20,000 bases of DNA from an uncultured virus (IMG/VR IMGVR_UViG_3300030095_004072) (Duplodnaviria > Heunggongvirae > Uroviricota > Caudoviricetes > Crassvirales). This document shows, in pieces, positions 1-20,000 of this stretch. Below the pieces are notes generated by a model. It ran no database searches. It was given only the letters and a program-made list of their open reading frames with translations, and was not told the DNA's origin. The translations under genes and the position numbers were made by a program. The first letter of the stretch is position 1. The number at the start of each line of letters is the position of its first letter. The stretch is from IMG/VR virus record IMGVR_UViG_3300030095_004072; one strand, 5' to 3'.

Positions 1-131
1 TGGAAACTTATTGATCTTAACGCCTAAATTAATCATGCTAATTCCANNNNNNNNNNAATTCCACCGTTTTTATGATAGTATATTGTATCATCTTTTAGAG
101 CTTGATTAAATATATCCTTCTTACTGTACAT
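1..131 (-). CDS. Hypothetical protein, 5' part only (runs off window, crosses N gap)
   Basis: ATG at 131 overlapping the end of the upstream ORF. Reads MYSKKDIFNQALKDDTIYYHKNGGI, then ...SMINLGVKINKFP if the AATTCCA duplicated around the N gap is collapsed. Confidence 0.55.
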
Positions 132-420
132 TCTCTGTTGTTTTTTTAACAAAAGCTTGATAATCTTTATCTTCCTCAACAGCTTTTTTTGCTTTTTTAT
201 ATCCTTTCATTATGGTATTGTGCTGAACAGGAAGCCCATTTTCTTCCATAAACCTTCTAATACTACCAATTTTTATAGGACGCTCATAAGCTAAATAATA
301 AAGCATTTGTCTTGCTTCTGGACGTGGATGAACACGTGACTTAGAAAACATATCTTGCAATGATATGTAAAATTTGTCGGCAACTAAAGTTGCGTAAGTA
401 TTAAATATCTCTTTTTTCAT
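121..420 (-). CDS. DnaA C-terminal (domain IV)-like helix-turn-helix DNA-binding protein
   Basis: SKSR...EARQMLYYLA...HNTIMKG resembles the DnaA domain IV pattern (R...aRQiamYL...HtTV). Stand-alone copies are common in phages. Confidence 0.65.
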   Translation of the reverse strand: MKKEIFNTYATLVADKFYISLQDMFSKSRVHPRPEARQMLYYLAYERPIKIGSIRRFMEENGLPVQHNTIMKGYKKAKKAVEEDKDYQAFVKKTTENVQ

Positions 421-421
421 T

Positions 422-661
422 TTATTTTGTTTCTTTTTTTAAATTTTTTATTTCATACTGAAGATGGTGTATTGCCTTTTCTAAATCCTCTATATGTTTC
501 TGTACAATACTCATCCCCTCTTCTTTCTTCTTTCCTGCTCTTAAAAGATAGGTAACGGCATTGCCTACATTGTACGAGCAAGAAAATCCATACACTACTT
601 GCTCGGCTTCATAACCATTCTTGCCTATATAATAATTAGGCTTTTGTCTTATTTCTTTCAT
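422..661 (-). CDS. DUF3310-like (T7 gp1.7 nucleotide kinase-related) protein
   Basis: PNYY...E...GNAVTYLLRAGKK...EDLEKAIHHL matches the DUF3310 pattern (P.HY...GNaiKY..RagkK...eDL.KA.wYl). Confidence 0.75.
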   Translation of the reverse strand: MKEIRQKPNYYIGKNGYEAEQVVYGFSCSYNVGNAVTYLLRAGKKKEEGMSIVQKHIEDLEKAIHHLQYEIKNLKKETK

Positions 662-914
662 ATCTATTTATATATTCTTCGGTTAATGTTTTATTTAATT
701 TATATTTACTCATATCGTTATTTATAATTACTCTTTCAAATGCAAGTTGAGGTAATCTACAGGCAGAAACAAATCTATTCTTTATTTCTATATTACCACT
801 GTATTTAAAAAAATCATTAAGATCAATATGATTTAATCTATTTTTTTTGTTGTGAATTTTTTGTTTTTGAGCAGACTTTAGCTGCTCCACTAAATATTTA
901 GATAGTGATTTCAT
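636..914 (-). CDS. Hypothetical protein
   Basis: 92-aa ORF with A/T-rich leader, overlapping the next gene, co-oriented with neighbours. Confidence 0.65.
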   Translation of the reverse strand: MKSLSKYLVEQLKSAQKQKIHNKKNRLNHIDLNDFFKYSGNIEIKNRFVSACRLPQLAFERVIINNDMSKYKLNKTLTEEYINRYERNKTKA

Positions 915-1054
915 TTAATTTAATTTAATTTTTATAAGGGAGTAGTTAAGAGTATTAACGTATTGTCGGCTTATGCCTTTATAACCACCCCCTTATAATA
1001 TAAAGACTAAAACATTTAATATTAAGGTATCTTACACCTATAAAATTATTGGGA

Positions 1055-1198
1055 TTATTCCCAGTCTTTATTCTTGTAGTTGTTTAAAATAATTTGCTTA
1101 AGTATGTCTTGATTAAGTTTTTGTAGCCATTGTATATACCTTATATTTGGCTTTTCTTTTAACTTTTCTTTTAAGATCAACTCGTGAACTTCTTTCAT
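1055..1198 (-). CDS. Small hypothetical protein (47 aa)
   Basis: Translated by hand: MKEVHELILKEKLKEKPNIRYIQWLQKLNQDILKQIILNNYKNKDWE. Its start is coupled to the upstream stop (TAATG). Confidence 0.6.
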   Translation of the reverse strand: MKEVHELILKEKLKEKPNIRYIQWLQKLNQDILKQIILNNYKNKDWE

Positions 1199-1374
1199 TA
1201 TATACAAAAGTTTAAAGGACTATTTTTAAGTTGTTCTCTTTGTTTTTTAGCTTTTCTATTTATATTTTTAAGAGCTGTCTTTTGATATTCTTCTTTAATA
1301 TATTCGTTCCATTTATTAAAGTTTAATACTCTGTATTTGTAGTTACCTAATTTTTCTTGATATTCTTTATCCAT
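1198..1374 (-). CDS. Small hypothetical protein (58 aa)
   Basis: Translated by hand: MDKEYQEKLGNYKYRVLNFNKWNEYIKEEYQKTALKNINRKAKKQREQLKNSPLNFCI. TAATG overlap with the next ORF. Confidence 0.55.
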   Translation of the reverse strand: MDKEYQEKLGNYKYRVLNFNKWNEYIKEEYQKTALKNINRKAKKQREQLKNSPLNFCI

Positions 1375-1501
1375 TATTTAATATTTATATTAATAAAAAA
1401 CGAGGAAGAAACACGCCATACAGTTTCTAATTACGTTGTTGATTTCGCCTAACATCAACTCGTGTTTAACAAATCAAATTCGGTTTAAAAATACATAATA
1501 A

Positions 1502-2191
1502 TTACTTACCAACCAAATCAAAATGTAAAAAGTTTTCTTTTGCCTCAAATGAATAGCTATCACCCCTTACCATTCCAGTTTCATAATTAAATTTATTATA
1601 GTCAATTACCTCGTTTGGTATTCTAAACTCATTTTGTTTTGGTGATAAATGAAGCTCTTTAGGAAAACTATATATGTCACTCGTAAGTCCCTCAGAGTCA
1701 AAATACATCTTAATTATATTGTTTGCATTATCTTGAATTTTATCATAAATTTCACGATTTACAAACTGAGGATCTAAAGTGTCTATATCTGTAATTACTC
1801 CATATATATTCTCATCGTATGGAATTACTTGAAGAACTTGTGAATTATGCCCATCTGTTATCTTTAAAAAATTATCTGTCATATAATAAAAATGCGTAAA
1901 AGGAATATTTTTTAATCTACGTACAATATTATTTTTATCGTATTTTAATTCTTGGATAAAACTTTTATGAGCGTGTGCTTCTACCTTTAAAAACTTAAGA
2001 GCTTTAGGATAGGTTTTCCAAAAATATAAATCTTCACCTTTTTCCCATTCTCTTAGTTTTGAATGTATAAGAGCTTGTTCACTATGCGTATAACCCACAC
2101 CAACAATTGTTGTAGGTTTTCTTAACTTTTCTCTAACTCCATGTGAGCTGCTTTGTGAGTCACATGATACTATTGCTATAAATTTATCCAT
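1502..2191 (-). CDS. Hypothetical protein
   Basis: 229-aa ORF tightly packed behind 2197-2613. No motif recognised. Confidence 0.75.
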   Translation of the reverse strand: MDKFIAIVSCDSQSSSHGVREKLRKPTTIVGVGYTHSEQALIHSKLREWEKGEDLYFWKTYPKALKFLKVEAHAHKSFIQELKYDKNNIVRRLKNIPFTHFYYMTDNFLKITDGHNSQVLQVIPYDENIYGVITDIDTLDPQFVNREIYDKIQDNANNIIKMYFDSEGLTSDIYSFPKELHLSPKQNEFRIPNEVIDYNKFNYETGMVRGDSYSFEAKENFLHFDLVGK

Positions 2192-2196
2192 GATTT

Positions 2197-2613
2197 TTAC
2201 TTTCTTACAAAGTTAAGGATATAATTTTTATCTATATAATCTTCTATAACCCCGTAAATATTATGATATGATTTAAGACTTTCTTCAGGCATATTACCTG
2301 TACAGGTTTTAGCATCACCATGTATATCCTCTGTTATTTGTGTAGCTAAATCATCGCAAAACTCCAGAATATCTTCTTTAGTCGTAGTCCCATCTATTTC
2401 ACGAACTTCAATATCATCCTCATATTTTAATCCATGTATAGAACTAACCATGTATTTATTAGGACTTACGTGATCACATAATTTTTCAATCTGTTCTACA
2501 TCATCTTCGGCTTCCCATCCTTCACCAAAGAGCTCATCAGCTTGTTTTTGTAATTCATTTTTATACACAAAATCATTTGTGGACATATATCTGTCAATAG
2601 TTATTTTACTCAT
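2197..2613 (-). CDS. Acidic hypothetical protein
   Basis: 138-aa D/E-rich ORF, ATGA overlap with the upstream gene. Confidence 0.75.
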   Translation of the reverse strand: MSKITIDRYMSTNDFVYKNELQKQADELFGEGWEAEDDVEQIEKLCDHVSPNKYMVSSIHGLKYEDDIEVREIDGTTTKEDILEFCDDLATQITEDIHGDAKTCTGNMPEESLKSYHNIYGVIEDYIDKNYILNFVRK

Positions 2614-2792
2614 TTGTTTAATTGTTTTAATTTATTATTTAATTCATTACTCTTTTGCATTGTCTCCACTGTTTTAACTGGAAAATCTCTCAATTCTTCT
2701 TTTATTTTTACTGCTAAACCGTATGGTGTTAGATGTCCATCTTCCCACATTTCTATCAGCATTAATATTTGATTTTTAGATTTATTGTTCAT
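2610..2792 (-). CDS. Hypothetical protein
   Basis: 60-aa ORF filling the gap between the methyltransferase and 2197-2613. Confidence 0.65.
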   Translation of the reverse strand: MNNKSKNQILMLIEMWEDGHLTPYGLAVKIKEELRDFPVKTVETMQKSNELNNKLKQLNK

Positions 2793-2801
2793 ATTATTTA
2801 T

Positions 2802-3557
2802 TTAAAATGGTAATAAGCTACCTTCGTATTCCCAAAGCATATTGTCAACTACCTCTTCGCATAACTCTGTTGGTATCTTACTACGTTCGTGATTATTTTT
2901 AAGTGATTCCGTACCTCCTTTCTTAGCATCTATACCTCTCTCTCTAAGCTTCCTAACTGTCTCTCCTCTTTGTGATGCATCGTGATGACAGTGTCTATTT
3001 ATTATATTACCATCAGCATCGTACTTATAATTTTTACATAATGGTTTTGGTTTCCAATTTAAAGCATTAGTCCATATATCAGTTGGCTTCATACGTGAAT
3101 CACCGTAAGAACAATATGACACAGTGTGTCTAACGTGTTGAAAATTAGCCCATTCTGGAGACTTTCTCATCTTACCACGTGGATTCTCTATGTACCAAAC
3201 AAGATTAGGATTTTTCTCTAAATATGATGCTATAATCTCTAAGGTTTTGTTTAAAATTTTTATACCTAAGAGCTCAGGATCTCTTGGTTGGTACTCGTGT
3301 CCACTTACCCATTTTTTACCTATACAAGCTACTGAAAAATCTGTGCAAGGTGGTGATGCCCATATTACATCGGGTATCCAAAGCTTATCTAACTCACCTA
3401 CATTCATTTCATTAAGTCGGTAGTCCCAATCTAAAATATCTCCAACCCAATTTGTATTTGGATAGTCTGTATTATCTACAGAAAATACTTCGTGTCCTTT
3501 TGCTTCAGCAACCTTTCCAATAGAACGGCTACCACTAAATAATTCTAATACTTTCAT
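2802..3557 (-). CDS. DNA (cytosine-5)-methyltransferase, short phage type
   Basis: Motif I VLELFSGS, catalytic motif IV ASPPC and motif VI IENP in canonical order. Confidence 0.88.
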   Translation of the reverse strand: MKVLELFSGSRSIGKVAEAKGHEVFSVDNTDYPNTNWVGDILDWDYRLNEMNVGELDKLWIPDVIWASPPCTDFSVACIGKKWVSGHEYQPRDPELLGIKILNKTLEIIASYLEKNPNLVWYIENPRGKMRKSPEWANFQHVRHTVSYCSYGDSRMKPTDIWTNALNWKPKPLCKNYKYDADGNIINRHCHHDASQRGETVRKLRERGIDAKKGGTESLKNNHERSKIPTELCEEVVDNMLWEYEGSLLPF

Positions 3558-3581
3558 TTTTTTATTATTTATTAATTAATT

Positions 3582-3737
3582 TTATTTTTCGTATAAATCA
3601 TTATTTATACATTCTTCATTTTTATCTATCCAAGATTGTTCCATACATTCATTATCACAATATATTCCTCCAAATTTATCTGTAATATATTTATCTAAAT
3701 CATCATTAAAACAATTTTCACAATATTTATCTTCCAT
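3582..3737 (-). CDS. Small Cys-rich, putative zinc-binding protein (51 aa)
   Basis: Translated by hand: MEDKYCENCFNDDLDKYITDKFGGIYCDNECMEQSW...; CxxC...YCxxxC treble-clef-like spacing. Confidence 0.6.
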   Translation of the reverse strand: MEDKYCENCFNDDLDKYITDKFGGIYCDNECMEQSWIDKNEECINNDLYEK

Positions 3738-3742
3738 TTCAT

Positions 3743-3973
3743 TTAACATAATTTATCGTAATTTAATTCCATATCAGATTGTATGTTTTCTAATAAACTT
3801 TCTAATTCATCTTGCACTTCATCACCGTGAAGAATTAATTTGTTTATTATAATTTCTTTTCTTGAAGGAGTTAATCTGTCTTCAGACTCTTCTTGTTGAT
3901 AGAGCTCATAATGAACAACTATATTATTGTTTTTTGACAATAAATAGTCGTATGTACTATAGTTTGTTTTCAT
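3743..3973 (-). CDS. Hypothetical protein
   Basis: 76-aa ORF downstream of a promoter-like box at 4003-4034. Confidence 0.65.
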   Translation of the reverse strand: MKTNYSTYDYLLSKNNNIVVHYELYQQEESEDRLTPSRKEIIINKLILHGDEVQDELESLLENIQSDMELNYDKLC

Positions 3974-4002
3974 TTGTAAGTAAATTTAATTAATAACTTT
4001 GG

Positions 4003-4034
4003 TAAAAATACATAATAAATACTTAATAACCTAA
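4003..4034 (-). promoter_or_regulatory. Putative Bacteroidota-type sigma promoter
   Basis: Minus strand TTAG-N20-TATTTTTA, close to the TTTG-N19-21-TAnnTTTG consensus. The spacer contains TTATTAAGTATTTA, shared with the promoter at 6795-6826. Confidence 0.5.
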
Positions 4035-4053
4035 TAGAATAGCTTTTAATTTA

Positions 4054-4117
4054 TCGTAAGTCCCTTAGGATCTTTTTGTGTTTTTTTCGTAAGTCCATAG
4101 AGCTCGTAAGTCCATAG
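4054..4117. repeat. Three direct copies of TCGTAAGTCC (4054, 4087, 4104)
   Basis: Read directly. Copies 2 and 3 extend to 14 bp (TCGTAAGTCCATAG) with a 17-bp period. Confidence 0.85.
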
Positions 4118-4120
4118 GAC

Positions 4121-4166
4121 AAAAAAAAGACACGGAATCATATCTTTTTGGATACGAAATCGTGCC
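4121..4166 (-). terminator. Rho-independent terminator closing the putative early operon
   Basis: Minus strand GGCACG-AUU-UCGUAUC-CAAAAA-GAUAUGA-UUC-CGUGUC followed by U8, about 10 nt after the stop at 4177. Confidence 0.75.
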
Positions 4167-4176
4167 TTAAATTATT

Positions 4177-4380
4177 TTATGATTTTGACTTGATTAACTC
4201 TGCACTGCCTTTTTGAATCATCCAAAGCAACCAATCTTTGTCAACGTGTCCAACGCAACGGGCAACACCATAATAATATGCGTATCCACTTCCACGTTCC
4301 CATTTTATTGTCCAAAAATTATTTGGAGTAACATCTGTGAATTTAATCACATCATTTTTAACTATCTCTATTTTATTCAT
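4177..4380 (-). CDS. Hypothetical early protein (67 aa)
   Basis: ATG at 4380 (MNKIEIVKND...) preferred over the track start at 4419, which lies inside the conserved hairpin. Confidence 0.65.
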   Translation of the reverse strand: MNKIEIVKNDVIKFTDVTPNNFWTIKWERGSGYAYYYGVARCVGHVDKDWLLWMIQKGSAELIKSKS

Positions 4381-4409
4381 ATGTAATTTTATTAAGGCAC
4401 TATTGCCCA

Positions 4410-4451
4410 CTACCACCAAATCCCCACTGCGACTAACAGTGAGGTTGGTGG
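4410..4451 (-). repeat. Conserved 42-nt intergenic structured element, copy 1
   Basis: RNA sense CCACCAACCUCACUGUUAGUCGCAGUGGGGAUUUGGUGGUAG; aligns without gaps to copies at 5268 and 6017. Confidence 0.9.
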
Positions 4452-4468
4452 AACAAAAACAAACAAAA

Positions 4469-5239
4469 TTATTCTTTATTGATATGTTGAGTTATACAAT
4501 TTAAACTTTCTTGCATATTAGACAAGCAAGTATTGATGATTGAATTTGGTGGTGATGTTGTCACAATAGATTGACACTCATCAAAATTAGGTATATTAAA
4601 TTCTTTGTTGATTTCATCGTGAATAGTATCTTGGGTTTCAAACTGATGTACATCCTCAAGAATTTTTGCATCAACAAGTTTGTCAACACATCTAATTGCA
4701 ATATCACGTGTGTCATCATAATCTTTTAAAGTACCTTTGTCATCTGAATCCATAAATTCTTTACCAAAATAAATTTCATCAATTCTATCGTGCAACTTTC
4801 TTTTATCTAACAACAAATCATTGACTTGACTATTTAATCTATTAGCACGTTGCACTTCAGATTTAAATTTACTTTTCCACTTCTCAATCTCATATGCACG
4901 TGTATCTGTTGATGCAAATAATCTACCTAACTCAGTTATTTTATATCCTTCTTTACGACTGCGTGTCAACAATCCTTCATCAACCCATTTTCCCATTGCA
5001 ACATTATAAAATCCCGTTGAATGATGGAAACAAGTATCACCATTTCTATCAAGAAACTCCCAAACTGAATTGGATGTTTTACCAAGAGGTTTATTTTTAT
5101 GTTCAATCATTTTCTGTGCTTGACATATCATGTGTTGCAACTCTTGTTTTCTAATAATTGGATAACCTTCTTTATTTATATATTGTATGTGAGGCATTCT
5201 CATTGCCTTTATCACAAGTTTTTTTACTGTATTTTTCAT
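4469..5239 (-). CDS. Hypothetical early protein, possible winged helix plus coiled coil
   Basis: 256 aa. KWVDEGLLTRSRKEGYKITELGR resembles a wHTH wing and is followed by a heptad-rich segment. Confidence 0.75.
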   Translation of the reverse strand: MKNTVKKLVIKAMRMPHIQYINKEGYPIIRKQELQHMICQAQKMIEHKNKPLGKTSNSVWEFLDRNGDTCFHHSTGFYNVAMGKWVDEGLLTRSRKEGYKITELGRLFASTDTRAYEIEKWKSKFKSEVQRANRLNSQVNDLLLDKRKLHDRIDEIYFGKEFMDSDDKGTLKDYDDTRDIAIRCVDKLVDAKILEDVHQFETQDTIHDEINKEFNIPNFDECQSIVTTSPPNSIINTCLSNMQESLNCITQHINKE

Positions 5240-5267
5240 TTTATTTAATTTGATTATTATTTGTTTT

Positions 5268-5309
5268 CTACCACGAAATCCCCACTACGATTAGTAGTGA
5301 GGCACGTGA
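5268..5309 (-). repeat. Conserved 42-nt intergenic structured element, copy 2
   Basis: RNA sense UCACGUGCCUCACUACUAAUCGUAGUGGGGAUUUCGUGGUAG. Confidence 0.9.
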
Positions 5310-5329
5310 AAATTTCTTATGATCAAAAT

Positions 5330-5983
5330 TTATTTTCGGCTATCATCTAAAGTTTTCCAACTATCTAAAAGATTCTTAACTCTTGCAATTTGTTCAAAAT
5401 CACGTGCATCTCTGACTTGTTCTAACAAAGTTTCTAAAGCTAATATCATTACACTATTTTCAGAATCATTTAAATAACAGTGTGTTTTATTATTGGTTTG
5501 AAAAAATTTATTTGAATGTTTATACTCTCCAAAGTGAAACAAATCATCTGTGTCAGATAGTTTATCACCATTAGGTATTCCATCTATTTGTGGAGTGTCC
5601 TCTTCACGTTCAAGTCTTTCTGTCTCAGTCTCAAATTGTGATTGATATTCATCAGAATTTTTATGTAGTCTATCTTCAATATCAGAAGGTAAATGTGGGT
5701 ACATTGCATCATTCTTACCTACCCAATCTGAATCAGTTAGTGCTGATATAACTACACGTTTCATTTGATTTTGAATTGATTCTTTAATTTTTCTACCATC
5801 AGTAAATAGCATTGGAATGTCTTCAAGAAATTCTAACTCTGTACAATCATCCCAACTATCTTGTGTTTGTGACATATAACATTGTGTTCTTACTGTGTCA
5901 ATCATTTGTGCAAATGATACATCAACTGCTTTGTCAACTGCATCACTTAAATTACTAACTGTGTACTTATCTTTATTATTCAT
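5330..5983 (-). CDS. Acidic hypothetical early protein
   Basis: 217-aa D/E-rich ORF flanked by two copies of the hairpin element. Confidence 0.8.
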   Translation of the reverse strand: MNNKDKYTVSNLSDAVDKAVDVSFAQMIDTVRTQCYMSQTQDSWDDCTELEFLEDIPMLFTDGRKIKESIQNQMKRVVISALTDSDWVGKNDAMYPHLPSDIEDRLHKNSDEYQSQFETETERLEREEDTPQIDGIPNGDKLSDTDDLFHFGEYKHSNKFFQTNNKTHCYLNDSENSVMILALETLLEQVRDARDFEQIARVKNLLDSWKTLDDSRK

Positions 5984-6016
5984 ATTGTTTGTTTTTAATT
6001 TTGGAGGATTAGTCCT

Positions 6017-6058
6017 CTACCACGAAAACCCCAATGCGATTAGCATTGAGGCACGTGG
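6017..6058 (-). repeat. Conserved 42-nt intergenic structured element, copy 3
   Basis: RNA sense CCACGUGCCUCAAUGCUAAUCGCAUUGGGGUUUUCGUGGUAG. Confidence 0.9.
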
Positions 6059-6070
6059 AGTAAGTTGGTT

Positions 6071-6748
6071 TTACTTAACTAAATTCCAATAAGCAATCTC
6101 TTTATTGTAATAGTTTTTTAGTTGTGCAATACTTACAAACTTGTTTCTGTATTGGGCATCTTGAGTTGAGAAACTACCATCAACATTCTCTACAACATTA
6201 CCACTATGCATCCAATAATTGAAATACATTTCTTCATCTTGATAGTTGCTTAACACCTTTTGCATTTCTTGTTCATCTCTGTTGTTGTCATCACAGAATC
6301 CTTGAATCAATGCACGTTTGTTACCATTGTCTGCGTAGCTGAATGATGAATCAATATCACCCTCAAATAATGATGACATAAAACTACCACCCATTTGTTT
6401 ACAGTCTTTGATTACATCTGCATTACCTTTCCATAATTCTTTGAGTGCGTGAGTCAGTTGACGAGTAGCAATACCGTCACCAAATTTTGCTATCCATAAT
6501 ATCTGACTGAATGCTGTGTATGGATTACCTATTTTATTTTGAGTACGGCAAGTATCAAGTCTAATGTTAAATGCTTGACAATATTTGAAATATAGTACAA
6601 CTTGTACCTTATCATTACACTCTAATTTAGTAGAAACCTTGTCTAACATTGTAATACTAAAGTCTGCGTTTAAATACTGATTACTCCATTGTGATACGAT
6701 ATCAGATGATTTCTGATTCGTAAGTCCGATTAACGATTTTGTGTTCAT
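6071..6748 (-). CDS. Hypothetical protein, first gene of the putative early operon
   Basis: 225-aa ORF directly downstream of the promoter at 6795-6826. Confidence 0.8.
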   Translation of the reverse strand: MNTKSLIGLTNQKSSDIVSQWSNQYLNADFSITMLDKVSTKLECNDKVQVVLYFKYCQAFNIRLDTCRTQNKIGNPYTAFSQILWIAKFGDGIATRQLTHALKELWKGNADVIKDCKQMGGSFMSSLFEGDIDSSFSYADNGNKRALIQGFCDDNNRDEQEMQKVLSNYQDEEMYFNYWMHSGNVVENVDGSFSTQDAQYRNKFVSIAQLKNYYNKEIAYWNLVK

Positions 6749-6794
6749 TTTGGTTGTTTTTTAAGTGAGATATTACTCTCTGTTATTATTAATA

Positions 6795-6826
6795 TAAAGA
6801 TACTAAATACTTAATAAATAAGCAAA
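6795..6826 (-). promoter_or_regulatory. Bacteroidota-type sigma promoter driving the leftward operon
   Basis: Minus strand TTTG-N20-TATCTTTA versus consensus TTTG-N19-21-TAnnTTTG. Confidence 0.65.
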
Positions 6827-6829
6827 TAT

Positions 6830-7290
6830 ATTGATATCGGATTTTTTTTGGGTTGATTCTGGATTTTGATATTTAGAGGTGTTTAATGCGTTCTAAAGGA
6901 CTATCTTTTTCTTTTAATGTATTAGTATTAATAAAATAATTAAAGTTCTCTAATAAGATATTGATAGTGAATATTTTGTGTGATGTTTGTCAGTGTGATT
7001 TGTTTAGTGTGTGAGTGTGTCGGACTGTCGTTAAGGGAAGTCTCTTTCCCTCTCTTCTACTTTGCAAGTGAGTAAGGGTAGGTGGAGCTCCGATTTGAGT
7101 TAATGCGTTAGAACGCATCATATATATGTCTGTGCGTACGTGAGTGGGCAGTGCGTGTGCGTGTGGGGTGAAAGTAAAAGACAAAAAATTCCACAAAAAT
7201 CAAAACAAAATACAACCCCCCCCAATAAAAAAACTCCGTTTCCGTAAGCAGTAGTTATGCGTATAAGTATGTAGAACCCTCAACCCCTAA
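6830..7290. other. Non-coding divergence region with G/T to A/C skew flip (possible genome terminus, packaging site or origin)
   Basis: No credible ORF. GT-rich runs up to ~7170, then A/C-rich including a C run; several palindromes; lies at the switch in transcription direction. Confidence 0.45.
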
Positions 7291-7332
7291 ATGTCTAATA
7301 AAAATTTATTATCTTTACAAAAAAATCATACT

Positions 7333-7530
7333 ATGAACAATAACTATCAAGGCCTAACTATAAAAGATGGTCGCTTAATAAATGAACGCCCAGATGCTGT
7401 GTCAGGTATTGAGAGAGCGTCAATGATGAGACAACAAATGAAAAAACAATATAAGATAGACTGTATCGCTGACGGTATTGAAAGAGCTAAGATGCGTATG
7501 GATGGTGATCGTAATATATACGAATACTAA
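7333..7530 (+). CDS. Hypothetical protein (65 aa)
   Basis: ATG at 7333 follows a TATCTTTA box (7310-7317) and an A-rich leader; terminator downstream. Confidence 0.7.
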   Translation: MNNNYQGLTIKDGRLINERPDAVSGIERASMMRQQMKKQYKIDCIADGIERAKMRMDGDRNIYEY

Positions 7531-7557
7531 AAAAAATTAATTTGTTTGTTTGTAATT

Positions 7558-7581
7558 AGAGGAGCTTAGTCTCCTCTTTTT
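7558..7581 (+). terminator. Rho-independent terminator
   Basis: AGAGGAG-CTTAGT-CTCCTCT followed by TTTT. Confidence 0.75.
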
Positions 7582-7806
7582 ATTTATAGTCTGGACTACA
7601 ACCAGAGATATTCCAAAGATATTCCAAAACAAAAATTTTGTAACTTTTTGATTTCTAACTATTTATCTTATTATTCTTTATTTATTCCATACTTAGGTAC
7701 GTTAAAAAGAAATAATATATAATAATATATATATATAAAAAATATAAAACCACTAATACCAAAAAAAACTTTGGACTATGGAATGTAATTTATTATAATT
7801 ATTTAT

Positions 7807-7814
7807 TATATTTG
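7807..7814 (+). promoter_or_regulatory. Bacteroidota -7 box upstream of groEL
   Basis: TATATTTG, an exact TAnnTTTG match, 20 nt before the ATG. Confidence 0.55.
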
Positions 7815-7834
7815 TTAAAATTAAATTTAATAAA

Positions 7835-9424
7835 ATGGAACAAGGTTATATACCAAAGACGCTTAGCTTTGATGATGAAGCTCGTCAAAAATTAATTACA
7901 GGAATCACTAAAATTTCAAAAGCAGTTAAAAGTACATTAGGTCCTTTGGGCAAGACTGTTTTGTTAGAATCACCAAATCATACTTCAGGCATGACAGTTA
8001 CTAAGGACGGTGTAACAGTTGCTGAGTCTGTGTTTTTAAATGATCCTATAGAGAACTTAGCAGTTAGGATGATGAAGGAAGCATCAAGTCGTACAGCTCA
8101 GTCTGCGGGTGATGGTACAACAACTGCTATTGTTTTAACTGAGGCCTTAGTTAAAGCTGGTCAGCAGACATTAACATCAGAGTCAAACACAACAGAAGTA
8201 ATTAGGTATATAAATGAACACACAGCTGTTATTATAGATGGTTTGCAAACTGCTTCTAAAAAAGTTACAGAAGAAAGGTTATTAGATGTTGCTTCTATTT
8301 CAGCTAATAATGATAAGACAATAGGTAAGATAATTAAAGATGCGTATACTCAAGTTGGGATAAACGGTATGGTAACTGTAGAGAAGTCTATGACAGCACA
8401 AACATATGCTGAGGTTACTAACGGTATTAAGATTGCCAGGGGTTGGTCATCAAATCTATTTATTAATAGTCAAAAGAAAGATGAGTGTATACTTGAAGAT
8501 GTTAAGATTTTAGTTTGCGATGCAGAAATTAATAGCATACTTCAAATAGAGAACGTGTTAAAGCCTGTAATAAACAACGGAGACAAACTTTTAATCATTG
8601 CCCCTTGCTCAACTAATGTTATAAATACTTTAGCGGCTAACGTAGTTCGTAACGGTTTAAAGTTTTGTAATATAGCTCCTCCACAGTTTGGATACAAGCA
8701 ACATGAGCTTATGCAAGATATCGCTATGTCAGTTGGTGCTAAATACTATTCAGAGAAGACTGGTGATGATTTAAGTTTAATTATGCCTAATGACTTAGGT
8801 AGTGCAGATAAAGTTATTGTAGGTGAGCATTCAACTGTAATTTTTAAAAAGGATAATACAACACCAGAGTTAAACGATAGAATTGCTGAGTTAAAAATAC
8901 AACAGAAAAACTCAAAAGATAAATCAAATAATGAATTTATAAAAGAACGTATAGCAAGTTTAGCGGGTGCTATAGGCTGTATTTATGTTGGAGGTAACTC
9001 TGAGATAGAACAAAAAGAAAAGTATGACAGAGTAGATGATTCAGTATGTGCAGTACGATCAGCACTTGAAGAAGGTATATTAGCAGGTGGAGGTATAGCT
9101 CTGTTTAGAGAATCAATGATGTTAAGAGCTGAAACTAAAAATCAAGATGAGAAAGATGCAGTCTTAATCTTAGAGGCTGCACTACGTTCACCTCTTATTC
9201 AAATATTAGACAATGCAGGAAAGAATAGAGAGAAAGTTGTAGAACAATTATATGACAAAAAATATAATTATGGATACGATGTTAAGAATAACAAGTATGG
9301 TGATATGTATAAGTTGGGTGTTATTGATCCTCTTAAGGTAACAAAGAACGCACTGACTAATGCAGTAAGTGTAGCAACAACTATACTTAGCACAAACGCT
9401 ATAGTAACAAACATGAGGGCATGA
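7835..9424 (+). CDS. groEL: Phage-encoded chaperonin GroEL (Cpn60)
   Basis: TLGPLG, VTKDGVTVA, AGDGTTTA, EEGILAGGG and GVIDPLKV motifs; 529 aa; no GGM tail. Confidence 0.97.
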   Translation: MEQGYIPKTLSFDDEARQKLITGITKISKAVKSTLGPLGKTVLLESPNHTSGMTVTKDGVTVAESVFLNDPIENLAVRMMKEASSRTAQSAGDGTTTAIVLTEALVKAGQQTLTSESNTTEVIRYINEHTAVIIDGLQTASKKVTEERLLDVASISANNDKTIGKIIKDAYTQVGINGMVTVEKSMTAQTYAEVTNGIKIARGWSSNLFINSQKKDECILEDVKILVCDAEINSILQIENVLKPVINNGDKLLIIAPCSTNVINTLAANVVRNGLKFCNIAPPQFGYKQHELMQDIAMSVGAKYYSEKTGDDLSLIMPNDLGSADKVIVGEHSTVIFKKDNTTPELNDRIAELKIQQKNSKDKSNNEFIKERIASLAGAIGCIYVGGNSEIEQKEKYDRVDDSVCAVRSALEEGILAGGGIALFRESMMLRAETKNQDEKDAVLILEAALRSPLIQILDNAGKNREKVVEQLYDKKYNYGYDVKNNKYGDMYKLGVIDPLKVTKNALTNAVSVATTILSTNAIVTNMRA

Positions 9425-9450
9425 TAGGAAAAAATGGCTAAACAACAATT

Positions 9451-9666
9451 ATGAGTCAAAAAACAGCGATGAAATTAGTTGAAGAGTTAAATGAACTTGC
9501 AACAGCTATTATGCAACAAAATAATAAGCCTCACAAAGATTTAACTAAAGAAATACAAGATGAAATAGCTGACGTTAAAGTTTGGCTATTAGAGTATGAA
9601 GAGTTATTTGACTGGAATTATATTGATAATAGAATAACTAATAAAAGAAAAAAGTACGGACTATGA
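9451..9666 (+). CDS. MazG-like NTP pyrophosphohydrolase domain protein
   Basis: KLVEELNEL...EIQDEIADV matches the MazG EExxE...ExxD pattern. Confidence 0.7.
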   Translation: MSQKTAMKLVEELNELATAIMQQNNKPHKDLTKEIQDEIADVKVWLLEYEELFDWNYIDNRITNKRKKYGL

Positions 9667-9779
9667 ATATATTTTATTTAGATAAAGATCCAGAGTTTTT
9701 ACTAAAACTGTTAGGTATAAAAACTGAAACAAACAACATAATTAAAAACATGGAGAAACGTGAAGAAAAGAAAGCTTAA
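9663..9779 (+). pseudogene. 38-aa ORF, probable truncated remnant of a pyrimidine-dimer glycosylase (DenV-like) family gene
   Basis: Begins MNIFYLDKDP, the N-terminus typical of that phage family as I recall it, then diverges and stops. ATGA-coupled to the MazG-like gene. Confidence 0.45.
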
Positions 9780-9891
9780 CTCAAAAAATCCGAAACTCCA
9801 ACCTGCGGTTGTCGTTTCAAAAGAAAAAGTAGAACGTAGATTAATTAATAACAAAAACGGTATAAAAATTTATGCTATCTTTAAAAGTTAA
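9760..9891 (+). CDS. Small basic hypothetical protein (43 aa, GTG start)
   Basis: MKKRKLNSKNPKLQPAVVVSKEKVERRLINNKNGIKIYAIFKS; ends 2 nt before groES. Confidence 0.55.
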   Translation: MKKRKLNSKNPKLQPAVVVSKEKVERRLINNKNGIKIYAIFKS

Positions 9892-9893
9892 AT

Positions 9894-10151
9894 ATGAAAC
9901 CAATTGGTAAGTATGTTATAATAAAACCTATAAAAGAAGAATTAAAAACTAAATCAGGATTAATTCTTACAGCAGAAGACGCTGATGAGTTTAGGTATAA
10001 AAAAGGTGAAGTAATAAAACCAGGTACTGATGTCTCAGAAATCAAAGAAGGTCAAATTATTTATTATGATAAGTCTGCTGGCTTTAGTATGCTTATACAT
10101 AATGATACTTTTACTATTATTACTGAGAGAGATATCGTTGTTGTTTTATAA
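9894..10151 (+). CDS. groES: Co-chaperonin GroES (Cpn10)
   Basis: MKPIGKYVII, mobile loop KTKSGLIL, GEVIKPG, ITERDIV; lies near groEL. Confidence 0.92.
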   Translation: MKPIGKYVIIKPIKEELKTKSGLILTAEDADEFRYKKGEVIKPGTDVSEIKEGQIIYYDKSAGFSMLIHNDTFTIITERDIVVVL

Positions 10152-10560
10152 ATTCATTAAGTTCTTTTATAGAATTTCTATAAACTTTATCCATATAAGA
10201 AGCGTCAGCTCTAAATAAAGGATTAATAGATGGTGATTCTGCTATCTCTTCACCATTAAGCTTTTTATAAATTGTACTCGCCACTCGCTTTCCCTTGTAG
10301 GAAAGCTCGTATAAGGTTGTATGCTTACCATATCCTTTTCTCCATACATGAATCCACCCATCCCTAAGTAGTCGGTCAAATCTTTTTATATCCCAAGACA
10401 TTAATTCTTCAAACTCTTTAAACTTTGTTTTATTAAAATATTCTTCACTATATAAAAATAGAATCATTTCTATATCAGGGGTTGTAAGATTGTATTTAGC
10501 CTTTACCCAATAACGTATAACTCTCCAATACTTTAGGTAGTTGTGAGTAGACTTTGGCAT
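10120..10560 (-). CDS. Putative winged-helix (MarR-like) DNA-binding protein
   Basis: YNLTTPDIEMILFL...FDRLLRDGWI...YELSYKGKR resembles MarR-type wHTH. It is the only credible minus-strand gene in the right arm. Confidence 0.65.
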   Translation of the reverse strand: MPKSTHNYLKYWRVIRYWVKAKYNLTTPDIEMILFLYSEEYFNKTKFKEFEELMSWDIKRFDRLLRDGWIHVWRKGYGKHTTLYELSYKGKRVASTIYKKLNGEEIAESPSINPLFRADASYMDKVYRNSIKELNEFIKQQRYLSQ

Positions 10561-10573
10561 TTAATTTAATTTA

Positions 10574-10589
10574 TATCTTTGTAAAAATA
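10574..10589. promoter_or_regulatory. Adjacent opposite-facing -7 boxes
   Basis: Plus strand TATCTTTG (10574-10581) before ATG 10596; minus strand TATTTTTA (10582-10589) before ATG 10560. Confidence 0.45.
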
Positions 10590-10595
10590 CAAAAA

Positions 10596-10799
10596 ATGGA
10601 AATAGTAAAAGGATCTCAAGAGTATTATGATTATGTTATGGAGTATATGATACCAGATGGTCAAGAGCTTTATGAAATATTTACACTTGAAGAGGATTTA
10701 TTTGTAGATATGGTAGATACAGACACATCTTATACGTTTACAGATGAAGAAGTAGCTGCAAGTATGAAGGCAAACGGAGATACACTAATTATAGAATGA
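10596..10799 (+). CDS. Acidic hypothetical protein
   Basis: Start at ATG 10596 (MEIVKGSQEYY...), downstream of the -7 box. Confidence 0.65.
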   Translation: MEIVKGSQEYYDYVMEYMIPDGQELYEIFTLEEDLFVDMVDTDTSYTFTDEEVAASMKANGDTLIIE

Positions 10800-11011
10800 A
10801 ATCACCAATAGATTTTAAAGATTTTGCAGCTAACCCTGTAACAGGATTACTATTCTTTTGTTTAATTGCAATTGGATATTTATATATTGATAACAAAACA
10901 ACTCTTACAAATCAAATTAAAGCATTGCAAGAAGAGGTAATTACTTTACGAAGTGATTATAAAAAGTTAAATGATAAGTTTATAGAGACATTACAAGAAA
11001 TAAATGAATAG
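10796..11011 (+). CDS. Single-TM coiled-coil membrane protein
   Basis: TM segment GLLFFCLIAIGYLYI followed by heptad repeats. Confidence 0.7.
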   Translation: MKSPIDFKDFAANPVTGLLFFCLIAIGYLYIDNKTTLTNQIKALQEEVITLRSDYKKLNDKFIETLQEINE

Positions 11012-11423
11012 GCTTGTTATCATAATGCTATTGTTTTCTTGTACACAACCAGAAGAATTAATTATTGAGACAGAAGAGTCTAAAATAAATATAGATAGTT
11101 TAGCTGACGCTACAATACAACAAGTAAACAAACAAAAAAAACAAAAAGTTTTACTTGAACAAGATCTTTGGCGTAAAAAAAGAGATATAAAAGAAATAGA
11201 AAAGAAGTTTAACGAAAGTGTTTACGAGTTAAACAATCTTAAATTAATAAGTGAAGACAGCTTAGTCTTTGATTATAAGATAGTTGTAAAGGAAATAGTA
11301 GACAGTGTTAGGATTACTGTTAGTGATTCTCTGTGTGTAAACTGTAGAGCAAAACAAAAGAAGAAAGAAAACACTTTAGTAAGTAAAGCTTTTAAATGGT
11401 TTAAAAAGAATATAAAATTATAA
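11004..11423 (+). CDS. Predicted lipoprotein with coiled coil
   Basis: Signal MNRLVIIMLLFS-C with a lipobox-like Cys13; C-terminal CVNC. Confidence 0.65.
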   Translation: MNRLVIIMLLFSCTQPEELIIETEESKINIDSLADATIQQVNKQKKQKVLLEQDLWRKKRDIKEIEKKFNESVYELNNLKLISEDSLVFDYKIVVKEIVDSVRITVSDSLCVNCRAKQKKKENTLVSKAFKWFKKNIKL

Positions 11424-11452
11424 TTACCTTTGTTTAAATAAAAAATTTAATT

Positions 11453-11764
11453 ATGTCTAAAAGTCTATACAAGAAAAAAACTCCTCCGATGGTTGGTGCT
11501 CCAGTAAATAAAACAAAGAAAAAAACTGTAAAGAAAAATACAACTACAAAAAAAACTAAAACAAAAAACCCAAAGAATAAAAATATATTAGATACTAAAA
11601 CTAAAAATATTCCAAAAGCTTTAGTTAAAAAAACAAAACAAAAAATTAAAAATGTTTTAAACAACACTCCTAAAGAAAATATAAAAAAGCTTATTACTGG
11701 AGATTCAAACCTTTATGTAAAAATGTATAAAAACATGAAGAAAATGTATAAAAACAGAAAATAG
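11453..11764 (+). CDS. Lys/Thr-rich basic protein
   Basis: 103 aa, extremely K-rich; preceded by a TACCTTTG box (11425-11432). Confidence 0.6.
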   Translation: MSKSLYKKKTPPMVGAPVNKTKKKTVKKNTTTKKTKTKNPKNKNILDTKTKNIPKALVKKTKQKIKNVLNNTPKENIKKLITGDSNLYVKMYKNMKKMYKNRK

Positions 11765-11767
11765 ATT

Positions 11768-11920
11768 GTGGCAAAAAAAATGAGAACAGGAAAAAAAGTA
11801 TGTTGGAAATATGGAAGCGGAAAATACTGTGGTACATTAATACCAAGTATGGAAACTGCAACTCATAGATATGCACGTACTGAAAACGGAAAGGTTAAGT
11901 CATTGCCTAAGAAAAAGTAA
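11768..11920 (+). CDS. Small basic protein (50 aa, GTG start)
   Basis: MAKKMRTGKKVCWKYGSGKYCGTLIPSMETATHRYARTENGKVKSLPKKK; TAATG-coupled to the next gene. Confidence 0.65.
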   Translation: MAKKMRTGKKVCWKYGSGKYCGTLIPSMETATHRYARTENGKVKSLPKKK

Positions 11921-12213
11921 TGGCTACAAGAGGCAGAACAAAAAAAGCACAGATAAGAAGAACAACAGGTAAAGGAGGTAATTATCGTTCTACTAAATCT
12001 GGTGCAGGAATGACTGCTAAAGGTGTAGCTGCATATAACAGAAAGACAGGAGGTAATTTAAAAACTGCTGTAACAGAAAAGAATGCTAAAGGAAAAAGAG
12101 CCGCACGTAGAAGATCTTTCTGTGCAAGAATGAGTGGAATGAAAGGACCATTAAAAGATAAAAAAGGAAGACCAACAAGAAAAGCTATGGCTTTAAGACG
12201 TTGGAGATGCTAA
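11920..12213 (+). CDS. Conserved small basic phage protein (DUF6321-like)
   Basis: GMTAKGVAAY...RRRSFCARMSG...ALRRWRC pattern, recognised from memory as common in aquatic phages. Confidence 0.75.
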   Translation: MATRGRTKKAQIRRTTGKGGNYRSTKSGAGMTAKGVAAYNRKTGGNLKTAVTEKNAKGKRAARRRSFCARMSGMKGPLKDKKGRPTRKAMALRRWRC

Positions 12214-12237
12214 TAAATTAATTATTATATTTGCAAT

Positions 12238-12408
12238 ATGCCTACAGTAACACATAAATGTCCTGATACAGGAAAAACAATGAAAAGAACTTTTCCTTAC
12301 AATGCTGTAGGGAAAGCACAAGCAGTAGAATTTGCTAAAACTATGAATGGTTCTATTAAGAACAATCCTGGTTATGGCATGGAGAAGAAAACTAACTCAG
12401 GTTATTAA
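12238..12408 (+). CDS. Small hypothetical protein (56 aa)
   Basis: MPTVTHKCPDTGKTMKRTFPYNAVGKAQA...; TATATTTG box at 12226-12233. Confidence 0.65.
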   Translation: MPTVTHKCPDTGKTMKRTFPYNAVGKAQAVEFAKTMNGSIKNNPGYGMEKKTNSGY

Positions 12409-12425
12409 TTTAAAAAAAAGAAAAA

Positions 12426-12620
12426 ATGAAACAAGGATATAACGACAGACTTGACGAATCTTTAGGAGCAAGAAACGGAAAGAAGTCTCAATCTATGAAA
12501 GATAGAAGAGATGAGTCAAAAGCAATGTCAAAAAAAGATTACGGTCACTCTTATGGAGCTGACGAGTCAATGTCTTACAGACACACTTCTTCTTGGAAGA
12601 CTCACGATCATCTTAAATAA
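12426..12620 (+). CDS. Small hydrophilic protein
   Basis: 64-aa ORF, TAATG-coupled to the next gene. Confidence 0.7.
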   Translation: MKQGYNDRLDESLGARNGKKSQSMKDRRDESKAMSKKDYGHSYGADESMSYRHTSSWKTHDHLK

Positions 12621-12820
12621 TGGCTGGTCGTACAAAAAAACCATTTCCTGAAATAAAAAAAGGAAATGAAGGAAAGTTTACTGCATGGGTAAAAAGCAAT
12701 ATGCCTGGTAAAAGTACGTGTTCAGCAGCATCAGCTGTTATGAAAAACACAAACAAATACTCAGAGTCAGTTGTAAAAATGGCTAACTATGCAAAGAACT
12801 TTGGTTGTAGTAAAGCATAA
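12620..12820 (+). CDS. Small basic phage protein
   Basis: 66 aa, GKFTAW...KMANYAKN. Confidence 0.7.
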   Translation: MAGRTKKPFPEIKKGNEGKFTAWVKSNMPGKSTCSAASAVMKNTNKYSESVVKMANYAKNFGCSKA

Positions 12821-12841
12821 GTTTAATTTAATAAAATAAAA

Positions 12842-13048
12842 ATGGCGAAAAAAAGAAAAAACCTTGCGAAAAACAAACCTGCTACTCCTCCTAATATGAC
12901 TTTTGAGGAAAAAGTAGAGTTAAAATCAAAAGGTAAGCTAAAAGCAAAAACAATAGAAAAAAAAGAAATATTAACTCCTGACTCTCATGTACAGTATGTA
13001 AAGCCAAGAGTTAAAACACCTATTAACGATAGAATAAGAACAAGATAA
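12842..13048 (+). CDS. Small basic protein
   Basis: 68-aa K-rich ORF. Confidence 0.65.
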   Translation: MAKKRKNLAKNKPATPPNMTFEEKVELKSKGKLKAKTIEKKEILTPDSHVQYVKPRVKTPINDRIRTR

Positions 13049-13049
13049 A

Positions 13050-13169
13050 ATGAAAGAAAAACTAATATCTTTGTATTGTTATTTACAATGCAGTTGGAAC
13101 AGCTTAATGGATTATTTAACTTTGGATGTAGAAAAATGTCCTAAAGAAAATTGTTCATGCAAAATGTAA
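13050..13169 (+). CDS. Small Cys-rich protein (39 aa)
   Basis: MKEKLISLYCYLQCSWNSLMDYLTLDVEKCPKENCSCKM; fills the gap between neighbours. Confidence 0.5.
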   Translation: MKEKLISLYCYLQCSWNSLMDYLTLDVEKCPKENCSCKM

Positions 13170-13330
13170 ATAATAAATCCAGAGGTTTTGGTGATTCTAT
13201 AGCAAAATTAACTAAAGCGACAGGTTTAGATAAGGTTGCTCATAATATGGCCAAAGCAGTTGGTAAAGAAGACTGCGGTTGCGGTCAAAGAAGAGATACT
13301 TTAAATAGAGTATTTCCGTATAATAAATAA
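13157..13330 (+). CDS. Small conserved phage protein (DCGC motif, 57 aa)
   Basis: SRGFGDSIAKLTKATG...EDCGCGQRRDTLNRVFPY, translated by hand. Confidence 0.7.
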   Translation: MQNVNNKSRGFGDSIAKLTKATGLDKVAHNMAKAVGKEDCGCGQRRDTLNRVFPYNK

Positions 13331-13359
13331 AGAGATTTTTAACCCTCAAAAAGAAAAAA

Positions 13360-14130
13360 ATGGCGTACCCAAAAATTACCGTAAACACGGGCTTAGCATT
13401 AAATGTTTTAGCAAGTGACACAATTAGAATTCCTTATCCAGGCTTACAACAAGTAACGGGAGTAGCCGATGCAGTAGCATCAGGAACTACAACTGGACAA
13501 AACACAAATGAATTAATAGATTTAGGAGCAACCTTTACAGCGACTACAGCTCCTCTTCCAGTTGTTAATGGAGATAAAGCTTTTAATATAACTACTCCAG
13601 GAAATGCAGTAGTTACAGGAGTAGCCCCTACTGTTTTATCATTTGCTTCAAATCCATTTGCCACAGGAACACAAGCCTATGTTGTAACAAGACCAAATCA
13701 TTTAATAGATGCAGCGGGAGACTTTATAACAAAAGGAGTAAGTGTTGGTGATATTGTATATAATACTACGGCAGAAACAGTAGCCACAGTAACTGCAGTA
13801 AATAACGCTGTTGATATTACTTTATCTGCAGATTTATTTGGATCAAACACTACTTACGATGATAATTATGTAATCTATGTAGCAGGTGATGGTCCTTTAC
13901 CAAGTCAAAGAATTGATTCTTCAGAAGGATGTTTATTATATGTTGGTTCTGACACAGCTACCATGACAGTTGAATTATCATATGTAGATGTTAAAGTTAA
14001 AACAGTAGCAGGAGATGATATAACCTTTTATAACTTTCCTGTTGGAGAATATTTACCTATACAAGTATTGCAACTATATTCTACGGGAACAGATGCAGTA
14101 GCAAGGTTTAATTCTGTAGCTATTTGGTAA
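13360..14130 (+). CDS. Putative virion structural protein
   Basis: 256 aa, T/V/A/G-rich and beta-like, with an internal duplication (VNGDKAFNITT / SVGDIVYNTTA). Confidence 0.6.
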   Translation: MAYPKITVNTGLALNVLASDTIRIPYPGLQQVTGVADAVASGTTTGQNTNELIDLGATFTATTAPLPVVNGDKAFNITTPGNAVVTGVAPTVLSFASNPFATGTQAYVVTRPNHLIDAAGDFITKGVSVGDIVYNTTAETVATVTAVNNAVDITLSADLFGSNTTYDDNYVIYVAGDGPLPSQRIDSSEGCLLYVGSDTATMTVELSYVDVKVKTVAGDDITFYNFPVGEYLPIQVLQLYSTGTDAVARFNSVAIW

Positions 14131-14131
14131 T

Positions 14132-14398
14132 ATGACAGTAATTTCCGAAAACACAAAAGTCAGTCTAAGTCCTAAAAATTTTATTACTATAATTGTGTTA
14201 GTAGGAAGTATGGTAGGAATGTATTATTCTTTACAAGCTCAAATAGAAGAGGCAAAAGAATTGCCAAAGCCAAGTCAAACCCCTACAGAACAAATGATAG
14301 AGATACAAAAAGAGTTAGTTTTTATTAAAACAGAAATGTTAGAAATGAAAGAAACTCTTAATAGATTAGATGATAGAATTTATAGCTTAAAAAAGTAA
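14132..14398 (+). CDS. Single-TM coiled-coil protein next to the lysis genes
   Basis: TM segment FITIIVLVGSMVGMYY followed by a coiled coil. Confidence 0.7.
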   Translation: MTVISENTKVSLSPKNFITIIVLVGSMVGMYYSLQAQIEEAKELPKPSQTPTEQMIEIQKELVFIKTEMLEMKETLNRLDDRIYSLKK

Positions 14399-14401
14399 AT
14401 T

Positions 14402-14818
14402 ATGAGAACAATAAAAAAAATTATTGTTCACTGTTCTGCTACTCCACGAAATAAAGATTTTTCTGCTGAAGATATAAGAGATTGGCACGTAAAAGGTAAT
14501 GGGTGGGATGATATAGGCTATCATTTTGTGATTAGACTTGATGGTACTATAGAATACGGTAGAATGGTAGATAAATACGGAGCACACGTTTCAAGTCATA
14601 ACTATGATAGTTTAGGAATTTGCTATATTGGTGGAATGGACAAAGAAATGAAAGCATGGGAAGACACAAGAACAAAAAAACAAAAAGAATCACTAATTAT
14701 TTTGCTTAAAATGTTAAAAAAAGCACATAAAGAAGCTATAATCTATGGGCATCAAGATTTTTCCTCTAAAATGTGTCCAAGTTTTGATGCAAAAGAAGAA
14801 TATAAAGATATAAAATGA
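14402..14818 (+). CDS. Endolysin, N-acetylmuramoyl-L-alanine amidase (T7 lysozyme-like, Amidase_2)
   Basis: IIVHCSAT, GWDDIGYHFVI, GAHV, GICYIGG and GHQDFSSKMCPSFD, with the Zn ligands H/H/C. Confidence 0.95.
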   Translation: MRTIKKIIVHCSATPRNKDFSAEDIRDWHVKGNGWDDIGYHFVIRLDGTIEYGRMVDKYGAHVSSHNYDSLGICYIGGMDKEMKAWEDTRTKKQKESLIILLKMLKKAHKEAIIYGHQDFSSKMCPSFDAKEEYKDIK

Positions 14819-15219
14819 ATATATGGACTAAAATTTTCGGTTCACAAGGAATGGACGTGGCTAAACAAGTGGGTGATGTTGTTGATCGCTTTGTTCAAAC
14901 CCCTGATGAAAAAATAGAAGCTAAAAAAGCTATGTTTGAGGTATTCAATCAAGCGGCAGCAAGTGAACAAAAAAATATTACGGAAAGATGGCAAAGTGAT
15001 ATGTCATCTGATAACATTTTATCTAAAACGGTAAGACCTGCTGTACTAATATTTTTAATTTTAAGCACAATTGTGCTTATTTTTATTGACTCAGGTTTTA
15101 TTACCTTTGTAGTTGATGATGAGTGGAAAGAATTATTAAAACTTATACTCATGACTACAGTTGCGGCATACTTTGGTGGCCGTTCATACGAAAAAGGAAC
15201 TAAGATAAAAAACAAGTAA
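14815..15219 (+). CDS. Holin (3TM / gene-transfer-agent-type holin family)
   Basis: RWQSDM..DN.LSKTVRP, hydrophobic helices and AYFGGRSYEK; overlaps the amidase. Confidence 0.8.
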   Translation: MNIWTKIFGSQGMDVAKQVGDVVDRFVQTPDEKIEAKKAMFEVFNQAAASEQKNITERWQSDMSSDNILSKTVRPAVLIFLILSTIVLIFIDSGFITFVVDDEWKELLKLILMTTVAAYFGGRSYEKGTKIKNK

Positions 15220-15938
15220 TGGCTAAAATAGGTTCGTATCCAATTCAAAGCACCATAATAGGTACTGATAAAGTTATTGGTACTGACGTATTAAATAGCG
15301 GTGCTACAAAAAACTTTACATTTAATGATGTTGCTAAGTTTTTAAACACTTACAATAAAATAGAATTAAATGCATTAAGATATAAATATCAAAATTGGAA
15401 AACAGGAGATGTAAGAAATCCTGGCACAATATCATTTTCAAATTCAGACGCAGGTAATCCTTTATTTTCAAATGTAAATTCTTTTATGTTAAGTCAGTTT
15501 ATGACTGAATCTACGGTAAATGTATCTTCTTATTACTCAATTCCTTTAGTTTCATCAACTGTATTGATATCACAATGTGATGACCCCTCTGTTTTTGGTC
15601 TGTATTTATGGAATAGTGCCACTCAAGACCCTCAAGAAACTGAGTTTTTTGATATAACATTAAGTTATTTAGTAGGTTCAGGTAGCTTAAATAGTAACAA
15701 AGATTATTTTATATCTTTGCTCACGTATGGTCCAACGTCCGCTGATAAAAATTATGTGTTCACTCAAGCTACAAATACAAACCCTTGGGTAATAAATCAT
15801 GGATTAAATAAATACCCATCAGTAAGTGTTGTGAACAATGCAAACATAACCGTTTACGGAGAAGTAGAATATGATTCTTTGAATCAAGTAACAATAACAT
15901 TTGCAGATCCAACTAATGGAAAAGCATATTTTAACTAA
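15219..15938 (+). CDS. Putative tail-associated structural protein
   Basis: 239 aa; C-terminal WVINHGLNKYPSVSVV...VEY...VTITF module resembles the C-terminus of the long fibre. Confidence 0.6.
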   Translation: MAKIGSYPIQSTIIGTDKVIGTDVLNSGATKNFTFNDVAKFLNTYNKIELNALRYKYQNWKTGDVRNPGTISFSNSDAGNPLFSNVNSFMLSQFMTESTVNVSSYYSIPLVSSTVLISQCDDPSVFGLYLWNSATQDPQETEFFDITLSYLVGSGSLNSNKDYFISLLTYGPTSADKNYVFTQATNTNPWVINHGLNKYPSVSVVNNANITVYGEVEYDSLNQVTITFADPTNGKAYFN

Positions 15939-15950
15939 AAAAACAAAAAA

Positions 15951-16343
15951 ATGAAAAATATATTATTAGTATTATTATTAAGTTTATTTACATCAGTAGC
16001 TTCAGCTCAATTTATGGTAACAAGTATGGTAAGTTCACCAGCAGATGGAGAAGAAATGAGTTTAGATAATTTAACAGACAACATAGGAGTATTGTACTCT
16101 ATGGATAAAATAAGTGCAGGTATAATGATGGATGGTGATGATTATAATTTGGTAGCAAGATATACATTTGGTGAAAATCTATTTGCATATGGATTAATGA
16201 CTGAGGAAGAAGAAATATCATTAGGAGTAGGCTATGCATTAAACGTATGGAACGAATTATATATTGAACCATCTTATTTATTAGATATGGAATCGGAAGA
16301 CAGTGAAGGTGAACTTAAATTAAGTTTAACCTATAAATTTTAA
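15951..16343 (+). CDS. Predicted small outer-membrane beta-barrel protein
   Basis: Sec signal peptide (MKNILLVLLLSLFTSVASA-Q), amphipathic strands and a C-terminal beta-signal LKLSLTYKF. Confidence 0.7.
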   Translation: MKNILLVLLLSLFTSVASAQFMVTSMVSSPADGEEMSLDNLTDNIGVLYSMDKISAGIMMDGDDYNLVARYTFGENLFAYGLMTEEEEISLGVGYALNVWNELYIEPSYLLDMESEDSEGELKLSLTYKF

Positions 16344-16363
16344 TATAAAAAAACAGAAACGCT

Positions 16364-18982
16364 ATGGCAATTAATTTTTTACAAGACGTATCCTTAAATA
16401 ATACGCAATTAACAAATTTTAAGGTACAAAATTTAACAGGAACACTTCCGTCAAGTTTAGGTGGAGAGGGTCAGTTAATATATAAAACAGATACTAACGA
16501 ACTTTATTTACACAAAGGATCAAACTCTTGGGAGGAATTAAGCACAGGCGGATCGGTTACTTCTGTAGGTGTTTCAAGTAATTACTTAACTATTGGTAGT
16601 TCGCCAATAACAAGTAGTGGAACAATATCAGTTAATGTGCCAAACTCTGGCGTAACTGCAGCATCATATACTCATGCAAGTATTACTGTAAATGCACAAG
16701 GTATTGTAACTGCAGCATCAAATGGTACTGCTACATTAGGTGTAACTTCATTCACTAATGCTAACGGAACATTTGTTTCTGCTGGAACAGCAAATTCAAG
16801 TGCAACAGGTGCTGTAACAATGGGTACTATTGATTTATCAGCAGGAGGAACACCAAGTTCTTCTACGTTCTTAAGAGGTGATAATACATGGGCATCTGTA
16901 CCTGGGGGATATACTTCATGGACACTACAAGGTGATTCAGGTACTAATCTAACGGTAACTGACGGAACAACAATTGATCTTGCAGGTGGTACGGGTGTTT
17001 CTACAGCAACTACAGCTACAGGAATGACAATAACAAATACAGGTGTGACTTCTGCAGTAGCAGGATCAAATATATCTGTAAGTAGTGCAACAGGTGCTGT
17101 AACAATAGCATACACGGGAGGAACAGGTTCTATGAATTCTTGGAATTTAGCAGGAGACAGTGGTTCTCAAAGTATTGTTAATGGAAATACAGCAACCTTT
17201 ATTGGTGGAACGGGGTTAACAACCGCTGCAAGTGCATCGGATGATTTAACTATTACTCTTGATGATACAGCAGTATCTCCTGGTTCATATACTTTAGCAT
17301 CTATTACAGTTGACCAACAAGGGCGTATTACTTCTGCTTCAAGTGGTTCTTCAGGGGCGATGACAACATGGAAAATTGGTTCTACTTCAGGAACAGATCA
17401 AACGGTAAGTGATGGACAAACAGTAGACGTTGTTGGGGGAACATATATAACAGGATCAGTTGGAGGAACGAGAACAGTTACTCTTGCTCACGACACAACA
17501 TCAAGAACAAACAACACAAGCTCCACTTCTCCAGGATCAGCAGGAACATTTACTGCTATTGACACTATTACTACTAATACTACAGGTCACGTAACAGCTG
17601 TTAATACAAAAACTGTTACAATGCCTACTGTACCTACAAGTGATAATTATCAATACTGGACTTTACAAGGTGATACAGGAACAAACTTAAATGTAACAAG
17701 TACATTGGTTGCTGATATTGCGGGTGGAGACGGTATATCTACAGCAACAACTGCTACAGGAATGACTCTTACTAATGACGGGGTTATTGAGGCAGCAGCA
17801 AGCACAGGTATTAGTGTTAGTTCAGCTACGGGGTCAGTTACCTTTACAAATACAGGGGTAACTTCAGTTGCGGGAGGCACAGGAATAAGCGTTAGTGCTT
17901 CTACTGGAGGTGTTACAATAACTAACACATCTACTAATACTGATGCAAATTATGCATTAAGTGTAGGAGCTGTATCATCAAACGAATCTACATTATCGTT
18001 AGTTGGTTCTTCAGGAGGTTCTACAACAACAGCTAAATTCTCTGGAACTTCTAATGAAATACAAATAACAACTCCATCTACAGGAAACGGAGGTGATATA
18101 ACTATTGGATTACCAGATGATGTAACTATAACATCGGATTTAACAGTTGGAGATAACTTAACAATGACAGGTGGTAATTTAAGTGTTACGGGTACTGGTT
18201 CATTTACAGGACAAGTAACTGTACCAACAACACCTTCAGCTTCAACTGATGCTGCATCTAAAAATTATGTAGATACAAGTATTTCAGGTTCAGGAGCTTT
18301 AATTTATCAAGGAGGATATAATGCAAGTACGAATACTCCAAACTTAACAAGTACAGGTCAAGGAATATTAAAAGGATTTACTTATGCTGTAACAGCAGCA
18401 GGTAATGCATCTGGATTCTGGAGTCCTACTTTAGAAATTGGTGATTTAGTTATTGCTAATCAAGATAATCCTGCATCGGCAGCTGATTGGACTGAAATTA
18501 ACAAAAACATTGACGTTGCAACAGCAACAGTTCAAGGTATTGCTAACTTCCCAACTGCTGGCGGACTTTCAGTTTCTAATGGGGCTGTTAGTATGGCAAC
18601 TCAAACTTCTAACGGGACTTACGGTGGAGTTACAAAATCATTATCAACTACAATAGATACTAAGGGTAGGGTTACTGCGATGTCAGAAAATACTATTGCA
18701 ATACCAGCATCACAGATTACAGATTTTTGTGCAGCTGTAACAACTTGTATTGGTAACAATCATAATTACGCAGTAGATATTGGAGATGATTCTGCTACAA
18801 CATATGTTGTTACTCATAACTTAGGAACAAGAGACGTTATGGTTCAATGTTACTACACTGCTTCTCCTTATGGAACAGTAGAGCTTCAAGTTGAAAGAAA
18901 TTCTACAAGTCAAGTTACTTTAAGTACAGTTGATGCTTTAGCTAATGATTCTGTTAGAGTTTTAGTTACTGAGATACTTTAA
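16364..18982 (+). CDS. Long tail fibre / receptor-binding protein
   Basis: 872 aa, T/S/G-rich. Tail-fibre repeats (SYT.ASITV..QG..T.AS), TFLRGDNTW, DAASKNYVD and a C-terminal VTHNLG module. Confidence 0.85.
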   Translation: MAINFLQDVSLNNTQLTNFKVQNLTGTLPSSLGGEGQLIYKTDTNELYLHKGSNSWEELSTGGSVTSVGVSSNYLTIGSSPITSSGTISVNVPNSGVTAASYTHASITVNAQGIVTAASNGTATLGVTSFTNANGTFVSAGTANSSATGAVTMGTIDLSAGGTPSSSTFLRGDNTWASVPGGYTSWTLQGDSGTNLTVTDGTTIDLAGGTGVSTATTATGMTITNTGVTSAVAGSNISVSSATGAVTIAYTGGTGSMNSWNLAGDSGSQSIVNGNTATFIGGTGLTTAASASDDLTITLDDTAVSPGSYTLASITVDQQGRITSASSGSSGAMTTWKIGSTSGTDQTVSDGQTVDVVGGTYITGSVGGTRTVTLAHDTTSRTNNTSSTSPGSAGTFTAIDTITTNTTGHVTAVNTKTVTMPTVPTSDNYQYWTLQGDTGTNLNVTSTLVADIAGGDGISTATTATGMTLTNDGVIEAAASTGISVSSATGSVTFTNTGVTSVAGGTGISVSASTGGVTITNTSTNTDANYALSVGAVSSNESTLSLVGSSGGSTTTAKFSGTSNEIQITTPSTGNGGDITIGLPDDVTITSDLTVGDNLTMTGGNLSVTGTGSFTGQVTVPTTPSASTDAASKNYVDTSISGSGALIYQGGYNASTNTPNLTSTGQGILKGFTYAVTAAGNASGFWSPTLEIGDLVIANQDNPASAADWTEINKNIDVATATVQGIANFPTAGGLSVSNGAVSMATQTSNGTYGGVTKSLSTTIDTKGRVTAMSENTIAIPASQITDFCAAVTTCIGNNHNYAVDIGDDSATTYVVTHNLGTRDVMVQCYYTASPYGTVELQVERNSTSQVTLSTVDALANDSVRVLVTEIL

Positions 18983-19060
18983 TCAAACTTACATATACGG
19001 ATTAGATTATTAGCAAAACGCTTTTAATTTAATTCGTATATTTGTAAAAATCTATTTTTC

Positions 19061-20000
19061 ATGGCTATTAATTTTCTTCAATCTACTAAATTACCTGACG
19101 ATGTAAAGTTACAGTTTGGAGATAGTACGGATTTTGAAATATATCATGACGCTACAACAAACCAAAATAAAATAACTTCATTACTTGGTAGGCAACTATT
19201 AATTAATTCAGCAAGTGTTGTAATAAACAACGCAGCAGATACTCAAAATATGATTATTGCTACTGATGGAGGGGCGGTATCTCTTTATTGTGCGGGAAGT
19301 TTAAAACTTGCAACTACAAGTGTAGGGTCAACCATAACAGGTGGGCTTACTACAACGGCATCATCAAGTCTTGCGGGAGCAAATATGTCGGCAGGTATTG
19401 CAATGGGTACTAATGCTATTACAGGAATGGCCGACCCATCATCTGCACAAGACGCCGCAACAAAAGCATATGTAGATTCACAAATATCAGGAGTTCCACA
19501 AGGAACAGTAACTGGTACAGGGGTTGATAATAGATTAGCTATTTGGAATGGCACAACTGCTATTGATTCTGATTCAGACTTTTATGTAGATGGTAATACA
19601 ATTTTTACAACAAATTTAGAAGCATCTGGTTCAATAACTTGGAGTGGTGGCAGCTCATCAGAGTCTAACTCTGCATACGATAATATGATAACCGCTTTTA
19701 GTGATTCAGGTTCATCAACTATTACTTTAACATTAACTCAACAAGATGGAGGCACTTTAACTACTGCATTTAGTAATCCACAAGGTACAGTAACAGGTGT
19801 AACAGGAACTGCTCCAGTAGTTTCTTCAGGAGGAACAACTCCAGCGATTTCAATGGCAGCGGCTACAGGTTCTGTAAATGGTTACTTAACAAGTTCAGAC
19901 TGGACAACATTTAACAATAAAGGTAGCGGATCTATGTCAAGCTGGCTTTTAACGGGAGATAGTGGAGGTTCAGCGACAATAGATAATGGGGAGACAGTAG
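19061..20000 (+). CDS. Second tail fibre protein (partial, runs off window)
   Basis: ATG 19061 MAINFLQSTKLPDDVKLQFGDSTDFEIYHD...; contains DAATKAYVD and GYLTSSDWTTFNNK; frame consistent up to the window end. TATATTTG box at 19037-19044. Confidence 0.85.
   Translation, partial: MAINFLQSTKLPDDVKLQFGDSTDFEIYHDATTNQNKITSLLGRQLLINSASVVINNAADTQNMIIATDGGAVSLYCAGSLKLATTSVGSTITGGLTTTASSSLAGANMSAGIAMGTNAITGMADPSSAQDAATKAYVDSQISGVPQGTVTGTGVDNRLAIWNGTTAIDSDSDFYVDGNTIFTTNLEASGSITWSGGSSSESNSAYDNMITAFSDSGSSTITLTLTQQDGGTLTTAFSNPQGTVTGVTGTAPVVSSGGTTPAISMAAATGSVNGYLTSSDWTTFNNKGSGSMSSWLLTGDSGGSATIDNGETV

Follow-up and report, generated by a model that had tools for sequence, protein, structure and literature searches.

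An uncatalogued RNA hairpin family at gene junctions in unrelated phages of marine flavobacteria

Introduction

The early-gene junctions of phage T7 carry the RNase III processing sites R0.3 to R1.3, which provide about two helical turns of double-stranded RNA. REP/BIME elements are repeated imperfect palindromes located just after stop codons; they occur in hundreds of copies on bacterial chromosomes, go with RAYT transposases, and can stabilise the upstream mRNA. In the T4-type phages, the PeSL (promoter-early stem-loop; PMC2839356, PMC4122927) consists of a strong sigma-70-type promoter, a Shine-Dalgarno site, and a stem-loop that is an effective terminator.

The hairpin described here resembles the T7 sites in that one irregular hairpin lies at each junction of an early polycistron, has an asymmetric internal loop between its upper and lower stems, and is similar among the copies within one phage; by analogy, the predicted product would also be an upstream mRNA with a hairpin end. 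In contrast to the T7 sites, to which it has no sequence relation, its helix is shorter (14-16 bp plus the internal loop), its base and tail are strongly conserved, a U-run lies directly behind the upper stem, the host is flavobacterial, and the hairpin is also found behind the capsid gene in unrelated phages. It shares with REP/BIME the form of a repeated imperfect palindrome just behind stop codons; in contrast to REP/BIME, searches of flavobacterial chromosomes did not turn up the family, and the scan of 63 ORFs revealed no transposase. The integrase or transposase and the many copies that go with integron attC sites or with REP and RAYT were likewise not seen, since the phages hold only 1-4 copies per genome and neither enzyme appeared among these 63 ORFs. 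The likeness to PeSL lies in a conserved intergenic stem-loop unit of ~90-100 bp between small genes of unassigned function, and in the retention of such units while the intervening genes are replaced, inserted, or deleted. Unlike PeSL, the hairpin junctions have no promoter-like motif, the downstream genes need read-through, and the copies number 1-4 per genome. The suggestion of the earlier note that the element could also serve as a PeSL-like cassette joint holds for conserved units that bound gene insertion and replacement, and fails for the promoter.

Results

Three hairpin copies in a four-gene unit

The window (the whole 20-kb stretch of DNA analyzed) carries a minus-strand unit of four genes: gene 1 (6071..6748, 225 aa), gene 2 (5330..5983, 217 aa), gene 3 (4469..5239, 256 aa; weak match to a "transcriptional regulator" PHROG, E 0.004), and gene 4 (4177..4380, 67 aa). 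Upstream of gene 1, the repeat finder identified a minus-strand promoter-like motif (6795..6827) that recurs at 4002-4039 and 1485-1522, and behind gene 4 the unit is closed by a canonical intrinsic-terminator-like hairpin with U8 (4119..4168, minus strand; -17.8 kcal/mol, z -4.3). These two features match the promoter near 6800 and the terminator near 4140 that had previously been proposed as the bounds of the unit. The repeated promoter-like motif was not found in the three hairpin junctions, a sigma-70 promoter scan of the window was no richer than that of its shuffles, and a tRNA/tmRNA scan detected none.

Sequence reading and the repeat finder both gave three ungapped hairpin copies of 42 nt, all on the minus strand: copy 1 (6058-6017) at the gene 1/gene 2 junction, copy 2 (5309-5268) at the gene 2/gene 3 junction, and copy 3 (4451-4410) at the gene 3/gene 4 junction. 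A degenerate 27-nt pattern matched exactly these three sites and had 0 matches in each of 200 dinucleotide shuffles. A filter-free run of the covariance model across all 20 kb of the window found only the three copies, at 68-76 bits (75.7, 71.3, and 68.2 for copies 1-3), the next-best match being the reverse strand of copy 3 at 16 bits. From the stop codons of the preceding ORFs (6071-6748, 5330-5983, and 4469-5239), the copies are separated by 12, 20, and 17 nt; the next ATGs (at 5983, 5239, and 4380) follow 33, 28, and 29 nt behind them. Thus, the claim of one ungapped copy per junction was upheld by repeat finder, pattern, and covariance model, and the distances claimed to stop codons and ATGs agree with the ORF coordinates.

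The predicted fold of the window copies comprises a 5-bp outer stem (reaching 7 bp in copy 3), an asymmetric internal loop, a 9-bp inner stem, and a 5-nt loop, UA(A/G)UC. Minimum free energies on the sense strand were -24.8, -19.0, and -24.1 kcal/mol for copies 1-3 (z -5.5, -4.3, and -3.6), compared with -17.4, -14.5, and -18.3 kcal/mol on the antisense strand. Copies differ from one another in a compensatory manner at inner pair 6 (A-U versus C-G) and inner pair 8 (G-C versus A-U), and the innermost outer pair is G-C in some and C-G in others. Folding and copy comparison therefore bear out the two-tier fold and the compensatory changes reported earlier. Behind the inner hairpin of the window copies there are 3-4 U, followed by a G-rich tail.

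A covarying family with a conserved tail

Members of the family were found in at least 20 viral contigs and at >124 marine metagenome loci, giving 95 distinct sequences. Members read, from 5' to 3', CCACS (the 5' arm), 0-3 nt, CCUCA…UGGGG (the 9-bp inner hairpin), WUUU, SGUGG (the 3' arm), and UA. In alignments fitted to the covariance model, from which the covariation counts derive, the inner helix is paired at 98.5% in 32 distinct sequences and at 99.0% in 77, both sides change at 5 of the 9 pairs, and the observed covariation score was reached by 0 of 500 shuffles. Inner pair 3 is U•G in 28/32 and 73/77 sequences, which on the opposite strand would be a C/A mismatch. The commonest loop is GAAA (19 of 95 sequences), and loops otherwise vary freely. 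The U•G wobble together with the frequent GNRA loops points to an RNA on the sense strand, and the strong covariation in 32 and 77 distinct homologues sustains the earlier view of a structured, strand-specific element of the mRNA.

Directly behind the GC base, every member has WUUU, with 3-6 U; the same 3-6 U stand behind the hairpin in copies outside the 3' search-pattern selection. The tail (U)GGUA is near-invariant, including in 13 copies that the 3' search pattern had not picked. All four bases of GUGG find pairing partners in the neighbouring 12 nt in 21 of 32 members, compared with 17% when a random 5' flank from the same locus is used, and the outer helix is imperfect or shifted in the other 11. 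This random-flank comparison replaced a base-preserving shuffle of the 5' flank, which was uninformative as a control (mean of 6.0 paired tail bases versus 6.4 observed). Across the family, the innermost outer pair switches between C-G and G-C. The outer helix is real, but it is weaker than the inner helix.

No match to Rfam 15 was obtained for the whole window at gathering score. At E<=10, the region 3900-7000 gave only chance snoRNA/sRNA matches, six of them away from the hairpin copies; the one that overlaps copy 1, PsrR1, reached 20.2 bits, below its gathering score of 42 (E 1.4), and is a chance match. The loci of 11 other family members had no Rfam 15 match at E<=1. Absence from Rfam, Flavo-1 included, was thus confirmed against release 15. 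A blastn search of 3900-7000 against the phage collection returned no match, and that of a 72-nt family member at E<=10 returned only chance matches. The hairpin family is previously uncatalogued, and it is common to unrelated phages of marine flavobacteria.

Placement in phage genomes and search of host chromosomes

Among the copies in contigs, 24/29 lie <=20 nt after a stop codon and 28/29 lie <=44 nt before an ATG; among metagenome copies, the corresponding numbers are 55/70 (<=25 nt) and 65/73 (<=50 nt). Only 1 of 77 metagenome copies is overlapped by a same-strand ORF, and in contigs and metagenomes alike the orientation of the hairpin always follows the genes. The hairpin stands 10-44 nt from the ATG, before an A/U-rich leader, and there are 1-4 copies per genome. 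In contigs L103, L132, and L028, it directly follows the gene for the major head protein (phrog_10, E 1e-36 to 1e-38), with the next ATG only 12-14 nt away. Because members also lie directly 3' of the major head gene in unrelated, siphovirus-like phages, the restriction to early operons suggested in the earlier note was not borne out.

G006, a complete siphovirus-like genome with one copy, shares with the podovirus-like genomes only one weak blastp match, an exonuclease (E 5e-5), and a shared phage-encoded reader was thereby ruled out. As the element is common to unrelated phages without a common protein, it is probably a host factor that reads the hairpin. In a protein scan of 63 ORFs (34 of the 63 ORFs of G002 and 29 of the 45 of G006 that are 70 aa or longer), no RNA polymerase, RNase, integrase, or transposase was detected. 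Genes for Erf-type annealing proteins and for exonucleases occur in both complete genomes.

The nearest cultured relatives (MW202828, Flavobacterium phages snusmum9-1 and elemoE, and TvV S20) hold no copy (best E 0.08). A strict pattern applied to genomes of 185,579 species gave 9 matches, of which 2 are credible (on short contigs, one from a Parvicellaceae MAG and one from an Aliivibrio MAG), 2 are doubtful (GC-rich hairpins in Pelagimonas MAGs), and 5 are without a family-like fold. With 39 candidates per genome scored, the covariance model found, in 151 Flavobacteriales genomes, the seed MAG and 4 marginal, unconvincing matches among the 150 others. A host chromosomal repeat was considered as a candidate and was not found on the flavobacterial chromosomes searched.

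Conserved junction modules between divergent genes

The three junctions are occupied by modules of ~90 nt on the minus strand. IG1 (5984..6070) runs from the stop codon through the hairpin, a small second hairpin (6017-6004), and an A/U-rich leader to the ATG; IG2 (5240..5329) contains copy 2; and IG3 (4381..4468) has a second mini-hairpin, GGCA-AUAG-UGCC, at 4407-4396, which is also present in contigs L015, L128, L129, and L005. Compared with the relatives G002 and L005, IG1 is 97% identical despite an unrelated upstream gene in L005, IG2 is 98% identical while the 3' end of gene 2 is unalignable, and IG3 has 99% identity with G002 and 78% with L005. In relatives, the flanking genes have diverged to 28-71% identity or have been replaced: at the position of gene 1, L005 has an unrelated 121-aa ORF, and gene 2 homologues range from 154 to 271 aa with 38-88% amino-acid identity. 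A gene of ~300 nt has been inserted just before the gene 4 ATG in G002 and in one metagenome contig; in G002, it came without an extra hairpin copy. Genes thus vary around conserved junctions, as the earlier note would lead one to expect.

Module identity begins sharply at the stop codon, which argues for constraint on a non-coding unit, and the whole junction module is more tightly constrained than the genes. The comparison of relatives supports the view that these modules act as a stable skeleton for the divergence and exchange of early genes, as a side effect.

Discussion

Our preferred reading, held tentatively, is that the hairpin is a leaky terminator and stabiliser that would set mRNA ends and lifetimes. 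The element would then be a cis-acting RNA punctuation in polycistronic mRNA, read by host machinery and by no phage protein. Its core is a terminator-type hairpin, with a GC-rich base CCUCA/UGGGG, a variable top, often a GNRA loop, and then 3-6 U, at which the host RNA polymerase would terminate only part of the time (attenuation). Transcripts that end at the hairpin or are trimmed to it would keep it as a barrier against 3' exonucleases; partial termination together with such a barrier would cause the upstream gene to be expressed more and for longer than the downstream genes. After read-through, SGUGG would pair back with the CCACS that precedes the hairpin, and this outer-helix clamp, if it has that role, would turn the U-rich stretch into an internal loop and produce the two-tier fold.

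Canonical terminators built from a CCUCAC…GUGGGG-type hairpin and a long U-run are frequent in viral contigs, and the cultured relative TvV S20 has a canonical GC hairpin with U5 at the same place behind the head gene. Like the intrinsic terminators and attenuators behind highly expressed phage genes, the window copies present a GC-based hairpin followed by U's, 12-20 nt past the stop; the place behind the head gene matches that of the TvV S20 terminator, and the hairpin type is shared with many. The earlier statement that there is no U-tract, and hence no terminator, was too strong, since 3-6 U stand behind a canonical-terminator-type GC hairpin in every member. In contrast to intrinsic terminators, the U-run is only 3-6 nt long and is followed by an invariant G-rich tail that pairs to the 5' flank, and the transcription unit continues behind the hairpin. 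The window's true terminators end in U8 or U5AUUU, versus 3-4 U for the hairpin copies, which a consensus terminator scan (>=5 T in 8) did not flag. Whereas the hairpin with U8 ends the transcription unit, the family hairpin does not, as an ATG follows 10-44 nt downstream with no promoter-like motif between. With the ATG only 12-14 nt away in L103, L132, and L028, and with window junctions without a promoter-like motif, any termination must be leaky. Termination gives no reason for the outer helix, and the near-invariant (U)GGUA tail is unexplained by termination or a passive barrier.

The main rival of the leaky terminator, which we regard as possible but somewhat unlikely, is processing of the element by the host's RNase III or by a different endonuclease specific for double strands. 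The read-through transcript would fold into the two-tier structure, and a cut predicted in or next to the U-rich internal loop would separate the cistrons and leave the inner hairpin on the 3' end of the upstream message, giving the same hairpin-plus-U end that termination would. The intercistronic position within a polycistronic mRNA, the two stems separated by an asymmetric internal loop, the outer helix above its control (21/32 versus 17%), and the single copy at each early-operon junction are consistent with processing, and 30 of the 31 Flavobacteriales genomes sampled carry RNase III genes, 22 of them scoring above the family cut-off. However, the helix is short (14-16 bp in total, with a lower stem of ~5 bp), and 11 of the 32 members have an imperfect or shifted outer helix. 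Moreover, RNase III has little sequence specificity and would therefore leave the invariant CCUCA/UGGGG base, the WUUU, and the (U)GGUA tail unexplained. The invariant tail and hairpin base across two phage lineages that share no proteins, as well as the fixed place before an A/U-rich leader 10-44 nt from the ATG, would fit a putative binding site of a sequence-specific host factor acting in polymerase pausing or antitermination (nut/put-like) or in translation of the next cistron, the latter in a host without Shine-Dalgarno pairing. We consider this unlikely, as the distance to the ATG varies over those same 10-44 nt, the freely varying loops argue against a loop-specific reader, the conserved tail is mostly base-paired, and the 150 Flavobacteriales genomes sampled besides the seed MAG gave no convincing copy (4 marginal matches). 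We know of no candidate host factor for the hairpin. For the nut/boxA version, the part of PMC10250234 that bears on it concerns E. coli and offers no flavobacterial boxA for comparison.

A more specific proposal, to which we attach a low probability, is a sequence-specific RNA signal peculiar to the Flavobacteriia, in which the host RNA polymerase or an RNA-binding factor would read the invariant hairpin base together with the U's and the (U)GGUA tail and so couple regulated pausing or termination to expression of the next cistron. Initiation in the Flavobacteriia proceeds without Shine-Dalgarno guidance. If such a signal exists, unrelated phages would have acquired the module horizontally to tap a host mechanism. 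At the DNA level, the element could be mainly a recombination joint or a mobile cassette boundary (PeSL-like, or an attC/REP-like single-strand site) without RNA function, and modules that are 97-99% identical while gene 1 is replaced in L005 and ~300 nt are inserted after IG3 in G002 and in one metagenome contig, the Erf-type annealing proteins and exonucleases of both complete genomes, and the presence of the element in unrelated phages are in line with this. It is nevertheless very unlikely: selection for wobble pairs and GNRA loops is confined to the transcribed strand, the orientation is always with the genes, the onset of identity coincides with stop codons, the insertion in G002 came without a further copy, integrase or transposase was not seen among the 63 ORFs scanned, and genomes contain only 1-4 copies. 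An N4-type hairpin promoter, a T7-type promoter, T-box-like tRNA pairing, anti-Shine-Dalgarno mimicry, a CRISPR-repeat mimic, and a kink-turn were dropped for lack of fit.

What is new here is a well-supported, uncatalogued structured RNA family with 95 distinct sequences, strong covariation, and >124 marine metagenome loci. It also offers a clear case of conserved junction modules forming a stable frame around fast-changing early genes. The family belongs to phages of marine Flavobacteriia, hosts whose ways of terminating transcription, processing mRNA, and initiating translation are little studied and unlike those of model bacteria. Because two protein-unrelated lineages use the element and the host chromosomes searched are without it, the family gives access to an activity of host RNA handling that is probably exploited by phages, and, if the tail is specifically read, a compact expression-tuning part for Bacteroidota would be possible.

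RNA hairpins at the junctions of a four-gene early unit

The four leftward genes and their three element-bearing junctions make up one unit. A promoter-like motif of ~35 nt (ATTTGG…TATGTATTTTTA), recovered among the repeat families, has only three copies in the window, all on the minus strand (6795-6827, 4002-4039, and 1485-1522) and each ahead of a leftward gene block; it is absent from all three element junctions. The motif is similar to the Bacteroidota -33/-7 promoter type, and all three copies have the appearance of early phage promoters of the host type. The unit is closed by a terminator-like fold on the minus strand (~4168-4119), a long hairpin followed by U8. Family and profile searches placed none of the four proteins in a known family.

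Sequence reading and a repeat finder gave three ungapped 42-nt copies of the element on the minus strand (copies 1 to 3 at 6058-6017, 5309-5268, and 4451-4410). Their starts lie 12, 20, and 17 nt beyond the stops of ORFs 6071-6748, 5330-5983, and 4469-5239, and 33, 28, and 29 nt separate their ends from the following ATG. A degenerate 27-nt pattern matched only these sites in the window and nothing in 200 shuffles. Likewise, searching the full 20 kb with an unfiltered covariance model returned only the three copies (68-76 bits), the next-best match, at 16 bits, being the reverse strand of copy 3. Folding prediction recovered in all three the fold proposed in the earlier note. A 9-bp inner stem capped by a 5-nt loop is separated from a 5-bp outer stem by an asymmetric internal loop with 2 nt on its 5′ and 4 nt on its 3′ side, and the predicted energies are better in sense (-24.8, -19.0, and -24.1 kcal/mol) than in antisense (-17.4, -14.5, and -18.3 kcal/mol). 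In some junctions, a second small hairpin lies 3′ of the element (window 4396-4407 and 6004-6017; also contig loci L015, L128, L129, and L005), of the type GGCA-AUAG-UGCC or GAGGA-CUAA-UCCUC. Because the first type was found again in several distinct contigs, the conserved module may extend beyond 42 nt.

Where the leftward early unit and the rightward genes diverge lies a 220-nt non-coding, G/T-rich island (6975-7190; GC 42-47% vs 21-30% on either side) with neither an Rfam match nor a convincing ORF, which may serve as a replication origin or regulatory region or give rise to a non-coding RNA. Further along (16364-18982) lies an 872-aa structural protein whose internal DNA repeats (families D2, D7, and D14) suggest tandem repeat domains.

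A widespread family with a covarying inner helix

Scanning for exact patterns recovered these three position-specific variants in 10 viral contigs, including G001, the nearest of the records searched, and a scan with the 3′ half only gave far more diverse members. Two rounds of covariance-model search yielded at least 38 matches (32 distinct) in viral contigs, and a further search at least 98 matches (77 distinct) in at least 80 loci of marine metagenomes. The consensus reads 5′ arm CCACS, 0-3 nt, inner hairpin CCUCA…UGGGG, WUUU, 3′ arm SGUGG, and UA. WUUU and the (U)GGUA tail also occur in 13 distinct copies that do not match the 3′ search pattern. About 20 loci of large viral contigs, in addition to L276, L278, L289, and L293, carry a second, different junction-hairpin family with the same CCTCAC…GTGGGG-ATTT core but another conserved tail (CTATTAACCAA) and 5′ flank (CCAAT), in paired copies about 395-404 nt apart.

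The covariation noted earlier among the window copies proved strong across the 32 and 77 distinct homologues, in alignments fitted to the model. In these, the inner helix was paired at 98.5% (viral contigs) and 99.0% (metagenomes), and pairs 6-9 had changed on both sides in many sequences (e.g., pair 8 in 43 of 77). None of 500 shuffles reached the covariation score, and slid controls fell to 37-52% pairing. At inner pair 3, U•G occurs in 28/32 viral and 73/77 metagenome sequences, and the loops vary freely, GAAA being the most frequent (19/95), with other GNRA and UUCG loops present. Pairing, wobble, and loop features are consistent with an RNA on the transcribed strand.

The outer, or clamp, helix is weaker (68-77% paired in the model-fitted alignments), and a first control with shuffled 5′ flanks did not discriminate. 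When random sequence from the same locus served as the 5′ flank, GUGG paired fully to the adjacent 12 nt in 17% of controls vs 21 of 32 members, and the real flank made the fold ~4 kcal/mol more stable.

Gene context, lineages, and hosts

All 29 copies first examined lie between called genes in the orientation of the flanking ORFs; the only overlaps, in three copies, are with short, probably spurious ORFs of 57-64 aa. Most follow a stop codon within 20 nt (24/29) and precede an ATG by no more than 44 nt (28/29). Metagenome copies behave similarly (≤25 nt after a stop in 55/70; ≤50 nt before an ATG in 65/73), with same-strand ORF overlap in 1 of 77 sequences. Copies are few and clustered: three in G002 (complete, 65.6 kb, terminal repeats) and in G004, two in G003, and one each in G005 and the complete 36-kb G006. 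In G006 (L103) and the similar contigs L132 and L028, the element directly follows the major head protein gene (phrog_10, E ~1e-36 to 1e-38), and the next small ORF begins only 12-14 nt away; therefore, transcription must pass through the element. In TvV S20, which capsid similarity places among the cultured relatives, the positional counterpart is a canonical GC-rich 13-bp hairpin with U5 that separates the capsid gene from the gene after it (L355:2695-2765).

Apart from one weak exonuclease match, blastp found no protein common to G006 and the podovirus-like genomes, and no phage RNA polymerase, RNase, integrase, or transposase appeared among 63 scanned ORFs (34/63 in G002, 29/45 in G006). 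It is therefore unlikely that the two lineages share a reader encoded by the phages themselves. Beside the structural genes of G002, a 2018-aa ORF (L219:13780-19836; no PHROG match at E ≤ 1e-5) may encode a giant virion protein.

The window encodes a phage GroEL (7835-9424; phrog_5725, E 9e-133), 56% identical to its nearest named relative (MW202828) and 37-38% to Flavobacterium phages, and GroES (9894-10151; E 1e-18). The nearest cultured phages by GroEL and capsid similarity infect Flavobacterium and Cellulophaga, and the GC content is 32-35%. Four cultured or named relatives by the same similarity lack the element. A strict pattern run on one genome for each of 185,579 species gave nine matches: two credible, on short contigs of a Parvicellaceae MAG (within Flavobacteriales) and an Aliivibrio MAG; two doubtful GC-rich hairpins in Pelagimonas MAGs; and the rest not folding as members. 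The covariance model, with limited candidate scoring, returned only the seed and four marginal, unconvincing matches from 151 Flavobacteriales genomes. Hence, in the genomes searched, the element belongs to phages rather than being a repeat of the host.

Mosaic evolution of the junction modules

That genes between copies vary among relatives was confirmed. The three junction modules of the window match those of G002 at 97-99% DNA identity, against only 60% and 71% for genes 2 and 3; compared with L005, modules IG1 (5984..6070) and IG2 (5240..5329) are 97-98% identical, genes 2 and 3 are 68% and 61%, and an unrelated 121-aa ORF replaces gene 1. Identity sets in abruptly at the stop codon and is lost only gradually within the 5′ portion of the gene that follows. 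In G002 and one metagenome contig, a ~300-nt gene is inserted immediately ahead of the gene 4 ATG and came without an additional element copy. The accounts of PeSL elements drawn on here describe conserved junctions around variable early genes (PMC2839356; PMC4122927), an arrangement also found in the window and these relatives. The earlier suggestion of a PeSL-like joint thus holds for conserved junctions with gene exchange, but the junction module here has no promoter. Erf-type annealing proteins and exonucleases are present in both complete genomes (G002 and G006) and could act on homologies as long as a junction module.

Possible functions of the element

Among canonical terminators in viral contigs, hairpins with the same CCUCAC…GUGGGG stem and a long U-run behind it are common; in the element family, the U-run is shortened to 3-6 nt and followed by a G-rich tail. 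Owing to this terminator-like hairpin type, the TvV S20 counterpart, and the position 12-20 nt after stops, we tentatively favor a leaky terminator, or attenuator, that would also stabilize 3′ ends, a reading that is still short of even odds and against which the conserved clamp helix and invariant tail count. That same clamp helix would be required in a T7 early-type substrate of RNase III, an enzyme found in 30 of the 31 Flavobacteriales genomes sampled; we rank processing by RNase III second and consider it rather unlikely. Attenuation and RNase III cleavage would leave an identical product, an upstream message ending in the hairpin and U's. A specific host factor acting on polymerase or translation, in third place, appears improbable, and a purely DNA-level role, ranked last, very improbable.

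No Rfam 15 family matched the window or the loci of 11 other members, and no published description was found in the literature searched. The family is new to Rfam, while the general kind of element is already familiar. What distinguishes it is its flavobacterial host range, its occurrence in unrelated phage lineages, including at a post-capsid site, and the combination of a terminator-derived core with a closing clamp helix and an invariant tail.
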